NCBI GenBank assembly: GCA_019744845.1 | Contig: JAIETW010000001.1 | Span: 354,859 to 418,858, forward strand | Reading direction: 5' to 3' | From: Patescibacteria group bacterium | GTDB lineage: Bacteria; Patescibacteriota; Minisyncoccia; Phycocordibacterales; Phycocordibacteraceae | DNA: 64,000 nt | Shown: in pieces, positions 1-64,000 of the stretch | Numbering within the stretch: the first letter of the stretch is position 1 | Layout: the number at the start of each line of letters is the position of its first letter | Program-made: the position numbers and the translations under genes | Notes under the pieces: generated by a model | The model's database searches: none | The model's input: the letters and a program-made list of their open reading frames with translations, nothing else | What the model was told of the DNA's origin: nothing

Positions 1-754
1 TCTCATCAAGACGCATCTGCGAAAGAATCTTGATACGCGCAACCACCGCTGGGTGTACTTTCTGAGGAAGCTCAAGCGAGGTATGCAAGTCACCATCCAT
101 GCGGAAACGCACGCGCGTTTTCTCTGGGGTTGGTTCAATGTGAATATCGGATGCACCTCCTTCTACTGCATAGCGAAGTACGGTAGCGACAATCTTGGTG
201 ACTGGTGCATCGGCTTTAATCGTCTCTTCTACATCCGCCTTTGATGTTGCCTTCACTGATCCGAGGTCGGCATCTTCTTTTTCAGTACCCTCAAATTCGT
301 TCAGTGCTTCACCCACTTCTCCCGTGAGGTTCTGGTACTCATCAAGGACGCGACCAAGATCTTCTTCAGAGATCACGAAGATCTTGTACGGCATGCCAAT
401 ACGCCCGGCAATAAACTGAAGTGCGTCAAGCGCTTCAATGTTGTCCGGATCTACGACTCCTACTTCAAGCGCGCCTTCTGCAACCCCAAGCGGCACAATA
501 CGGTAGTGCCGTGCAGATTCTTCAGGAAGATACTGAAGTACTGACTGGTCAATGGGTGCCGTTGCGGGAAGCATACGGGACGGAATACCGTATCGCTCAC
601 TCTTAAGTGCGAGAATATCCTCAGCCGTTACGCCACGAGCAACGAGTGCCGCCTCAACGGTTATGTTGTTATCGCGTGCTTCGCGTTCAATGACCGCGGC
701 ATCCCCGGGCTTCAAGAGCCCCTTATCCTGAAGCAGTGAGAGAAGATTCGTCAT
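1..754 (-). CDS. pilB: Type IV pilus assembly ATPase PilB/GspE family, N-terminal part (3' end runs off the window)
   Basis: Minus-strand reading from ATG (cat at 752-754) gives MTNLLSLLQDKGLLKPGDAAVIEREARDNN...ALVARGVTAEDILALKSERYGIP, which matches the T2SS/T4P GspE N-terminal domain. There is no stop before position 1. It lies just downstream of pilMNO. Confidence 0.6.
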   Translation of the reverse strand, partial: MTNLLSLLQDKGLLKPGDAAVIEREARDNNITVEAALVARGVTAEDILALKSERYGIPSRMLPATAPIDQSVLQYLPEESARHYRIVPLGVAEGALEVGVVDPDNIEALDALQFIAGRIGMPYKIFVISEEDLGRVLDEYQNLTGEVGEALNEFEGTEKEDADLGSVKATSKADVEETIKADAPVTKIVATVLRYAVEGGASDIHIEPTPEKTRVRFRMDGDLHTSLELPQKVHPAVVARIKILSQMRLDE

Positions 755-759
755 GCATG

Positions 760-1074
760 CTACTGGGCCGGTGCCGTAATACCAGGGAGTGGAGCAAATG
801 GATCGGGACGTCCTGCAACTTCAGGAACAATACCCGTGCGAATATCCCGCAAGGCGCGGAAACGTGAGTCCTCAAAAATCCCCGTGTTAAAGCTGATCGT
901 TCCTATTTCTGCCGTAAGGGCAAGGAATGCGCTCTCGGCTTCACTTCCTGGTGCCGTGACTTCAGTCACGGTGTCACCTGAATCACCACGTGCGAAGAGC
1001 ATGTACAGAGCGCCCAGCACGACAATGATGCCGAGGACGATGATGATGACGTTAGTGCGAGAAGCGTTGTTCAT
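760..1074 (-). CDS. Small membrane-anchored protein at the end of the pilMNO operon (possibly PilP-like)
   Basis: 104 aa ORF with one N-terminal hydrophobic helix (IIIVLGIIVVLGALYMLF). It is tightly packed between pilO and pilB. Confidence 0.4.
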   Translation of the reverse strand: MNNASRTNVIIIVLGIIVVLGALYMLFARGDSGDTVTEVTAPGSEAESAFLALTAEIGTISFNTGIFEDSRFRALRDIRTGIVPEVAGRPDPFAPLPGITAPAQ

Positions 1075-1079
1075 AAGTA

Positions 1080-1640
1080 TTAGCGAAGCCAGTAAATACG
1101 GAAGATCATGTCGTAGGTGTATACCCCGGTCGCAGAGTCTCGTACCTCAAGACCGACCAGATCAAGGAGACGAAGTGAGTACTCAGTTCCTTCAAGGAAG
1201 GCGCGGAATGCACCATAGGTACCAGTTGCTGAGACGGCGAGCGTAAGAGAATCTGCAGGCTGTTCACCAAGAGGAAGGCGATTCCCCACCAGTCCCCCTT
1301 CGGTCTCATTTTCTTCAGGAATGGCGACATCAAAGTTTGAAAGCCGTACTCCTGTGCGATTCGCAAGCGCATCAAGGTCAAGAATAAGCTGCACGTTATC
1401 TACGCCATTCGGGAGCATGGTCTCCAAACGAGCGAGATCCTCGTTGGAAATGGCATTCTTCTCCGAGAGAAGCTCATTCTCTTTCTCAGAGAATGCCTGC
1501 GCTGCATCAAGCGCGGTATTGTAACTGTCTACCTGCGCACGGAGCTCAGCCACCGGACCCGTATATGTCGGATGGATATAGCCAAAGAAAAGGCCTATTG
1601 CGATCAAGATACCAACGATGGGAATAAAGCGTGCGGTCAT
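1080..1640 (-). CDS. pilO: Type IV pilus assembly protein PilO-like
   Basis: 186 aa with an N-terminal TM helix followed by a coiled-coil and a periplasmic domain. Its 4 nt overlap with pilN (ATGA) and position after pilM-pilN fit a pilO assignment. Confidence 0.5.
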   Translation of the reverse strand: MTARFIPIVGILIAIGLFFGYIHPTYTGPVAELRAQVDSYNTALDAAQAFSEKENELLSEKNAISNEDLARLETMLPNGVDNVQLILDLDALANRTGVRLSNFDVAIPEENETEGGLVGNRLPLGEQPADSLTLAVSATGTYGAFRAFLEGTEYSLRLLDLVGLEVRDSATGVYTYDMIFRIYWLR

Positions 1641-2380
1641 AGGCCAACAGGTGATGAAGTAGATGCCGGCGACACCGGAGCTGTCGCAGGAGCAACAGGT
1701 GTCGTCGTACTGGTAACCGGAGAGCTCGTGCTCGTTCCCACAGGTGGTGTCGTCGTTGCCACAGGAAGAGCCGGCAGCTCAGGTACTGGGCGCTCACTTG
1801 GATCCATCATGACCAAGAGTGCCGGAGAAAGCTGCGCAGACACATGGAAGGAGACGGAGTTGTTTGCATTCACCGTAATGTCAGAGAAAATGGCGCTCTT
1901 GATACGCGTATCCGCACCAAACGCGTTTGACTGTGCTGCAAGCGCATTAAAGTTTCGCGCAATACCATTCATTTCAATCGTTGGTACCCCATCATCAGAG
2001 AGTACAAAGGTGAACGTACTGAAACGCACATTCGCAAGAGTAGATTTTTCAAGCACGGACAGGAACTGTGAGAGTGCGACGTGCTCATCCAACAGTTCTT
2101 GCGCGGCGGTAAAGCGATCACGCACACGAATGTACTCTTCCACCGTCGCAAAGTTGATCTCTTCTTCTGCCGTCTGAAGTTGGGTTTCTTTTTCAACAAT
2201 GACTGATTTGAGATACTGCTGGTACGCAAATACAAGTACCGAACCAACGACCGCAGCACCTAGGAGGAAGAACGAAATGACCAAGAAAAGATTCGCACCG
2301 CTTGCGCGAGGACGAGGTGCGGTCGGACGTACCGGCTGCTTCGGTACAAAGGACGTCGGTATGGTCGGAGAAAGAGCCAT
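1637..2380 (-). CDS. pilN: Type IV pilus assembly protein PilN-like, with a Pro/Thr/Ser-rich C-terminal tail
   Basis: 247 aa with a basic N-terminus, a single TM helix (LFLVISFFLLGAAVVGSVLVFAY) and a periplasmic domain. It sits immediately downstream of pilM. Confidence 0.5.
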   Translation of the reverse strand: MALSPTIPTSFVPKQPVRPTAPRPRASGANLFLVISFFLLGAAVVGSVLVFAYQQYLKSVIVEKETQLQTAEEEINFATVEEYIRVRDRFTAAQELLDEHVALSQFLSVLEKSTLANVRFSTFTFVLSDDGVPTIEMNGIARNFNALAAQSNAFGADTRIKSAIFSDITVNANNSVSFHVSAQLSPALLVMMDPSERPVPELPALPVATTTPPVGTSTSSPVTSTTTPVAPATAPVSPASTSSPVGL

Positions 2381-2445
2381 AGTGTCAGTATATCAGGCCT
2401 TCCTTTGTACGTAGTGCACTTCTATCCCCCATGTGGAAAGGAGTG

Positions 2446-3531
2446 CTACTCCAATTCTTCAAGCTTACGAAGCGCAAGCCCTACTGCAACCGCAAACTCC
2501 GGACCAATTTCTGAAAGTACCGGGCGCATGAACGCAGGAGCCGCCGTCTTTGCGAATGGATCCGCAATACGGACGTCTACTGAGAAGAATGTTTTCGCAT
2601 ACACCGCAAGATCCTTCGTGACTCCTCCTCCACCAGTCAGCATAAGCGCAGACACTGCTTTATTATGCGCCGTTTCGTACTGCACCATTACGCGCTTTGC
2701 TTCTTCAAAGATGCGCGAGAACACACCTTCAATCGTTGCGCGATCGTAGGATGTTGCACCGGTCCCGAGTCCAAACTCTTTCTTCTGAAGTTCTGCGGTG
2801 GGCATGGCGAGATTATGCGCTGCAGAGATTGCGCGCGTCATGTCCTGTCCACCGCCACGAATATTGTGTGACACGGCAACCACCCCACGCTCCACGACAT
2901 ACACCTTTGTCGCTGAGGCACCAATATCAAGCACCATCACCGGCTTCACGGGCTCATCAACGACCGAACGAATCGTACTAAAAATCTCAATCTCATAAAA
3001 TGAGGCATCAAGTTTGGCGGCGGTGATCACGCTTTGCAAAAGCGCGAGTTCATCATTGTGAACCGCAACCAAAAGCACCTTCACTTTGCGTGACTGCTCC
3101 GCTCCCTCTGGAAGAGGTTCAGGCACAATGAACCAGTCAAGCTGTACTTCCGTCACGGGCACGGGAATGTATTTACGTGCCTCAAGAGAAATGATGGTCT
3201 TCTGCTCTTCAGCACTATCACGACGTGGGAGTTCCACGAGCGTAAGGAGAGAACGAGAAAAAGGAATAGAAATACCTGCGTCAGTCGTGGTGATCCCCAC
3301 TTCACGCAAAAGATCAGTCAACGCTTCTGCAATTTTGTCTGCAGACAGATTCGTAGCAGTTCCGACTTCACTCCCTGCATAGGGACCAAGGGCAAGCTCT
3401 CCATAGTTTTCAAGCACCGCCGTGCCACCCTCGCGTCGCAACTGCACCACCTTGAGAGATGATGATCCTATATCAACGCCAATGACGCTTTTGCTTTTCT
3501 TTTTCCCGGCAAAAATATCAAGGATGCCCAT
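2446..3531 (-). CDS. pilM: Type IV pilus assembly protein PilM (actin-like ATPase fold)
   Basis: 361 aa. The N-terminus MGILDIFAGKKKSKSVIGVDIGSSSLKVVQL and the length and motifs are typical of PilM. Confidence 0.75.
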   Translation of the reverse strand: MGILDIFAGKKKSKSVIGVDIGSSSLKVVQLRREGGTAVLENYGELALGPYAGSEVGTATNLSADKIAEALTDLLREVGITTTDAGISIPFSRSLLTLVELPRRDSAEEQKTIISLEARKYIPVPVTEVQLDWFIVPEPLPEGAEQSRKVKVLLVAVHNDELALLQSVITAAKLDASFYEIEIFSTIRSVVDEPVKPVMVLDIGASATKVYVVERGVVAVSHNIRGGGQDMTRAISAAHNLAMPTAELQKKEFGLGTGATSYDRATIEGVFSRIFEEAKRVMVQYETAHNKAVSALMLTGGGGVTKDLAVYAKTFFSVDVRIADPFAKTAAPAFMRPVLSEIGPEFAVAVGLALRKLEELE

Positions 3532-4183
3532 GGCGAAAGTGTATCATGGCCCTATGCGCGCCCTTTCTTGGCTTCTTGATGTGCTCTTCCCTCCAAGAGA
3601 CACCGATCTCCTTGTACGAACTATTACGGATGACACGCTTGCGAGCCGCATGGCGCCGATGTCCTTAGACGACGGTACCGTCACTGCTCTTTTCCCCTAC
3701 CGAGACACGCTCGTTCATGCGCTCATCATTGAAACCAAATACTTCGGAAGTACTGACGCTGCCTCTTTGCTCGGCACACACCTTGCCGAATACTTGCTTG
3801 AGTATCTTGCAGACATCAATACTCTTGAAAAACGAAGAATCGTACTCATTCCCCTCCCTCTTTCACAAAAACGTAGACGTAGCCGCGGATACAATCAAAT
3901 AGAAAACATACTCAAGGTTACGGCATCACTTCTAGGTCGCGAAGCGGTGGTAGACTCCTCCGTACTCACACGCAGGATAGATACGACTCCACAAACCCAC
4001 CTCAGGAAGACCGAACGGAAAGAGAATGTGGCAGGCGCCTTCGCCGCACAGACTCCAGACCCGCAGTACCTATATATAGTAGTGGACGATGTGTACACCA
4101 CAGGAGCAACGCTCACGGAAGCACTTACTACCCTCAAAAATGCAGGGGCACTCCATGTGCGTGGCCTCACTCTCGCGTGCTAA
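3530..4183 (+). CDS. comFC: ComF/ComFC-like phosphoribosyltransferase-domain competence protein
   Basis: C-terminal PRTase motif YLYIVVDDVYTTGATLTEALTTLKNAG. The start is chosen at MAKVYHG (atg at 3530). The ORF track extends it upstream to 3422, but that extension would overlap pilM. Confidence 0.6.
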   Translation: MAKVYHGPMRALSWLLDVLFPPRDTDLLVRTITDDTLASRMAPMSLDDGTVTALFPYRDTLVHALIIETKYFGSTDAASLLGTHLAEYLLEYLADINTLEKRRIVLIPLPLSQKRRRSRGYNQIENILKVTASLLGREAVVDSSVLTRRIDTTPQTHLRKTERKENVAGAFAAQTPDPQYLYIVVDDVYTTGATLTEALTTLKNAGALHVRGLTLAC

Positions 4184-4206
4184 CGCCCTACTTGTATACT
4201 TCCTCT

Positions 4207-4932
4207 ATGAGCGAAAAAGCGAAAGGAGGACATAAAGAAAAGAAGGAAGGAAAAGAATTGCTCGCTTCAATAGAAGATTTCTCTCTTGCGAGGAACATTC
4301 TTGAGGGCGGCGGCGAGGTACTTCAAGAATATGAGCTTGAACGCCGCTTCCTTCCGAATCGCCTTCTGACGAAACAAGAGCTTGCCGCGCTTGAGACGCG
4401 TCTTATTACTCAGAAGTACGTCACACTCAAAGATGCTGACGGTACCCAAGTCGCCTTCCGTCTCCGCATTACGCGTAATGATACAGAGGGTCTCCTCTAC
4501 CGTATCGCACGCAAATCACGCATGGGAGAACTCTTTGGGAAAGAAGAGCGGCAGATCCGCTTTATGCCGCTAGCTGATGACCCTCGTACAAAAGAACACC
4601 AACAGCTTTGGAATCTCAGTACGTCTCGCTCTATTCAGCGCCAGCGCTACTACATTCCTCACACACTACCGAATGGAGGGACCTGTGAGATTCATTACGA
4701 AGTGTGGCTTGGCGGAAAAGAAGATGGATTTGTCCGCGTTGAGGTTGAGTTTAGTAATGATGAGGACGAGAAATACTATGAGGCACATGTAGAGGACCCA
4801 GGGATCCTTCCTGATTGGATTGGCGAGGACGTCACCTTTGAGCCGAAGTTTCTTGCAAAGAGCATTACCAAGGATGGCCTTCCAAAGAAGGCGGTGGCGC
4901 ACATGAAGGCACTCCGCAAGAAGGAGGGATAG
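4207..4932 (+). CDS. CYTH-like domain protein (triphosphate tunnel metalloenzyme family), tentative
   Basis: YELERRFL matches the CYTH ExExK-like N-terminal motif, and VRVEVEFSNDEDE matches the ExExE acidic motif. Start chosen at MSEKAKGG. Confidence 0.35.
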   Translation: MSEKAKGGHKEKKEGKELLASIEDFSLARNILEGGGEVLQEYELERRFLPNRLLTKQELAALETRLITQKYVTLKDADGTQVAFRLRITRNDTEGLLYRIARKSRMGELFGKEERQIRFMPLADDPRTKEHQQLWNLSTSRSIQRQRYYIPHTLPNGGTCEIHYEVWLGGKEDGFVRVEVEFSNDEDEKYYEAHVEDPGILPDWIGEDVTFEPKFLAKSITKDGLPKKAVAHMKALRKKEG

Positions 4933-4967
4933 CGTAGAGCTGCTTCAAATGGTACCTTGGTCCCCAC

Positions 4968-5054
4968 GGAGACGTGGCTGAGTGGTCGAAAGCGCCTCAC
5001 TGCTAACGAGGTAGGGTGTAAAAGCTCTCCAGGGTTCGAATCCCTGCGTCTCCG
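4968..5054 (+). tRNA. tRNA-Ser (anticodon GCU), type II with a long variable arm
   Basis: Acceptor stem ggagacg pairs with cgtctcc. Anticodon loop is cuGCUaa, there is a long variable arm, and T-arm cagggTTCGAATccctg. CCA is not encoded. Confidence 0.85.
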
Positions 5055-5056
5055 CA

Positions 5057-5851
5057 CTATTCTGGTTTTTTAAGCACAAATACATCTACCTGATTGTCTG
5101 GATTGACTGGGGAGGAGAAGTTAAAGAGTGAGTGCTCCAGTACTTCAAATCCAGATGCATCAAGAAGTGCCTGTACGTCCTCTATATTTTCAAAATACAT
5201 CTGTTCACCTAGTTGCCGTATGTCGGTATCTGGTGTGCCGTCATCTTTCACACAGGCAGTGTAATCAAGCACCTGCACCGTAAAGGTTTTAGACCCTTCA
5301 GGAGTTTCAATGGTATAGGGCTTCTCCGTGATCACTCCACCATGGGTCGTGTAGTAATCGTAGAACGCTTTATTGTGAGGATTACTAAACACACGGAAGT
5401 TAAGTGCTGCTTCCCCGCCTGGTTTGAGCGCACCGTACATCGTCTTCAGCATGTCCGCAGGAACATAGATCATCGCGTTCACGAGCATGCCCATCTCCAC
5501 AATGTTATCGGCAAGGACTGACTTGCTAGCATCCATGGCAAACAAATGCGCCTGCGGGAGTCGTGCCTGCACTTGCGGCAAGATGTCGGGCGAGATATCG
5601 CTCGCAAACAAGATAACGTCAGGGTCATTCGTAAAGAACTCAAGTTCAAATGCAGGACCACACGCAACGTCGAGCACGCCAATCGGAGTGCCAAACTTCT
5701 GCTTCAAGCGCTCAAGCATCGGCTTGTGGAATTGATCAAAATATTCGGGACTTTTGGCAGGAGTATTGATCTTGGCCGCATACTGCTGCTCACCCATGGA
5801 GGCGTAGTAACTGGATCCTGAACCCACAATCTCTGGTCCTTCTTTTGTCAT
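5057..5851 (-). CDS. Class I SAM-dependent methyltransferase
   Basis: Motif I VLDVACGPA with a Rossmann-fold arrangement. Confidence 0.65.
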   Translation of the reverse strand: MTKEGPEIVGSGSSYYASMGEQQYAAKINTPAKSPEYFDQFHKPMLERLKQKFGTPIGVLDVACGPAFELEFFTNDPDVILFASDISPDILPQVQARLPQAHLFAMDASKSVLADNIVEMGMLVNAMIYVPADMLKTMYGALKPGGEAALNFRVFSNPHNKAFYDYYTTHGGVITEKPYTIETPEGSKTFTVQVLDYTACVKDDGTPDTDIRQLGEQMYFENIEDVQALLDASGFEVLEHSLFNFSSPVNPDNQVDVFVLKKPE

Positions 5852-6531
5852 GCGCCAATTGTAGCAGGCGCATTCCGGGCGTCCACGATTCGGAAGGTGT
5901 CCCCTTTCACCACAATGTATTGATAGTCATTGAGTGGAATCGGAGTGCAGTCTTCTGAGTATGCGCGCGGGAGTCGCTCAGTAAAATAAATCGCACGAGA
6001 CCTTTCAGAACCCCAATGCGGCAGCACAATGAACGGAACGAGGTTAAGCGCTGCGTACCCTTCTATATTCGGTGCATGCGCTTCCATATCAGAACGATGC
6101 GCGGCACTAATCTCTGGTGCGGCAACAATCGCACCTGCACTCTGACCTATATATATCTTTCCTGCCCGCACATGCTCCTGGGCAAAAGGAATGAGTCCGC
6201 TTTGCTGCATTTGCTGAAGGAGATACAGCACATTTCCTCCTGCAACATATAGTATGTCTAGATTCTTTAGATCCTCTCTAAGCTCGGTGGATGTTTTTCC
6301 CGAGATCGTATATTCAAAGGTGTCCCATCCTGGAAGAGCCTGTAACGCCGCAAGATCAGCGTGAAGCCAGCCCTTCTCCTTCTCTACCTCCGCACCTGTG
6401 GTAATGAGTGCGACACGATAGGCCCCTGGTCCCACGTCCTTCGTAAGTACGTCAGCCACCTGCGCGGTAGAAGACGTGAGATACAGCGGGCCATTCATTG
6501 TCTTGAAGTATACCTGACCACCCACATACAA
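5848..6531 (-). CDS. Peptidase S51 family (dipeptidase E / cyanophycinase-like)
   Basis: ILYVAGGNVLYLL and IYIGQSAGAIV motifs are typical of S51 (PepE). A likely internal start is MNGPLYL. Confidence 0.55.
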   Translation of the reverse strand: MYVGGQVYFKTMNGPLYLTSSTAQVADVLTKDVGPGAYRVALITTGAEVEKEKGWLHADLAALQALPGWDTFEYTISGKTSTELREDLKNLDILYVAGGNVLYLLQQMQQSGLIPFAQEHVRAGKIYIGQSAGAIVAAPEISAAHRSDMEAHAPNIEGYAALNLVPFIVLPHWGSERSRAIYFTERLPRAYSEDCTPIPLNDYQYIVVKGDTFRIVDARNAPATIGA

Positions 6532-6580
6532 AGTTCATCCACATTCGCGCAAACTCATACTCCCTGGTATAGAAGGAGTA

Positions 6581-7426
6581 ATGATGCGATTTCTGAGAAA
6601 CCTTACCTACGCGTTTATTGCGATCTTTGCGGTCGTCGGACTCGCCTTTACCGCGGTATTTGTCGCAATGCAGTTCGGACTCCTAAACGTCCGCGGGTCT
6701 ATCATTGAACGAAACGCCTTCTTCGAAGCAACTCCTGAGACAATTAGTGAGCCCTGCGTGACAGAAGGACAAAACACGTGCAGCTGGAACGCAACTCCTG
6801 AGTGGGAGGTCGTAAAGGGCGGGCTTACCAAAGACGCCGCCATTATTGCCCGCGTCTCAGAGGAAACGGGGGTTAATGCGCGCTTGATTGCAGCAGTGGT
6901 GATTCCAGAGCAGATTCGCTTCTTCACTTCTGAACGCGAAGTCTTTAAGAGATACTTTGAACCACTCAAAATTCTTGGGTCTCTTTCTCAATTCTCGCTT
7001 GGAGTTTCTGGCATGAAGCAAGAGACTGCACAACTCGTAGAACAGTATGCGTATGATCCAACCTCTCCTTTGTATCCAGGGGACGGCATGAGTGCACTCA
7101 TTGCATATCCAGAAGGTGTAGACCGAGACACTGAACTCTATAACCGTCTCACCGATGATGAGAATCATTACTATTCCTACCTCTACACGGCGCTCTTCCT
7201 CAAAGAAATACAAATGCAATGGGAGCATGCAGGATTCTCGCTCAGTAATAGTCCAGACATACAAGTGACGCTGTTCAACATTGGGTTTGCAAACTCAAAA
7301 CCAAACGCAAATCCTCAGATCGGTGGTGCACCAATTACGGTCGGGGGCACGACGTATTCTTTCGGTGACCTTGGTGGACGCTTTTATCGTTCACACGAAC
7401 TCACCGAACTCTTCCCTCGCTACTAA
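6581..7426 (+). CDS. Membrane-anchored protein, possibly a lysozyme-like / lytic-transglycosylase fold (tentative)
   Basis: N-terminal TM helix. The IPEQIRFFTSE ... LGVSGMKQETAQL segment weakly resembles the SLT ES-x-F / GLMQ catalytic region. Confidence 0.3.
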   Translation: MMRFLRNLTYAFIAIFAVVGLAFTAVFVAMQFGLLNVRGSIIERNAFFEATPETISEPCVTEGQNTCSWNATPEWEVVKGGLTKDAAIIARVSEETGVNARLIAAVVIPEQIRFFTSEREVFKRYFEPLKILGSLSQFSLGVSGMKQETAQLVEQYAYDPTSPLYPGDGMSALIAYPEGVDRDTELYNRLTDDENHYYSYLYTALFLKEIQMQWEHAGFSLSNSPDIQVTLFNIGFANSKPNANPQIGGAPITVGGTTYSFGDLGGRFYRSHELTELFPRY

Positions 7427-7704
7427 TCGGTCTCTGCTTTCCGAAATCGCTGTGGGCTAAAACGTTCACCCATCATTCCTTCTAATTCAATTTCTTTCGT
7501 AAAACCACGCGAGTGTGGCTTCGGCTCAATATGAATAGCAGTGATTTTTCGCTGTTCTCCCTTATACATAAGGCCTCCTTGAATATCATGGAGCGCAATC
7601 ACCATGTCGCCAATCTTGGCGAGTTTGTTTCCCGATACTTTTACTCCCTCTTCTTTAAAACGCTCCGGCACCCCACCCAATGGTCGTGTGCCTTTCTCAC
7701 TCAT
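7423..7704 (-). CDS. Hypothetical protein (93 aa), co-oriented immediately downstream of purA
   Basis: ORF only; no recognisable motif. Confidence 0.3.
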   Translation of the reverse strand: MSEKGTRPLGGVPERFKEEGVKVSGNKLAKIGDMVIALHDIQGGLMYKGEQRKITAIHIEPKPHSRGFTKEIELEGMMGERFSPQRFRKAETD

Positions 7705-7706
7705 AT

Positions 7707-8711
7707 TTAAATCTTATCTTTGCTGACGGAGAAGTGCACATTACGTTCTGGAATACCGCTCTTCTTGAGACGAGCACGAACAAAGGCACGAAGGCCTGCA
7801 CCATTCTTAAAGATGTGAATTTTCTTCCCTTCACGTACCTTCCATACCCCTACCGTATCTAGTACATCCATCTTTGAGAGGACGAGGTGCGTCACGCCAT
7901 TCAAACGAACCGCACGCTCAAGCAGTTCAATATCAAGCCAGTTACACTGACGAGGACGTCCGGTGGTGGCACCGTACTCTTCTCCAATCTCGCGGATCTT
8001 TGGGAAGACCGGATCCTTGGGCTCAAACTTCTTCTGACCGACATAGGTCTCGTATACCTTTGCGATACCCCACACATCGCGCGCGGTCTTCGGTGCAAAG
8101 CCGTTGAGGAGTGCGCCACCCGACAAACAATGGCTTGAGGTGACGAACGGATAGTCGCCCCAATCAATATCAAGACCGAATCCCTGTGCGCCTTCACAAA
8201 GCACCGTCGCTTTCTTGTGTCCACCATGAAATTCTTCGTACACATCAATCAAGTATGGCTTGAGCGACTTCACACTCTCGGCACGTACGCCAATACGTGC
8301 GAACTTATCACGATACGCAGGACCGATGCCACGCTTCGTCGTACCGATCTTCTTGTCTCCTCCGTCCTCATGCTTGTGCGCTTCCGTCACAATGTGTGCA
8401 TTCTTTGCAACAAACAAACGGCCCTTCACTTTAATGCCGTGCTTCTCAAGCTCTGCTGCTTCCTTTTTAAGCACAATTGGATCCACCACACAGCCAGGAC
8501 CAATGATGGACTTCACACCGAAAAAGACGCCGACCGGAATCTGGTGTGTCACGAACTTTACGCCCTTATGAAAGATGGTGTGTCCTGCGTTTGCTCCTCC
8601 GTTGTACCGCATCACGTGCGTGTACTTGTTTTTCTTGCATAAAAAATGGGCCACTTTGCCCTTCCCCGAATCCCCGTATTGCAAATCAACAATGATATCT
8701 AGCTTAGTCAC
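7707..8711 (-). CDS. purA: Adenylosuccinate synthetase, short (archaeal-type, 334 aa) form
   Basis: QYGDSGKGK P-loop, GHTI, GTTKRGIGPAY, CEGAQG and GATTGRPR motifs. It lacks the roughly 100 aa bacterial C-terminal extension. Confidence 0.9.
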   Translation of the reverse strand: MTKLDIIVDLQYGDSGKGKVAHFLCKKNKYTHVMRYNGGANAGHTIFHKGVKFVTHQIPVGVFFGVKSIIGPGCVVDPIVLKKEAAELEKHGIKVKGRLFVAKNAHIVTEAHKHEDGGDKKIGTTKRGIGPAYRDKFARIGVRAESVKSLKPYLIDVYEEFHGGHKKATVLCEGAQGFGLDIDWGDYPFVTSSHCLSGGALLNGFAPKTARDVWGIAKVYETYVGQKKFEPKDPVFPKIREIGEEYGATTGRPRQCNWLDIELLERAVRLNGVTHLVLSKMDVLDTVGVWKVREGKKIHIFKNGAGLRAFVRARLKKSGIPERNVHFSVSKDKI

Positions 8712-8743
8712 GGCATGCCTGAGTATGCCCTATGAGCCGCGAA

Positions 8744-8768
8744 TTGGCAAAGCCCGATTTGGTACAAT
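8744..8768 (+). promoter_or_regulatory. Candidate sigma70-type promoter (extended -10 TGgTACAAT) for the 8797 gene
   Basis: tGgTACAAT at 8760-8768. A TTGGCA-like hexamer lies upstream but with short spacing. Confidence 0.3.
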
Positions 8769-8796
8769 ACTGTGAGTAATCTAACTAGGAACGTCT

Positions 8797-9252
8797 ATGA
8801 AGTACTTCATCATTCTCATTGCCCTTATTGCTCTTGGCACCATCGCATACTTCGCCCTTGGCGGCCCTGCGACAGAACCTGTCCTTGCCCCAACACAGGG
8901 AGAACAAGAGCAGCTCCCTGTCGCAGAGCCACAAACACTCTCTTCCGAAACCACAGTCACATACACGGACCAGGGTTTCTCTCCCGCCCAGGTCACGGTC
9001 GCAGTTGGGGATACGGTACGTTTTGTGAACCAGTCTTCTCGTGAGATGTGGGTTGGTGTAGATGATCACCCCACCCATACGAAATACGATGGAACCTCAA
9101 AAGATGAACACTGCCCGGGCACAACCGTCTTTGATCAATGTGCACGTTCAGGTCCTGGTACCTCATGGGAGTACACCTTCACTAAGTCAGGCACCTTCGG
9201 CTACCACAACCACGCAGGCGCCTCACACCTTGGCGTTATCGTTGTACAGTAA
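8797..9252 (+). CDS. Secreted/anchored small protein with a cupredoxin-like signature (tentative)
   Basis: N-terminal signal/TM sequence. VAVGDTVRFVNQS and a C-terminal YHNHAGASH His-rich segment. Classical type-1 copper ligands are not all evident. Confidence 0.3.
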   Translation: MKYFIILIALIALGTIAYFALGGPATEPVLAPTQGEQEQLPVAEPQTLSSETTVTYTDQGFSPAQVTVAVGDTVRFVNQSSREMWVGVDDHPTHTKYDGTSKDEHCPGTTVFDQCARSGPGTSWEYTFTKSGTFGYHNHAGASHLGVIVVQ

Positions 9253-9633
9253 ATGAGAAACCCGCTCACACTTCCCGTCCCCGAACTTCTCCTCCGCGTG
9301 GGAGTGGCCTTCTCGTTCCTCTATCCACCCCTCTCCGCGCTTGGTGATCCGTATTCCTGGATTGGATACTTTCCTGGGTTCCTTGTATCTCTTGCGGGTA
9401 CGAATGGCACACTGATGCTACATGCGTTCGGTGTTATAGAAGTACTGATTGCACTCTGGATTCTGTTCGGCAAGAACATATTCATTCCTAGCCTTCTTGC
9501 AGGTGTCGCTCTCATGGCAATTGTGGTTCTGAATGGGCCTCAGTTCTTGGTGCTCTTCCGTGACGTCTCTATTGCACTTGCCGCATTCGCCCTGGCCTAC
9601 CAGCACTATCCTCTATGGCAGAAGAAAGCCTGA
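9253..9633 (+). CDS. DoxX-like small integral membrane protein
   Basis: 126 aa with 3-4 TM helices. Its start abuts the stop of the previous gene (TAAATG). Confidence 0.4.
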   Translation: MRNPLTLPVPELLLRVGVAFSFLYPPLSALGDPYSWIGYFPGFLVSLAGTNGTLMLHAFGVIEVLIALWILFGKNIFIPSLLAGVALMAIVVLNGPQFLVLFRDVSIALAAFALAYQHYPLWQKKA

Positions 9634-10115
9634 AACATAAACTGGATCGCAATCTTCGTAAGGCACACCTTCCTCCTGCGGAACGAGAGTTTTTACTTTC
9701 GCGCATTGAGCAGATAGAAGAGAAAATATGGGAAGATGTAAAAGATCTCACTCCAGATATTGAACACCGGCTGCATCAGTTGGTCGTTGCAAAGAATGTA
9801 GACCAACACATGATTGAGGCAGAGCTTAAGAAAACCGGAGAGCTTATAAATATTGCCGGGCTCCCTATCATCGCCGCAGTGCTCACCGCAGTTGCAAAGT
9901 ACGGCTCCCCTGATTTTTCTATTCCACCTGATGCACTTGAACGTATCACCACCGGACAAGGTGGTGCAGCGGTGGCTACCGTACTCCTTATGTGGGCCGC
10001 TACCCACATGGGTGCAGCGGCCTATGCGCTCGTGCGCGAAGAGCTTGCAAACCGAAGAAAATTGGATGGCGTTGCAGACGCTTTTGATACCTATGATGGA
10101 ACCGACTCATTTTGA
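9615..10115 (+). CDS. Hypothetical protein
   Basis: 166 aa ORF overlapping the DoxX gene by 19 nt. Helical with an Ala/Gly-rich C-terminus. Confidence 0.35.
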   Translation: MAEESLKHKLDRNLRKAHLPPAEREFLLSRIEQIEEKIWEDVKDLTPDIEHRLHQLVVAKNVDQHMIEAELKKTGELINIAGLPIIAAVLTAVAKYGSPDFSIPPDALERITTGQGGAAVATVLLMWAATHMGAAAYALVREELANRRKLDGVADAFDTYDGTDSF

Positions 10116-10217
10116 TGCCCTTCTACAACAGCTCGCGACCCTGAAAGAGAGGGACCCGCAGGCGTATCTTGCCCTTCTTGAAAAAGTGCAGGAGATGCTG
10201 AAAGAGCTGAAAGAAGA

Positions 10218-11480
10218 TTAAAGTGCCTTCTGACCAATGTCAGAGCGGTACTGTGCACCCTCAAAGGAAATCTTCTTCACTCCCGCATATGCGGCATCAA
10301 GTGCCATAGAAAGGGTCTCTCCTGTTGCGGTCACGTTAAGCACACGGCCACCGTTGGTGAGTATGTCGTCACGATCGCGCTTGGTGCCCGCATGGAAGAC
10401 CACCACGCTTCCTTCTTCTGCATCTGTAAGGCCCGTGATCACCTTTCCTTTTTCGTAGGAGCCTGGGTACCCGCCCGACGCCATCGACACACAGGCAACG
10501 GAATCCGTACCCCAGGAAAGAAACACATCTTTCAAGTCTCCTTTTGCAGATGCGAGAAGCACCGGCACAATATCGCTATCAAGCAGGCGCATATACGCCT
10601 GTGTCTCAGGGTCCCCAAAGCGAGCATTAAACTCAATGACCTTTGGACCATCGGTGGTCAACATGATGCCGGGATACAAAAGACCTGAGAATGGCCGCCC
10701 CTTCTTCTCTAGTGCAGAGAGAAGTGGAAGTACGATCTCATCTCGTACCTGATCCATGACCTCTGAGGATACCTGTGCGAGTGGCGCAACGACACCCATC
10801 CCTCCAGTGTTTGGCCCCTCATCATTATCAAATATCCTCTTATGATCCTGTGAGGACGGAAACATGAGTGCTTTAGTGCCTGCGCAAATGGCATGTGTAG
10901 AAAACTCAAGGCCGCTCATAAACTCCTCAATCACCACTTCATTTCCTGAGGTACCAAACTTTGCATCCACAAAACATTCCTTCAGTGCATCTTCTGCTTC
11001 CTGATGCGTGTACGCAATCGTGACCCCCTTTCCAAGCGCAAGACCACTTGCCTTCACCACAATCGGAAGAGTCTGTTCTTTTACATACGCAACGGCTGAA
11101 TCAAAGTCAGTAAAGGTTTCGCTTGCTGCAGTCGGAATGCCTGCCTCTTTCATGATCCCTTTGGCATATGCTTTAGACCACTCAACCTCTGCTGCTGCTT
11201 TGGTAGGACCAAACGCAAGGATATTTTCTGCGTGAAGTGCATCTACAATTCCACCTGCAAGTAAGTCATCAGGGCCCACCACCACAAGTTCAATGTCTCG
11301 CTCTTTCACTGCCGCAATAACGGCCGTGTGATCGTTTGGATCAATCGGGAGATTCTCCCCTACCTCACTACTCCCTCCATTACCCGACGCGATGTATACC
11401 TTCTCTACGAGCGGAGACTGCGCAATCTTCCATGCAAGTGCGTGTTCTCTTCCGCCAGATCCAAGGACAAGAATGTTCAT
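10218..11480 (-). CDS. purD: Phosphoribosylamine--glycine ligase
   Basis: MNILVLGSGGREHALAWKIAQS N-terminus. ATP-grasp fold, 420 aa. Confidence 0.9.
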   Translation of the reverse strand: MNILVLGSGGREHALAWKIAQSPLVEKVYIASGNGGSSEVGENLPIDPNDHTAVIAAVKERDIELVVVGPDDLLAGGIVDALHAENILAFGPTKAAAEVEWSKAYAKGIMKEAGIPTAASETFTDFDSAVAYVKEQTLPIVVKASGLALGKGVTIAYTHQEAEDALKECFVDAKFGTSGNEVVIEEFMSGLEFSTHAICAGTKALMFPSSQDHKRIFDNDEGPNTGGMGVVAPLAQVSSEVMDQVRDEIVLPLLSALEKKGRPFSGLLYPGIMLTTDGPKVIEFNARFGDPETQAYMRLLDSDIVPVLLASAKGDLKDVFLSWGTDSVACVSMASGGYPGSYEKGKVITGLTDAEEGSVVVFHAGTKRDRDDILTNGGRVLNVTATGETLSMALDAAYAGVKKISFEGAQYRSDIGQKAL

Positions 11481-12628
11481 GACTGTATTGCTGTTGCAAC
11501 CGCCGGCACCACTCGCTCATCCAAAATGTCAGGAACAATGAATTCGGTAGTTGGGTTCTCTACAAGCGCCGCAATCGCTTGTGCCGCACGTACTTTCATA
11601 TCATCCGTGATCTTCCGCACCTTCCCATCAAGTGCGCCACGGAATACTCCTGGGAATACGAGCGCATTGTTTATCTGATTCGGAAAGTCAGAGCGTCCGG
11701 TCGCCATCACCGCAACTCCTGCAGCTTTTGCATCTTCAGGCATAATCTCAGGAACTGGATTTGCCATCGCAAAGACGATTGGACCTGCATTCATCATGCG
11801 CACCATCTCCTGTGAAAGGATGTGTGCCTTAGATACACCAATGAAGATGTCAGCGCCAGAGAGGGCGGCAGACAGATCTCCATCACGATCCCCCGCGATA
11901 GTACCTTCCGCAAGAATAGTCTGCTTCATTCCGTTAATATCCGTGCGTGTGCTACTGACGATTCCCTTACTATCCACCGCGCGAAGGGTAAGCCCTGGAT
12001 AGGCGCGCTTGAGAAGTCGCATGATGGCAACGCCTGCGGCCCCCACACCATTCACGACCGCCGTCATAGTATTCAAATCTTTCCCGACCACCTTTGATGC
12101 ATTAATGAGCCCGGCAAGCGTCACAATCGCGGTGCCATGCTGATCATCATGCATCACTGGAATATCTAGTTCCTCAATTAACCGCTGCTCAATTTCAAAA
12201 CATTGAGGTGCCGCAATATCTTCTAGGTTAATGCCCCCGAAGTTTGGTGCGACTGCTTTTACAATACGAATGATCTCTTCAGGATCCTTAGTGTCAAGCA
12301 CGAGTGGCCAGGCATCAATGCCTGCAAGCTGTTTGAATATAAGTGCTTTCCCTTCCATCACTGGAAGTGCGCCATACGGACCAATGTCCCCAAGACCAAG
12401 TACGGCGGTGCCGTCTGACACCACTGCCACACTGTTCCCTTTGATAGAAAGCTCGCGTGCATCTTCGGGATGTTCTGAAAGATGCATGGATACTTTTCCT
12501 ACACCGGGAGTGTAGTACACCGCAAAATCTTCTTTACTGGTAAGCGTTACTTTTCCTTTCGTTTCCACGCGCCCGCCCACCTTTCGGTAGATCTCAAGTA
12601 TCTCTTTTGCATCCATAGATGCCCCCAT
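11477..12628 (-). CDS. NAD(P)-dependent malic enzyme (short form, no PTA-like domain)
   Basis: FAVYYTPGVG, GTAVLGLGDIGP and VVNGVGAAGVAI motifs of the malic enzyme family. Confidence 0.85.
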   Translation of the reverse strand: MGASMDAKEILEIYRKVGGRVETKGKVTLTSKEDFAVYYTPGVGKVSMHLSEHPEDARELSIKGNSVAVVSDGTAVLGLGDIGPYGALPVMEGKALIFKQLAGIDAWPLVLDTKDPEEIIRIVKAVAPNFGGINLEDIAAPQCFEIEQRLIEELDIPVMHDDQHGTAIVTLAGLINASKVVGKDLNTMTAVVNGVGAAGVAIMRLLKRAYPGLTLRAVDSKGIVSSTRTDINGMKQTILAEGTIAGDRDGDLSAALSGADIFIGVSKAHILSQEMVRMMNAGPIVFAMANPVPEIMPEDAKAAGVAVMATGRSDFPNQINNALVFPGVFRGALDGKVRKITDDMKVRAAQAIAALVENPTTEFIVPDILDERVVPAVATAIQS

Positions 12629-12640
12629 ACTAGCAGATAC

Positions 12641-12675
12641 TGAAAACCCACGAAGTGGATGCTTCGTGGGTTTTC
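12641..12675. terminator. Intrinsic terminator hairpin (cccacgaag-tggatg-cttcgtggg) flanked by A- and T-runs
   Basis: Perfect 9 bp stem with gaaaa upstream and ttttc downstream. It sits downstream of the 12690 minus-strand gene. Confidence 0.6.
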
Positions 12676-12689
12676 ACACTCTCCCCTGT

Positions 12690-14393
12690 TTAGCGACTAA
12701 AAAGGGTCTTGAGGCTCTCCAGCATACTCTTCAACTGGCCCTCCATAGCCGAAAGTGCGGCGGCTTCAAGAGGAGGGGTAAAGCGTGATTCGCGTACTCC
12801 CACAGTAATACTTTTCTCTACCGCAGGGCCATCCTTTTCGCTATTCGGATCTTGGTTTACACAGATCATGCGGTAGGTCGTCTCTCTATATGGATAGACG
12901 TCCATTGAGTCGCTTACTCCTACATCCTGCTCTGATCCTTCTGTTGACTGGAGTACACAACGGTTTGCATTGGTTGTTTGCCAGCTGAGTGTGGCAGGCG
13001 TACCAACGACCACTCGTGTCGGAAGCGCACGGAATGAAAGAGTAGGAGGGATGGAGTAATCTGTCGTCGGAGGACGCGGAGTCTCTGTTTCTACATACAC
13101 CGTGGTGGAACATCCTATCTTCCCTCCCGTTGCACCATAGAAGGTGTATGAGTAGGTTTTATCTCCCATCACCTGGTAGGTCTCACTGCCACTTGCGGGA
13201 AGCTTATCGCCACCGGGGCCGACGGCATACGAGGTGTATTTACTACTCCACGAAATCGTGACTGACTGTTTCATTGGCACGCGACTCTTACTTGCAGTCA
13301 CAGAACAGCTTGGCTGCGCATCCTTCACTGGTTGTTCTATGTGTATTGCTGCACTTCCTGCCAAATTAGTCTCGTTCAATGAGCGACTTCCATTTGGTTT
13401 GTACAGGCTCGCAATGTAGATCCCATACGGAAGTGGTGAGGTGACCGTGTGTTTCCACTTCGTGTCAACGGCAATATCGCTTATATACGCACGATCCTTA
13501 TCGCCAAAGGTTTTATCAAGTGTCAGTGTGGCACGCCCTACCCAATTCGCCGTTCCAGAAATTTCTGGAGTGGTAGTGTAATACGTTCCTGGATAAATAC
13601 CAGGTTTTACGGTCGGTTCATCGGTTGGGTCATCCTCTATATCTCCCTCTACCAACACACGCACCTCACAGAGAGGGGTGTATGCACCTTCAAGTCCACC
13701 TGAACTAATCGCAAAACCAAGTTGACCGGCATATTCACCCACATATGTCTTCATCCCTTTCTTCTTCACCTCAAGCGCTCTTCCTGCCTTTATATTCTCG
13801 TACAGTACCGGATTCGCTATGTTCTTCGTGCTCCACTTAATACGGAAGGACTCCCCAATCTCTACCTCAGATTTATTGGTAGTGATGGTGCAAGACGGTT
13901 GATCTTTCTTACGTCCCACGGTAACCGTCACCTGATTCAAAATCACTTCTCCACTATTCTTGAGACCGTACAACGTTGCCGTGTAGGTACCGGCGCGTGC
14001 GTATGTATGCTCGGTGTACTGCACATATGAATTACATGCGTCTGCAGGAAATCGGAGGTCCTCATCATCTCCGTCACCAAACGAGAGACGATAGCCCCCG
14101 CCCTCACATGACTTTTCCTGGTTCATTACGTACTTAAACGTAGCGGTGAGTGGATCATTCGCATCCACCTCCACTGACATTTGATTCGCATTCCCTGGAA
14201 CTGACGGTCCTCCAGTATCATTTTGGAGCGCTCTCAACTGCTCTTGTAGCTGTTGAATTTGCATAAGGAGTGCAGGAACAGTCTGTGCCGAGGCGTGCAC
14301 TGGTGCCACAAAGAACATGAGCCCAACCACTGCAACAACGATAGAACGTGCGTTCATACAAGATAGATACGAATAGGGGTATACACCAAGCAT
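12690..14393 (-). CDS. Secreted protein with three internal repeats of a Cys-containing Ig-like module
   Basis: Signal peptide ending at AVVGLMFFVAPVHASAQ. Three repeated segments (DQPSCTITTNKSEVEIGESFRIKWSTKNI, DAQPSCSVTASKSRVPMKQSVTISWSSKYT, RALPTRVVVGTPATLSWQTTNANRCVL). Confidence 0.5.
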   Translation of the reverse strand: MLGVYPYSYLSCMNARSIVVAVVGLMFFVAPVHASAQTVPALLMQIQQLQEQLRALQNDTGGPSVPGNANQMSVEVDANDPLTATFKYVMNQEKSCEGGGYRLSFGDGDDEDLRFPADACNSYVQYTEHTYARAGTYTATLYGLKNSGEVILNQVTVTVGRKKDQPSCTITTNKSEVEIGESFRIKWSTKNIANPVLYENIKAGRALEVKKKGMKTYVGEYAGQLGFAISSGGLEGAYTPLCEVRVLVEGDIEDDPTDEPTVKPGIYPGTYYTTTPEISGTANWVGRATLTLDKTFGDKDRAYISDIAVDTKWKHTVTSPLPYGIYIASLYKPNGSRSLNETNLAGSAAIHIEQPVKDAQPSCSVTASKSRVPMKQSVTISWSSKYTSYAVGPGGDKLPASGSETYQVMGDKTYSYTFYGATGGKIGCSTTVYVETETPRPPTTDYSIPPTLSFRALPTRVVVGTPATLSWQTTNANRCVLQSTEGSEQDVGVSDSMDVYPYRETTYRMICVNQDPNSEKDGPAVEKSITVGVRESRFTPPLEAAALSAMEGQLKSMLESLKTLFSR

Positions 14394-14433
14394 ACCCCGG
14401 GAATATGAAGTCGCCTGACTGAGCCGTGGATAC

Positions 14434-15606
14434 CTACAGTCCTGACGCCTGAAGCGCCGCCTTGGTACGAGGCCCTATAGATCCTGTCTGCTCTAAACCT
14501 TTGGAGGCCTGGAATACCTTAAGTGCACGGGTGGTGCAGGGCCCTGCGTATCCTGAGACCGGGCACCCTATGAGAAGTTCTCCTGCGGGAGGATAGAACC
14601 CAAGTGAGTGGAGCGCCACCTGAAGCGCATAGATCTGCGGACTTGCCGTCCCCTCTTCTATTTCTTCCGCCTTCCATACATATGGTAGTGCGAGCGTGTA
14701 ATCTCCGAGCACTGGATTTCCAAAGAACTCTTCTACTCCTTTATATGTCTGATAGGCAAAATCATCTGTCACGACTCCACGTGCTTCAGGGTAGGTGATC
14801 TTAGACTCATAGATATACGCGTACTCCACTAATACCGTCGCAAACTCTGCAGTGTTATTGGAGCCCATTGCAATGAGACTCTGACTGGGAACCACCCCAT
14901 AATTCTCAATGGGGAGCGTAGAAGTTGCATTCCATTTATTTAAATTTTTTGCGAGCGCTTCCCCCAATGCGGTGCTTCCTGACGCGTTCCCATAGTGCTC
15001 ATCCGGCACATACACTGCAAACCCAGAATGAACACCGGGAGATGCAAGACCGTGTCCCATGTGGTCATTCAAATGTACGTGAATCGCGAGATCTATCCCA
15101 TACTCATTTGCCCATTTATTAATCCCATACAAACGAAGTGCGACATCGGTCGCTGCTGCATTGTGCTCCACCTGAAACTCGCGCTCTTCTACCGCGCCTT
15201 TTCGCAGCATCTTCTGCATCTCCTTCTTCTTGTCTTTCACAAATCGCTGTATCCCTTTCCAGTTACGATCAAAATATCCTTCAAGTTCTGGGTGCCAGGC
15301 AAGGGTATCGCGCGCCACAATCACTTCGTAGCGTGGATTGGCCTCCAGATGCGCCGCAATCTTATTCGCAATCTCTACCGCAATGTCACGCTCCTTAAGG
15401 GTTCTATATTCCGCACCACCGTACTCAGGCTCGTGCCCCGGCATCACAAGGATTCGGACCTTTTCTCCCCCCGCCGCTGCAGCCTCGTACTTCAGAAGAA
15501 GATCTTCTTTAGTTGAGGTGACCGGAAAGGCTGCATGCACATACGCAAATGGCACCGCGACTGCACAAAGAAGGAATACGGCTACGATGCGGTGCATAGA
15601 TACCAC
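14434..15606 (-). CDS. N-acetylmuramoyl-L-alanine amidase (Amidase_3 family) with a C-terminal peptidoglycan-binding (PG_binding_1) domain
   Basis: Signal peptide. RILVMPGHEPEYGGAE with DLAIHVHLNDH matches the Amidase_3 metal site. C-terminal YALQVALHSLGFYP...TRALKVFQASKGLEQTGSIGPRT matches the PG-binding repeat. Confidence 0.7.
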   Translation of the reverse strand: MVSMHRIVAVFLLCAVAVPFAYVHAAFPVTSTKEDLLLKYEAAAAGGEKVRILVMPGHEPEYGGAEYRTLKERDIAVEIANKIAAHLEANPRYEVIVARDTLAWHPELEGYFDRNWKGIQRFVKDKKKEMQKMLRKGAVEEREFQVEHNAAATDVALRLYGINKWANEYGIDLAIHVHLNDHMGHGLASPGVHSGFAVYVPDEHYGNASGSTALGEALAKNLNKWNATSTLPIENYGVVPSQSLIAMGSNNTAEFATVLVEYAYIYESKITYPEARGVVTDDFAYQTYKGVEEFFGNPVLGDYTLALPYVWKAEEIEEGTASPQIYALQVALHSLGFYPPAGELLIGCPVSGYAGPCTTRALKVFQASKGLEQTGSIGPRTKAALQASGL

Positions 15607-15639
15607 GTATAGTAGCGCACCTAGTCATGAAGAACGAAA

Positions 15640-15672
15640 GAAGCGCGGTGTACGCCGCGCTTCTTTTTGTTT
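15640..15672. terminator. Terminator-like hairpin (gaagcgcggtg-tac-gccgcgcttc) followed by ttttttgttt
   Basis: 11 bp stem immediately 3' of the 15671 minus-strand gene. The T-run is stronger on the plus strand. Confidence 0.5.
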
Positions 15673-16528
15673 ATTCAAGAGTGAAATACTCGTCACTTAT
15701 ATCCTGTGCGAGAGTTGCACCATCTTTCCCTCCAGAGGCCTTCGCGCCGATCGTGACGCGAGCCCAGTAGTCGCCGGGAGCAAGGTTATACCCCGCAGTC
15801 TGGATAAGCTTGCCGCTTACTGAATCCTTTCCGTTCTTTGCTTTCTTACAGGACTTCTCTCCAGGAAACGCAAACATCCCTCCGACTGCGCCACGACGCT
15901 CAAGGGTCGTACACACGGTGCTGCCCTTTGGCACTCCTTCTGCCTCCCACTTGATTGCAAGTTTCTTTCCAGAACCTGCCACATACTCCTCGTCTCCGTT
16001 TGGAGAGACAATTTCTACCGTCGTTCCGGTAGAGCTCACGGGATCTAGCGTGGTGCCCGCCGTATTAGAGACGATAAATGTGCGTTCTTTTCCTTTCTTT
16101 GAAAGAAGCTTCCCTGCAGGAGCGTGGTCGCATCCTTTTACATTACATTCACGAAGTTCTACCTTCACTGAATACTTCCCTGGAATAGTCGGATTGAGGC
16201 CCCAGTCCTGCGTAAAGCCACCAGTGGTCTGACCTGCATAGAGAGTGTGCTGGTAGCTACTGCCTGAGGAGTATCCTACGGAAGGACTCTTCGTGTCTTC
16301 CTTTTCAAGTTTAAACGTAGTCACGACGACCATGGGACGGTTCACATTCTCAAGCTCCCACGTCACGGGCATCTTGCTCGTGCGATCATAGCTCGCGCCC
16401 TTCACAGGAAGACCGACCGAAACGGACGGCTTTGCAGAAGCGGCAAAGGTGCCATGAGGGAGCACAAAGAACGAAAGAACCAAGAGGGTGAGAGTAAGTG
16501 TACGCATAAGTAAGTAGCTAAATAACAA
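15671..16528 (-). CDS. Secreted hypothetical protein
   Basis: Signal peptide (LTLTLLVLSFFVLPHGTFAASA). Gly/Ser/Thr-rich with several Cys pairs. Confidence 0.45.
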   Translation of the reverse strand: MLFSYLLMRTLTLTLLVLSFFVLPHGTFAASAKPSVSVGLPVKGASYDRTSKMPVTWELENVNRPMVVVTTFKLEKEDTKSPSVGYSSGSSYQHTLYAGQTTGGFTQDWGLNPTIPGKYSVKVELRECNVKGCDHAPAGKLLSKKGKERTFIVSNTAGTTLDPVSSTGTTVEIVSPNGDEEYVAGSGKKLAIKWEAEGVPKGSTVCTTLERRGAVGGMFAFPGEKSCKKAKNGKDSVSGKLIQTAGYNLAPGDYWARVTIGAKASGGKDGATLAQDISDEYFTLE

Positions 16529-16591
16529 GATGACTATGGCACATACAATTGAGTGTGTAAATCATCGCGCATACTCTATATACTACTGAGT

Positions 16592-18757
16592 ATGTTGCCC
16601 GCCGATCCTATTGAGAAACATTTCACACGGCTCAAGCCCGATCAGAAACGAGCGCTTAAGAAGCTTGGGATTGAAACTATCCGAGATCTTCTCTCTCACT
16701 ACCCTGCACGATATGAAACGAGCGGACCTGCAGGCACTATCACGGGCGCGACATTCGGTACCGAAGTGACACTGTATGGAACCATACGGAAACCAGAAAC
16801 GAAGAAGTCGTGGAAGAGTAAGCGACCTATGGCAGAAGCGTGGCTTGAGGATGCGAGCGGTCGCATAAAGCTGCGTTGGTTCTCCCAGCCCTACATCGCG
16901 AAGATGCTTCAAGACGGTGCCGTGGTGAAGGTGACAGGAAAAGTGACTGGTTCTTCTGAAAAACCATATCTCGCAAACCCCGAGATAGATCGCTCCCCTA
17001 TAAATCCTGAAGAGGCGCATGACTCTCTCTTTACCGAAGGGAACCTGCCTGACGAAGAATCGCTCTATCCCATTTACCCTGAAAGCAAGGGCGTATCCTC
17101 CCTCTGGTTTACCCATGCCATTAAGCGCGTGTTTGAAGCACGGGCGCACGAGCATATCCTGGATCCCATTCCGGAAGAGATTCTGTCTCGTTATAACCTC
17201 CCCTCTCTTTCAACCGCTCTAGTCTGGGTACACGCACCAAAGCGAAAGAAAGATGCAGATGTGGCACGGAAGCGATTCTCCTTTGAGCAAGTATTCGCGA
17301 TTCAGCTTGCCGTGCAATCACGCAAACAAGAATCACTCCAAGAGAAAGCTCTTGCGGTAGATGTAAATCTGAAATCCCTTGAAGAGTTTGTTGCTTCCTT
17401 CCCCTTCCCTCCGACTAACGCACAGCAGAAAGCGATTCACGAGATCGTAAAAGACTTTGAACAAGGGCACCCCATGCGTCGCCTTCTTGAAGGAGATGTC
17501 GGCAGCGGAAAGACGGCGGTGGCTGCAGCAACTGCGTACATGGTCGCCAACTCATATCCTGCAGGACGAAAGTCAGGGCACCTGCAAGTTGCCTATATGT
17601 GTCCAACTGAAATTCTCGCGAAGCAACACTTCTCCACCTTCGTCTCCTATTTTAAAGACCACCCTATCCCTATCGGCCTCATTACCGGAAGCGAGTGTCG
17701 CAAGTTCCCCTCCAAGATCCATCGCGAAGAATCCACCAAGATATCTCGTGCGCAGTTTGCGAAGTGGGTGGCGAACGGGGAAATTCCAATCGTGATTGGC
17801 ACGCACGCACTCGTGTACAAGTCCTTACAATTCCAAAACCTCGCCTACGCCATCATTGATGAGCAGCATCGCTTCGGCAAAGCACATCGGCAAAAGCTTG
17901 TGCGCAAAGAAGGCGTCTCTCCGCACCTTCTTTCCATGACCGCAACACCAATCCCCCGTACGCTCGCACTCTCTATTTATGGCGACCTGGATCTTTCACT
18001 TCTTGATGAAATGCCCGCAGGACGAAAGTCAGTGATCACCGAAATACTTGAGCCCGAGAAACGTGCTCATGCGTATGAGCGAGTGCGCGCTGAACTTGCA
18101 GAAGGACGCCAAGCCTATGTCATCTGCCCACGCATTGATGAACCTGACCCAACCAAAGAACTCGCCCTCCAAGCAAAGTCCGTGAAAGCAGAGGCAGCAC
18201 GCCTGAAACGTGAAGTGTTTCCTGACGCAGAGATAGATATCTTACACAGCAAAATGACGCCAAAGGATAAGGAAGACGTGATGGACCGCTTCAACAAAGG
18301 AGAAGTGCAGATCCTTGTCGCGACATCCGTGGTTGAGGTGGGCGTGAACGTACCAAACGCTACTGTCATTCTTATAGAAGGTGCAGAACGCTTTGGTCTC
18401 GCACAGCTGCATCAGCTTCGTGGACGTGTCATCCGCTCTACGAACCAGGCATACTGTTTTGCCCTTCCTGAAACGTACGGACAAGCAACGCGTGACCGTC
18501 TCAAAGCACTCTCTACCGCAAAGAACGGATTTGAACTTGCAGAGTACGATCTGTCTCTTCGTGGTGCAGGAGAATTGACCGGCGCACGACAGTGGGGTGT
18601 CTCAGATATCGCCATGGAAGCAATCAAGAATATAAAAATGGTAGAGGCCGCGCGGAAAGAAGCTGCTGCGCTCATTGCCCGAGATCCAGGTCTTACGGTG
18701 CACCCAATGCTTAAGGAACTTGCCGCACGTGCAGATGAGAGCGTGCATCCAGAATAG
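16592..18757 (+). CDS. recG: ATP-dependent DNA helicase RecG
   Basis: N-terminal wedge domain, helicase motifs GDVGSGKT, DEQHRFG, the TATPIPRT linker and QLHQLRGRV motif VI. Start chosen at MLPADPIEK (atg at 16592). Confidence 0.9.
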   Translation: MLPADPIEKHFTRLKPDQKRALKKLGIETIRDLLSHYPARYETSGPAGTITGATFGTEVTLYGTIRKPETKKSWKSKRPMAEAWLEDASGRIKLRWFSQPYIAKMLQDGAVVKVTGKVTGSSEKPYLANPEIDRSPINPEEAHDSLFTEGNLPDEESLYPIYPESKGVSSLWFTHAIKRVFEARAHEHILDPIPEEILSRYNLPSLSTALVWVHAPKRKKDADVARKRFSFEQVFAIQLAVQSRKQESLQEKALAVDVNLKSLEEFVASFPFPPTNAQQKAIHEIVKDFEQGHPMRRLLEGDVGSGKTAVAAATAYMVANSYPAGRKSGHLQVAYMCPTEILAKQHFSTFVSYFKDHPIPIGLITGSECRKFPSKIHREESTKISRAQFAKWVANGEIPIVIGTHALVYKSLQFQNLAYAIIDEQHRFGKAHRQKLVRKEGVSPHLLSMTATPIPRTLALSIYGDLDLSLLDEMPAGRKSVITEILEPEKRAHAYERVRAELAEGRQAYVICPRIDEPDPTKELALQAKSVKAEAARLKREVFPDAEIDILHSKMTPKDKEDVMDRFNKGEVQILVATSVVEVGVNVPNATVILIEGAERFGLAQLHQLRGRVIRSTNQAYCFALPETYGQATRDRLKALSTAKNGFELAEYDLSLRGAGELTGARQWGVSDIAMEAIKNIKMVEAARKEAAALIARDPGLTVHPMLKELAARADESVHPE

Positions 18758-18780
18758 GCATGCGGTAGAGTACGAAACAA

Positions 18781-18853
18781 CCACCCGTAGCTCAGTTGGT
18801 TAGAGCACGGAGCTTATACCTCCGGGGTCCTTGGTTCGAGTCCAAGCGGGTGG
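18781..18853 (+). tRNA. tRNA-Ile with anticodon UAU (reads AUA)
   Basis: Acceptor stem ccacccg pairs with cgggtgg, D-arm tagctcagttggttagagca, anticodon stem cggag/ctccg with loop cuUAUac, T-arm cttggTTCGAGTccaag, discriminator A. CCA is not encoded. Confidence 0.75.
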
Positions 18854-18854
18854 A

Positions 18855-20783
18855 CTAAGAAGGAAGTTCGTCGTCTTTGGTCTTTGGTGTAATACCGTTC
18901 AGCACAAGGAGTTTCTCAAACTCTTCGCGCTCAAGCGTCTCTACTTCCACCAATTTCTCGCTCATCATATCAAGCGCCTTGCGGTGCTTCACGAGTACGT
19001 CGCGCGCTTTCTCCTTTGCTTCGTCAATGATGCGTGCCACTTCTCCATCAATCTTGGAAGCGACATCCTGGGAGTAGGCAACTTCTCCTGTGCGATCGTT
19101 TGCAAAGGCAACAGGACCGAGCTTATCGCTCATGCCATAGCGAGACACCATGTCGCGTGCAAGCGCGGTCGCCACTGAGAGATCGTTGTGTGGCCCAGTG
19201 GTGATGTCATCAAACACCATCTCTTCTGCGACATACCCTCCAAGTGTTCCTGCAATGTCATCAAGGAACTGCTTCTTGGACTGCATCTTCTTATCTTCAA
19301 ATGGAAGCTTAAGGGTGTACCCTGCAGCGCGGCCACGACTGATAATAGACACCTTATGCACTGGATCCGCGTACGGAAGGATAGAACCAACCAATGCATG
19401 TCCCATCTCATGGTATGCAGTGACACGCTTCTCACGTACGGAAAGCAAATGGCTCTTGCGTTCAGGACCAAGCATCACCTTTTCAATGGAGCGAATGAGA
19501 TCGTACTGAGTAATTTCTTTACGAGTCTCGCGTGCCGCAAGAATGGCGCCCTCGTTCATAAGTGAGTAGAGCTCTGCACCGGAAAAGCCTGGAGTGCGCT
19601 CTGCAATCACTTCAAGATTCACATCTGCACCAAGTGGCTTCTTACGTGCATGGGTCTTCAAGATCTCTACACGATCTTTACGATCAGGAAGGTCAATGGT
19701 GACACGACGGTCAAAGCGTCCAGGGCGAAGGAGGGCAGGGTCAAGCACGTCTGGGCGGTTCGTCGCCGCCATGACAATCACCTTCTCGGTTGGCTCAAAG
19801 CCGTCCATCTCCACAAGGATCTGGTTTAGGGTCTGCTCACGCTCATCATTCCCTCCTCCAGTGCCAGTACCACGTACACGACCGACGGCATCAATTTCAT
19901 CTACGAAAATAATCGCTGGCGCAGAGCGCTTCGCAAGCTGGAAGAGATCACGTACACGGGACGCGCCCACTCCTACAAACATTTCTACGAACTCAGAGCC
20001 AGAAATGGAGAAGAACGGAACGCCTGCCTCTCCTGCGACTGCACGTGCGAGCAAAGTCTTTCCGGTACCAGGAGCCCCCATGAGCAAAATACCTTTTGGA
20101 ATACGTGCACCAATATCAAGGAACTTCTTTGGGTTCTTAAGGAAGTCCACAATCTCTAGAAGCTCTTCCTTTGCTTCTTTGGCACCTGCGACATCAGCAA
20201 AGGTGACGCGCTGATTCTGATCTGAGGGATCAATCATGCGTGCCTTGCTCTGACCAAAGGTGAATGCCTGCATACCGGCACCCTTCACCTGACGTGCAAG
20301 GAACCAGAAGAGCACGGCAAGGAAGAGAATTGGAATTGCAATAGGAAGAAGCGTGACGAGCCAGAAGCGCCAGCCGGTTTCTCCAGTAACGGTAATAGCG
20401 ACTGCAGACATCTCTTGCGGTGCGACGCCATATGCCGCAAGTGTCTCTGGAAGACCCGCCTCAGGACTCTTCATTGACTCCTTCTCTGTTCCATCAGCGT
20501 AGGTAATAGTAAGAGTGTCGCCTGCAACGGTGATTCCTGTCACCAGCCCTGCCTTCACGTCGTTTGCGACCTGAGAAAGCGCAATTTCCTTATCTTCCTG
20601 ATTGGATCCAGTGATGAGTGAGTAGATACTCATCAAAATAAGGAACACCAAAATCGTGGAAAGGAGATTCCCCGCAAAACTTGGGCGTCCACTGGACGGC
20701 AAAAGACCCTTCCCTCCCTTCATGCGAGGAGTGGTCTTCCGTCCTTTCTTTCCGGACGGCGTTGGTTTACCCTGAGGCGCCAT
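18855..20783 (-). CDS. ftsH: ATP-dependent zinc metalloprotease FtsH
   Basis: Two N-terminal TM helices, AAA+ Walker A GPPGTGKT and Walker [13 protein letters not shown], and the zinc site HEMGHAL. Start chosen at MAPQGKP (cat at 20781-20783). The longer ORF to 21005 would overlap smpB. Confidence 0.9.
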
Positions 20784-20817
20784 AGTAAAAGACACTATAC
20801 AATAGAGGGAGTCGTTT

Positions 20818-21270
20818 ATGAAACAAGACACGCTGCTTATAGAGAACAAGAAGGCACGAATGCGCTTTACCGTCCTTGAGACTTTCTCAGCCGGTATAGA
20901 ACTTTCTGGTGCCGAAGCAAAGTCCCTTCGTAGTAAGCAGGGGTCTCTTGATGGTGCGCGCGTGATCGTACGTGGCGGAGAGGCATACCTAGTCGGTATG
21001 ACCATTCCTCCCTACCAAACAGGCAACACGCCAGTGAGCTATGACCCTGAACGGACGCGCCGGCTCCTCCTCACCAAGAAAGAAATTGCCGAGATGTCTG
21101 ATATTGAATCCATGAAGGGCTTGACAATTGTGCCAATTGATGTTTATAATAATAGGTACATTAAAGTCCGCGTCGCGATTGTGCGCGGCAAAGGCAAGGC
21201 TGACAGACGTGAGGATCTCAAACGTCAGGAAGCAAAGAAGGATATCGCCCGCGCACTCAAGCGCCGCTAG
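20818..21270 (+). CDS. smpB: SsrA-binding protein SmpB
   Basis: 150 aa. LIENKKARMRFTVLETFSAGIELSGAEAKSLR and a basic C-terminal tail. It lies immediately upstream of tmRNA. Confidence 0.9.
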   Translation: MKQDTLLIENKKARMRFTVLETFSAGIELSGAEAKSLRSKQGSLDGARVIVRGGEAYLVGMTIPPYQTGNTPVSYDPERTRRLLLTKKEIAEMSDIESMKGLTIVPIDVYNNRYIKVRVAIVRGKGKADRREDLKRQEAKKDIARALKRR

Positions 21271-21310
21271 GAAACTCCCGGAAAGTGCGTTCTGGTAGAA
21301 TGCTTTCTCC

Positions 21311-21714
21311 GGGGGTGACCGGCTTTGACGGTCTGCTCTTTGACACACGTGCGACGCGGTGGAAGTTTGTTGACCACCTTAATCTCGCAAACAACCAAAC
21401 TTGCCAAGAACACTCTTGCAAGCGTGAAGTCACCATTTACTATGGCTGACTTCCCGTTCGCTTACGCGCGCGCTTAACTGCGTCTTCGCCTAAGCGACAT
21501 CTGACTGGCTCAGTTCTCGTAGTGTCCAGTTCAGGTGGAATCATCTATGAGATCGGTGCGCGTCCTCCCGAGCGCGTTTCCTAAATAAGGGATCAGGTAG
21601 GAGTGGTTTCGTTCTGATTCCTCGCACCCTACCCTAGTACGTAATCAGAACTATGCGTCGTAGATTCGTTGTTTAAGACAGATTCGGACGGGAGTTCAAC
21701 TCTCCCCACCTCCA
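21311..21714 (+). ncRNA. ssrA: tmRNA (ssrA), standard one-piece form
   Basis: The 5' end GGGGGUGA pairs with the 3' CACCUCC-A, giving an acceptor stem with a G3:U70 alanine identity pair. The 3' T-arm is gggagTTCAACTctccc. An internal tag-like reading frame ends ...gct tac gcg cgc gct taa followed by a helix. Adjacent to smpB. CCA is not encoded. Confidence 0.85.
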
Positions 21715-21763
21715 CAGAACAGAAAACCGCCCATGAGGCGGTTTTCTAATCACTTCTTGGCAA
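21706..21763. repeat. Left copy of an imperfect direct repeat (58 nt; tmRNA 3' end + terminator + 'AKK-stop' gene end)
   Basis: ccacctccacagaacagaaaaccgcccatgaggcggttttctaatcacttcttggcaa. Compare with 23281-23332. Confidence 0.7.
21724..21748. terminator. Bidirectional intrinsic terminator (ccgcc-catga-ggcgg + ttttct) shared by ssrA and the convergent methyltransferase gene
   Basis: Hairpin flanked by agaaaa upstream and ttttct downstream. Confidence 0.65.
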
Positions 21764-22469
21764 CGTAGCTGGCTTCCAGTTGGTATCGATATACGCGCTT
21801 AATATCTCGAAACCCGAGTGCTTCTAGATCTTTGATATATTCTCTTTCATATAAAATAACTTCCGGCTTCTCGTCTTCGTAGTAATGCGTAGTCCACCTT
21901 TCTTTTAAATCTGACCTTCCTTCGGTGTCGAAAATATCAAATCGTTTTATTTGCCACTCAAGAGCTGCTTGATGTTCCGATTCATTATCTGAAGCGTATT
22001 TATCGACATTGATAAACAGACCGTCGGGCTTCAAGACACGGAAGATTTCTGCATAGACCTCCTTTCGATATTCATTTGGACAGTTGTGCAGTACAAGCGC
22101 CGATAGAACTGCATCGAGAGAGCCAGCTGGCTGTTCTTGTAGACATTCAAGTGCATCTGCATGCACAAACTCTACTCTACTTTCTTGTTTGTTTTTAAAG
22201 CGATATTTAGCTTGTTCAACTATAGATTCGACATTATCGAGAGCAAGCAGAGATATTCGCTTATCTGCGTCAAGGATAATATCGCTTGTTAAGCCGGTGC
22301 CGCAGCCAATCTCAAGCATCGCGAGGCTTTGTGTATTTGAACCTCTAAAGTGGCTTTGAATTGCTATAGCTATCGTTTGTTGCGCCTCATCATAATGTGG
22401 AGCTGCTAAGCGAAAGATCCTATCCTCTTCCACATCTGCGCTATAACGAGCTGCGATATCTGAACTCAT
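21750..22469 (-). CDS. Class I SAM-dependent methyltransferase
   Basis: Motif I LEIGCGTGLTS; motif II/III region FVHADALE ... LKPDGLFI. Confidence 0.7.
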   Translation of the reverse strand: MSSDIAARYSADVEEDRIFRLAAPHYDEAQQTIAIAIQSHFRGSNTQSLAMLEIGCGTGLTSDIILDADKRISLLALDNVESIVEQAKYRFKNKQESRVEFVHADALECLQEQPAGSLDAVLSALVLHNCPNEYRKEVYAEIFRVLKPDGLFINVDKYASDNESEHQAALEWQIKRFDIFDTEGRSDLKERWTTHYYEDEKPEVILYEREYIKDLEALGFRDIKRVYRYQLEASYVAKK

Positions 22470-23191
22470 AGGATTGGGGCGAATTCGTAGATAAGATCTT
22501 TTATTTGAGCTTCCTTACCCGGCTCAAGAGGACGATCCATTTCCCGTACTAATTTTAGTGCATATCCATTGTCCTTCGCTATTTCAGCAATGGTCGGCAG
22601 GTCAGCACTATCCCCTGTTCCTAAGAGCAACTTCCCTTCAGACGTTAGGTGGTCGTGTGCGCCCGCTACATACGCCCGCAGGCTTTCGTACCCCTGGTCG
22701 AGCCCTGAACGCAAAAGCATGTCGTCTGCTGGAACGTCCCAGTTATTGAATGGATGAGCCCAGAATATAAAGTCGAACTTTTCGCCAGCTTTAAGTGCAT
22801 TGTAGACATCACCTTCTCGTACCGAGACATCCAACTTGTGTCGCTCAGCATTTGTCTGTGCATTTTTTACGGCATCTGGATTAATGTCCGTAGCCACTAC
22901 TTGGGCACCGTTCATAGCACAAAAGACTGCTATCACTCCAGTACCAGTTCCTACTTCGAGTAGTGACTTATTTCCTACAATCTCCTGCAGAGCGTTTGCA
23001 TACCAGAGGCTGTCATCAAAAAACTCAGGAGCATATACGTTTGGAAATACCGTGAGGGGTATCCCTCCGTACTCAATCTCATACGGTTTATCTGCCTTTG
23101 CTCGCATGCGAGCGTAGATATCGTATATCTGCTGTCGCCAACCTTCGCGCTCAGTAGGAGTAAATATACGCGTTGGCACTTCCTTACTCAT
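22466..23191 (-). CDS. SAM-dependent methyltransferase, 'small domain' (RsmC/PrmC-like N-methyltransferase) with a variant AHPF motif IV
   Basis: LEVGTGTGVIAV motif I. FDFIFWAHPFNN occupies the position of the (N/D)PP(F/Y) motif. 4 nt overlap with the upstream methyltransferase. Confidence 0.6.
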   Translation of the reverse strand: MSKEVPTRIFTPTEREGWRQQIYDIYARMRAKADKPYEIEYGGIPLTVFPNVYAPEFFDDSLWYANALQEIVGNKSLLEVGTGTGVIAVFCAMNGAQVVATDINPDAVKNAQTNAERHKLDVSVREGDVYNALKAGEKFDFIFWAHPFNNWDVPADDMLLRSGLDQGYESLRAYVAGAHDHLTSEGKLLLGTGDSADLPTIAEIAKDNGYALKLVREMDRPLEPGKEAQIKDLIYEFAPIL

Positions 23192-23280
23192 GAGGATATT
23201 TTACTCTATTCCCATGCATCTACTACTTTGAGGAAATGCAGGTCTCTGCACTCTAATAGCGAGGTTCTAACTTCAGATAG

Positions 23281-23332
23281 CCACCTCCACAGAAACAAAA
23301 ACCGCCCTCAAGGCGGTTTTACTTCTTCGCAA
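23281..23332. repeat. Right copy of the imperfect direct repeat (tmRNA-3'-end-like ccacctccaca + terminator + 'AKK-stop' gene end)
   Basis: ccacctccacagaaacaaaaaccgccctcaaggcggttttacttcttcgcaa. The preceding 20 nt (gaggttctaacttcagatag) also resemble the tmRNA T-loop region (gggagttcaactctcc). Confidence 0.7.
23296..23320. terminator. Intrinsic terminator hairpin (ccgcc-ctcaa-ggcgg + tttta) 3' of the response-regulator gene
   Basis: Near-identical duplicate of the ssrA terminator. Confidence 0.55.
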
Positions 23333-23693
23333 GCGCAATCACCTTCTCCACCACTTGCTTCGGATCAAAGTCGCTCTTGATCACATAGTCCGCCGCACCA
23401 AGGGAAAGTCCCTTACGCTTGTTCTCATCCCCTGAGAGATTCGTAAGGAGCATCACTGGAATATCTTTGAGCTCAGGATTCTTCTTCACCTCTTCAAGTA
23501 CTTCAAAACCGCTCTTCTTCGGCATCATGATATCAAGCACAATCACTGCCGGCTTCGGATTCATGCTCGCAAGCTTAGTGAGCGCTTCTTCCCCATCCTG
23601 CGCTACTTCAAGAGTGTGCCCGCCGAGCGTAAATACCCGCTCGTACATACGGTACATGAACTTATCGTCTTCCGCGATAAAGAAGTGAGCCAT
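23319..23693 (-). CDS. Single-domain response regulator (CheY-like receiver only)
   Basis: 124 aa. Acidic pocket EDD, phospho-acceptor Asp in VLDIMMP, and a conserved Lys (AADYVIKS). Confidence 0.8.
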   Translation of the reverse strand: MAHFFIAEDDKFMYRMYERVFTLGGHTLEVAQDGEEALTKLASMNPKPAVIVLDIMMPKKSGFEVLEEVKKNPELKDIPVMLLTNLSGDENKRKGLSLGAADYVIKSDFDPKQVVEKVIALAKK

Positions 23694-23705
23694 GCAAAAA
23701 GGATA

Positions 23706-25904
23706 TCACGTCACCGGAAGGGTGAAGGAGAAGGTACTGCCCCTCCCGAGCGTACTTTCCTCAAGTACGACCGCCCCACCCATCGCATTCATAAGGAGCT
23801 TGGAAATATAGAGGCCAAGGCCCGTGGACTGGGAATTATCGCGCGCAAGAAGATCTTCACTTGCTTGCTGAAACTTACGGAAGAGGTTTGCCTGATTCTG
23901 TTCAGAAATACCAATACCCGTATCCGTCACCTTTACCTTTACGCGCGTTCCATCGCTCTCCACCGCGATGGTCACCCCGCCCTGGTGTGTAAACTTGATA
24001 GCATTCCCAATCAGGTTCTCAAGCACCTCTTCCGTACGGTCACGATCACCCATCACGAGTGGAATGGGTGACGATTCAAAGGAAAGCGTAATGCCCTTCT
24101 GGCTCGCAAGCTCCGTAAGTGTGCGCACGACTTCAGAAATCACCTCGGAAAGATCAAACGGCTGACGTTGTATCTCTATCTTGCCTTGTTCAAGACGTGA
24201 AATCTGAAGGAAGTCGTTCACGATGGAAATCAAACGACCACTTGAGGCATTAATATCTTCAAGCATGCCACGCATCGCAGGGTCATTGAGTTTATCCTTA
24301 TACGTATCAAGGAGCAGGTCCGTGTTCCCACGAATGGCAGTCAGCGGAGTACGAAGTTCGTGCGAGGCAATGGAGAAGAATTCCTCACGACTACGCTGAA
24401 TTACCTTTGCTTCGGTAGTGTCCTCAATAAGGAGCACCAAGCCAATCACCGTTCCGGTCGCCTGAGGACTATCCGCTTCGGCAAAGATAGGCGCACACAG
24501 CACGCGAAGGAACATATTCCCATAAGAAATATCTGACTTCTCAGATGGCACCTGTCGCTCAAGCGAGTCATTACAGAACTTCATCAGATCAAAGGTGGCA
24601 CCAAATGCGTTCGCAATGTCTTGGATCTTTCCTGGCTCCTCACGCAATTTCATAATGCGTGAAAGGGATGGGTTTTTCAGAAGAATGCCACTATCCACGC
24701 CCGCAATCACGAATCCGAACGCAAGACTGTTAATAGACGCAAGAAGACGTGCTTTCTCTTCCGCAAGTTCTTTCGTACGTACCTTCACCATGTCCTCGGC
24801 CTTATCTTTCCCATGCTTCACCTCTTCAAGAAGCACCCGCGTCTTCTCACGCGATTCGGAAAGCCAGGAAAGCATCTGATTAATTTGGTCGGCAAGTTTT
24901 CCGAGCTCATCTTTGACGCCTCCCCGCACACGCATGGAGATATCCTGCACATCATTAATATGATCCACATCTTTTGCGAGCTTCACAAAACGCGTAATCA
25001 CCAGCCGCTCAAGTAAGAAGACGATCACCATCCCGAATAGGATCAGTGCCACAGCGCTCGTGGCCATAAACACATACAAAGTAACGACTCCCTGGGTATA
25101 AATAGGACGTGGAGTCTCCACTCGGACAATAAGTGCAGGCTCTCCGTCAACGCCCGCAAGGGTGGTGTAGCCCACAATGGCGTACGCAGACGTCGGTACA
25201 ATTACTTCCGTCGCTCCTGCTTCTATCTGACTGCGCGCATCACGAACCTCAGTTGGGAGCCCCGCAGACTCATACGCAAATGCCGTCACCTCAAGGTGTG
25301 TGATCTCTGCGATCTTTCTGATTTTTTGTTCATTCAAATACCGTGCAAAGGTAAGAGACCCAGTACTTGGCCCCTCGCCGAGACTAGTCTTGAGTGGGAG
25401 CGACACGACAATCGCCGGACCAGCAGGAAGAAGCGCAATTCCCTGCGTCGCATGGTCAAGGGACTCATGCATGATGAGTTCTGGGTGTTGATTAAAGTAC
25501 GCCTCCATCGTTGAAGAGGCGACTTCAATGCGCTCAGTAATGTCCACGACCATAATACGGAACACTTTCCCTTCCGTATCTGCCCAGACCATGGCATTGA
25601 TATCAAGGTTGGAAAGGCCGGTCGCGTAGATTGTTTCCTCCGCCCACGCTGGATCCATAGTGTCGGCAAACTCATACGCCTCATCCCATGACGCCCAATC
25701 CGAGAGCTTGATCATTTGCTGGCTCTCAAACTCTTTGATGGCGTCAGTGGCACGGCGGAGATCTTCCCGCATCGCTTCGTGCTCAATGGTGAGATAGCTT
25801 GAGAGAAGCACCTGTGTGGAGATGAAGTAGACCGCAAACGAAAGCGCGACGACGCTGGCGATAAGGGTAAGGAGAATTTTTGACCGGACTGACAGGGGCT
25901 TCAT
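23706..25904 (-). CDS. Sensor histidine kinase (two TM helices with an extracytoplasmic sensor region, HisKA + HATPase_c)
   Basis: H-box FFSIASHELRTPLTAIRGN, N box LENLIGNAIKFT and G boxes DTGIGI / GLGLYISK. Start chosen at MKPLSV. An alternative upstream ATG at 25946 would add 14 aa. Confidence 0.8.
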   Translation of the reverse strand: MKPLSVRSKILLTLIASVVALSFAVYFISTQVLLSSYLTIEHEAMREDLRRATDAIKEFESQQMIKLSDWASWDEAYEFADTMDPAWAEETIYATGLSNLDINAMVWADTEGKVFRIMVVDITERIEVASSTMEAYFNQHPELIMHESLDHATQGIALLPAGPAIVVSLPLKTSLGEGPSTGSLTFARYLNEQKIRKIAEITHLEVTAFAYESAGLPTEVRDARSQIEAGATEVIVPTSAYAIVGYTTLAGVDGEPALIVRVETPRPIYTQGVVTLYVFMATSAVALILFGMVIVFLLERLVITRFVKLAKDVDHINDVQDISMRVRGGVKDELGKLADQINQMLSWLSESREKTRVLLEEVKHGKDKAEDMVKVRTKELAEEKARLLASINSLAFGFVIAGVDSGILLKNPSLSRIMKLREEPGKIQDIANAFGATFDLMKFCNDSLERQVPSEKSDISYGNMFLRVLCAPIFAEADSPQATGTVIGLVLLIEDTTEAKVIQRSREEFFSIASHELRTPLTAIRGNTDLLLDTYKDKLNDPAMRGMLEDINASSGRLISIVNDFLQISRLEQGKIEIQRQPFDLSEVISEVVRTLTELASQKGITLSFESSPIPLVMGDRDRTEEVLENLIGNAIKFTHQGGVTIAVESDGTRVKVKVTDTGIGISEQNQANLFRKFQQASEDLLARDNSQSTGLGLYISKLLMNAMGGAVVLEESTLGRGSTFSFTLPVT

Positions 25905-26033
25905 ATGAGGAAAGTACTGGTACTGATTGTACCTCTTTATATACATCCCAAACGCAGGGTTTCCCCATCCTCATGAATCCTTCATCCTTATTCATATACG
26001 GTACACCTGCACTTACTAAGTAACCGATACTGT

Positions 26034-26342
26034 ATGGATAGAAAGGAATCACAGACTGCGTGGATCATCGCTGGCGTACTTGCTGTGCTGTTGGTGATTG
26101 CAGTCGTATTTTGGATGAACACCCAGAAGGATCTTGATGCGGTACTCTCGGAAGGACAGGAAGACATCACCGTTATACGCGATCGTATTGCGGTTGACTG
26201 TCGTGCCATCGATACTGCAAGTCAGGAACGCTGTCAGGATCATCTAGAAGATCTCGCCGACATTCTGACTGAGTTTAGTGAAGACGTGGAAGAAACGAAG
26301 GACCAGGCAACCACTACGGAAGAAGATCCAAAGATGCAATAA
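26034..26342 (+). CDS. Small membrane-anchored acidic protein (hypothetical)
   Basis: 102 aa with one TM helix (WIIAGVLAVLLVIAVVFWM) and an Asp/Glu-rich tail. Followed by a strong terminator. Confidence 0.35.
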   Translation: MDRKESQTAWIIAGVLAVLLVIAVVFWMNTQKDLDAVLSEGQEDITVIRDRIAVDCRAIDTASQERCQDHLEDLADILTEFSEDVEETKDQATTTEEDPKMQ

Positions 26343-26372
26343 CAAAAGCCCCCAGTCGGGGGCTTTTTTACT
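26343..26372. terminator. Bidirectional intrinsic terminator (agccccc-agtc-gggggct + tttttt)
   Basis: Perfect 7 bp GC-rich stem with A-run and T-run on either side, between convergent genes. Confidence 0.7.
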
Positions 26373-27732
26373 GAACAGTGGAGGATGTCGGTTGCTCGGG
26401 GAGTGCGCTTTGTTTCCCGTGCCATTTTCCAACTCGCTCTGCATACACAAGCGTGTTCGTCATCTGTTTATACCGTGTCGCAAACTTTCTGAGAGTGTTG
26501 AGCACTAAGGCATGCGCTTCTTTGTCATATGTCTCCGACGCAGAGTCGCTATCTGAGATGAGCATTTCCATCTGAGTCACGACTTCATCTGGGAGGCCAC
26601 TCCACACACTACTCTCTGCAAGGGTGAGGGAGACTTCCCCTCGGGTCGTCCCAATCAGTTCGTTTTTGAATGAACGCTTCTTGAGCACATCTATGGCAGC
26701 ATTAATAGATTGATGCACCTTGGTTGCCTCTTTCACATCAGTGGTGACCATGTTGTCGTAGTGTTCCCTACCCTGACGTGCCACCAGTGACGTACGCTCA
26801 TGTGATCTAAATCGTGTGAGTTTACGAAGAGGACTCTGCATACGACGTAGTATTGCAGAAAGTTTCCTCTTCTCGCTCGTGAGCTTAGTAAACACTTCAG
26901 GAATATTTTTTGGTGCCCCTTTCTCGGAAAGAAGCTTCAGTTTTGTTGAAATATTGGAAGGGAACCCAGATGCACCATTTTTCCGCGCTGCCTCTGCGTC
27001 TATCGCATACTGTTGCTTCAATTCATCGTAGTCTTTTATGCACGTTCCCATTTCCTCCATGAACTCCTCAAGTCTTTCTGAAAGATCACGAATCACTTGA
27101 ATATCTATCACTTTTGTAGGATCTGCCTCTAGCCCCTTCATCACCTCATCAATATCTTCTACGAGTTCTTGAAATGAATCACCTAAGATATCCAGTGACA
27201 ACTTGAATATTTCTACGTCTCCCGCCACGTCAGTAGACGGAGCCTTGAAGAGGAAGAGAGTCTCCATCATGTGCTCAATTGGAAATGCGCGCTGCGCATC
27301 ATCTTTCCAGTGACTGAGGGCGGCGATAAGTTGCGGGCGAAGCTTGCTCCATCGCTCATCATGAATTTCCCGTCCCTGCTTTAAGGAGAAAAAAGCCGCC
27401 GTAGGAGTCTGGAGCTTCAACGCTTCAATTGCCTTCCCTGAGTGCAGACGTTCGGCAGTCAGAAGACGCTCACGAGCCTTTTTGCTGAACTGGTGTTCAA
27501 AGTCTTTCCGCGCGGTGGTGAACTTAATATCAAGGTTCGCCACCGAATCAAGAAGCTGCTTATACTCATCCTCCATATGTATAAAGATGAGCACTACCTT
27601 CTCGTGCGCAGTGAGCTTCCGTCCCTCCTCCCCCTCCATCCATCCCACCGCATAGGCTTCCTGTGCCGCACGAAACTCAGGAGTTCCAGGTTCTGGCCGT
27701 GTGGGGATACCTTCTGGACCTCTAAATTGCAT
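26368..27732 (-). CDS. Hypothetical soluble protein, 454 aa, predicted helical
   Basis: Long ORF with no recognisable motif. Bounded by terminators and intergenic regions on both sides. Confidence 0.45.
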   Translation of the reverse strand: MQFRGPEGIPTRPEPGTPEFRAAQEAYAVGWMEGEEGRKLTAHEKVVLIFIHMEDEYKQLLDSVANLDIKFTTARKDFEHQFSKKARERLLTAERLHSGKAIEALKLQTPTAAFFSLKQGREIHDERWSKLRPQLIAALSHWKDDAQRAFPIEHMMETLFLFKAPSTDVAGDVEIFKLSLDILGDSFQELVEDIDEVMKGLEADPTKVIDIQVIRDLSERLEEFMEEMGTCIKDYDELKQQYAIDAEAARKNGASGFPSNISTKLKLLSEKGAPKNIPEVFTKLTSEKRKLSAILRRMQSPLRKLTRFRSHERTSLVARQGREHYDNMVTTDVKEATKVHQSINAAIDVLKKRSFKNELIGTTRGEVSLTLAESSVWSGLPDEVVTQMEMLISDSDSASETYDKEAHALVLNTLRKFATRYKQMTNTLVYAERVGKWHGKQSALPEQPTSSTVQ

Positions 27733-27892
27733 AGAAGGATTTTATCATGTGAGTCAGGTATACTGCGCCTGAACGCTTATGCTACATAACGCGACCACGA
27801 TGACTTGGTCTGGCTTTACGGCCTAAGTCTCATACCGGCACCTGCCGGAACCTATGCGCCCCACGGCGTCTTATTCCTTCTATATATCCTTC

Positions 27893-28543
27893 ATGCCTCA
27901 GCTCTCAGAATCAGCCTTCCGGAAACTGTTGATCGCCCTTGCGGTCTACATCACCGCACTTATCGCAAGCAATACGCTTGGTATCAAGATCATGCCGTTT
28001 TTGTTTGATTCTCACCTCTCAGTAGGAGTATTCATGTTCCCTATCGTCTTTCTTATGACCGACGTAGTGGGTGAGGTCTACGGAAAGAAGATTGCGAAGT
28101 TCTTCGTACTCTCCGGTATCGTCGCGACTCTTCTGTGGATTGGATTTACCTTCCTCGCGCTTGCGATGCCATGGTCACCGGACGGCTGGGCTATCGGAGA
28201 CTATGAAACCGTATTCGGCATGTCCCTGCGCATTGCGATTGCCTCAATTGTCGCATTTGCGATTGCCGAGTATCAGGACGTGATCTCATTCTTCTTCTTC
28301 AAGAAGACGATTGGCGAAGAAGGTTTTTGGCTTCGTTCAAACCTGTCCAACCTCTGGTCACAGTTCCTTGATACGGTCATCTTTATGCTGATCGCCTTCC
28401 TTGGTATCTACCCACTTCCAGTGCTGCTTTCCCTCATTGTGACCTGGTGGCTCTACAAGGTAGCAATGGGCTTCTTCTACACGCCGCTTGCGTACGTCGG
28501 TATAAAGCTCCTCAAAGAAAAAGATGGAAGTCAGACCAATTAA
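27893..28543 (+). CDS. yhhQ: Queuosine-precursor transporter, YhhQ/DUF165 (VUT) family
   Basis: Six TM helices. The conserved LSNLWSQFLDTVIF segment and overall architecture fit YhhQ. Start chosen at MPQLSES. Confidence 0.7.
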   Translation: MPQLSESAFRKLLIALAVYITALIASNTLGIKIMPFLFDSHLSVGVFMFPIVFLMTDVVGEVYGKKIAKFFVLSGIVATLLWIGFTFLALAMPWSPDGWAIGDYETVFGMSLRIAIASIVAFAIAEYQDVISFFFFKKTIGEEGFWLRSNLSNLWSQFLDTVIFMLIAFLGIYPLPVLLSLIVTWWLYKVAMGFFYTPLAYVGIKLLKEKDGSQTN

Positions 28544-29282
28544 AACCCGCATATTCAAAGAGCGCGAGAATCTCGTTGACTTTATCGTCGCGCATATTCC
28601 GCGTGTGAAAGAAGGCACCATTATTGTGGTGACCTCTAAGATCGTGGCCCTTGCAGAAGGTCGCACGCTAGAGATTGAAGACGAGACCACTCGTGAGAAG
28701 GCCATCAAACAGGAATCAGACTTCGCGATCCGTACCATGTACACCTGGCTGACTCTGAAGGACGGTCTCCTTATGTCGAGCGCTGGAATTGATGAATCAA
28801 ATGCAGACGGGAAACTCATCCTTCTTCCGAAAGATAGCTTCAAGACCGCGTCAGTCCTTCTTCGCGAACTTAAGAAGCGATACAAGCTAAAGAAGCTCGG
28901 GATCCTTATCACTGATAGTCGCGTACTTGCACTCCGTGCCGGCGCCGTCGGCGTGTCTATGGGCTATGCAGGCTTCCGCGGGATCAAAGACTATCGTGGC
29001 ACTCCTGACATGTTCGGGCGCACCATGAAGATCTCTCGGAGTAACATCCCGGACGCCCTCTCCTCTGCGGCAGTGCTCGTCATGGGTGAAGGCGATGAGC
29101 GTCAGCCCCTTGCAGTCGTGACCGGGCTCCCCGTGGAGTTCGTGGAGCGCACGCAGCGTAAGGAGCTCGTGATCCCCCCAGAGCACGATATGTATCGTCC
29201 CTTCTTTGAGGAGGTCAAAAAGAAGAACCGCGGGAAGACGATTGAGCCCTACAAACGCCCTGCTCCTCGCCGAAAGAGGTAG
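28524..29282 (+). CDS. CofE-like protein (F420-0:gamma-glutamyl ligase family homolog)
   Basis: LKDGLLMSSAGIDESN and GILITDS segments resemble the CofE fold. 20 nt overlap with yhhQ. Confidence 0.55.
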   Translation: MEVRPIKTRIFKERENLVDFIVAHIPRVKEGTIIVVTSKIVALAEGRTLEIEDETTREKAIKQESDFAIRTMYTWLTLKDGLLMSSAGIDESNADGKLILLPKDSFKTASVLLRELKKRYKLKKLGILITDSRVLALRAGAVGVSMGYAGFRGIKDYRGTPDMFGRTMKISRSNIPDALSSAAVLVMGEGDERQPLAVVTGLPVEFVERTQRKELVIPPEHDMYRPFFEEVKKKNRGKTIEPYKRPAPRRKR

Positions 29283-29318
29283 CCGTAAGGCCATATTCGT
29301 GTTACAGTCCAGAAACAC

Positions 29319-29891
29319 GTGGCCGCTCTAAACGACAAGACTCGCATTAACCGGGAGATCACCGCGCGTGAACTTCGCGTGGTAGGAGCCCAAGGGGAAA
29401 ACCTTGGGGTCCTTTCCCTATCAGATGCTCTCAAAGCGGCTGCCGAAGCCAACCTAGACCTTATTGAGATCTCTCCGAATGCCGTCCCTCCCGTTGCGAA
29501 AGTGGCTGATTATGGTAAATTCCTTTACGAGCTGAAGAAGAAGGAAGGTGCGGCCCGGGCTAAAGCCAAGGTCTCTGAGACCAAGGAAGTCCAGATCAAG
29601 GTGGGTACCGGTGAGAACGACATGCGGTTGAAGGCTAAGAAAGCCGCCGAATGGCTCGCCGAAGGCCACCGAGTCCGTGCTGAACTCTTCCTCAAGGGCC
29701 GGTACAAGGGAATGGATGAAGCCTTCCTCAAGACCCGGCTCGAGAAGTTCCTTCTCCTCATCCCCTACGCATACCGAGTCGCAGAACCAATCACCAAGTC
29801 ACCAAAAGGCTTCGCAGGAATCATTGAACGAGATCCGAAGGCCGCAAAACCAGCCGCAGCACCAAAACAAGAAACTCATGAAAACAAATAA
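29319..29891 (+). CDS. infC: Translation initiation factor IF-3
   Basis: KTRINREITARELRVVGAQGENLGV ... DLIEISPNAVPPVAKVADYGKF. The ORF starts at GTG 29319. An in-frame ATT at 29295 follows AAGG by 4 nt, so a non-AUG start is likely. Confidence 0.85.
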   Translation: MAALNDKTRINREITARELRVVGAQGENLGVLSLSDALKAAAEANLDLIEISPNAVPPVAKVADYGKFLYELKKKEGAARAKAKVSETKEVQIKVGTGENDMRLKAKKAAEWLAEGHRVRAELFLKGRYKGMDEAFLKTRLEKFLLLIPYAYRVAEPITKSPKGFAGIIERDPKAAKPAAAPKQETHENK

Positions 29892-30063
29892 GTCATTCTC
29901 AAAGCGCATCCGAGTTACCCGCAAGGGGAAGCTTGTCGTGCGCAAGGCCGGACAGGACCACTTCAATGCCAAGGAGCGTAGCCGCACCAAGGGCCCAAAG
30001 AAGCGTGCCCAGTCCCTTAAGCTCGGCACCCGCCTTCGCCGCCGTTTCCTTCCAGGAACCTAA
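29878..30063 (+). CDS. rpmI: 50S ribosomal protein L35
   Basis: MKTNKSFSKRIRVTRKGKLVVRKAG ...; 61 aa. Overlaps the infC 3' end by 14 nt. Confidence 0.85.
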   Translation: MKTNKSFSKRIRVTRKGKLVVRKAGQDHFNAKERSRTKGPKKRAQSLKLGTRLRRRFLPGT

Positions 30064-30081
30064 TCATTTAAGTACTAATTT

Positions 30082-30429
30082 ATGCCACGAGTAAAAGGAG
30101 GAGTCATAAGTCTTAAGCGCCGCCGCAATGTGCTTAAGCGCGCCAAGGGCTTCCGTCATGGTCGCTCTAAGAAGGAGCGTGCCGCTAAGGAGTCTCTTGT
30201 ACACGCAGGAAAGCAGGCATTTGCGAACCGCCGCGACAAGAAGAATGAGTTCCGTCAGCTTTGGATTGTGCGTTTGAACGCCGCAGTACGCGATAACGGT
30301 CACAAGTCCTACAGCACCTTCATCGCAAAGCTTAAGAAGCAGGGTGTGATGCTAGACCGAAAGGTTCTCGCCACTCTCGCGGAGAAGAATCCTGAAGTGT
30401 TCACCCGAATTTCTAAGAAGGTCTCCTAA
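30082..30429 (+). CDS. rplT: 50S ribosomal protein L20
   Basis: MPRVKGGVISLKRRRNVLKRAKGFRHGRSK ... Confidence 0.9.
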   Translation: MPRVKGGVISLKRRRNVLKRAKGFRHGRSKKERAAKESLVHAGKQAFANRRDKKNEFRQLWIVRLNAAVRDNGHKSYSTFIAKLKKQGVMLDRKVLATLAEKNPEVFTRISKKVS

Positions 30430-30430
30430 G

Positions 30431-30460
30431 CAAAAGCCCCCAATTGGGGGCTTTTTTGTT
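30431..30460. terminator. Bidirectional intrinsic terminator (agccccc-aatt-gggggct + tttttgtt)
   Basis: Perfect 7 bp stem after rplT. Also 3' of the convergent 30459 gene. Confidence 0.7.
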
Positions 30461-31157
30461 ACTCCGCCAAAAGTCGTGCGCTTCCTGAGACTACCCGTGG
30501 CACACTTGGATCAGTAGGAATCGTTGGGTACCCCACAAAGATACTGCCAAGAAGCACGTACTTCATGTCTCCACAGAAGTTACCAATATATTGAAGTCCC
30601 CTGCTTGTAGCGTATTTCTCGGTGAGAAATGCACGCCACACTGTTTCATCAAATCCAAGCTGATAGTATGTCACCCCGTCGGCTTCCCAGCTATTGAGCG
30701 TACAGATGTTACGAATCTGAGTGCGCTCTTCCTCATCCCATCCTCCCCGAAATGCTTCTAGATTCTGTTCAATAGAAAGACCAGGAGAATAGTATTTAAG
30801 ATCAAGGAAGTGATGGAGGTCATCCCCTGCATCCCAATAGTAGATACTATCTCCTACATAATCTATTTTTACCGACTCAGATAGGAGTGTCTTGATGTCA
30901 CTGTACCGCTCAAGACGAAACGCAAGCTTGTAGTTTGAGTACGGATATATATTGAGCACTACATCAAGTACAGTGTGGTGTGGAATATAGGGTTCCGTCA
31001 CCTCTGAACGAGTCTCTACTTCTACCTCCTCTATCGTTGCGATGCTGTTCTTCTCAAGGTAGGTTTTAACGTACGGATACGACTGATACCCTGCCCCACC
31101 AATCAATACGAGAGCAACTATGAGTATGAGGATGTTCTTCATACCGCAAGTATACAC
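30459..31157 (-). CDS. Hypothetical membrane-anchored protein (Tyr/Trp-rich ectodomain)
   Basis: N-terminal TM helix (NILILIVALVLIGGAGY). Part of a lower-GC block. Confidence 0.4.
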   Translation of the reverse strand: MYTCGMKNILILIVALVLIGGAGYQSYPYVKTYLEKNSIATIEEVEVETRSEVTEPYIPHHTVLDVVLNIYPYSNYKLAFRLERYSDIKTLLSESVKIDYVGDSIYYWDAGDDLHHFLDLKYYSPGLSIEQNLEAFRGGWDEEERTQIRNICTLNSWEADGVTYYQLGFDETVWRAFLTEKYATSRGLQYIGNFCGDMKYVLLGSIFVGYPTIPTDPSVPRVVSGSARLLAE

Positions 31158-31160
31158 CTG

Positions 31161-31790
31161 CTAAGATGCAGCTTTCTCTACGCGCCACACTCGCCCAAAC
31201 TCACACCAGTTCTTCTTCACCAGTGCCCGAAGAAGGCGGAAGTAGTGCACGTCATCGCGTACCCGCTCATACGCAAGTCCTGGGACGGTAAGCGTATCAA
31301 GTACGTAGAGATATTCTTCGTCGTATCCGTATACAAACATCACATGATCAAAGAGCACAAACTGCGTTTTGGAAATCGGGATATCAATCGCTGTTGCGAC
31401 GTTGTTTTGAATCTGCATCTCAAGCATCCCCATCGCCTTCTCATAGGAGAGACGAGAGAAAAGAAGCTGATACATGAGATCAAAGTACGATGATACTTTC
31501 TTGTCATTGATATACAGCGCAAGTCCATGCTTCTTCAGGAATGCGGGTGCATGAAAGAACTGAGTCTGCGTCCAGGCAAGATATTTCGGCACAGGAGTTC
31601 CGAAGAGTTTTTGACAATCAATCTCTTGTGGATTTATTGCACTCGGGTTGAACGTCTCAGGATAATAGAAGTTCAAACAGTAGTAGAGGAAATCACGCTG
31701 ACACTTGAAGTGAAGTTGCTTTCCGTTACGGGATTCTCGCTCTACAAATCCCATTGAATCTAGAGGACGCTTGAGGGTGACCGTACTCAT
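31161..31790 (-). CDS. Hypothetical protein, possibly a papain-like (C39/BtrH-like) cysteine peptidase fold
   Basis: Candidate Cys (FKCQRDFLYYCLNFYY) and His (FDHVMFVYGYDEEYLYVLD) arranged as in C39-like peptidases. Weak. Confidence 0.3.
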   Translation of the reverse strand: MSTVTLKRPLDSMGFVERESRNGKQLHFKCQRDFLYYCLNFYYPETFNPSAINPQEIDCQKLFGTPVPKYLAWTQTQFFHAPAFLKKHGLALYINDKKVSSYFDLMYQLLFSRLSYEKAMGMLEMQIQNNVATAIDIPISKTQFVLFDHVMFVYGYDEEYLYVLDTLTVPGLAYERVRDDVHYFRLLRALVKKNWCEFGRVWRVEKAAS

Positions 31791-31807
31791 AATTACTGTA
31801 GTGAATC

Positions 31808-32302
31808 TTAGGCGTGTGTGCGGATATACTGCTCTACCGCAGCAATATCTACAAGCTGATGGTCCCCATCAAGCTCCCTCTTGTAAGCAACAAGGTCTCG
31901 CGGGTCTATGAGTGAGACGCTCACTCCTTCTATCTCCACAATTTGGTTTGGGTACTTACGGTATCTGTCTTTTGTCTGAAACCATTCGGACTTCTCTTTG
32001 TTTGACATACGAAGAGTGTCTATATCGGTCATGTCTATCTCTTGACCGTGGTAGTTGAGGGAAAGTGTATCGCAATCCCACTTCTCGTTTTTGTAGTGTT
32101 TAGGACCAGCTGTGATGTATTCCTGTACGTCGGGAAGAATGGCGTCAAAGTACTTGCCCGGCAGCGAGATGTCTATGTCATTGATAGCGCGATTTGATCC
32201 GTATATGCGTGCGGCAAAACCTCCACCTATGCGATACGGTACCTGGTGCTTATTGAGGATGCCAACAATCCAGTACACAGCCTCAACCGTCTTTGCTTCC
32301 AT
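31808..32302 (-). CDS. Lnu(A)/ANT(2'')-family nucleotidyltransferase (lincosamide/aminoglycoside nucleotidyltransferase-like)
   Basis: Pol-beta NTase signature YRIGGGFAARIYGSNRAINDIDI (G-x-x-A ... h-DhDh) in a 164 aa protein. The architecture resembles LinA/Lnu(A) and AadB. Start chosen at MEAKTVEA (cat at 32300-32302). The 277 aa upstream extension is rejected. Confidence 0.5.
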   Translation of the reverse strand: MEAKTVEAVYWIVGILNKHQVPYRIGGGFAARIYGSNRAINDIDISLPGKYFDAILPDVQEYITAGPKHYKNEKWDCDTLSLNYHGQEIDMTDIDTLRMSNKEKSEWFQTKDRYRKYPNQIVEIEGVSVSLIDPRDLVAYKRELDGDHQLVDIAAVEQYIRTHA

Positions 32303-32318
32303 ACGAGCAGTATAAGTC

Positions 32319-33149
32319 CTAAAAGTAATACTCCTGGTACGGAGGCAATAGCCCTGCCTCAAAGTCATCGGCAAGCTTGTTCCACTTTTCAACCCTGCCT
32401 GGGTACCACGTTTGCCCCTGCATGAGTGGAGCATCTTTGTGTTTTTGATAGATTCTTTCAAACAGATCAGCCCAATCTCTATAGGTAGAGTTTGAAACAA
32501 GGCCATCTCCTCCAAATCGTTGGGTGTATGTATACAACTTTTCTGGCACATATTTGAATCCATCGGGATATCTCTCCGCAAGACTGAGAAAGAAATCCCA
32601 ATCCTCCATCTTTTTGATTGCAGGATCCCATCGCACGCCATCTTCTATGATTTTCCTCGTATGCATAGCTCCGGTGGTATCCGTATGTAGTTTTCTATGA
32701 AAAATATCTTGAGCAGATACCTGCTCCGGAAAGTCGTCAGAGTCATCTATGCGCGTTACAAGCACTCCATCTCTATACAACTCCTTAATCCTGTCGCCCA
32801 TAGGGAAACCCCACACCGCATCCTGATTGAGTTCAAACTCCCGCACCATTCGTTCCATGTAATTTGGATACAACGTATTGTCGCTATCAAGGTAGGCAAT
32901 GAGATTCCCTATTGATAACTCCATGCCACGATTCCGTGCTACATGTGGACCCTGGTTCTCTTGAGAGAAGTATTTAATTCTCTCGTCGTTATACTCTCTT
33001 ACCGCTCCTTCCGTATCATCGGTAGACCCGTCGTCAATCACCAAGACCTCCCAATTTGTATGCCTCTGTTTCAAGACACTATCAATGGTGTCTTTCAACA
33101 TTCGCGCCCTGTTATACGTTGGGATAATTACTGAAACTAAGTTATGCAT
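32319..33149 (-). CDS. Family 2 glycosyltransferase
   Basis: VSVIIPTYNRARML, VLVIDDGSTDDT and YLDSDN (DxD) motifs. Start at MHNLVSV. Confidence 0.75.
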   Translation of the reverse strand: MHNLVSVIIPTYNRARMLKDTIDSVLKQRHTNWEVLVIDDGSTDDTEGAVREYNDERIKYFSQENQGPHVARNRGMELSIGNLIAYLDSDNTLYPNYMERMVREFELNQDAVWGFPMGDRIKELYRDGVLVTRIDDSDDFPEQVSAQDIFHRKLHTDTTGAMHTRKIIEDGVRWDPAIKKMEDWDFFLSLAERYPDGFKYVPEKLYTYTQRFGGDGLVSNSTYRDWADLFERIYQKHKDAPLMQGQTWYPGRVEKWNKLADDFEAGLLPPYQEYYF

Positions 33150-33183
33150 TGTGGAAATGATAGCAAGATTTAGAGAGTAGACT

Positions 33184-34416
33184 CTACACTGAATTCCCGG
33201 CCACATACCCCGTGGTCCAACAAAGCTGAAGAGAATATCCTCCAGAAGGACGTGTGATATGAAGCAGATCCCCTGTTACATACAGATTCTCAAACTTCTT
33301 AGAACGCATAGTGCGCATATCTACCTCTCTAAGGATAAGTCCTCCATCGGCGACCACTGCTCGCTCAAAACCCATAAGACCTGTCACCGTAAAGGTAAGG
33401 CCCTTGAGGAGCTCGGCGATTACTCTCCGGTCCTCTTTCCGTACACTGTGCACCTTCGTCTCCTTATCTACGGTTGGAAGCTGCTCAAGCAGAATCTCCG
33501 ACGTACCTGGCGGCACAAGCTCACGAAACACATTCTTCAGGTTCTTGTTCTTATGCGCGTCAAACACCTTCGCAATATGTTTATCCAAAATCCCAAGATC
33601 CATAGACGGATATAGATCTATGCGCGCGGTGACCACGCTTTCTTGAAGCATATCTGCCACCTGCCCTGCGGCGTTCAACACGGTAGGACCTGAGATACCA
33701 AAGTGCGTAAACAAAATGGAGCCTGTACGTGAAAGTTTCTTCCCGCTTGGAAGTGAGAAGGTGATCTTTGCACCTTCTGCTTTTGCACCAGAGAGTTGCT
33801 TTACCCACCCTTCGCGTACCTTAAGCGGAACGATAGTAGGTGTCGGCGCTTCAACTGAATGTCCAAATCCCTGAAGCCACGTAAACCCATCCCCGGTAGA
33901 ACCAGTCTCTGGATGCGACATACCGCCAGTCGCAAGAATGTAGCTACGTGCGGTATACACCTTGTCCTTCACCGCTACACCTGTAATGCGTCCGCTACTT
34001 GAATCTATGCGCGTCACTCCTGCCCCAAGAAGCACACGGACTCCTGCCTTCTTCATATCATCCTCTAGCACCTTCACCACATCCAGTGCTTTCTCAGTCT
34101 TTGGGAACGCACGATTGTGTGCTTCCACCTTCAAAGGAAGCCCCCGAGACTCAAAGAACTCAAAGGTCTCTTTCACTCCAAACTCGGAGAAGGAAGAATA
34201 GAGCGCTTGCTCTGCCTCTCCGTACTTGGAAAGCAACACTCGGACATCCTTCTCTGCATTTGTGATATTGCAGCGGGTACCGCCCGTAATACGAAGCTTC
34301 TCACCGAGGCGACGATTGCGCTCCAAGAGGAGTACCTTCTTGCCACGGCGTGCAGCCTGCCCTGCCGCCATCATGCCGGCGGCTCCACCTCCGATGACGA
34401 TAACGTCGTATTCCAT
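33184..34416 (-). CDS. HI0933/YhiN-family FAD-dependent flavoprotein (aminoacetone-oxidase-like)
   Basis: YDVIVIGGGAAGMMAA dinucleotide-binding motif and GGTRCNITN, characteristic of TIGR00275-type flavoproteins. Confidence 0.75.
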   Translation of the reverse strand: MEYDVIVIGGGAAGMMAAGQAARRGKKVLLLERNRRLGEKLRITGGTRCNITNAEKDVRVLLSKYGEAEQALYSSFSEFGVKETFEFFESRGLPLKVEAHNRAFPKTEKALDVVKVLEDDMKKAGVRVLLGAGVTRIDSSSGRITGVAVKDKVYTARSYILATGGMSHPETGSTGDGFTWLQGFGHSVEAPTPTIVPLKVREGWVKQLSGAKAEGAKITFSLPSGKKLSRTGSILFTHFGISGPTVLNAAGQVADMLQESVVTARIDLYPSMDLGILDKHIAKVFDAHKNKNLKNVFRELVPPGTSEILLEQLPTVDKETKVHSVRKEDRRVIAELLKGLTFTVTGLMGFERAVVADGGLILREVDMRTMRSKKFENLYVTGDLLHITRPSGGYSLQLCWTTGYVAGNSV

Positions 34417-34420
34417 CTGG

Positions 34421-35824
34421 CTATCGTATATCGCCACGCACTTCCTGTCGCGTCACCCCTTTCTTGGACACCTCCCACACCTCATTCTTCCCTGCGACAA
34501 TTGCGCGTACCCCAAGGAAGTCATGAATACGTTGCGCAAGGAATCGTGCGGAAGAAGGCTCCCCCATCGCAACAAAGAAGGTCTTCGCAGACGGTACGCA
34601 GCTGTCAGCAAAGCGAAGAAGTCCATCCCGATCTGCATGTCCTGACCACCCATGAAGTGTCTCCACCTTCGCACGCACCTCTACCATCTGTCCGGCAATC
34701 TTTACCTTCTTAGACCCGTCCTGAAGAAGTCTTCCTGGGCTCCCTGGTGCCTGATACCCGACCATAATAAGGGTGGTCTGTGGCTTCGGAAGGAACATCT
34801 TCTCCCACTTCCCTATACGCCCCCCATGACTCATACCAGCCCCTGCAATAATGATCTTTGGATCCTTAGTATCTACAATCTGCTGCGACTCTTCCCGAGA
34901 AGGAGTCATTTTAAGGAATGGAAATGCGAATAGATCATGCTCACGCTTCAGCTCATCCTGTGCAGCGTCCTTAAAGTACTTTGCCGCATGCTTCTTATAA
35001 ATATCAGTAACGGCAATCGCAAGCGGAGAATCTAGAAAGACAGGGATCCGAGGGAGCGCACCTGCCTCCATAAGATTAGAGAGCTCATAGAGCATGAGCT
35101 GGGTACGCTCTACGGAGAAGGCAGGGATGAGAATAGGGCCCTTACGCGCAATAGCGGCCTTTACCGTATCCCTGAACTTCTCTACCCGATGCTCCTTCTC
35201 TGGATTCGCTCGGTCTCCGTACACGCTCTCAATCACGACCGCGTCCGCATCAGTAATCGCCTCTGCGTCCGGGAGAAGTGGAGTTGGCGAATTCCCAATA
35301 TCACTCGTAAAGGCAATCGTATCTCCGTCTCCATCCTTAAGGCGTATGCTGGCACCACCGAGAATATGCCCAGTATCACGAAGCATCATAGACATGCCCC
35401 CTACTTTCATTTCCTTCCGGTACTCCACCACCTCTATCTGCGAAAGCATCTTGTTTACATGCTCTTCTAAATACAGCGGCGGAAGCTGCTTTGCCTTCGC
35501 ATTCTCCGACATGATGTGTGCACTGTCGCGGAGCATCACGTCCGCAATGTCTCTCGTTGGTTCCGTCATATAGATCGGACCGGCGTATCCATCTTTTACG
35601 AGCTTAGGCACCCGCCCGATGTGATCAAGGTGCGCGTGTGTGACGACAACCGCAGTAATACGCTCAAGATCATACGGAAATTCGTCATACATACAGGACT
35701 CACAAAAATCTTTCCCTTGCTCAATACCACAATCAATCAAAATACGAGTGTCACCACTCTCAACCAAAAACTCAGAGCCCGTCACCGCATCCGCCCCTCC
35801 AAAGAAACTTACACGGAACGCCAT
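34421..35824 (-). CDS. Metallo-beta-lactamase / beta-CASP family hydrolase (RNase J / CPSF-like)
   Basis: HAHLDHIG (HxHxDH), a later DTGH, and a C-terminal beta-CASP region with HGWSGHAD. Confidence 0.7.
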   Translation of the reverse strand: MAFRVSFFGGADAVTGSEFLVESGDTRILIDCGIEQGKDFCESCMYDEFPYDLERITAVVVTHAHLDHIGRVPKLVKDGYAGPIYMTEPTRDIADVMLRDSAHIMSENAKAKQLPPLYLEEHVNKMLSQIEVVEYRKEMKVGGMSMMLRDTGHILGGASIRLKDGDGDTIAFTSDIGNSPTPLLPDAEAITDADAVVIESVYGDRANPEKEHRVEKFRDTVKAAIARKGPILIPAFSVERTQLMLYELSNLMEAGALPRIPVFLDSPLAIAVTDIYKKHAAKYFKDAAQDELKREHDLFAFPFLKMTPSREESQQIVDTKDPKIIIAGAGMSHGGRIGKWEKMFLPKPQTTLIMVGYQAPGSPGRLLQDGSKKVKIAGQMVEVRAKVETLHGWSGHADRDGLLRFADSCVPSAKTFFVAMGEPSSARFLAQRIHDFLGVRAIVAGKNEVWEVSKKGVTRQEVRGDIR

Positions 35825-36168
35825 AGAGAGATACGTGCCACCATATAGACAATCACTGCACCAAGCGTACCCATGAGAAGATCTAGTGCGGTATCAAATA
35901 CGTAATTTGCTTCCCGTGGAATACCAAAGAAGTATTCAAACAACTCCCATCCGATAATCGCCGCAGCGATAAGAAGTGCGAAAAGAAGTGGGCGCCATGC
36001 ATTTAGGAACGCGGCCACAAACACACCGATCGTAATCCCACCAAAAAAGTGTATCGGCACATCAATCCATACAAAGCGCCAATACAAATAATCCACCATC
36101 GCAATATAGTTCGCGGTGAACAAAAGTATGGAAAGAACGAGTGCGGCTACTAACCACCATATACGCAT
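35809..36168 (-). CDS. Small integral membrane protein (hypothetical; possibly VanZ-like)
   Basis: 3-4 TM helices. Start uncertain (alternatives at 36186 or 36240). Confidence 0.35.
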   Translation of the reverse strand: MRIWWLVAALVLSILLFTANYIAMVDYLYWRFVWIDVPIHFFGGITIGVFVAAFLNAWRPLLFALLIAAAIIGWELFEYFFGIPREANYVFDTALDLLMGTLGAVIVYMVARISLWRSV

Positions 36169-36418
36169 ACCGGAACACTTTAGCATGAGAAAACCCCGCA
36201 TGACGCGAGGTTCTCTGTAAGAGCCACCCTCGTGTGGCAACTCTTGTATGCCACGTGGGTGTCCGCACCTGTGGAATCGGAACCGGAGTTCACCATCCGA
36301 CAGAGATATGAGACTCCCTGAAGGTAAGCAAGTTGCGTTTTAAGGAATGGCTCCACCTATAAGTATACATACGCAAAATGAAGCACCTGTGGATATGCAA
36401 TAGCGCACAGTTGAGCCG

Positions 36419-37036
36419 CTATTGGCCTTTTGTATTGATCACCTCAGGCACGAACGCCTCTACCTCAAAAATATCGGTCTCTGCACTCATACCTTGATAC
36501 GTCACGCGCACCGCGCCAGGTGCTGCACCAAACTCTGCAAACTCAGAAGAAAGTTTTGCGGTAAACACGCCTTTTGAAATACTGCCGATCGGCCCCACCA
36601 CTTCCCATGCGGCTTTTTCTGTCACATCTTCAGTGCTTCCGTCACTCTTTTTGAATGTTGCCGTGAATGAAAGCTCGTCTTCCTCCGTGACACTTGAAAG
36701 CTTCGGAGAAGTAATAGAAAGAGACGTGGAAGAAGTAGAGGAAGAACCCAATGAAGTCTTCTGAACAGTCGTCGTCGCAGTAGTAGTTGCAACTACTGGA
36801 ACAGGAGTAACGACTGCAGGTACTACAGGAGCTACAGGCTTAGTACTGACAGTCGGGGTGACTGACTTAGGTGCAGGAGCAAAAGGAGCTTCCGGTGCGA
36901 CTTCTTCAGTCGTGGTCGCCACTATCACTTCTTCTACTACAGGAACTTCAACGACTGGATCAGGAACTTCTGTACCACCAAACAAACCTCCGAAGAAGCC
37001 TCCGACTGCTGCAATGATGCCAAAGAAAAACTCCAT
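36419..37036 (-). CDS. Secreted/anchored protein with a Pro/Thr/Val-rich linker and a C-terminal globular domain
   Basis: N-terminal GG-rich hydrophobic segment, a roughly 80 aa PT-rich low-complexity region, then a structured C-terminus. Confidence 0.4.
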   Translation of the reverse strand: MEFFFGIIAAVGGFFGGLFGGTEVPDPVVEVPVVEEVIVATTTEEVAPEAPFAPAPKSVTPTVSTKPVAPVVPAVVTPVPVVATTTATTTVQKTSLGSSSTSSTSLSITSPKLSSVTEEDELSFTATFKKSDGSTEDVTEKAAWEVVGPIGSISKGVFTAKLSSEFAEFGAAPGAVRVTYQGMSAETDIFEVEAFVPEVINTKGQ

Positions 37037-37054
37037 GGCGTTTACCTAACCCAA

Positions 37055-37660
37055 TTACTCCAAGATCCCGTCTAGGTTCACGTCGTAGAGAATCTGTTCG
37101 CCGACAAGACGGTAGTTGATGAGATCTTCCTTGGAAATCCAAAGTGCAATCTCGCGCTCCCCTTCCTCAGGTGCATCAGAGCAGTGAATGAGGTTACGAA
37201 CGGCGCGATCATCAACCGCCGCAATTGCGTAGGAATCAAGTGTGAGGTCTCCACGAATCGTACCCACATCAGAGGTTGCAGGCTCCGTACCACCGACAAG
37301 CTTCTTTACGACAGCGACTGCCTGGTTTCCTTCAAGCACCATAACCACCACAGGACCTGAGGTCATGAACTTCACGAGTGCACGAATAATGTCCTTACCG
37401 TATTCAATCGGCTCCTTATCAACGGACATACCCGCCGCCGCACGATCGTTGGCAATGCCCTGTCCCTTCTTCTCAAACCACGCATCATCCTTTCCGTAGT
37501 GCGTCCAAAGCTTGGTCTCATCAAGCATGGCAAGGCGCATGTAGACGAGCTTAAGGCCCGTGCGCTCAAAGCGCTTCACAATGTCGCCCACAAGACCACG
37601 CTGTACGCCGTCTGGCTTGATGATGACGAAGGAACGCTCGTTCTTAGGATGAGTTGCCAT
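37055..37660 (-). CDS. ndk: Nucleoside diphosphate kinase (long form with insertions)
   Basis: ERSFVIIKPDGVQRGLVGDIVKRFE ... and the NLIHCSD active-site His region. Confidence 0.85.
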   Translation of the reverse strand: MATHPKNERSFVIIKPDGVQRGLVGDIVKRFERTGLKLVYMRLAMLDETKLWTHYGKDDAWFEKKGQGIANDRAAAGMSVDKEPIEYGKDIIRALVKFMTSGPVVVMVLEGNQAVAVVKKLVGGTEPATSDVGTIRGDLTLDSYAIAAVDDRAVRNLIHCSDAPEEGEREIALWISKEDLINYRLVGEQILYDVNLDGILE

Positions 37661-37717
37661 GATTTGTATAGTAAAAAATCGCTTTCGCGCTTATATAAAT
37701 GGAGTATACCCTACATC

Positions 37718-38497
37718 CTATTCCTCGCCAGGGCGACGAGAAACCACCAACGTTTTGTCCTTTTCCACCAAAATAGTGTGCTCAAAGTGTGCAGAAATAG
37801 AGCCATCCTTGGTGCGGTACGTATAGCCATCAGGCGCAAGAATCACCGATGCCTTACCGGCGTTTGCGATAGGTTCAAGCGCAAGCACCATACCCTCTAC
37901 AATCTCAGGACCGGTACCAGGTGTGCCTACGTTCGCAATCCATGGCTCCTCGTGCACCCCTGCACCGACCCCGTGCCCTCCAAGCACCTTCACGACAGAG
38001 AACCCTGTGCCCTTAAACGTCTTCTCTGTTGCATGCGAAATGTCACCAATACAATTTCCAGGACGTGCAGCGGCAATCGCGTTCTCCAGAGACGCCTTCG
38101 TCACGGCCATGAGGCGTGTCGCTTCGTCACTTACCTTCCCTACCGGTACGGTAATCGCTGAGTCAGTCACGTATCCCTTGTGTATGAGTCCCAGATCAAG
38201 CGCCACAATATCTCCCTCCTTGATAAAACGGGGTGCTTCGTTTGGAATACCGTGCACCACCTCATCATTCACGGATACACAGAGCGTTGCAGGATACGGA
38301 CGTGCAGCACGCTCTGGCGTGTAATCAAGAAAAGCCGGCATATCGCCCCCCTCACGAATCAGACGCTCCGCAATCTCATCAAGGGTGGCGGTAGAGACGC
38401 CAGGCGCAACCGCTTTCGCCACTTCAGACAACACGACGCCAAGCCGACGACCGGATTCAATGATTCCCTCGCGATCAGTGTTGTTTCGTACGATCAT
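37718..38497 (-). CDS. map: Methionine aminopeptidase type I
   Basis: Pita-bread fold metal ligands (DIVALDLG, HGIP, VLGGHGVGAGVHE, EHTILV). Confidence 0.9.
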   Translation of the reverse strand: MIVRNNTDREGIIESGRRLGVVLSEVAKAVAPGVSTATLDEIAERLIREGGDMPAFLDYTPERAARPYPATLCVSVNDEVVHGIPNEAPRFIKEGDIVALDLGLIHKGYVTDSAITVPVGKVSDEATRLMAVTKASLENAIAAARPGNCIGDISHATEKTFKGTGFSVVKVLGGHGVGAGVHEEPWIANVGTPGTGPEIVEGMVLALEPIANAGKASVILAPDGYTYRTKDGSISAHFEHTILVEKDKTLVVSRRPGEE

Positions 38498-39060
38498 TAG
38501 ATACCTAGTGCAGAGCGAATATCACTCTGAATCGTTGCGACTTCTCCTTCACCGTTAATCTCTACCAGTGCGCCTGCCTCACGAAAGACTTCAATAGAAG
38601 GGTCCGTGTAGAGTCGATACTCCTCAAGACGCTTCTCTACCGCATGATCATCAGCGCGTCCTGAAACAGCCGCGCGCTTCCCAAGGCGATCAATAATCTC
38701 TGCGTCAGACACTTTCACATGTACGGCTTTAAACGGGCGCCCAAGCCAGTGCAATACCTCAACGACGACCTTTGCTTCTGGCACTTTGCGACCAAACCCA
38801 TCAAAGATTACTCCCTCCGACAATGGAAAGTTAAGGATGGACTTCTGGAAGAGATACATTGCAAACCAATCAGGTGCGAGGAGTCCCTGCTCTACTTCTC
38901 CTTTCATCTTGCGTCCTACCTCCGTCTCTTCTTTCATGAGTGCACGGAAGAGATCACCTGAGGCGGTGACCTTCCATCCCGTAGCTTCAGACAAGAGCGC
39001 AGCCTGCGTACCCTTACCGCTTCCTGGTTTCCCTATAAACAACACGGTGTTGAGATCCAT
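38497..39060 (-). CDS. adk: Adenylate kinase
   Basis: P-loop GKPGSGKGTQ and LSEATGWKVTASGDLFRA. Start at MDLNTVLF. Confidence 0.85.
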   Translation of the reverse strand: MDLNTVLFIGKPGSGKGTQAALLSEATGWKVTASGDLFRALMKEETEVGRKMKGEVEQGLLAPDWFAMYLFQKSILNFPLSEGVIFDGFGRKVPEAKVVVEVLHWLGRPFKAVHVKVSDAEIIDRLGKRAAVSGRADDHAVEKRLEEYRLYTDPSIEVFREAGALVEINGEGEVATIQSDIRSALGI

Positions 39061-39087
39061 ATCACCGCTACTGTAGCACAATCAGAA

Positions 39088-40362
39088 TTAGTACTCGCGG
39101 AGTGACACCTGTGCATCAATCTTGCGAATAAGATCAAGAAGCACGGTAACCGCAATCAAAAGTGCCGTACCTCCAACAAGAATGGCAGTGATGCCAGTCA
39201 ATCCCTGAATCACAAACGGCACGACCGCGATAAGACCAAGGAAGAGTGCACCTGGGAAGGTCACACGAGCAACGACGTTACCAATGTAGGTCTCCGTCTC
39301 ACGTCCTGGGCGTACGCCTGGAACAAACGCACCAGTCTTCTGAAGGTTGTCCGAGACACGCTTTGGCTCAAAGGTGATTGAAGTGTAGAAGAAGGTGAAC
39401 ATCACCACGAGGACGAAGTAGACTGCACCATGTGCCCAGGTGTTTGCGGTGAATGCCGTGTAGGCAGCAAGCGCGCCTTCCATTCCCCCAACACCAACAG
39501 CCGCAAGACCCGTGAGTGCAACCTGTGGAAGAAGGATAAGGGAAAGTGCAAAGATGATTGGCATCACACCAGCCTGAAGAAGACGGATAGGAAGGTAGGT
39601 TGCGGCTCCCTGATTCGTTGCCGCACCACGTACCTGACGTGCGTAGGCAATTGGGATAGAACGCTCTGCCTCAGATACCGTGACCACTGAATAGATCGCG
39701 ACGAGAGAGAGGATGAAGAAGCCGATGTAGGCAGGAATGTTTGCCGCAGATGCCGTGAAGAGGATCTGGGAAAGGCCGGCAGGAACTCCCGCGACGATAC
39801 CGGCAAAGATGATGAGGGAGACACCGTTTCCGATACCGAACTCGGTGATGAGTTCTCCGATCCACATGAGGAACATGGAGCCCGCAGCCACAAGGAATAC
39901 GTTCACGGCAAACGCAAACGGCGTGAGGGTAGAAATAATACCCTGACTCTCCAGAAGAGAGAGGAAGGCGACTGCCTGCAGGATAGCAATCGGAATCGTA
40001 AGCGTACGAGAAATAGCGATGAACTTCGTGCGGCCTGCCTCACCCTCTTCGCTGTACATGGCCTTCACTTGAGGGAAGATCACGGTGGCAAGCTGCATGA
40101 TGATGGATGCCGTAATGTACGGACCCACTCCAAGCATCACGATAGAGAGGTTAGAAAAGCCACCTCCTGAGAAGATGTTCAAAAGACCGAAGAACTGGTT
40201 GTTCGTAAAGAACTGCTCAAGGCGCACCTTATCAACGCCAGAGATTGGAATCGCTGCAAGAAAACGAAATGCCGCAAACGCCGCAACAATAAAGAAAATG
40301 CGGAATCGGATCACCGGATCGGTGAAGGCAAGTTTAACTTTCCTGAAGAAGTTCTTGATCAT
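39088..40362 (-). CDS. secY: Preprotein translocase subunit SecY
   Basis: 424 aa with 10 TM helices, in the conserved position after rplO. Confidence 0.9.
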   Translation of the reverse strand: MIKNFFRKVKLAFTDPVIRFRIFFIVAAFAAFRFLAAIPISGVDKVRLEQFFTNNQFFGLLNIFSGGGFSNLSIVMLGVGPYITASIIMQLATVIFPQVKAMYSEEGEAGRTKFIAISRTLTIPIAILQAVAFLSLLESQGIISTLTPFAFAVNVFLVAAGSMFLMWIGELITEFGIGNGVSLIIFAGIVAGVPAGLSQILFTASAANIPAYIGFFILSLVAIYSVVTVSEAERSIPIAYARQVRGAATNQGAATYLPIRLLQAGVMPIIFALSLILLPQVALTGLAAVGVGGMEGALAAYTAFTANTWAHGAVYFVLVVMFTFFYTSITFEPKRVSDNLQKTGAFVPGVRPGRETETYIGNVVARVTFPGALFLGLIAVVPFVIQGLTGITAILVGGTALLIAVTVLLDLIRKIDAQVSLREY

Positions 40363-40811
40363 TAGAGGATTGAGCCGCCGGCCTTCTCAATGGCGGCCTT
40401 GGCCGTGGCAGACGCGCTCATTCCTGAAATGGAGAGCTTCTTGGTAAGCTCGCCTGCACCAAGAATCTTGATGGCAGGAACGCGTGCTCCGCGAAGAGAG
40501 ACAATCCCTTTCTTCACAAGCTCGGTTGGAGTGACGGTATCGCCTGCAGAAAATGCAGCCTCAAGTACCGCAAGGTTTACGGCACGCGCCACACTGCGAT
40601 CAATACGAACGGTGCGGCTACGATTCTTTCCGTATCCACGGCGCTTTGGAATCTTCTTGATGAGGTCACGCATCTCAGGGCGCATCTTGCGTCCCGCACG
40701 TGCCTTCTGACCCTTGGTGCCACGACCAGAGGTCTTTCCACGCTTGCCACCACGTCCCACGCGGGCGCTGGTGATGCGAGGTGTTCGTGCTTTAAGTGAG
40801 TTTGTTTGCAT
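40362..40811 (-). CDS. rplO: 50S ribosomal protein L15
   Basis: Gly/Arg/Lys-rich N-terminus (GRGGKRGKTSGRGTKGQKARAG). Confidence 0.9.
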   Translation of the reverse strand: MQTNSLKARTPRITSARVGRGGKRGKTSGRGTKGQKARAGRKMRPEMRDLIKKIPKRRGYGKNRSRTVRIDRSVARAVNLAVLEAAFSAGDTVTPTELVKKGIVSLRGARVPAIKILGAGELTKKLSISGMSASATAKAAIEKAGGSIL

Positions 40812-40822
40812 ACAAAAGTAGT

Positions 40823-41407
40823 TTACCCCTTAAGCGTCTTAAGTGCTGCAACGGTGGCGCGTGCAATCGTAAGCTTGTTCTTGGTACGGGTAAGGATCTT
40901 GGTGACCACATCTCCAATACCGGCAAGCTCAAGCACGGTGCGCATTGCAGAACCAGCCACAAGTCCGCGACCTGGAGATGGCTTGATGGCGACAGTTACC
41001 GTTCCGTAGGTGATAGATACATCGTGCTTGATAGAACCGCTCTTGGTGCGAGGAATGGTGACGAGGTGCTTCTTGGCATCACGTACTGCCTTATCAATGG
41101 CAAGCGCGGTGTCTGCTCCCTTTCCAAGACCGACACCGACACGACCCTTACGATCACCAATGACGATGGTGACGCTGAATGAGAAGCGACGACCTCCGGC
41201 CATCACACGAGCCACGCGACGTACGTCGACGGTGACCTGGTCAAACTCACTGCGCTCGCGCTCGCGGCGCTGAGGGCGTCCTCCACGACGCTCAGGGCGG
41301 CGGCCTCCACGTCCTCCACGTGCATCAGGCTTTGCGTCAGCCACAGGGGCTGCAGCCGCTACGGGGGTGTCGGTTACTGGGGTATCCATAGTTTGCGTGT
41401 CAGTCAT
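40823..41407 (-). CDS. rpsE: 30S ribosomal protein S5 with an N-terminal Pro/Ala/Arg-rich extension
   Basis: The S5 core (FDQVTVDVRRVARVMAGGRRFSFSV ... GSIKHDV) follows an extension of roughly 50 aa. It is followed directly by rplO, so there is no L30 gene. Confidence 0.9.
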   Translation of the reverse strand: MTDTQTMDTPVTDTPVAAAAPVADAKPDARGGRGGRRPERRGGRPQRRERERSEFDQVTVDVRRVARVMAGGRRFSFSVTIVIGDRKGRVGVGLGKGADTALAIDKAVRDAKKHLVTIPRTKSGSIKHDVSITYGTVTVAIKPSPGRGLVAGSAMRTVLELAGIGDVVTKILTRTKNKLTIARATVAALKTLKG

Positions 41408-41411
41408 AGTA

Positions 41412-41759
41412 TTAGAAAGAAAGTCCGCCTGCGCGTGCCGCGTCAGCAAGTGCCTTGATCTGGGCAGCGTATGAGTAGCCACCACGATCAAACACAACCG
41501 CCTTCACACCCTTCGCAACGGCGCGCTCCGCAATTGCCTTACCCACTGCAGCGGCCTGCACACTTAGAGAGCCTGGGAACTCGCGACCGTGTGCGGTAAC
41601 GAGCGTCGTACCTGCATCATCATTAATAACCTGCACGCTGATGAAGCGATTTGAACGGAAGACCGCAAGACGAGGACGTGCCTCGGTACCACTAATCTTT
41701 CCGCGAACGCGCTTGTGGCGGCGGGTACGTGATGCTGCTTTGGTAAGAGTTTTAGGCAT
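41412..41759 (-). CDS. rplR: 50S ribosomal protein L18
   Basis: [32 protein letters not shown] ... Confidence 0.9.
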
Positions 41760-41767
41760 ATGAAATA

Positions 41768-42304
41768 TTAGACGGCCTTCTTGCCCTGCTTACGGCGGAT
41801 AACCTCGCCCTCGTATGCAATACCCTTTCCAAGGTATGGCTCAGGCTTCTTCACCTGACGAATCTCAGCCGCAAACTGGCCGACTGCCTGCTTGTCAGCG
41901 CCTTCAATAGAGATGGTGTTCTTCGCAACTGTGGCAGTGATGCCTTCAGGAATGGTGAGGGCCACAGGGTGTGAGAACCCAACGGCAAAGACAAGCTCCT
42001 TACCCTTAAGCTCTACCTTGTATCCGACTCCGGTCAAGATGAGGTTCTTCTTGAATGGTTCCTCTACTCCCTTAATCATTGCTTTTGCGTGTGCAGCAAA
42101 GGTGCCCGTAAGTGCGTGCGAAAGACGGGAGCTGTTCTTTGGGGTGATGACGATTCCTTCAGGAGTAACTTCAATATTGATTGAAGAATGAATAGCACGA
42201 GAGAGCGTTGCCTTTGAACCCTTAACGGTAAGCACTCCCTCAGCGGAGGTCACCTGTACCTTCCCTGGAATAACAATCGGCTTTTTTGCGAGACGTGAGG
42301 CCAT
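41768..42304 (-). CDS. rplF: 50S ribosomal protein L6
   Basis: [19 protein letters not shown] ...; 178 aa. Confidence 0.9.
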
Positions 42305-42310
42305 AATGAT

Positions 42311-42703
42311 TTACCAGATCTCAAAGAGAGTCTCCCCTCCGGCGCGTACCTGACGTGCCTCCTTATCACCGAGGATACCCTTTGGTGTAGAGAGAATACG
42401 AGCACCAAGACCGTTCTTGACGCTGTGTGCATCGCGAGAAGAAACGTACAGGCGACGACCTGGCTTAGAGATACGCTTCACATCGTTAATCTTGTGTACG
42501 CCGTTCTCGTAGGCGAGCTCTACCTCAAGCATCTTCTTGCCTGCCTTGGTAGAGACATCTACACCAGCGACAAAGCCAAGATCACGAAGCTTCTTCGCAA
42601 TATCCTCTAGGTGGTTTGAGTGAGGTACAGAAATAGAAGAGGTACCGATGGCACCGGCATTCTTAAGACGGATTATGAAATCTCCAACGCGGTCGCTTAC
42701 CAT
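42311..42703 (-). CDS. rpsH: 30S ribosomal protein S8
   Basis: [17 protein letters not shown] ... Confidence 0.9.
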
Positions 42704-42966
42704 GATGCTTTCTTTACGCCCGGAACCTTACCCTCGCGGGCAAGCTCACGGAACTGAATACGAGAGAGACCGAAGGCACGGAGGTACCCACGACCACGAC
42801 CAGTGATAGAACAACGGTTCTTTACGCGAACCGGGGAGGAGTTTTTCGGAAGCTTCTGGAGGCCTGCAGAATCCCCTGCCGCCTTAAGCGCAGCACGCTT
42901 GGTAGCATACTTAGCCACGAGCTTTGCGCGCTTTGCGTTACGGGCGAGTTGGGATGTTTTGGCCAT
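42697..42966 (-). CDS. rpsN: 30S ribosomal protein S14 (long, non-zinc-finger type)
   Basis: [24 protein letters not shown] ... [27 protein letters not shown]. Start at MAKTS. Confidence 0.85.
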
Positions 42967-43037
42967 AAGAAAAATAGCTCCGAGGAGCGTCAAGACAATG
43001 TATCAATAGTGATAGTCAGTGTCAAACAACCTTGAAT

Positions 43038-43568
43038 TTAGGCCCTAAAAGGGATCCCAAGGTGCGTGAAGAACCCTTCTGCCTCCGGCTTCGACGTAGC
43101 CGTGGTCACAATCGTGATCGCAATGCCAAACACATCCTTCAAGTCCTCGTCTGAGGTCTCTGGGAAGATCGTATTCTCCTTGATACCGATGGTGATGTTC
43201 CCCATATCATCCACGGTGGTCTTTGCGATACCGCGGAAGTCACGAGTACGAGGAAGCGCGACATGGATGAGCTTATCAATGAAGTCAAACATGCGTGCAC
43301 CACGTAGCGTCACCTGGTAGCCGACAATGTCACCCTCACGCATCTTGAACTGCGCGATAGATGCCTTTGCGGCACGAGGAGATGCCTTCTGTCCCGTGAT
43401 GCGCGCAAGACGCTCTTCCACGAGTGCCTTCTTTGCCTTGTCGGCCTTTCCAACTCCAGAAGAGATAACGACCTTAAGAATACGAGGAGCCGCCATGCGG
43501 TTCTTGTATCCGAAGGTTTCAGAAAGTGCCTCGTAGGCGGTCTGTTGTTTTTGTTTTGAAAGCATCAT
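43038..43568 (-). CDS. rplE: 50S ribosomal protein L5
   Basis: MMLSKQKQQTAYEALSETFGYKNRMAAPRILKVVISSGVG ... Confidence 0.9.
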   Translation of the reverse strand: MMLSKQKQQTAYEALSETFGYKNRMAAPRILKVVISSGVGKADKAKKALVEERLARITGQKASPRAAKASIAQFKMREGDIVGYQVTLRGARMFDFIDKLIHVALPRTRDFRGIAKTTVDDMGNITIGIKENTIFPETSDEDLKDVFGIAITIVTTATSKPEAEGFFTHLGIPFRA

Positions 43569-43575
43569 ACGAAAT

Positions 43576-43935
43576 TTACTTAGCGGCTGCGGCCTTCTTT
43601 GCACGAGGAGCCTTCTTCTCTGCAGTCTCTACCTTTCCGACGTTAGACGCGTGAATAGATGCAGGGTGCTCCACAATGCGACCTGACTGACCACGACCAG
43701 AGCGGCGGTGATGGCGCTTGACCATCGCAACGCCTTCTACCACCACACGGTTCTCGCGTGGAAGCACGGTAAGAATGACGCCAGTCTTGCCCTTATCTTT
43801 TCCAGAAAGGACCTTTACCTTGTCACCCTTCTTGATCTTCATCTTCATGGCACGCATAGGCACACCCTTACGTGCGTTACGCTTGCGGCGGCTTGCGGCG
43901 TATGACTTCTGCTGTGTATCGGTGTACTTCTTCAT
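43576..43935 (-). CDS. rplX: 50S ribosomal protein L24 (start uncertain; possible basic N-terminal extension)
   Basis: KIKKGDKVKVLSGKDKGKTGVIL core. Alternative internal starts at 43848 or 43842. Confidence 0.85.
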   Translation of the reverse strand: MKKYTDTQQKSYAASRRKRNARKGVPMRAMKMKIKKGDKVKVLSGKDKGKTGVILTVLPRENRVVVEGVAMVKRHHRRSGRGQSGRIVEHPASIHASNVGKVETAEKKAPRAKKAAAAK

Positions 43936-43941
43936 AAAATA

Positions 43942-44319
43942 TTAGACGACCTCAGGGGCAAGAGACGCAATGTTCTGCCAACCCTTTTCCGTAAGCTCAC
44001 GAGCCACTGGACCGAAGACACGGTTACCACGAGGACCCATCTCCTTACCCTGCTTCTCAATGATCACGACTGCGTTGTCATCAAAAGCGATGTAGGAACC
44101 GTTTGCACGGCGGAATGGCTTCTTGGTGCGGACGACCACTGCCTTCACTACATCCTTCTTCTTGGTTGCCTTACGAGGCTCTGCAGTCTGAATAGAAATC
44201 ACAACCACATCTCCAAGTCCTGCGTAGCGGCGCTTGGATCCACCAAGTACCTTGAAGACACGGCCAACCTTGGCGCCTGAGTTGTCTGCAACGGTAACGA
44301 TAGTGCGGTCGTGAATCAT
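43942..44319 (-). CDS. rplN: 50S ribosomal protein L14
   Basis: [21 protein letters not shown] ... Confidence 0.9.
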
Positions 44320-44323
44320 AGAA

Positions 44324-44569
44324 TTATGCGGAAGCGATCTTGAAGCGCTTCATCTTAGAAAGAGGGCGGCAGCCGACGATAGTGACGGTGTCTCCTACCT
44401 TTACGGTGTTACCTGGATCATGCACAAGATACTTCTTGGTGCGGGTCTGGTACTTCTTGTACTTTGCGTGCTTCACGTAGCGAGAGACCTCGACGGTAGC
44501 CGTGTCCTTCATGGCCGTCTTAACGACGACACCCTTGAAGCTCTGTGGACGTGGTGAGTTAGTTTCCAT
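44324..44569 (-). CDS. rpsQ: 30S ribosomal protein S17
   Basis: [30 protein letters not shown] ... Confidence 0.9.
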
Positions 44570-44571
44570 AC

Positions 44572-44772
44572 TTAGTTGCTTACCTTCTTACGAAGTGCGA
44601 GTTCCGTCAAGATGCGTGCGATTTCCTTGCGGGTCTTTGCAGGTGCCTTTGAGTCAGCAGGACGTGCACCCGCAGCTTCAAAACGAAGCTTGCGGAGTTC
44701 CTCACGCTTCTCGGTGAGAGCCTTCTTAAGGTCCTCAATCGTCGTCTCTTTGTACGTAGTTTTCTTGGCCAT
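44572..44772 (-). CDS. rpmC: 50S ribosomal protein L29
   Basis: MAKKTTYKETTIEDLKKALTEKREELRKLRFE. Start at MAKK; the upstream ORF extension is rejected. Confidence 0.8.
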   Translation of the reverse strand: MAKKTTYKETTIEDLKKALTEKREELRKLRFEAAGARPADSKAPAKTRKEIARILTELALRKKVSN

Positions 44773-44773
44773 A

Positions 44774-45196
44774 TTAGTTTCGGGTGACGACGGAGGTCTT
44801 AAGCGGAAGCTTTGCTCCTGCACGGCGCATTGCATCGCGCGCAATTGCATCCTCTACCCCATCAAGCTCAAACAAGACACGACCTGGGTGCACCTCAAAC
44901 ACAAAGTGCTTTGGATCTCCCTTTCCCTTACCCATTTTAAGACCGTCAGCCTTCTGAGTGATTGGACGATCAGGGAAGATGCGAATCCAAAGCTTGCCTC
45001 CCTTTCCAGTCACGCGAGTAAGCACCTTACGAGCCGCCTCAATCTGATTTGAAGTAATGCGAGAGGCAGTCGTTGCCTTCATGCCGTGTGAACCGAACGA
45101 TACGGTGGTACCGCGCGTATCAGGACGTGCCATCTTGGCTGGGGACTTTCGTCCGGTCTGCCACTTGCGGTGTTTTACTTTCTTAGGAAACAACAT
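44774..45196 (-). CDS. rplP: 50S ribosomal protein L16
   Basis: MLFPKKVKHRKWQTGRK ... Confidence 0.9.
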   Translation of the reverse strand: MLFPKKVKHRKWQTGRKSPAKMARPDTRGTTVSFGSHGMKATTASRITSNQIEAARKVLTRVTGKGGKLWIRIFPDRPITQKADGLKMGKGKGDPKHFVFEVHPGRVLFELDGVEDAIARDAMRRAGAKLPLKTSVVTRN

Positions 45197-45207
45197 ACGT
45201 AAATATA

Positions 45208-45912
45208 TTAGTTGCGGGGAGCAGGCTGAGTTCCAGTCTTACGCTCTGCGAACTGGTCACCGAGGTAGATCCATACCTTGATACCGATCTGACCGTATGG
45301 AAGGTGCGCCTCGTGATGTGCGTAATCAATGTTTGCACGAAGAGTCTGAAGAGGGATACGGCCGCGCTTGATCTGCTCAATGCGAGACATGTCAGCACCT
45401 CCAAGACGTCCAGAAATCACGATGCGTACACCGACCACTTCACGAACGGCCATCACCTTCTCCACGGTGCTCTTAAGTACGCGGCGGAATGGAAGGCGCT
45501 TCTCAAGACCCTCAGCGACCATCTGACCGACGACTGCCGCGTTCGTTTCTGGCTGGCGGATCTCCATGATGTCGAGCTTCACGGCGCTCGTACGGTTCTG
45601 AGAATCAGCAGGAGCTGCCTTTGCAATCACTGCACCAAGTTCCTTGCGAAGCTTCGTTGCGTTCTCGCCTGAGCGACCAATCACAAGACCTGGACGTGCG
45701 GTGTGGAGGATGACGCGCGTCTCAGTGGCAGAGCGTTCAATCTCAATGTCAGCGACATGCATGCCCTTAAGACGCTTCGCGAGGAAGCGACGGATAGACT
45801 CATCTACCGCGATGTTCTCGCGGTACTGCTTCTTGCCACGGGCAAACCAACGGCTCTTCCAATCTCGGATGATGCCAAGGCGGTGTGCGTAAGGATGTAC
45901 GGTGTGTGTCAT
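45208..45912 (-). CDS. rpsC: 30S ribosomal protein S3
   Basis: KH domain and S3 C-terminal domain; 234 aa. Confidence 0.9.
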   Translation of the reverse strand: MTHTVHPYAHRLGIIRDWKSRWFARGKKQYRENIAVDESIRRFLAKRLKGMHVADIEIERSATETRVILHTARPGLVIGRSGENATKLRKELGAVIAKAAPADSQNRTSAVKLDIMEIRQPETNAAVVGQMVAEGLEKRLPFRRVLKSTVEKVMAVREVVGVRIVISGRLGGADMSRIEQIKRGRIPLQTLRANIDYAHHEAHLPYGQIGIKVWIYLGDQFAERKTGTQPAPRN

Positions 45913-45920
45913 ACGAAAAT

Positions 45921-46238
45921 TTATGCGAGCTCTACGATGATCTGGCTCTTGCGGCGGCGAATCGGTGCGCCACGACCCATCGCGCGAGGCATGTACTTCA
46001 CGAGCATACCTGCTGAGTCAACGCGCACACTCTTCACGACAAGCTTCTCGGGATCCTGTCCCTTTGCTTTTGCGTTTGCAGCTGCAGACTCAATAAGCTT
46101 CTTGATAGGAAGGGCCGCACGCTTTGGAAGGAATGAGAGTGCGGCAAGTGCCTCAGGAACTTTCTTTCCCTTTACGAGATCCGTCACAAGGCGAACCTTG
46201 CGTGGGGGCTGATTGTGCGTGCTTAGAGATGCCTTCAT
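45921..46238 (-). CDS. rplV: 50S ribosomal protein L22
   Basis: MKASLSTHNQPPRKVRLVTDLVKGKKVPEALAAL ... Confidence 0.9.
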   Translation of the reverse strand: MKASLSTHNQPPRKVRLVTDLVKGKKVPEALAALSFLPKRAALPIKKLIESAAANAKAKGQDPEKLVVKSVRVDSAGMLVKYMPRAMGRGAPIRRRKSQIIVELA

Positions 46239-46241
46239 ACC

Positions 46242-46595
46242 TTATTTCTTAGCGCCGGCAGGGGCAGGCTCCTTAGAAGCCTTTGCTGCTGCAATCTCAG
46301 CGTCCTTCTTCTTCTGCTCCATCTCCTTCTGCATCTTTCCTCCGTGACGGATGAACTTCTTGGTAGGACTAAACTCACCAAGGCGGTGTCCTACCATGTC
46401 TTCCGTGACGAGGACGTCTACAAAGGCCTTGCCATTGTGCACGCCAAAGGTGAAGCCGACGAACTCAGGCGCAATCTGAGAGTTGCGTGCCCACGTCTTA
46501 ATCACCCCCGTGTCTGAGGGTTTCTTTCCTTGTACCTTCTTCTGGAGTTTGACGTCCACGTAAGGTCCTTTCTTGAGTGATCGGGACATGAGCAA
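46242..46595 (-). CDS. rpsS: 30S ribosomal protein S19 with a Lys/Ala-rich C-terminal extension
   Basis: [19 protein letters not shown] ... [10 protein letters not shown] core plus a tail of about 25 aa. Confidence 0.9.
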
Positions 46596-46704
46596 TTAAA
46601 AGCCCGCGGCGCGGGATAGGAGAAATCTATAGGAAATGGGCCTTAGTGTCAAATTTATGCTTTCTTCATCTCCCCTACTCTAGGCTGAGGTACACTATAC
46701 CTAT

Positions 46705-47496
46705 ATGAAAACTGACCCAAAACTCCTTATCGGCGGCGTGATCCTTATTCTTCTTATCCTCGGCGGTGTCCTTTGGTACATGGCAAGTAACCCTGCCCCA
46801 GAACCGAGTGAGTTCCCTGAGGTCCCCGCAGGGCCTTCCCTAGGACAAAGCGAGCGTATATCAGAGAACGGCCAGTATCACGAGGTATCGGCCGAATATC
46901 CTGCCACAACCCCGCTACGAGCCTCTGCAGGGGCTGAGGCGGATGCTAGAGCGGTAGCCGCCTTCCGCGCCTTTGAAGAGAGAACTATTGAAACCTTTAA
47001 GGAGCAGAGTGGACTCAGTACTCTTACACAGGAAGACATAGAGATGTTTGGACTGGGGAATGAGCGCAAATATGCCATAGGCATTGACTACGAGATGTAT
47101 CAGTCAGATGCCACGGTGTCCTATGTGTTCATGATCTATGAAGATACGCTTGGTGCGCATCCAAACGGCTACTACCGCACGTTCACCTTTGATCTTGAGA
47201 CCGGCGCAGGACTCCAGCTCTCCCAACTCTTCGCACCAGGAGTGGACTACCTTGCCGTACTCTCTCAGAAATCTCGCGAGGCACTCTACACACAGCTCGG
47301 AGAGAACGCGGTCTCTGACATGCTTGAAGCGGGCACCACCCCTGACGAAGATAACTATCAGAACTTCTATCTGGAAGGAGAGGCGCTCGTGATTGTCTTC
47401 GCTCCTTATCAGGTAGGTCCATGGGCCATTGGCACGCAGGAAGTGAGGATCCCAAAAACTGAACTCTCGGGAATGCTCAAGGCCGAGTATCAGTAA
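46705..47496 (+). CDS. Membrane-anchored DUF3298/DUF4163-type (RsiV/PdaC-like) domain protein, inserted between rpsS and rplB on the opposite strand
   Basis: N-terminal TM helix. The C-terminal YEDTLGAHPNGYYRTFTFDLETGAGLQLSQLF segment matches the DUF3298 signature. Confidence 0.5.
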   Translation: MKTDPKLLIGGVILILLILGGVLWYMASNPAPEPSEFPEVPAGPSLGQSERISENGQYHEVSAEYPATTPLRASAGAEADARAVAAFRAFEERTIETFKEQSGLSTLTQEDIEMFGLGNERKYAIGIDYEMYQSDATVSYVFMIYEDTLGAHPNGYYRTFTFDLETGAGLQLSQLFAPGVDYLAVLSQKSREALYTQLGENAVSDMLEAGTTPDEDNYQNFYLEGEALVIVFAPYQVGPWAIGTQEVRIPKTELSGMLKAEYQ

Positions 47497-47498
47497 GA

Positions 47499-47529
47499 AA
47501 AAGCCCCGGGATACTCGGGGCTTTTTTAG
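47499..47529. terminator. Bidirectional intrinsic terminator (agccccg-ggatact-cggggct + tttttt)
   Basis: GC-rich 7 bp stem with A-run and T-run, 3' of the 46705 gene. Confidence 0.65.
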
Positions 47530-47849
47530 TCTTTGAAAATATCGTCTGCAGTACCAAAAGATTCTGCGGTACCGAAGGCTGGGGGCGTACCCCCTGGTAC
47601 TTGCGATTCAGTTGTAAATAAACCTGGTGCAGGGAGATCCCCTCCAAGCGCTGCAAGACGTGCACGCACTTCCTCAAGAGCAGCAGCATCTGCGGCGACG
47701 TCTGGCGCCTCTGCAATTGGACGCTCTTCTTCCAAGTCGGTGGTTGCGGGCCATGGCTTATACGGTCCGTCAGGTCCCTGCGGTGCTCCAGCAGGAACAT
47801 GATATCCGTCGGGCCCTTGGCGCATGCCTCCCATATGTCTGTAGCGTAG

Positions 47850-47873
47850 CAACAAAAAAGACCGGGTCAAGCC
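47850..47873. terminator. Intrinsic terminator immediately 3' of rplB (gaccggg-tcaag-cccggtc flanked by aaaaaa and tttt)
   Basis: The hairpin sits 12 nt beyond the rplB stop. It separates the rplC-rplB unit from rpsS and downstream genes. Confidence 0.65.
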
Positions 47874-47884
47874 CGGTCTTTTGA

Positions 47885-48727
47885 TTAGCCCTTCTTGCCG
47901 ACCTTGCGGCGAGAAACGATGTGCGAGTTGGAGTACTTCTTCGGCGTACGAGTCTTCTGGCCCTTGCCGGTTGGCTTACCCCACATGCTCTTCGCACGGC
48001 GGAGACCACGACCCTGACGTCCTTCACCTCCTCCGTGTGGGTGATCAACGGGGTTCATTGCGGTACCACGAACGGTAGGGCGGATACCCATCCAACGGGA
48101 GCGTCCTGCCTTTCCGAAGTTCACGAGACGTGACTCTTCGTTACCGACCGCACCAATAGATGCCCAACAAAGATCTGAGACCTTGCGCACTTCCGTTGAA
48201 GGAAGCTTCACCTGTGCGTAGCCTGCGTCATGTGCAATGACTTCTGCGTAGTTTCCTGCAGAACGAACGAGGCGAGCACCCGCACCTACCTGAAGTTCAA
48301 TGTTGTACACAAAGGTACCGGTAGGAATCTTTCCAAGAGGAAGGCGGTTACCGACAGACACTGGCGCGTCCTCAGACACGATGAAGTTGTCACCAACCTT
48401 AAGGTCCTTAGGGGCAAGGACGTAACGGCGCTCTCCGTCAGCGTAGACGACACGAGAGACGAAACCGGTGCGGTATGGATCATACTCAACGGTCTCTACA
48501 CGTGCAGGAACATTCTTCTTGTCGTACTTAAAGTCCACATCGCGGAAACGCTTCTTGTGACCTCCTCCCTGGTGACGGGTAGTGACGCGTCCATCAGCAT
48601 TGCGGCCTGCGTTCTGTTTCTTTCCTGCGACAAGACTCTTGAATGGGCGGTCGCCCGAAAGAAGCTTCTTGTACGGAAGCGTGGTCATGTGACGACGGCT
48701 CTTGGTGTATGGCTTGTAGGATTTCAT
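47885..48727 (-). CDS. rplB: 50S ribosomal protein L2
   Basis: 280 aa with the C-terminal GGGEGRQ and His-rich motifs. Confidence 0.9.
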   Translation of the reverse strand: MKSYKPYTKSRRHMTTLPYKKLLSGDRPFKSLVAGKKQNAGRNADGRVTTRHQGGGHKKRFRDVDFKYDKKNVPARVETVEYDPYRTGFVSRVVYADGERRYVLAPKDLKVGDNFIVSEDAPVSVGNRLPLGKIPTGTFVYNIELQVGAGARLVRSAGNYAEVIAHDAGYAQVKLPSTEVRKVSDLCWASIGAVGNEESRLVNFGKAGRSRWMGIRPTVRGTAMNPVDHPHGGGEGRQGRGLRRAKSMWGKPTGKGQKTRTPKKYSNSHIVSRRKVGKKG

Positions 48728-48736
48728 GGCAAAATA

Positions 48737-49090
48737 TTAGGCAAGGGTGATGGTGTCGCCCTTCTTCAAGTACACGTATGCCTTGTGGCGGCGTGCGCGA
48801 GTACCAAACCCACGGCGGGTGCGAAGTGCCTTCTTCTTTCCTGGAAGATTCACAATCGCGACCTTGGTAGGAGTCACCTTGTAGAGAGTCTCTACTGCTG
48901 CCTTCACCTGGGTCTTGGTGACCTCGGGTGGTACGGCAAAGACGTAGACACCGCGCTCAGTACCAATGAGTGCTTTCTCGCTCATCCATGGGGCCTTCAG
49001 TACGCCATCCACGCGACCGGAAACCTTCTTCACTACCTTCTTGGTAGCCTTGGTTGCCGTTTTCTTCTTGTTGTCAGAAAAGAGTCCCAT
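48737..49090 (-). CDS. rplW: 50S ribosomal protein L23 (with a basic N-terminal extension)
   Basis: KAPWMSEKALIGTERGVYVFAVPPEVTKTQVKAAVETLYKV ... Confidence 0.85.
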   Translation of the reverse strand: MGLFSDNKKKTATKATKKVVKKVSGRVDGVLKAPWMSEKALIGTERGVYVFAVPPEVTKTQVKAAVETLYKVTPTKVAIVNLPGKKKALRTRRGFGTRARRHKAYVYLKKGDTITLA

Positions 49091-49095
49091 ACGAA

Positions 49096-49842
49096 TTATT
49101 TGGATTTGTTCACCTTACCAGAAAGGATAGGAAGTGCCTCCTTCGGGTTCTCAATGATGAGGTAGCGGCGAGTCATCACATCAACCGGGTTAAGGTTGCG
49201 GATCTCTTCGCTCATCACGTTTCCGAGGTTGCGGAAGCTCTTCTTTGCCGCAGCATCGTTTGAAGAGAGCGCGATAAGGGCCGCATTCTTGCGCTTGGAC
49301 ACGAGTCCGACGTTTGCGGCCTTAGAGATAGCCACAAGTGCATTCTTTGCCTCTGCGGTCTTTGGGGTAGAGAACGCGAGCTTCTCAACGAAGATCACCT
49401 CGCCATCCTTAAGCTTGCGAGAAAGCACTGAGAAGAGAGCGGCAGTGCGCATCTTCTTGTTGATCTTCACGGTATAGATACGCTCTGCGCGAGGACCGTG
49501 AGTGGTACCTCCACCAACCCAGATTGGAGAGCGGTTAGAACCGTGACGTGCACGTCCTGTACCCTTCTGCTTCCATGGCTTCTTTCCTCCTCCGGATACT
49601 TCTCCACGGAACTTAGTGTTCGCAACCGTTGGGCGAGCGTTTGCCTGCATACCAACGACCACCTGGTGTACGAGGTCTGCATTCCACTGCACACCGAAAA
49701 GCTCTGCCGGAAGCGCAATCGTTCCTGCCTGTGAGCCATCCATGGCGTAGACCACAGCCTCACCCTTGCCTACCTTAATCTCAGGCGCCTTCTTGGTGCG
49801 AGGTGCTGCCTTCTTTGCGGTTGTCTTTTTGGTAGTAGCCAT
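49096..49842 (-). CDS. rplD: 50S ribosomal protein L4
   Basis: 248 aa, between rplC and rplW. Confidence 0.9.
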   Translation of the reverse strand: MATTKKTTAKKAAPRTKKAPEIKVGKGEAVVYAMDGSQAGTIALPAELFGVQWNADLVHQVVVGMQANARPTVANTKFRGEVSGGGKKPWKQKGTGRARHGSNRSPIWVGGGTTHGPRAERIYTVKINKKMRTAALFSVLSRKLKDGEVIFVEKLAFSTPKTAEAKNALVAISKAANVGLVSKRKNAALIALSSNDAAAKKSFRNLGNVMSEEIRNLNPVDVMTRRYLIIENPKEALPILSGKVNKSK

Positions 49843-49850
49843 ACGAAAAT

Positions 49851-50456
49851 TTATGCGGAAATGATTTCCACGAGTGAACCGCGGGTACCTGGAACGGCAC
49901 CAGAGATGATCATCTCGCCAGTCTTAGCATTCACGTGAAGGACCTTAAGGTTGGTGACCGTGACACGATCCCCGCCCATACGTCCTGCCATGCGCATACC
50001 CTTGGCGACACGACCTCCTGCGCGACCACCTCCACCGATAGAACCAGCCTCACGCTCAGAGTGCTTCTGACCGTGTGAGCGGCGACCGCCGTGGAATCCA
50101 TGGCGCTTCACCACACCCGTAAAGCCATGTCCCTTTGAGGTACCGGCAACACGGACGGAGTCTCCTGCGGCGAAGGAATCAAGAGTTATCTCAGAACCAA
50201 TCTCAAAAGAAGAAGGGTCTTCCACACGAAATTCCTTAAGAACCTTAAAGGCCTTCCCGTGCTGAGCCTTGTTAAGACGCTTCTCGGTCTGTACCTCAAA
50301 GCCCACCTGGACGGCTGCGTAACCATCCTTAGCGTCCTTTGCCTTCACCTGAGTGACGACGATAGGACCCGCCTTAAGGACGGTACCTGCATGCACGATA
50401 CCCTGATCATCAAAGATCTGGGTCATGCGGTCTTTGCGGGCAAGGATGAATTTCAT
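49851..50456 (-). CDS. rplC: 50S ribosomal protein L3
   Basis: MKFILARKDRMTQIFDDQGIVHAGTVLKAGPIVVTQVK ... Confidence 0.9.
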   Translation of the reverse strand: MKFILARKDRMTQIFDDQGIVHAGTVLKAGPIVVTQVKAKDAKDGYAAVQVGFEVQTEKRLNKAQHGKAFKVLKEFRVEDPSSFEIGSEITLDSFAAGDSVRVAGTSKGHGFTGVVKRHGFHGGRRSHGQKHSEREAGSIGGGGRAGGRVAKGMRMAGRMGGDRVTVTNLKVLHVNAKTGEMIISGAVPGTRGSLVEIISA

Positions 50457-50459
50457 GAA

Positions 50460-50490
50460 ATGGAAAACGCGCCTTCAATAGCGCGTAGAG
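50460..50490 (-). promoter_or_regulatory. Hairpin + U-tract located 4-10 nt upstream of the rplC start codon (attenuator-like element)
   Basis: Minus-sense sequence is cgcgc-uauugaag-gcgcg followed by uuuuccauuuc, then AUG. It has terminator-like geometry but directly abuts the rplC start. Confidence 0.4.
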
Positions 50491-50574
50491 GGTTACCCCT
50501 TTCCGGCCATTGGTCCACCCGAAGGTGTACGTAGCGTTTCAGGGACTATACAGGGATGCTCTTAAAGATGCAAG

Positions 50575-50997
50575 CTATGGGTGCCTAAAGTCAGAAACAC
50601 CTGTTTTTTCATCATAAATGTGCCCTGAAAGCTGCGTATGAAGCCACGTGTCTGAGTCCGCTTCAAAGCCATGGGCGACTCCTCGTGGAGCTTTCAGAAC
50701 CGTGCCAGGAGCGTATGGAATGCGCTCGTCACCAATAAGTGCGGTACCCGTACCAGTCACTATGGTGAACTCTGAATCCGTCTGGTCGTGGATGTGTGGA
50801 GCGTAGCGTCCACGCGCAAATCCTGCATATTCTTCAACCGTGCCGTCGGCATTCTCTTTAGCAGTGATGAGCACAATGCGTTCGGTGTCCGTTTCAAACA
50901 CATGATGCGGCATACGCGCCACCTCTTCTGGAAGCAGTGCTAGTAGACGACCTGTCTCTACCTCTCGTGTTCCTGTCTGCTTTTCTCCATCTTCCAT
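50575..50997 (-). CDS. Cupin-domain protein
   Basis: 140 aa with a two-His cupin motif region (YAPHIHDQTDSEFTIVTGTGTALIGDERIPYAPGTVLKAPRGVAHGF). Confidence 0.55.
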   Translation of the reverse strand: MEDGEKQTGTREVETGRLLALLPEEVARMPHHVFETDTERIVLITAKENADGTVEEYAGFARGRYAPHIHDQTDSEFTIVTGTGTALIGDERIPYAPGTVLKAPRGVAHGFEADSDTWLHTQLSGHIYDEKTGVSDFRHP

Positions 50998-51009
50998 GTG
51001 AAAATTATA

Positions 51010-51972
51010 CTATTCCTTGGTCGCAAGATACTCCTGTACTCCTGGACGCTTCAAGAACTCCTCAAACATAAGATCTGAAAGTTCTTCTACTGCCTTCAGC
51101 CTGTACGGACGACTCTCTATTTCCTCAATAGCAAGGAGGAGAGTTTTTTTGTCTCCTTTGTGTGGATACCAACGCTCAAGAGGACGCATCAATGCCCCTT
51201 GTCCGATTTCAAGTCCAGGATGGAGTGAAATTCGTGTTGCAGGTTTTTTCTCCGTACGCTTCACAATCATAGACTCCGCACGCTGTGTTATACGATCAAT
51301 CATAAGAGAAAGATCAAACCTTCCTCCTATTTCTTTCAGGAGCGGTTCCATAGACGTCCCCGTCTCTACCGCATCGGTACACACAAGGACATTCTGTGCG
51401 CCTCGTTTTCGTAGCTTCTCTCCTACCTCGTAGGCAAGACGATGTGCCTCTTCGGGAGGAGTAAAGCGCCCTACCGCATACGACAGTACTGGAATATTCT
51501 CTACAGTCGTAGGAGTACTGTGTGTGCGGAGTCGTGTCAGAAACGAACGCATGATCTGTGCAAGGGTCCGACCAGTAACATCTTCAGAGATGATTGTGTC
51601 AGGAAGGCGTCCTTCAATGAGAGACCGCTCAAGCCAGGCTCCGAGCTCTACCATAGGAAGTTCGTGCTCAATTTCACCTGCACGGTAACTCGTCTCGTCA
51701 TCGTGCATCATGATAGATACCGCCTGTTTCGCCATCTCTAACATCTCTGTAAAATACTCCTCGTCTCGCTGTTTAAGTTCTGCGGCAATGGTGTCCGCCG
51801 TCGGTAATTTTCCGCTGAAGAAATCGCGTATGAACTCAAGTGGGTAGGCAGTCCACAGTGATTGCCGTCTCATCTGTGCAATTCCCTTGAGACGCTCTTG
51901 CTCATACGTTCGCCGTTCCTGTTTACGTCGTGCACTCTCTCTCGTCACAGGATTGTTACGTCCTTCACTCAT
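51010..51972 (-). CDS. Hypothetical protein with a PRTase-like nucleotide-binding loop
   Basis: 320 aa. NVLVCTDAVETGTSMEPL resembles the PRPP-binding loop of type I phosphoribosyltransferases. Confidence 0.35.
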   Translation of the reverse strand: MSEGRNNPVTRESARRKQERRTYEQERLKGIAQMRRQSLWTAYPLEFIRDFFSGKLPTADTIAAELKQRDEEYFTEMLEMAKQAVSIMMHDDETSYRAGEIEHELPMVELGAWLERSLIEGRLPDTIISEDVTGRTLAQIMRSFLTRLRTHSTPTTVENIPVLSYAVGRFTPPEEAHRLAYEVGEKLRKRGAQNVLVCTDAVETGTSMEPLLKEIGGRFDLSLMIDRITQRAESMIVKRTEKKPATRISLHPGLEIGQGALMRPLERWYPHKGDKKTLLLAIEEIESRPYRLKAVEELSDLMFEEFLKRPGVQEYLATKE

Positions 51973-51990
51973 ACAAAAAGTATATAACGA

Positions 51991-52018
51991 AAAACCGCCC
52001 CAGAGATGGGGCGGCTTC
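51991..52018. terminator. Intrinsic terminator 3' of rpsJ (ccgcccc-agagat-ggggcgg with aaaa/ttct flanks)
   Basis: GC-rich 7 bp stem located 12 nt beyond the rpsJ stop. Confidence 0.6.
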
Positions 52019-52029
52019 TAGAGTGGTCC

Positions 52030-52386
52030 TTAGACCATCTTCACATCAATCGTCACTCCCGATGGAAGGTTGAGGTTCGTGAGAGCCTCAATTACCTTCG
52101 GATTCGGAGAGAGAATATCAATGAGACGTTTGTGGATGCGCATCTCGAACTGCTCACGTGCGTCTTTGTGGACGAACGTAGAACGGTTCACGGTCCAACG
52201 CTTTATTTCAGTAGGAAGTGGAACCGGACCCACGATCTTCGCTTCAAAGCGATTCGCCGTGTCCATGATCTGCTTCACTGAAAGATCGAGAATCTTGTGC
52301 TCGTAGGCGCGGACTCGGATGCGAAGCTTCGGCTCGCTTGGCGCGCCTGCTTCTTTCTTCAGAGTCTTTTTCGCTACGGTTGCCAT
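52030..52386 (-). CDS. rpsJ: 30S ribosomal protein S10
   Basis: KLRIRVRAYEHKILDLSVKQIMDTANRFEAKIVGPVPLPT ... Confidence 0.9.
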   Translation of the reverse strand: MATVAKKTLKKEAGAPSEPKLRIRVRAYEHKILDLSVKQIMDTANRFEAKIVGPVPLPTEIKRWTVNRSTFVHKDAREQFEMRIHKRLIDILSPNPKVIEALTNLNLPSGVTIDVKMV

Positions 52387-52404
52387 ACGAGTGATACGAA
52401 CGGG

Positions 52405-53601
<1,197 letters not shown>

Positions 53602-53681
53602 ACAATTTGTAAGTTACGTGTAACTAATTATTAATCAGTACCGCTCACCTGTTCTTAAGGAAGACCCCTAAAAACAACCAA

Positions 53682-53715
53682 GGCGTCGGACGGAATACCC
53701 GCGCGACGCCTTTAA
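53682..53715. terminator. Intrinsic terminator 3' of the 53803 minus-strand gene (ggcgtcg ... cgacgcc flanked by A- and T-runs)
   Basis: 7 bp GC stem with an internal extension. Confidence 0.5.
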
Positions 53716-53802
53716 AACCGGTCCTGTTCTGGAGGAACGTTTACAAAGAGCGCCGTACCGCGTTACTCCCTAAACTACAGGCGTGAGCCTTAAAGGTCAA
53801 CC

Positions 53803-54933
53803 CTACGGGCTCGCTGGGGATGATGGGGATAGTACGAAAGGATCTTCATCCGCTGCCTGGTCATTGGGTACGGCTCTAATATCAAACCCTCGGGTACGAT
53901 AGTGAGACACAAGAGATGCATAGGCATCACTTGAAAGAATGGAATCCCAGCTCTCTCCGGCCTCACGTGCCTCCGCGACAAAGCGTGACCAGGCGACTCG
54001 GGCCTCGTCCAGCGTCTGGCCGTTTGTTGCCTGTCCGTACGCAGTCTCATATGCAATGCGTCGTGCCTCTACCGCGCGTGCGACCCGCTCCGCAGTCTCT
54101 GTCTGTCCTTGTGCCCTCAGAAACGCATCCAGGGTCGTCCATCGCGACTCCCCATACATGGCATCTACGATAATCTCATCAGGGTTTTGTGTAAGTCCTT
54201 CTCTGCTGATGACTTCTTCTGGGAGAGTCTCAAGAAAGAGAGCCACCTCAGCAACAGCCTGATTAAGCTCTTCTGCGACGTCTCTATACTCACTCAGCGC
54301 GCGCTCCGTCTCTAAAGGAGAGGTGGGATTAAATTCGTAGTAGTAGGTCAAAAGCTCATCAGTAACGGCATACTCAAGCGTCACGAGATCTGGCGGCGTC
54401 TGGCGGAGATTCCCCCTCAGACCAATGCCATCAAGCATCTGTGGGCCTTCAAGGTCGGTCGCGCTTGGCGGCATGGTAAGTGGGAGGTTCCGTGCAAGGA
54501 GTGCTTCAAAAGCAGGGCCAAGTCGGGCACCAGACCTGCGAAGAGTGTGTGAGGGATGGGTGTGGAGCCACAGAATACGAAGACGTTCGGGCGACTCACC
54601 ACGAGCGAGTGCGTCCTCGTACGCCGCATCTACCGCCTCCGCCATACGCGCATACGACATACTCACGTTCTCCGCACTACGTCGCGTACTGAAAAGAGAA
54701 AAGCGCAGATCCACAAAAGATCCGCCCGTGCCTGTGGAAATATAGAGCGCACTTCCTTCCCGTCGCTCCTGTGACGCAACGCGTTCTAATTCATGCACCC
54801 CTTCTTCCCATGGCGTGCTTGCGCGTATGTTCTGTGCAGCGACCGGAGGCGCCTCAAATGAGACAAGTGCGAGGGCCGCAACTGCCACCATCTCGCGCAA
54901 TGAACGTCTATGCTCTGGTCCTTGATTAATCAT
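53803..54933 (-). CDS. Hypothetical secreted protein inserted between tuf and fusA
   Basis: Signal-peptide-like N-terminus (MVAVAALALVSFEAPPVAAQ). Ala/Glu/Arg-rich helical protein with no recognisable motif. Confidence 0.45.
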   Translation of the reverse strand: MINQGPEHRRSLREMVAVAALALVSFEAPPVAAQNIRASTPWEEGVHELERVASQERREGSALYISTGTGGSFVDLRFSLFSTRRSAENVSMSYARMAEAVDAAYEDALARGESPERLRILWLHTHPSHTLRRSGARLGPAFEALLARNLPLTMPPSATDLEGPQMLDGIGLRGNLRQTPPDLVTLEYAVTDELLTYYYEFNPTSPLETERALSEYRDVAEELNQAVAEVALFLETLPEEVISREGLTQNPDEIIVDAMYGESRWTTLDAFLRAQGQTETAERVARAVEARRIAYETAYGQATNGQTLDEARVAWSRFVAEAREAGESWDSILSSDAYASLVSHYRTRGFDIRAVPNDQAADEDPFVLSPSSPASP

Positions 54934-55229
54934 TGACCCCTAGGCGTTCATCCTTTGACGGCATCCCTTCTTCGTTCTCTTCTACCTTGTCTTCACCAGC
55001 GTCATCAATAGGTTCGGGGGCGCCCACGTCCATTCCCATAATATTGTCCCAGCGTTCGTTTGGCATACGGGTAGTATAATGGAGCTATGCCAAGACAAGA
55101 AGGACCGGAGGCTTTTCATAGCCGGGAAGAAAAAAGACACATACAGCATCGTATAAAAGAGTTCCTGCTACGACGTCGCGAGCGAGAAATACAGAAAATC
55201 AAAGAAAAGAAAGAACGGAAAGAGAAATA

Positions 55230-55262
55230 AAAAAGAGCCGCATTACGCGGCTCTTTTCCTGT
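55230..55262. terminator. Bidirectional intrinsic terminator 3' of fusA (agagccgc-atta-gcggctct flanked by aaaa and tttcc)
   Basis: Perfect 8 bp stem located 13 nt beyond the fusA stop. Confidence 0.65.
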
Positions 55263-55274
55263 CCACCCGATTAC

Positions 55275-57422
<2,148 letters not shown>

Positions 57423-57514
57423 ATAGGTAGTGGGTAAATAAAAAGGCGCGTGATGCGTTACTTGAAAGATACTGAAAGTAGACCCAAAAAGCAATGTTAC
57501 GCTAGTATGACCCT

Positions 57515-58189
57515 ATGACTGAACGACCGACAGGCCTTGACCAACACTTGCGAGAGAGGTTGTGGCGCATAGAGGAGAAAGTCCAAGAAGTGCTTCGTAT
57601 ATACCGTCTTCTGAGGGAACGGTTCCAGGCTGATGTAGAAGCTCTTGCTGCTGGACGTGAGAGCAACGATGATGATTCTAGGTACTTCACGCTGGACGAA
57701 AGAGAGAGGAAATACCGCGCAGACCGAGCTGCGTTACAAAAGGAGGCTGCAGCAATGCTCGCTGATGTATTCCACGACCTGACACAGGCCTCTTGGGAAC
57801 ATAGTGATCTTGGAACCTCCGAAAGTTACTCAGCCATGGAAACATTTCACCTCCCGCTCGGTCGTGGGTTCCGACTGCGCTTATACCACGGACGCATGTA
57901 CCCTGTGCGAGATAGAGGGCGCCAATATGCGACCGAACGTTGGAATCTGAGCCTCGACGAAGCTAACGTGCCGTCAAATGACAACGCAGGAAGTACAGAA
58001 GAGGCGTTTGCATATGAAGATGTCCCGAAAGACAACGCTGACTTTCTTATGGGAACCCGCGTCAACTTTGAAACAACGACTGATCGTATGAACATAGACG
58101 ATCTTGCACCCAAGGGAATACTTGCAGGCTTCAAGAAGGCTAGATTTGAACGAGCACTTAAGGAATTCAAACGTACACACGGATTGTAA
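57515..58189 (+). CDS. Hypothetical soluble protein inserted (opposite strand) between fusA and rpsG
   Basis: 224 aa ORF with an Arg/Glu-rich helical N-terminus and no recognisable motif. Confidence 0.4.
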   Translation: MTERPTGLDQHLRERLWRIEEKVQEVLRIYRLLRERFQADVEALAAGRESNDDDSRYFTLDERERKYRADRAALQKEAAAMLADVFHDLTQASWEHSDLGTSESYSAMETFHLPLGRGFRLRLYHGRMYPVRDRGRQYATERWNLSLDEANVPSNDNAGSTEEAFAYEDVPKDNADFLMGTRVNFETTTDRMNIDDLAPKGILAGFKKARFERALKEFKRTHGL

Positions 58190-58213
58190 AAACCGCCCTC
58201 TCGGGCGGCTGTG
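58188..58213. terminator. Intrinsic terminator 3' of rpsG (ccgccc-tctc-gggcgg preceded by aaaaa)
   Basis: The hairpin follows the rpsG stop. The U-run is on the minus strand. Confidence 0.6.
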
Positions 58214-58215
58214 TG

Positions 58216-58680
58216 TTACCAAGCGAAGTGGGCGAAGGCCTTGTTCGCATCCGCCATGCGGTGCATATCGTCCTTCTTCTTGATTGCCTCTCCTTCGTTC
58301 TTTGCTGCGAGGAGAATCTCGTTTGCAAGCTTCTCGGCCATAGGCTTTCCCTTCTTGGCACGAGCGGCATTGATGAGCCAGCGGTAGGCCAAAGAGACAC
58401 GGCGCTGCTGAGGAACCTCGCGAGGCACCTGGTAGTTTGCACCACCAACACGACGAGAGCGGACTTCCATAAGAGGAGAGACGTTGCGGATCGCAGTCTC
58501 AAAGGTCTCAATAGGATCAAGCTCGTTTGCTTTGATGACCTCAAGAGCGGCGTAGACGACACGGCGAGCCGTATCCTTCTTGCCGTCTTTCATAACGGTA
58601 TTGATAAAGCGAGAGATAGCCTCTGACTTGTAGAGGAGATCTGGCTTACGAGGAGCACGTTTCTTAAGTGGACGACGCAT
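58216..58680 (-). CDS. rpsG: 30S ribosomal protein S7
   Basis: 154 aa. YKSEAISRFINTVMKDGKKDTARRVVYAALEV ... Confidence 0.9.
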   Translation of the reverse strand: MRRPLKKRAPRKPDLLYKSEAISRFINTVMKDGKKDTARRVVYAALEVIKANELDPIETFETAIRNVSPLMEVRSRRVGGANYQVPREVPQQRRVSLAYRWLINAARAKKGKPMAEKLANEILLAAKNEGEAIKKKDDMHRMADANKAFAHFAW

Positions 58681-58682
58681 GC

Positions 58683-59093
58683 TTAATTCTTAGGCTTCTT
58701 AGCTCCGTAGCGAGAGCGACCACGGCGACGCTTCTCAATACCGGCGGTATCAAGGCGACCACGGACAATCGTGTACTGGACGCCGATGTCCTTCACACGG
58801 CCACCGCGAAGCATGACCACAGAGTGCTCCTGGAGGTTGTGTCCCTCTCCTGGGATGTAGGCAGTAACCTCCATACCGTTGGTGAGGCGCACACGAGCAA
58901 TCTTACGAATAGCGGAGTTAGGTTTGCGGGGGGTCTTGGTGGTTACCTTCGTGCACACACCGCGCTTGAATGGCGCTGGGTAGAAGGTAGGACGGTTTTC
59001 AAGATGGTTGAAGCCACGACCAAGTGCCACGACCTTAGACTTGCGAGGCGTGTTCTTGCGACGTTTCTTCGTGAGCTGATTTATGGTTGCCAT
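58683..59093 (-). CDS. rpsL: 30S ribosomal protein S12 with a roughly 18 aa insertion near the N-terminus
   Basis: [50 protein letters not shown] ... [16 protein letters not shown] ... Start at MATINQ. The start coordinate is within 1 nt of 59093. Confidence 0.9.
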
Positions 59094-59184
59094 TTGAAAT
59101 GAAAACTCCCCCGTGGGAGCTAGGGCCCAATATATAGGAGAGCCCATAGAAATGCAATAACAAGGACGTATACTGGTCGGTACC

Positions 59185-59637
59185 ATGTCTGAAGGCCCGT
59201 CAAAAACCCCTGAATCCGCCCCCTCTATACCTATGCGGACCATAGAAGAACTGTCCCGTATCGTCCACGATACCCGGGTGGAACTTGCGGCAGAAGAGCC
59301 GTTTGCAGAGGCATTTACCCGCCAAGTACTCAAGAAACACACCGAGCCACGCCAATACCACCGCATACAAGCTCGGATCATGGCCAACGTCGTGAAGAAA
59401 ATCCTAGAGACAGCAGCCGAAGAAGGTCGTGCTGTTGAGCGGGTCCGCCAGGGGAAACCAGGAAAGCCGGCTACTGCCGTAAGTCCGTATGTGTATTCGG
59501 CTCGTGCGCAGGAAGACATTCTCCGCACTGCAATTACACTCCTTTCAAATCCTCCCTCAAGACTGGATCGTCATCCTGAAGGATTCCAAGAAGCGTGGCT
59601 GGAACGTGCACTCCAGAAAATGCGACAGACGGTTTAG
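59185..59637 (+). CDS. Hypothetical protein
   Basis: 150 aa ORF divergent from rpsL with no recognisable motif. Confidence 0.4.
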
Positions 59638-60356
59638 AGCACCATCTTTACCTGCTCAAACCAGAATCCATATCCGTCTGAAGAAGGATGGAGCCCATCT
59701 TCCGCAAGATATTTCTTTGGATGCTTTAAGAAGGGATCTTCTTTCGGAGGCAGATAAAGATTTACGTACACGGCCTTTGTTCCCTTCACTGCCTCTGCAA
59801 ATGCATCATGGTATTGAAGGGTAAGGCGAGTGTGCAAGAACCGAACGATGCCCGGAAATATAGTGGCACCACCCACATTCCCTGCCGAAAGCACCACCAC
59901 CTTCTCAGTGTTCGGGAGCGTACCAAGAATACGAGTGAATTCTGGGCCTACTTTCTTGGGATCATTGAACCCAAGAATGTCGTTCCCTCCTATATGAATG
60001 AGAATGAGATCGTACTCAGTACGACCCGCTTGAGAAACCTGTTTCGGGAGATCTTCCACCGCCGCGCCTGATACAGCATGGTTTTCTACGTAGGTTGCAC
60101 CTATATATGCAGCAACGCGGCCTGCCACCGAATCCTCAGGCATCGTTGCACCTACTCCCACTCCCGTAGAGTCCCCAAGCACGAGCATGGTCTTGGTATA
60201 GTCTTCCCCTTCTATACGAAATGGAGCCTCGCGTGCCATCAGCCCCTTTGCGGCTTTTGCCTTGAGGAGTGTGTTAGCGGCAGACGAAAGCACAACGCCG
60301 AGGAGAACGAGTACGATAAGCACAACCCAGATGTTCATAGAGATATGATAGCGCAC
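59634..60356 (-). CDS. SGNH/GDSL-family hydrolase (membrane-anchored)
   Basis: N-terminal TM helix. Block I VLGDSTGVG, block III HIGGNDI and block V DGLHPSSDG. Confidence 0.7.
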   Translation of the reverse strand: MRYHISMNIWVVLIVLVLLGVVLSSAANTLLKAKAAKGLMAREAPFRIEGEDYTKTMLVLGDSTGVGVGATMPEDSVAGRVAAYIGATYVENHAVSGAAVEDLPKQVSQAGRTEYDLILIHIGGNDILGFNDPKKVGPEFTRILGTLPNTEKVVVLSAGNVGGATIFPGIVRFLHTRLTLQYHDAFAEAVKGTKAVYVNLYLPPKEDPFLKHPKKYLAEDGLHPSSDGYGFWFEQVKMVL

Positions 60357-60953
60357 CTATTTGAATCCAAGGTGTTTGCGGTACACCGCGAAAATGAGCG
60401 CGATGTTCGCGATAAGGAGATAAATCTGGAATGCAGAGTTCTCAATATTCCACACAGGGATAGACGGCAAGACGAGGAGCACCGCCACGAGGCCCGCCAC
60501 ATAGGTAATCTTAGTTTCCGTTTCTGGAAACTTCCACGCCTTAATAATGGTAGGAAGTGCCGCGAATCCATCGGCAATCGCAAGAAAGAGAATTGCTATC
60601 ACTGGTGAGTTCGCAAATCCCCAAAATCCAAGCGCCACAACCGCAAACGCTCCGCAAAAATAATCAAAGAGGGTGAGCTTCCAATAGCTTTGTGGATTTA
60701 CAAATGATACGAAAAATACAATGAGTGGGATAAGCCCTGAAATAAAGACACGCACCGTGGCCCAGAAATCTGCTCCTGCAGAAATAGCGGCTGCTCCACC
60801 AAGCAGTGGCGCGAATGCCCAGAGTGCATAGGACACGCGGTTTGGCTTCGTGGTGCCACGAAGGGTATCCCGTATGTACGCACTGGCGCCTGCGATACTA
60901 ATACAGGCGCTCAGTATCACCAGCCAATGCACGAACGCAATTTCTAGAACCAT
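60357..60953 (-). CDS. Polytopic integral membrane protein (hypothetical)
   Basis: 198 aa with 5-6 TM helices. Sits in the putative T4SS module. Confidence 0.4.
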   Translation of the reverse strand: MVLEIAFVHWLVILSACISIAGASAYIRDTLRGTTKPNRVSYALWAFAPLLGGAAAISAGADFWATVRVFISGLIPLIVFFVSFVNPQSYWKLTLFDYFCGAFAVVALGFWGFANSPVIAILFLAIADGFAALPTIIKAWKFPETETKITYVAGLVAVLLVLPSIPVWNIENSAFQIYLLIANIALIFAVYRKHLGFK

Positions 60954-61660
60954 GGTTTTGGTTTGGGCCTATTGAGATTTGGCTGCGGTTGGGTGAGGTC
61001 CACCTGATCCGCCGCATCAATCTGCTTCTGACGATACTCGTCTTGGTATTGGGTATGAGATTTTCCTGTTCTCTTTTGTGACTGTGCTTCCGCCGCATCA
61101 GCTAACGGAGAATTCGCTTCGTACATATCTGCACGCATACGTTCATATCTTTTTTGCGCAAATCCCGCAATACGTTTGTGTTTCCGCATAAACTCTCCGA
61201 GTTTCTCGTCACTCACATCTTGTAGGTCTCCGAGCGTCGCCTGCGCACGACTGACGAGGATAATGGCGACTACCCCAAGCGTAATTGCAGGAATTGCGTT
61301 GATTACCGGTATGACTTCAATCACAAACGTGGCCATGTGAATAAGCATTCGGATCGCAAACGCTTTCATTTTTTCTCCTCCACGCACATGTAAAAGAGCA
61401 AACCAGATCAAAAATACACACTGCGCAAGAAACCCTATGAAAAAAGAAAGTACGAGCGCTGCGGCGGTCCCAAGAAGCGGGATCACGTGGAGAAAATTGG
61501 TACCCGCTTGGGCCATATCAAACCCAAGCGCAACAATAATCATTAGGAGCGCAAGCGTGATACTTATGCGCGCTTTTTCAGTAACGACGGAACTAAGATC
61601 TTCCCGCGAAGGACCCGACTGGTCGTCTCCCGGCAGTGATTGGCGTGCAGGCTCCGCCAT
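60944..61660 (-). CDS. Integral membrane protein immediately downstream of the VirB4-like gene (possible VirB6/TrbL-type channel component, speculative)
   Basis: 238 aa with 4 TM helices and a charged, Gln-rich C-terminal tail. Confidence 0.35.
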   Translation of the reverse strand: MAEPARQSLPGDDQSGPSREDLSSVVTEKARISITLALLMIIVALGFDMAQAGTNFLHVIPLLGTAAALVLSFFIGFLAQCVFLIWFALLHVRGGEKMKAFAIRMLIHMATFVIEVIPVINAIPAITLGVVAIILVSRAQATLGDLQDVSDEKLGEFMRKHKRIAGFAQKRYERMRADMYEANSPLADAAEAQSQKRTGKSHTQYQDEYRQKQIDAADQVDLTQPQPNLNRPKPKPWF

Positions 61661-61663
61661 AGG

Positions 61664-63484
61664 CTACGCGCCTCCGAGGCGATCTTTCTCTTTCTTAATC
61701 GCAAGAAGCTGAGAAGGATCAGAGGTGATGATCTGGTCTTCGGTATAGGAGGCGACGATACGAATGGCGACGTGCTTCAACCCCGCAAAGAAGAGTCCCT
61801 CGCCCACCCCAGACTCTAGAAGAAGAAACTTCTCTTCTTCGGTAAGATTGAAAGTATCCTTCAGGGTATCAATGGTGGTTGGTGACTGTTTCAAGAGAAG
61901 CTGGATAGAGGAGTTCGTGAGAATTGGACGACCATAGGGACTACGCAAGAAGTCTTCCACATCCTGCGTGATAGTAGAGACCCCGAGATAGTATTTACGT
62001 CCGCGCTTTGCGAGTGAGTACAAGAATGACGCCGTGTCTTCGGATTTCATCATCCACCATGCCTCGTCAATCACGAGAAGGCGCTTCTTGAGTTCATGAC
62101 GCACCGCGTTCCAGATGAAGTGGGTAACGATGTACATCGCAACTGGCTTCAACTCATCCTCCATATCACGCACCGAGAACACGATGAACTGTTTATTGAT
62201 GTCCACGTTCGTTGGCTGGTTCAAGAATCCAGACCAGGTGCCGTGGGTGTACTTAGACAAACGGGTTACGAGTGACTGACTTCCCTCCATACCAGAAAGC
62301 ACGCTCTCAAAGTCAGAAAGGAGTGGTGCTTCCATCCCCGTGAAGTCCGCATCCCCCGTAATATCCTTCAGTGCATAGGTTTCGGTGATCGCACGATCCA
62401 CGAGCGCGTCTTCCTCCGGGGTAAGTCCGCCTAGCATAATGCGGAAGAGACCAACCAAGTTAATGATGTTGGAGCGAAGAATATCGGAAGGTTCCTCATC
62501 TTCCTTCACCGGTGGCAAATCAAATGGATTAATGTGGTGCTCAGAAGAAAGAGAGATGTTAAACAAACGTCCTCCCGTTGCTTCGGCGAGATACTCGTAT
62601 TCGCGCTCAGGGTCAATCACAATGACGTCGGTATCAAACATAAGCGAACGGAGAATCTCGAGCTTCACCGCATAGGATTTACCCGAACCCGACTTCGCAA
62701 ACACGACTGAGTTGTAGTTTTCAAGTGAGAAACGATCAAAGAGAATCAGTGAGGCATTATGACGATTGATACCGTAGAGAATGCCGCGGTCACTCGTGAG
62801 GTCAAAGGACACAAACGGGAAGATAGATGAGAGGGGTGAGGAGTTCATCTTTGAATGCACTGCAAGTTCGTCTGAGGCAAGGGGAAGTGTGGAGCGGAAT
62901 CCTTGTTCCTGCTGGAAGAGTGCGGGCTTGGTGTAGACGAGCTTGGCGTCCAAAATACCTCGCACCTCTCCTTCTATTTTGTCGAGCTCCTCAGGAGTAG
63001 AGCCATAGATCGTGAGATACACGCCCACATCAAAGAGACGCTCCTCTGCCTGCTGCAGACGATCGCGAAGATTTTCCAAGTCCTGATACGCCGTATCAAG
63101 CATCGGATCCCGCACCAATCCCTTTTCCTGACGCTCGGTGATCTGGCTTTCTACTTCTGCCACCTTCCGCTGGAAGTTACGCAGCGCAGAGCCGGTCTCC
63201 ACTGGGTGAATATGAATACCAATATCAAACACACGAGGAAGGTTCACAATTGGTGTGAACCAACTATCGGTGAGATAGCGTGGGTAGGAAATCGTATAGA
63301 AGGAACGAGAATACTTCTCACCAAGTGCAAGAGATTTTGGCTCTACCTTAAGCGCTGCAGGGGCAATGGTATCCGCAAGATCAAGCGCTCCCGCCGCATA
63401 GATATCAGGCGGCAACACAGGAGCCATCGTCGCGAGCGCGCCTTCTTGTTTTTTCTTACGGTTGAGGAAGTCGAGAAGTGCCAT
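61664..63484 (-). CDS. virB4: Type IV secretion system ATPase, VirB4/TrbE/CagE family
   Basis: 606 aa. N-terminal CagE/TrbE/VirB domain, Walker A FAKSGSGKSY and Walker B LLVIDEAWWMM. Confidence 0.75.
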   Translation of the reverse strand: MALLDFLNRKKKQEGALATMAPVLPPDIYAAGALDLADTIAPAALKVEPKSLALGEKYSRSFYTISYPRYLTDSWFTPIVNLPRVFDIGIHIHPVETGSALRNFQRKVAEVESQITERQEKGLVRDPMLDTAYQDLENLRDRLQQAEERLFDVGVYLTIYGSTPEELDKIEGEVRGILDAKLVYTKPALFQQEQGFRSTLPLASDELAVHSKMNSSPLSSIFPFVSFDLTSDRGILYGINRHNASLILFDRFSLENYNSVVFAKSGSGKSYAVKLEILRSLMFDTDVIVIDPEREYEYLAEATGGRLFNISLSSEHHINPFDLPPVKEDEEPSDILRSNIINLVGLFRIMLGGLTPEEDALVDRAITETYALKDITGDADFTGMEAPLLSDFESVLSGMEGSQSLVTRLSKYTHGTWSGFLNQPTNVDINKQFIVFSVRDMEDELKPVAMYIVTHFIWNAVRHELKKRLLVIDEAWWMMKSEDTASFLYSLAKRGRKYYLGVSTITQDVEDFLRSPYGRPILTNSSIQLLLKQSPTTIDTLKDTFNLTEEEKFLLLESGVGEGLFFAGLKHVAIRIVASYTEDQIITSDPSQLLAIKKEKDRLGGA

Positions 63485-63486
63485 AG

Positions 63487-64000
63487 TTATGTGTGCTGTT
63501 CGCCAAGGCGAAGTGGCGTATCAAGCTCAGAGAGATTGAATGAACGATACAAAAGTTCAATGACTTCTTCCGTCTTAAGCGGGACCGCACGAAGTCCTGC
63601 GGACGCCAGCCCGCCGGCGACCAACGACATGCGCTGCTCAAGCTGCACGCGATACTCATCAAACGAATCTGTTTCCCCTTGGAGCCCTGAACTCTTTTTT
63701 GATCCAAGAAACGGCAGCCCCTTCCCCACATTCCCAATGACCGCGGGTGTAAATGGCACCACCACATAGAAGAGCTTCGTCATGACATCGGTCCCTTGAA
63801 TAAAGTTACCAATGAACTGAATGTACTCACGCAACTGGATGCGCATGAGTTCTGAGCTTTGTTTATCCAAACGTTCATTCAAGAGCGCGAGGTATGGACG
63901 AATATCCATCTTGCGAGAGTGCACGACAATCTCTACCGAGAAATCAAGGGTATTCAAAAAGGTTTGGAACCCGCCGATGATGGCACGCTGTTCGTCTGCA
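63487..64000 (-). CDS. Hypothetical protein, 5' end outside the window (frame is open to the edge; the listed M is a TTG)
   Basis: The frame stays open from 64000 down to the stop at 63487. It lies immediately upstream of the VirB4-like gene. Confidence 0.4.
   Translation of the reverse strand, partial: ADEQRAIIGGFQTFLNTLDFSVEIVVHSRKMDIRPYLALLNERLDKQSSELMRIQLREYIQFIGNFIQGTDVMTKLFYVVVPFTPAVIGNVGKGLPFLGSKKSSGLQGETDSFDEYRVQLEQRMSLVAGGLASAGLRAVPLKTEEVIELLYRSFNLSELDTPLRLGEQHT

Follow-up and report, generated by a model that had tools for sequence, protein, structure and literature searches.

A methyltransferase gene pair behind the tmRNA gene of a Patescibacteria bacterium and its probable place in a family of integrase-less gene cassettes

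Directly downstream of the tmRNA gene (ssrA) in the stretch of DNA analysed here (64,000 nucleotides, hereafter the window) lie two methyltransferase genes, enclosed by a direct repeat of the end of ssrA. To which kind of element do they belong, and how did it come to this position? According to the preliminary description, made from the sequence alone, they would be an island at the ssrA 3' end that lacks an integrase or has decayed, or else a mobilisable cassette, and the empty site found in the closest available genome (L001) supports this proposal. The features of the locus are as follows, with the strand in brackets.

20818-21270 (+): smpB, conserved left neighbour of ssrA (Pfam SmpB, 1.3e-41; 96% protein identity to L001)
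21311-21717 (+): ssrA, the tmRNA gene, intact (Rfam RF00023)
21706-21719 (+): attL core (CCACCTCCACAGAA), the tmRNA acceptor 3' strand plus AGAA, identical to 23281-23294
21716-21749 (+): left arm of the proposed cassette, a shortened type-1 L arm (AGAAC) followed by its own hairpin terminator (stem 21723-21745)
21750-22469 (-): MT_A, 239 aa, class I SAM methyltransferase of the UbiE/Methyltransf_25/11 type (Pfam)
22466-23191 (-): MT_B, 241 aa, MTS/HemK-like N-methyltransferase fold (PF05175, 7e-13)
23212-23290 (+): R arm, the 79-nt conserved right end of the proposed cassette, closing in CCACCTCCAC (nhmmer 64 bits, E about 1e-17)
23281-23294 (+): attR core (CCACCTCCACAGAA), where native DNA restarts
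23298-23320 (+): displaced native ssrA terminator hairpin, matching the single terminator of L001 (terminator scan)
23319-23693 (-): response regulator, native right flank (Pfam; 98% protein identity to L001)
23706-25946 (-): CHASE4 histidine kinase, native right flank (Pfam; 91% protein identity to L001)

A precise insertion at the end of ssrA

The tmRNA gene was missed by ARAGORN in the 64-kb window, although Rfam detects it: RF00023 matches at 21311-21717 on the plus strand over the full model (1-374) with 92.7 bits. Its tag frame, located by eye at about 21403-21477, reads AKNTLASVKSPFTMADFPFAYARA followed by a stop. The conserved ssrA sequence stops at 21715 with CCACCTCCAC, and the insertion begins exactly behind this last conserved nucleotide, which bears out the proposed location. 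In L001, whose neighbouring genes show about 90% DNA identity to those of the window (98% protein identity for FtsH, besides the values listed above), ssrA is 95% identical over positions 1-406, with the final 49 nt identical. There the order is smpB, ssrA, terminator and response regulator with nothing inserted, the response regulator and the CHASE4 histidine kinase coming directly after ssrA. L001 is thus a clean empty site. It matches the window collinearly as far as 21745 and then again from 23281 (blastn breakpoints), and both breakpoints fall on one and the same 38-nt segment of L001, the single copy at 10892-10929 that matches both repeat copies. The right repeat had been taken to mark the original junction of tmRNA, terminator and response regulator, and the empty site supports this. 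The hairpin at 23298-23320 is also positioned to terminate the convergent response-regulator gene.

The direct repeat (21706-21745 and 23281-23320) covers 40 nt at 85% identity without gaps, and the pattern CCACCTCCACAGAA-N3-AAAACCGCC-N5-GGCGGTTTT occurs exactly twice in the 64 kb, against 0 expected from 100 shuffles. The repeat reported in the preliminary description is therefore real, but its length of about 55 nt was overstated, as the real core measures 5-14 nt. Over three island copies the core common to attL and attR ranges from TCCAC up to CCACCTCCACAGAA, being reduced to ACCTCCAC in L081 and to TCCAC in L082. Two parts of the longer repeat have other explanations. The hairpin AAAACCGCC...GGCGGTTTT is the common ssrA terminator type of this clade, to which the likeness between the two copies is due. 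The shared AKK-stop codons are a coincidence, because MT_A ends in SYVAKK-stop in three islands whose far flanks differ, and ALAKK-stop closes the response regulator of the empty-site genome too. The inserted segment corresponds to 21716-23290 (1,575 bp), its boundary being ambiguous inside the 14-nt core. As had been noticed, the stretch between the repeats is AT-rich: GC is 0.448 at 21746-23280 versus a mean of 0.511 (sd 0.021) for 1,535-nt windows, none of which is lower, and GC3 is 0.354 for MT_A and 0.434 for MT_B versus 0.50-0.61 in the adjacent genes.

The pair was found at ssrA in two further genomes. MT_B, MT_A and the R arm follow directly 3' of ssrA in L081, where the far flank is an ABC transporter, and in L082, where it consists of Cu-oxidase and other genes. 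Both have the same ends as the window, and no genome shows the pair at this position without repeats. Among 80 species-level loci fetched around smpB, no further carrier was seen. The island genes of the window and those of L081 show 82-86% DNA identity, versus 77% for ftsH and 74% for smpB, and this excess over housekeeping genes, with the deviant GC and GC3, would speak for horizontal transfer of the island. Could the pair instead be ancestral here, the empty site of L001 having arisen by a later precise deletion between the 40-nt repeats? Deletion across 14-nt perfect repeats is mechanistically easy, and the more distant relative L081 also carries the pair at ssrA. However, such a history is very improbable: the island genes exceed ftsH and smpB in identity (74-77% for the latter two), their GC3 of 0.35-0.43 departs from that of the neighbours, none of the 80 smpB loci has the pair, the far flanks differ among the three carriers, and the repeats and the R arm require an original insertion anyway.

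Elsewhere in the window, genes for a methyltransferase and an S51 peptidase come after a tRNA-Ser gene (4968-5055). A flanking repeat is absent there, and a second island at this tRNA gene was rejected.

The methyltransferase pair

MT_A and MT_B overlap by 4 nt and are both class I SAM methyltransferases according to Pfam, in agreement with the two overlapping genes first described. No sigma-70 promoter match for the operon was found on the minus strand. MT_A belongs to a rare family, with 13 homologues found; its matches to NCBIfam all remain below cut-off and its closest PDB matches are uncharacterised methyltransferases. For MT_B, the assignment to the MTS "small domain" type with an AHPF motif was right, given the PF05175 match and an alignment of 25 homologues in which HPF is invariant. 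The motif, FIFW[A/S/N]HPFNN, stands where NPPY is expected. The AF2 model of MT_B (pLDDT 93) has a Rossmann methyltransferase fold and an N-terminal helical region as in PrmC/HemK. Its top Foldseek matches are the carbamoyl N-methyltransferase Asc-Orf2, PrmC, GenN, N6AMT1 and RsmC, and its best PDB matches by sequence and fold are PrmC/HemK-related amide/amine N-methyltransferases. We nevertheless rejected the identification of MT_B as a PrmC/HemK release-factor glutamine methyltransferase. Every score against the NCBIfam models HemK2, PrmC and PRK14968 falls far under the cut-off, the TIGR03534 score is 62 bits for a cut-off of 199, TM-scores reach only about 0.6-0.7, and the catalytic NPPY is replaced by an invariant [A/S/N]HPF.

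The nearest folds to MT_B are N-methyltransferases of amides, amines, proteins and rRNA, including aminoglycoside N-methyltransferases, and none of the 50 Foldseek PDB matches listed for it is described as a DNA methyltransferase. By fold or motif, the two enzymes are not DNA methylases. The best reading of the cargo, as predicted from sequence and model, would be an N-methyltransferase-fold enzyme together with a small-molecule-type methyltransferase rather than a restriction-modification or defence module.

The latter possibility, a DNA-modification or anti-phage defence module, had been suggested at the outset and deserves consideration. Both proteins are matched by PADLOC to mad2 (2e-22 and 6e-14). 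Defence-like genes also occur in or next to other islands with the R arm: L122 has a C5 DNA methylase together with an Eco47II-type endonuclease, L103 has another C5 DNA methylase, and an OLD/AriA-like ATPase is found as well. The pair is a conserved operon in other chromosomal contexts as well, and in one of them (L126) MT_B-MT_A directly adjoins a restriction-modification gene pair (N6_N4_Mtase and RE_EcoO109I). However, the mad2 matches extend only over positions 287-424 of 492, the generic SAM-binding domain; MT_B lacks a target-recognition domain and lies nearest in fold to protein, rRNA and aminoglycoside N-methyltransferases, its NPPY is replaced by the invariant HPF, and the island in the window contains no nuclease or ATPase partner. 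In another context (L125) the pair lies beside a serine hydrolase and a tRNA-binding protein. A defence role for this cargo thus seems hardly probable.

Units with a common right arm and the question of the recombinase

An nhmmer profile of the R arm finds 16 copies across 9 loci, and the length is exactly 79 nt in 15 of the 16 copies of this first set. The profile also matches 23 of 31 metagenome loci at E <= 1e-6, these loci having been fetched with a degenerate pattern derived from the R arm. An invariant block, GGTTCTAAC, lies at 23263-23271. The sequence GAGGTTCTAAC, previously regarded as a degenerate T-loop and a sign of decay, is instead the best-conserved block of this fixed-length 79-nt element. 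In all R-arm loci that contain ssrA (14/14), the arms share its strand and are located downstream. In three loci (L103, L110, L122) 4-9 kb of sequence precede the R arm and contain no ssrA, meaning either that islands can be larger or that the arm also occurs elsewhere. We also considered a structured RNA or pseudo-tRNA arm and rejected it: RNAalifold predicts no pairs in the consensus of 14 copies, and the apparent T-stem is without covariation.

At the other end, left junctions always fall immediately behind CCAC, and in many cassettes the core is followed by an L arm of type 1 (CGATATAGAACTATATGGAAAC...) or type 2. The left arm of the window was delimited by aligning it with the corresponding ends in L081 and L082. 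Its hairpin, folded within the reconstructed junction of R-arm end and left arm, reaches -15.4 kcal/mol (z = -5.9). By its position it would serve ssrA and, convergently, MT_A. The window copy may be immobile now, because its L arm lacks most of the type-1 motif. Between such ends lie unrelated genes. The 24 fully bounded cassettes measure 419-7,517 nt (median about 1.1 kb) and occur up to three per array; arrays of two or three are present in L008, L019, L024 and L119, and the window holds a single unit. Their cargo, in either orientation, includes an APH kinase (aminoglycoside-phosphotransferase family), TrmB, an M23 peptidase, a cytochrome-d1 protein, another methyltransferase and OLD/AriA-like ATPases. 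The C5 DNA methylases and the Eco47II-type endonuclease lie upstream of R arms whose ssrA-proximal boundary is outside the fetched DNA.

None of these units carries a recombinase. By phmmer and tblastn with E. coli XerD (Pfam 9e-60) and gamma-delta resolvase as queries, both validated with Pfam, none was found in the window or in any cassette; this search took in the whole 64-kb window and loci no longer than about 20 kb. The 3,329 ORFs of the window and of 122 loci contain no XerD-like protein, and this set covers 10 kb to each side of smpB in the 80 related loci. A motif regex gave no tyrosine recombinase near the site, and no recombinase appeared in Pfam scans of 20 larger cassette or flanking proteins or of ten unexplained ORFs of the window. 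The integrase-less nature first proposed for the island is supported: only the two methyltransferase genes lie inside it, and neither an integrase of its own nor any XerD-like or resolvase-like match in the window was detected.

We consider, with a probability of about 0.6, that 21716-23290 is a foreign, non-autonomous integrative gene cassette that was moved in trans. As part of this explanation, it would be one of a family in Paceibacteria/Kaiserbacteria-type Patescibacteria whose members consist of a short L arm with a terminator, 0-3 unrelated genes and the same R arm. We infer a circular intermediate and a trans-acting enzyme. The circular form of the cassette would carry a site composed of the R arm, TCCAC and the L arm, and a site-specific recombinase supplied in trans would recombine the circle with the ssrA 3' end, the crossover falling in or beside TCCAC. 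In this way ssrA would remain intact, the cassette terminator would replace the displaced native one, and repeated insertions would stack cassettes.

The only candidates for such an enzyme that we have seen are large serine recombinases (LSRs) that target ssrA. In L020, L069 and L071 their genes abut the 3' end of ssrA and overlap with it, as do those of all three further homologues sampled, and in sister genomes LSR elements use the same insertion point as the cassettes. In L135 an LSR element, which ends in a different arm (R2), stands in tandem with an R-arm cassette. The internal junction shows two separate elements, and a single LSR island ending in the R arm was rejected there. A helper phage or plasmid carrying the R-core-L arrangement was rejected likewise, the IMG/VR pattern matches being due to chance. 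Two DNA-pattern scans of these viral contigs gave 5 loci, none of the 3 right-arm matches fits the R-arm profile, and the sole checkable left-arm match (L123) fits neither the R-arm nor the tmRNA profile. A scan of IMG/VR for LSR proteins gave only matches of 15-17 residues. Neither an excised circle nor a molecule with attP alone was observed.

Sister genomes contain LSR elements at this very nucleotide whose recombinase gene lies on the ssrA side, where it could be deleted, and this might also mean that the island is a decayed remnant. A classical ssrA island with an integrase would then have shed this gene and most others by deletion, so that attL, attR and two cargo genes remain, without mobility or any cassette design. 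The shortened type-1 L arm of the window is in line with this. Such decay is nonetheless unlikely as the origin: the 24 fully bounded cassettes all lack a recombinase and, apart from the antisense-tmRNA tail, show no detectable trace of an LSR, random deletions would not yield left junctions that are all precisely behind CCAC with conserved L arms and terminators, and the LSR element of L135 closes in the R2 arm.

A further explanation dispenses with a site-specific recombinase. In this homology-facilitated illegitimate recombination, DNA taken up from a relative would have been joined by homologous recombination in the conserved ssrA on the left and through microhomology at CCACCTCCAC, where the R arm ends, on the right, and homologous recombination between R arms would then reshuffle the arrays. 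Natural competence may be presumed for these bacteria, the identity of ssrA among their genomes is 83-95% and the gene offers a 400-nt anchor, the highly alike 79-nt R arms could be a second anchor in cassette-bearing genomes, and the core shared at the right junction is short (5-14 nt). This explanation is rather improbable, as it leaves unexplained the fixed 79-nt arm and conserved L arms around unrelated cargo, the same nucleotide at every junction, and the most conserved R-arm block (GGTTCTAAC), which lies beyond the microhomology.

Relation to known mobile elements and possible significance

Islands at tmRNA genes are textbook knowledge, and classical islands at tRNA or tmRNA genes have their own integrase beside the att site and usually measure several kb or more. 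The window resembles them in that an intact tmRNA gene, a direct repeat of the target end and an empty site in L001 are all found. The cassettes share with classical ssrA islands the target (the ssrA 3' end), a gene kept intact, a copy of the 3' end on the far side, foreign composition, an empty site in a relative and tandem arrays. In contrast, they have no integrase, a size of 0.4-7.5 kb, a core of 5-14 nt and a 79-nt arm shared despite unrelated cargo. The identity blocks of classical islands are usually tens of nucleotides long, a figure of about 40 nt being given in bioRxiv 10.1101/2020.12.28.424599.

Three other kinds of element invite comparison. CIMEs have lost integration and transfer genes and kept intact attL and attR (PMC6323972). 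The cassettes are likewise flanked by att sites, contain no recombination or transfer genes and can lie in tandem with a recombinase element, as in L135. However, CIMEs share their att sites with a mobilising cognate ICE, whereas the neighbouring LSR element of L135 has the R2 arm and no cognate helper was identified. Tycheposons and their remnants, found in islands of Prochlorococcus, also belong to streamlined genomes, use tRNA and tmRNA hotspots, integrate successively with partial tRNA copies in between and carry small adaptive cargo. All 937 elements described have an integrase (a tyrosine recombinase in 910, an LSR in the rest) and many have replication genes (bioRxiv 10.1101/2020.12.28.424599), whereas the cassettes have neither and possess a dedicated conserved arm in place of a mere partial copy of the target gene. 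With integron cassettes they have in common small units of 0-3 genes without recombinase, a recombination-site-like end, head-to-tail stacking at one fixed chromosomal point, and related cassettes or R-arm-adjacent cargo rich in resistance-like and defence-like genes. They differ in that no IntI-type tyrosine recombinase lies by the array and none that is XerD-like within 10 kb of smpB in 80 loci, that genes occur in both orientations and that the platform is an RNA gene. Moreover, neither the R arm nor the junctions between R and L arms show an attC-like folded structure. These junctions fold no better than shuffles (z from -0.5 to -1.7), and a single-stranded folded site was rejected on this basis; over them there is weak dyad symmetry, which peaks at 9 of 18 informative positions (offset 4).

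A full-text literature search for tmRNA islands or cassettes in Patescibacteria/CPR returned nothing relevant, and the cassette family found no match in these comparisons or in the literature searched. Since tmRNA-gene islands are textbook knowledge, the single island taken alone is ordinary. The family of cassettes, placed singly or in arrays at one nucleotide of ssrA in many uncultured Patescibacteria, appears to be so far undescribed.

By analogy, and tentatively, the ssrA 3' end of Paceibacteria-type Patescibacteria may be an integron-like gene-capture platform based on a 79-nt double-stranded arm and a terminator of its own, in which a recombinase encoded elsewhere, perhaps one of the abundant ssrA-targeting LSRs, would insert, stack and exchange cassettes. 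If so, bacteria with very small genomes would obtain genes for resistance, defence and modification through this platform. The short target at the ssrA end and the compact arms may be of interest for the engineering of site-specific integration, and the R arm may serve as a simple sequence tag to harvest the accessory genes of these bacteria from metagenomes. Should a recombinase acting in trans move the cassettes, genes would have a path by which to spread within a phylum whose mobile elements have been little characterised.

The ssrA locus and its empty site

The source of the window is an uncultured member of the Patescibacteria, of Paceibacteria/Kaiserbacteria type; the nearest loci are MAGs so named. 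The gene order is ftsH (-), smpB (+), ssrA, two methyltransferase genes (-), response regulator (-) and CHASE4 histidine kinase (-).

20818-21270 (+), smpB
21311-21717, ssrA (tmRNA gene), Rfam RF00023, whole model, 92.7 bits
21750-22469 (-), MT_A, methyltransferase gene of the island
22466-23191 (-), MT_B, methyltransferase gene of the island
23319-23693 (-), response regulator
23706-25946 (-), CHASE4 histidine kinase

The conserved ssrA end is ...GGGAGTTCAACTCTCCCCACCTCCAC, with its last base at 21715. Despite the Rfam match, ARAGORN did not call the tmRNA at 21311-21717 in the window; it called the ssrA orthologues in L020, L059 and L071 (L numbers designate loci fetched from related genomes or metagenomes). 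By eye, the tag reading frame of the window tmRNA would be AKNTLASVKSPFTMADFPFAYARA*. The longest ftsH ORF (716 aa, 18855-21005, -) shares 188 nt with smpB. Its L081 orthologue has a called length of 641 aa, and the true ftsH start in the window is therefore probably further downstream. A tRNA-Ile with anticodon UAU (TAT), an unusual way for bacteria to decode AUA, adjoins ftsH at 18781-18855 and is also present in L020, L059 and L071.

The direct repeats at the ssrA 3′ end, flanking low-GC DNA with two methyltransferase genes, are real. The copies at 21706-21745 and 23281-23320 align over 40 nt without gaps at 85% identity. The pattern formed by a 14-nt perfect core, CCACCTCCACAGAA, and the hairpin stems was found exactly twice in 64 kb, with 0 expected from 100 shuffles. 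Between the copies (21746-23280) the GC content is 0.448, the lowest of all 1.5-kb stretches in the window (mean 0.511, sd 0.021), and GC3 is 0.35 and 0.43 in the two island genes versus 0.50-0.61 in neighbour genes. The second-lowest GC patch (about 0.45, 30459-31790) holds two minus-strand ORFs of 232 and 209 aa, neither of which has a Pfam match. At 4968-6531, tRNA-Ser(GCU) has a methyltransferase (5057-5851, -) immediately behind it and then an S51 peptidase (5848-6531). No direct repeat of the tRNA end was found to flank this locus, so nothing points to an island there.

An SmpB scan with one genome per species gave 80 loci. The closest, L001 (JBBTSU010000015.1), shares 98% protein identity in FtsH, 96% in SmpB and 98% in the response regulator. 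There the terminator and the response-regulator gene come straight after ssrA, with nothing inserted. By blastn, window 18855-21745 is collinear with L001 8038-10929 (90.8%) and window 23281-25985 with L001 10892-13594 (83.8%). The two blocks overlap in L001, so that the 38 nt at 10892-10929 align to both window repeat copies. An empty site in a related genome was the check put forward in the preliminary description, and it came out positive: the right copy marks the original junction, the left one having arrived with the insert. The relatives that come next in closeness carry other genes over about 3.1-3.3 kb between ssrA and the response regulator (L002 10900-14040 and L003 4890-8200), by eye two TspO, a cupin and a YkuD-like gene in L002, and HAD-like, kinase-like, GIY-YIG and ABC-F genes in L003. 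The right arm described below was not detected in these two intervals; the interval is variable even outside the cassette family.

A family of cassettes sharing a 79-nt right arm

The three methyltransferase islands (window, L081 and L082) have homologous right ends, and the motif GGTTCTAAC, again with the ssrA end behind it, recurs downstream of ssrA in other SmpB loci. An nhmmer profile defines an R arm (conserved right end); 15 of the 16 copies measure exactly 79 nt, and the consensus is CCAgTCATCCaCCACnCGTAGGAAATATGAGGAGCTGcTTtGCATCAGCGArGTTCTAACCTgGATAACCAnnTCCAC. It is present in the window, in L081 and L082, and in six of the 80 species-level loci (L004, L008, L019, L024, L034 and L080). 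Of these, L008, L019, L024 and L034 belong to the MAGs JAZKAU01, JBDSUM01, JAQBRG01 and CAXUAR01, respectively. One degenerate-pattern scan of JGI/ENA metagenome contigs yielded 31 loci, 23 of which match the full R-arm profile at E <= 1e-6; none of three IMG/VR pattern matches fits it. Every R arm lies downstream of ssrA on the same strand in all 14 loci holding both.

The first reading of the repeat needs several corrections. The preliminary description had proposed copies of about 55 nt; two copies do exist, 40 nt long at 85%, but they are composite, and only 5-14 nt are common to attL and attR in the three methyltransferase islands. The two hairpins are alike because both are of a terminator type common after ssrA in the clade. 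The shared AKK-stop is a chance resemblance: SYVAKK* ends MT_A in each of the three islands, and ALAKK* ends the response regulator in the empty-site genome L001. What had been taken for a degenerate T-loop forms no covarying stem; no block of the R arm is better conserved.

With the ssrA end and successive R-arm ends as boundaries, 24 closed units were delimited. They measure 419-7,517 nt (median about 1.1 kb), are stacked up to three and carry 0-3 genes each, in either orientation. Their cargo genes are mutually unrelated and include an APH-family kinase, a TrmB regulator, an M23 peptidase, a cytochrome-d1/b5 protein, another methyltransferase, a weak LAGLIDADG-like protein and an OLD/AriA-like ATPase (PADLOC AriAB, 3e-19). 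The latter is one partner of a 178-aa protein (MKLYRFSPVTTHADLLEA...) that has no Pfam or PADLOC match and is found in three ssrA cassettes, with different neighbours each time:

L019 4650-6679
L024 11013-12981
L107 371-2416 (ssrA-oriented coordinates)

This protein with its changing partner looks like a variable two-gene defence-type module. Upstream of the R arms of L103 and L122 are C5 DNA methylases and an Eco47II-type endonuclease, the ssrA-proximal boundary lying outside the fetched DNA.

After each core (the ssrA-end sequence common to attL and attR), the next unit starts with a short L arm (left end) and a hairpin terminator. Many units share an L arm of type 1 (CGATATAGAACTATATGGAAACATATAGAACATTAG...) or type 2 (CGACTATGCTCATTTTGAGCATAC...); that of the window (AGAAC AGAAAACCGCC...) is a shortened type 1. 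Because the R arms end CCAnnTCCAC with variable middle bases, the exchange has to take place within TCCAC or directly behind it.

Recombinases at the same site

No recombinase was found in the cassettes, the 64-kb window or the R-arm loci, the large serine recombinase (LSR) of L135 belonging to a separate tandem unit. A motif regular expression, as well as phmmer and tblastn with XerD and gamma-delta resolvase (both queries confirmed by Pfam), detected none in the cassettes or window, nor did Pfam on 20 cargo or flanking proteins. The resolvase query revealed LSRs with Resolvase, Recombinase and Zn-ribbon domains in other loci:

L020 11131-12777 (-), LSR gene
L069 10804-12384 (-), LSR gene
L071 10876-12531 (-), LSR gene
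also L133, L135 and L137-L139

All are transcribed convergently to ssrA and extend about 75-80 nt into its 3′ end, so that the last 25 or so LSR residues are encoded antisense to tmRNA. With a cut-off of E <= 1e-20 the family counts at least 1,864 proteins, and three of three further homologues, picked solely by the length of their contigs, adjoin ssrA-smpB-ftsH. LSR elements targeting the ssrA end are thus common in the phylum and use the same nucleotide for insertion as the cassettes. The C-terminal part of another LSR (L059 27-824) reads towards the 3′ end of a tRNA-Ser(GGA) gene with GGTTCTAAC in between, which suggests that related recombinases also target tRNA genes.

In L135 an LSR element stands in tandem with an R-arm cassette; their internal junction marks them as separate units, of which the LSR element terminates in another arm, R2. 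The LSRs are therefore only candidate helpers for R-arm cassettes. Neither the R arm nor the reconstructed R|L junctions fold, which argues for a putative double-stranded protein-binding site, unlike attC. The mechanism by which the cassettes would move is one that we infer.

R2 is a second conserved right-arm family:

L048 10955-11130 (+)
L007 3806-3894
also L045, L050, L015, L097, L110, L111 and L135/L136

One unit in L048, about 170 nt long and located behind the ssrA terminator, opens with the ssrA 3′ end in inverted orientation (GTGGAGGTGGAG) and closes with ...CAUCUCCAC. Its fold has a free energy of -90.9 kcal/mol (z = -7.9) and a closing helix of 11 bp, and it matches no Rfam family. 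The unit may represent a structured RNA, or else a recombination site that folds.

The methyltransferase cargo and the place of the cassettes among known systems

MT_A is of the UbiE/Methyltransf_25 type and belongs to a rare family with 13 homologues. MT_B adopts the MTS/HemK fold (AF2 model, pLDDT 93), its nearest structures being carbamoyl N-methyltransferase, PrmC, the gentamicin N-methyltransferase GenN, N6AMT1/KMT9 and RsmC (TM about 0.6-0.7). It scores below every NCBIfam cut-off, and an invariant FIFW[A/S/N]HPFNN replaces NPPY. PADLOC returned only generic SAM-domain overlap for the methyltransferases. Our inference for the island cargo is an N-methyltransferase that would modify amides or amines of a small molecule or protein, alongside a second methyltransferase, and not a DNA methylase.

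MT_B has hundreds of homologues. The two closest (87% and 81%) are on contigs with MT_B-MT_A immediately 3′ of ssrA (L081 and L082). On the far side the two contigs are not alike, with an ABC transporter in L081 and a Cu-oxidase then further genes in L082. DNA identity between the window and L081 is 82-86% in the island genes, versus 77% in ftsH and 74% in smpB. The island is therefore more recent than the divergence of the two genomes and was transferred horizontally. The remoter homologues of MT_B (66-72%) lie away from ssrA, and MT_B-MT_A operons with 55-60% identity occur in ordinary chromosomal contexts (L125 and L126), directly adjoining a restriction-modification gene pair in L126. The cassette has captured a pre-existing two-gene module.

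The observation at the ssrA 3′ end is confirmed, and its interpretation as an integrase-less or decayed island, or a mobilisable cassette, is supported. Att-flanked, without integrase and located at ssrA, the island is like a CIME; taken alone, it is a further member of the already known att-flanked integrase-less ssrA islands. The cassette family takes an intermediate place among tRNA/tmRNA islands, CIMEs, tycheposon remnants and integron cassettes. What is new is that cassettes lacking a recombinase, but with a 79-nt arm of their own, form arrays at the 3′ end of ssrA in Patescibacteria.
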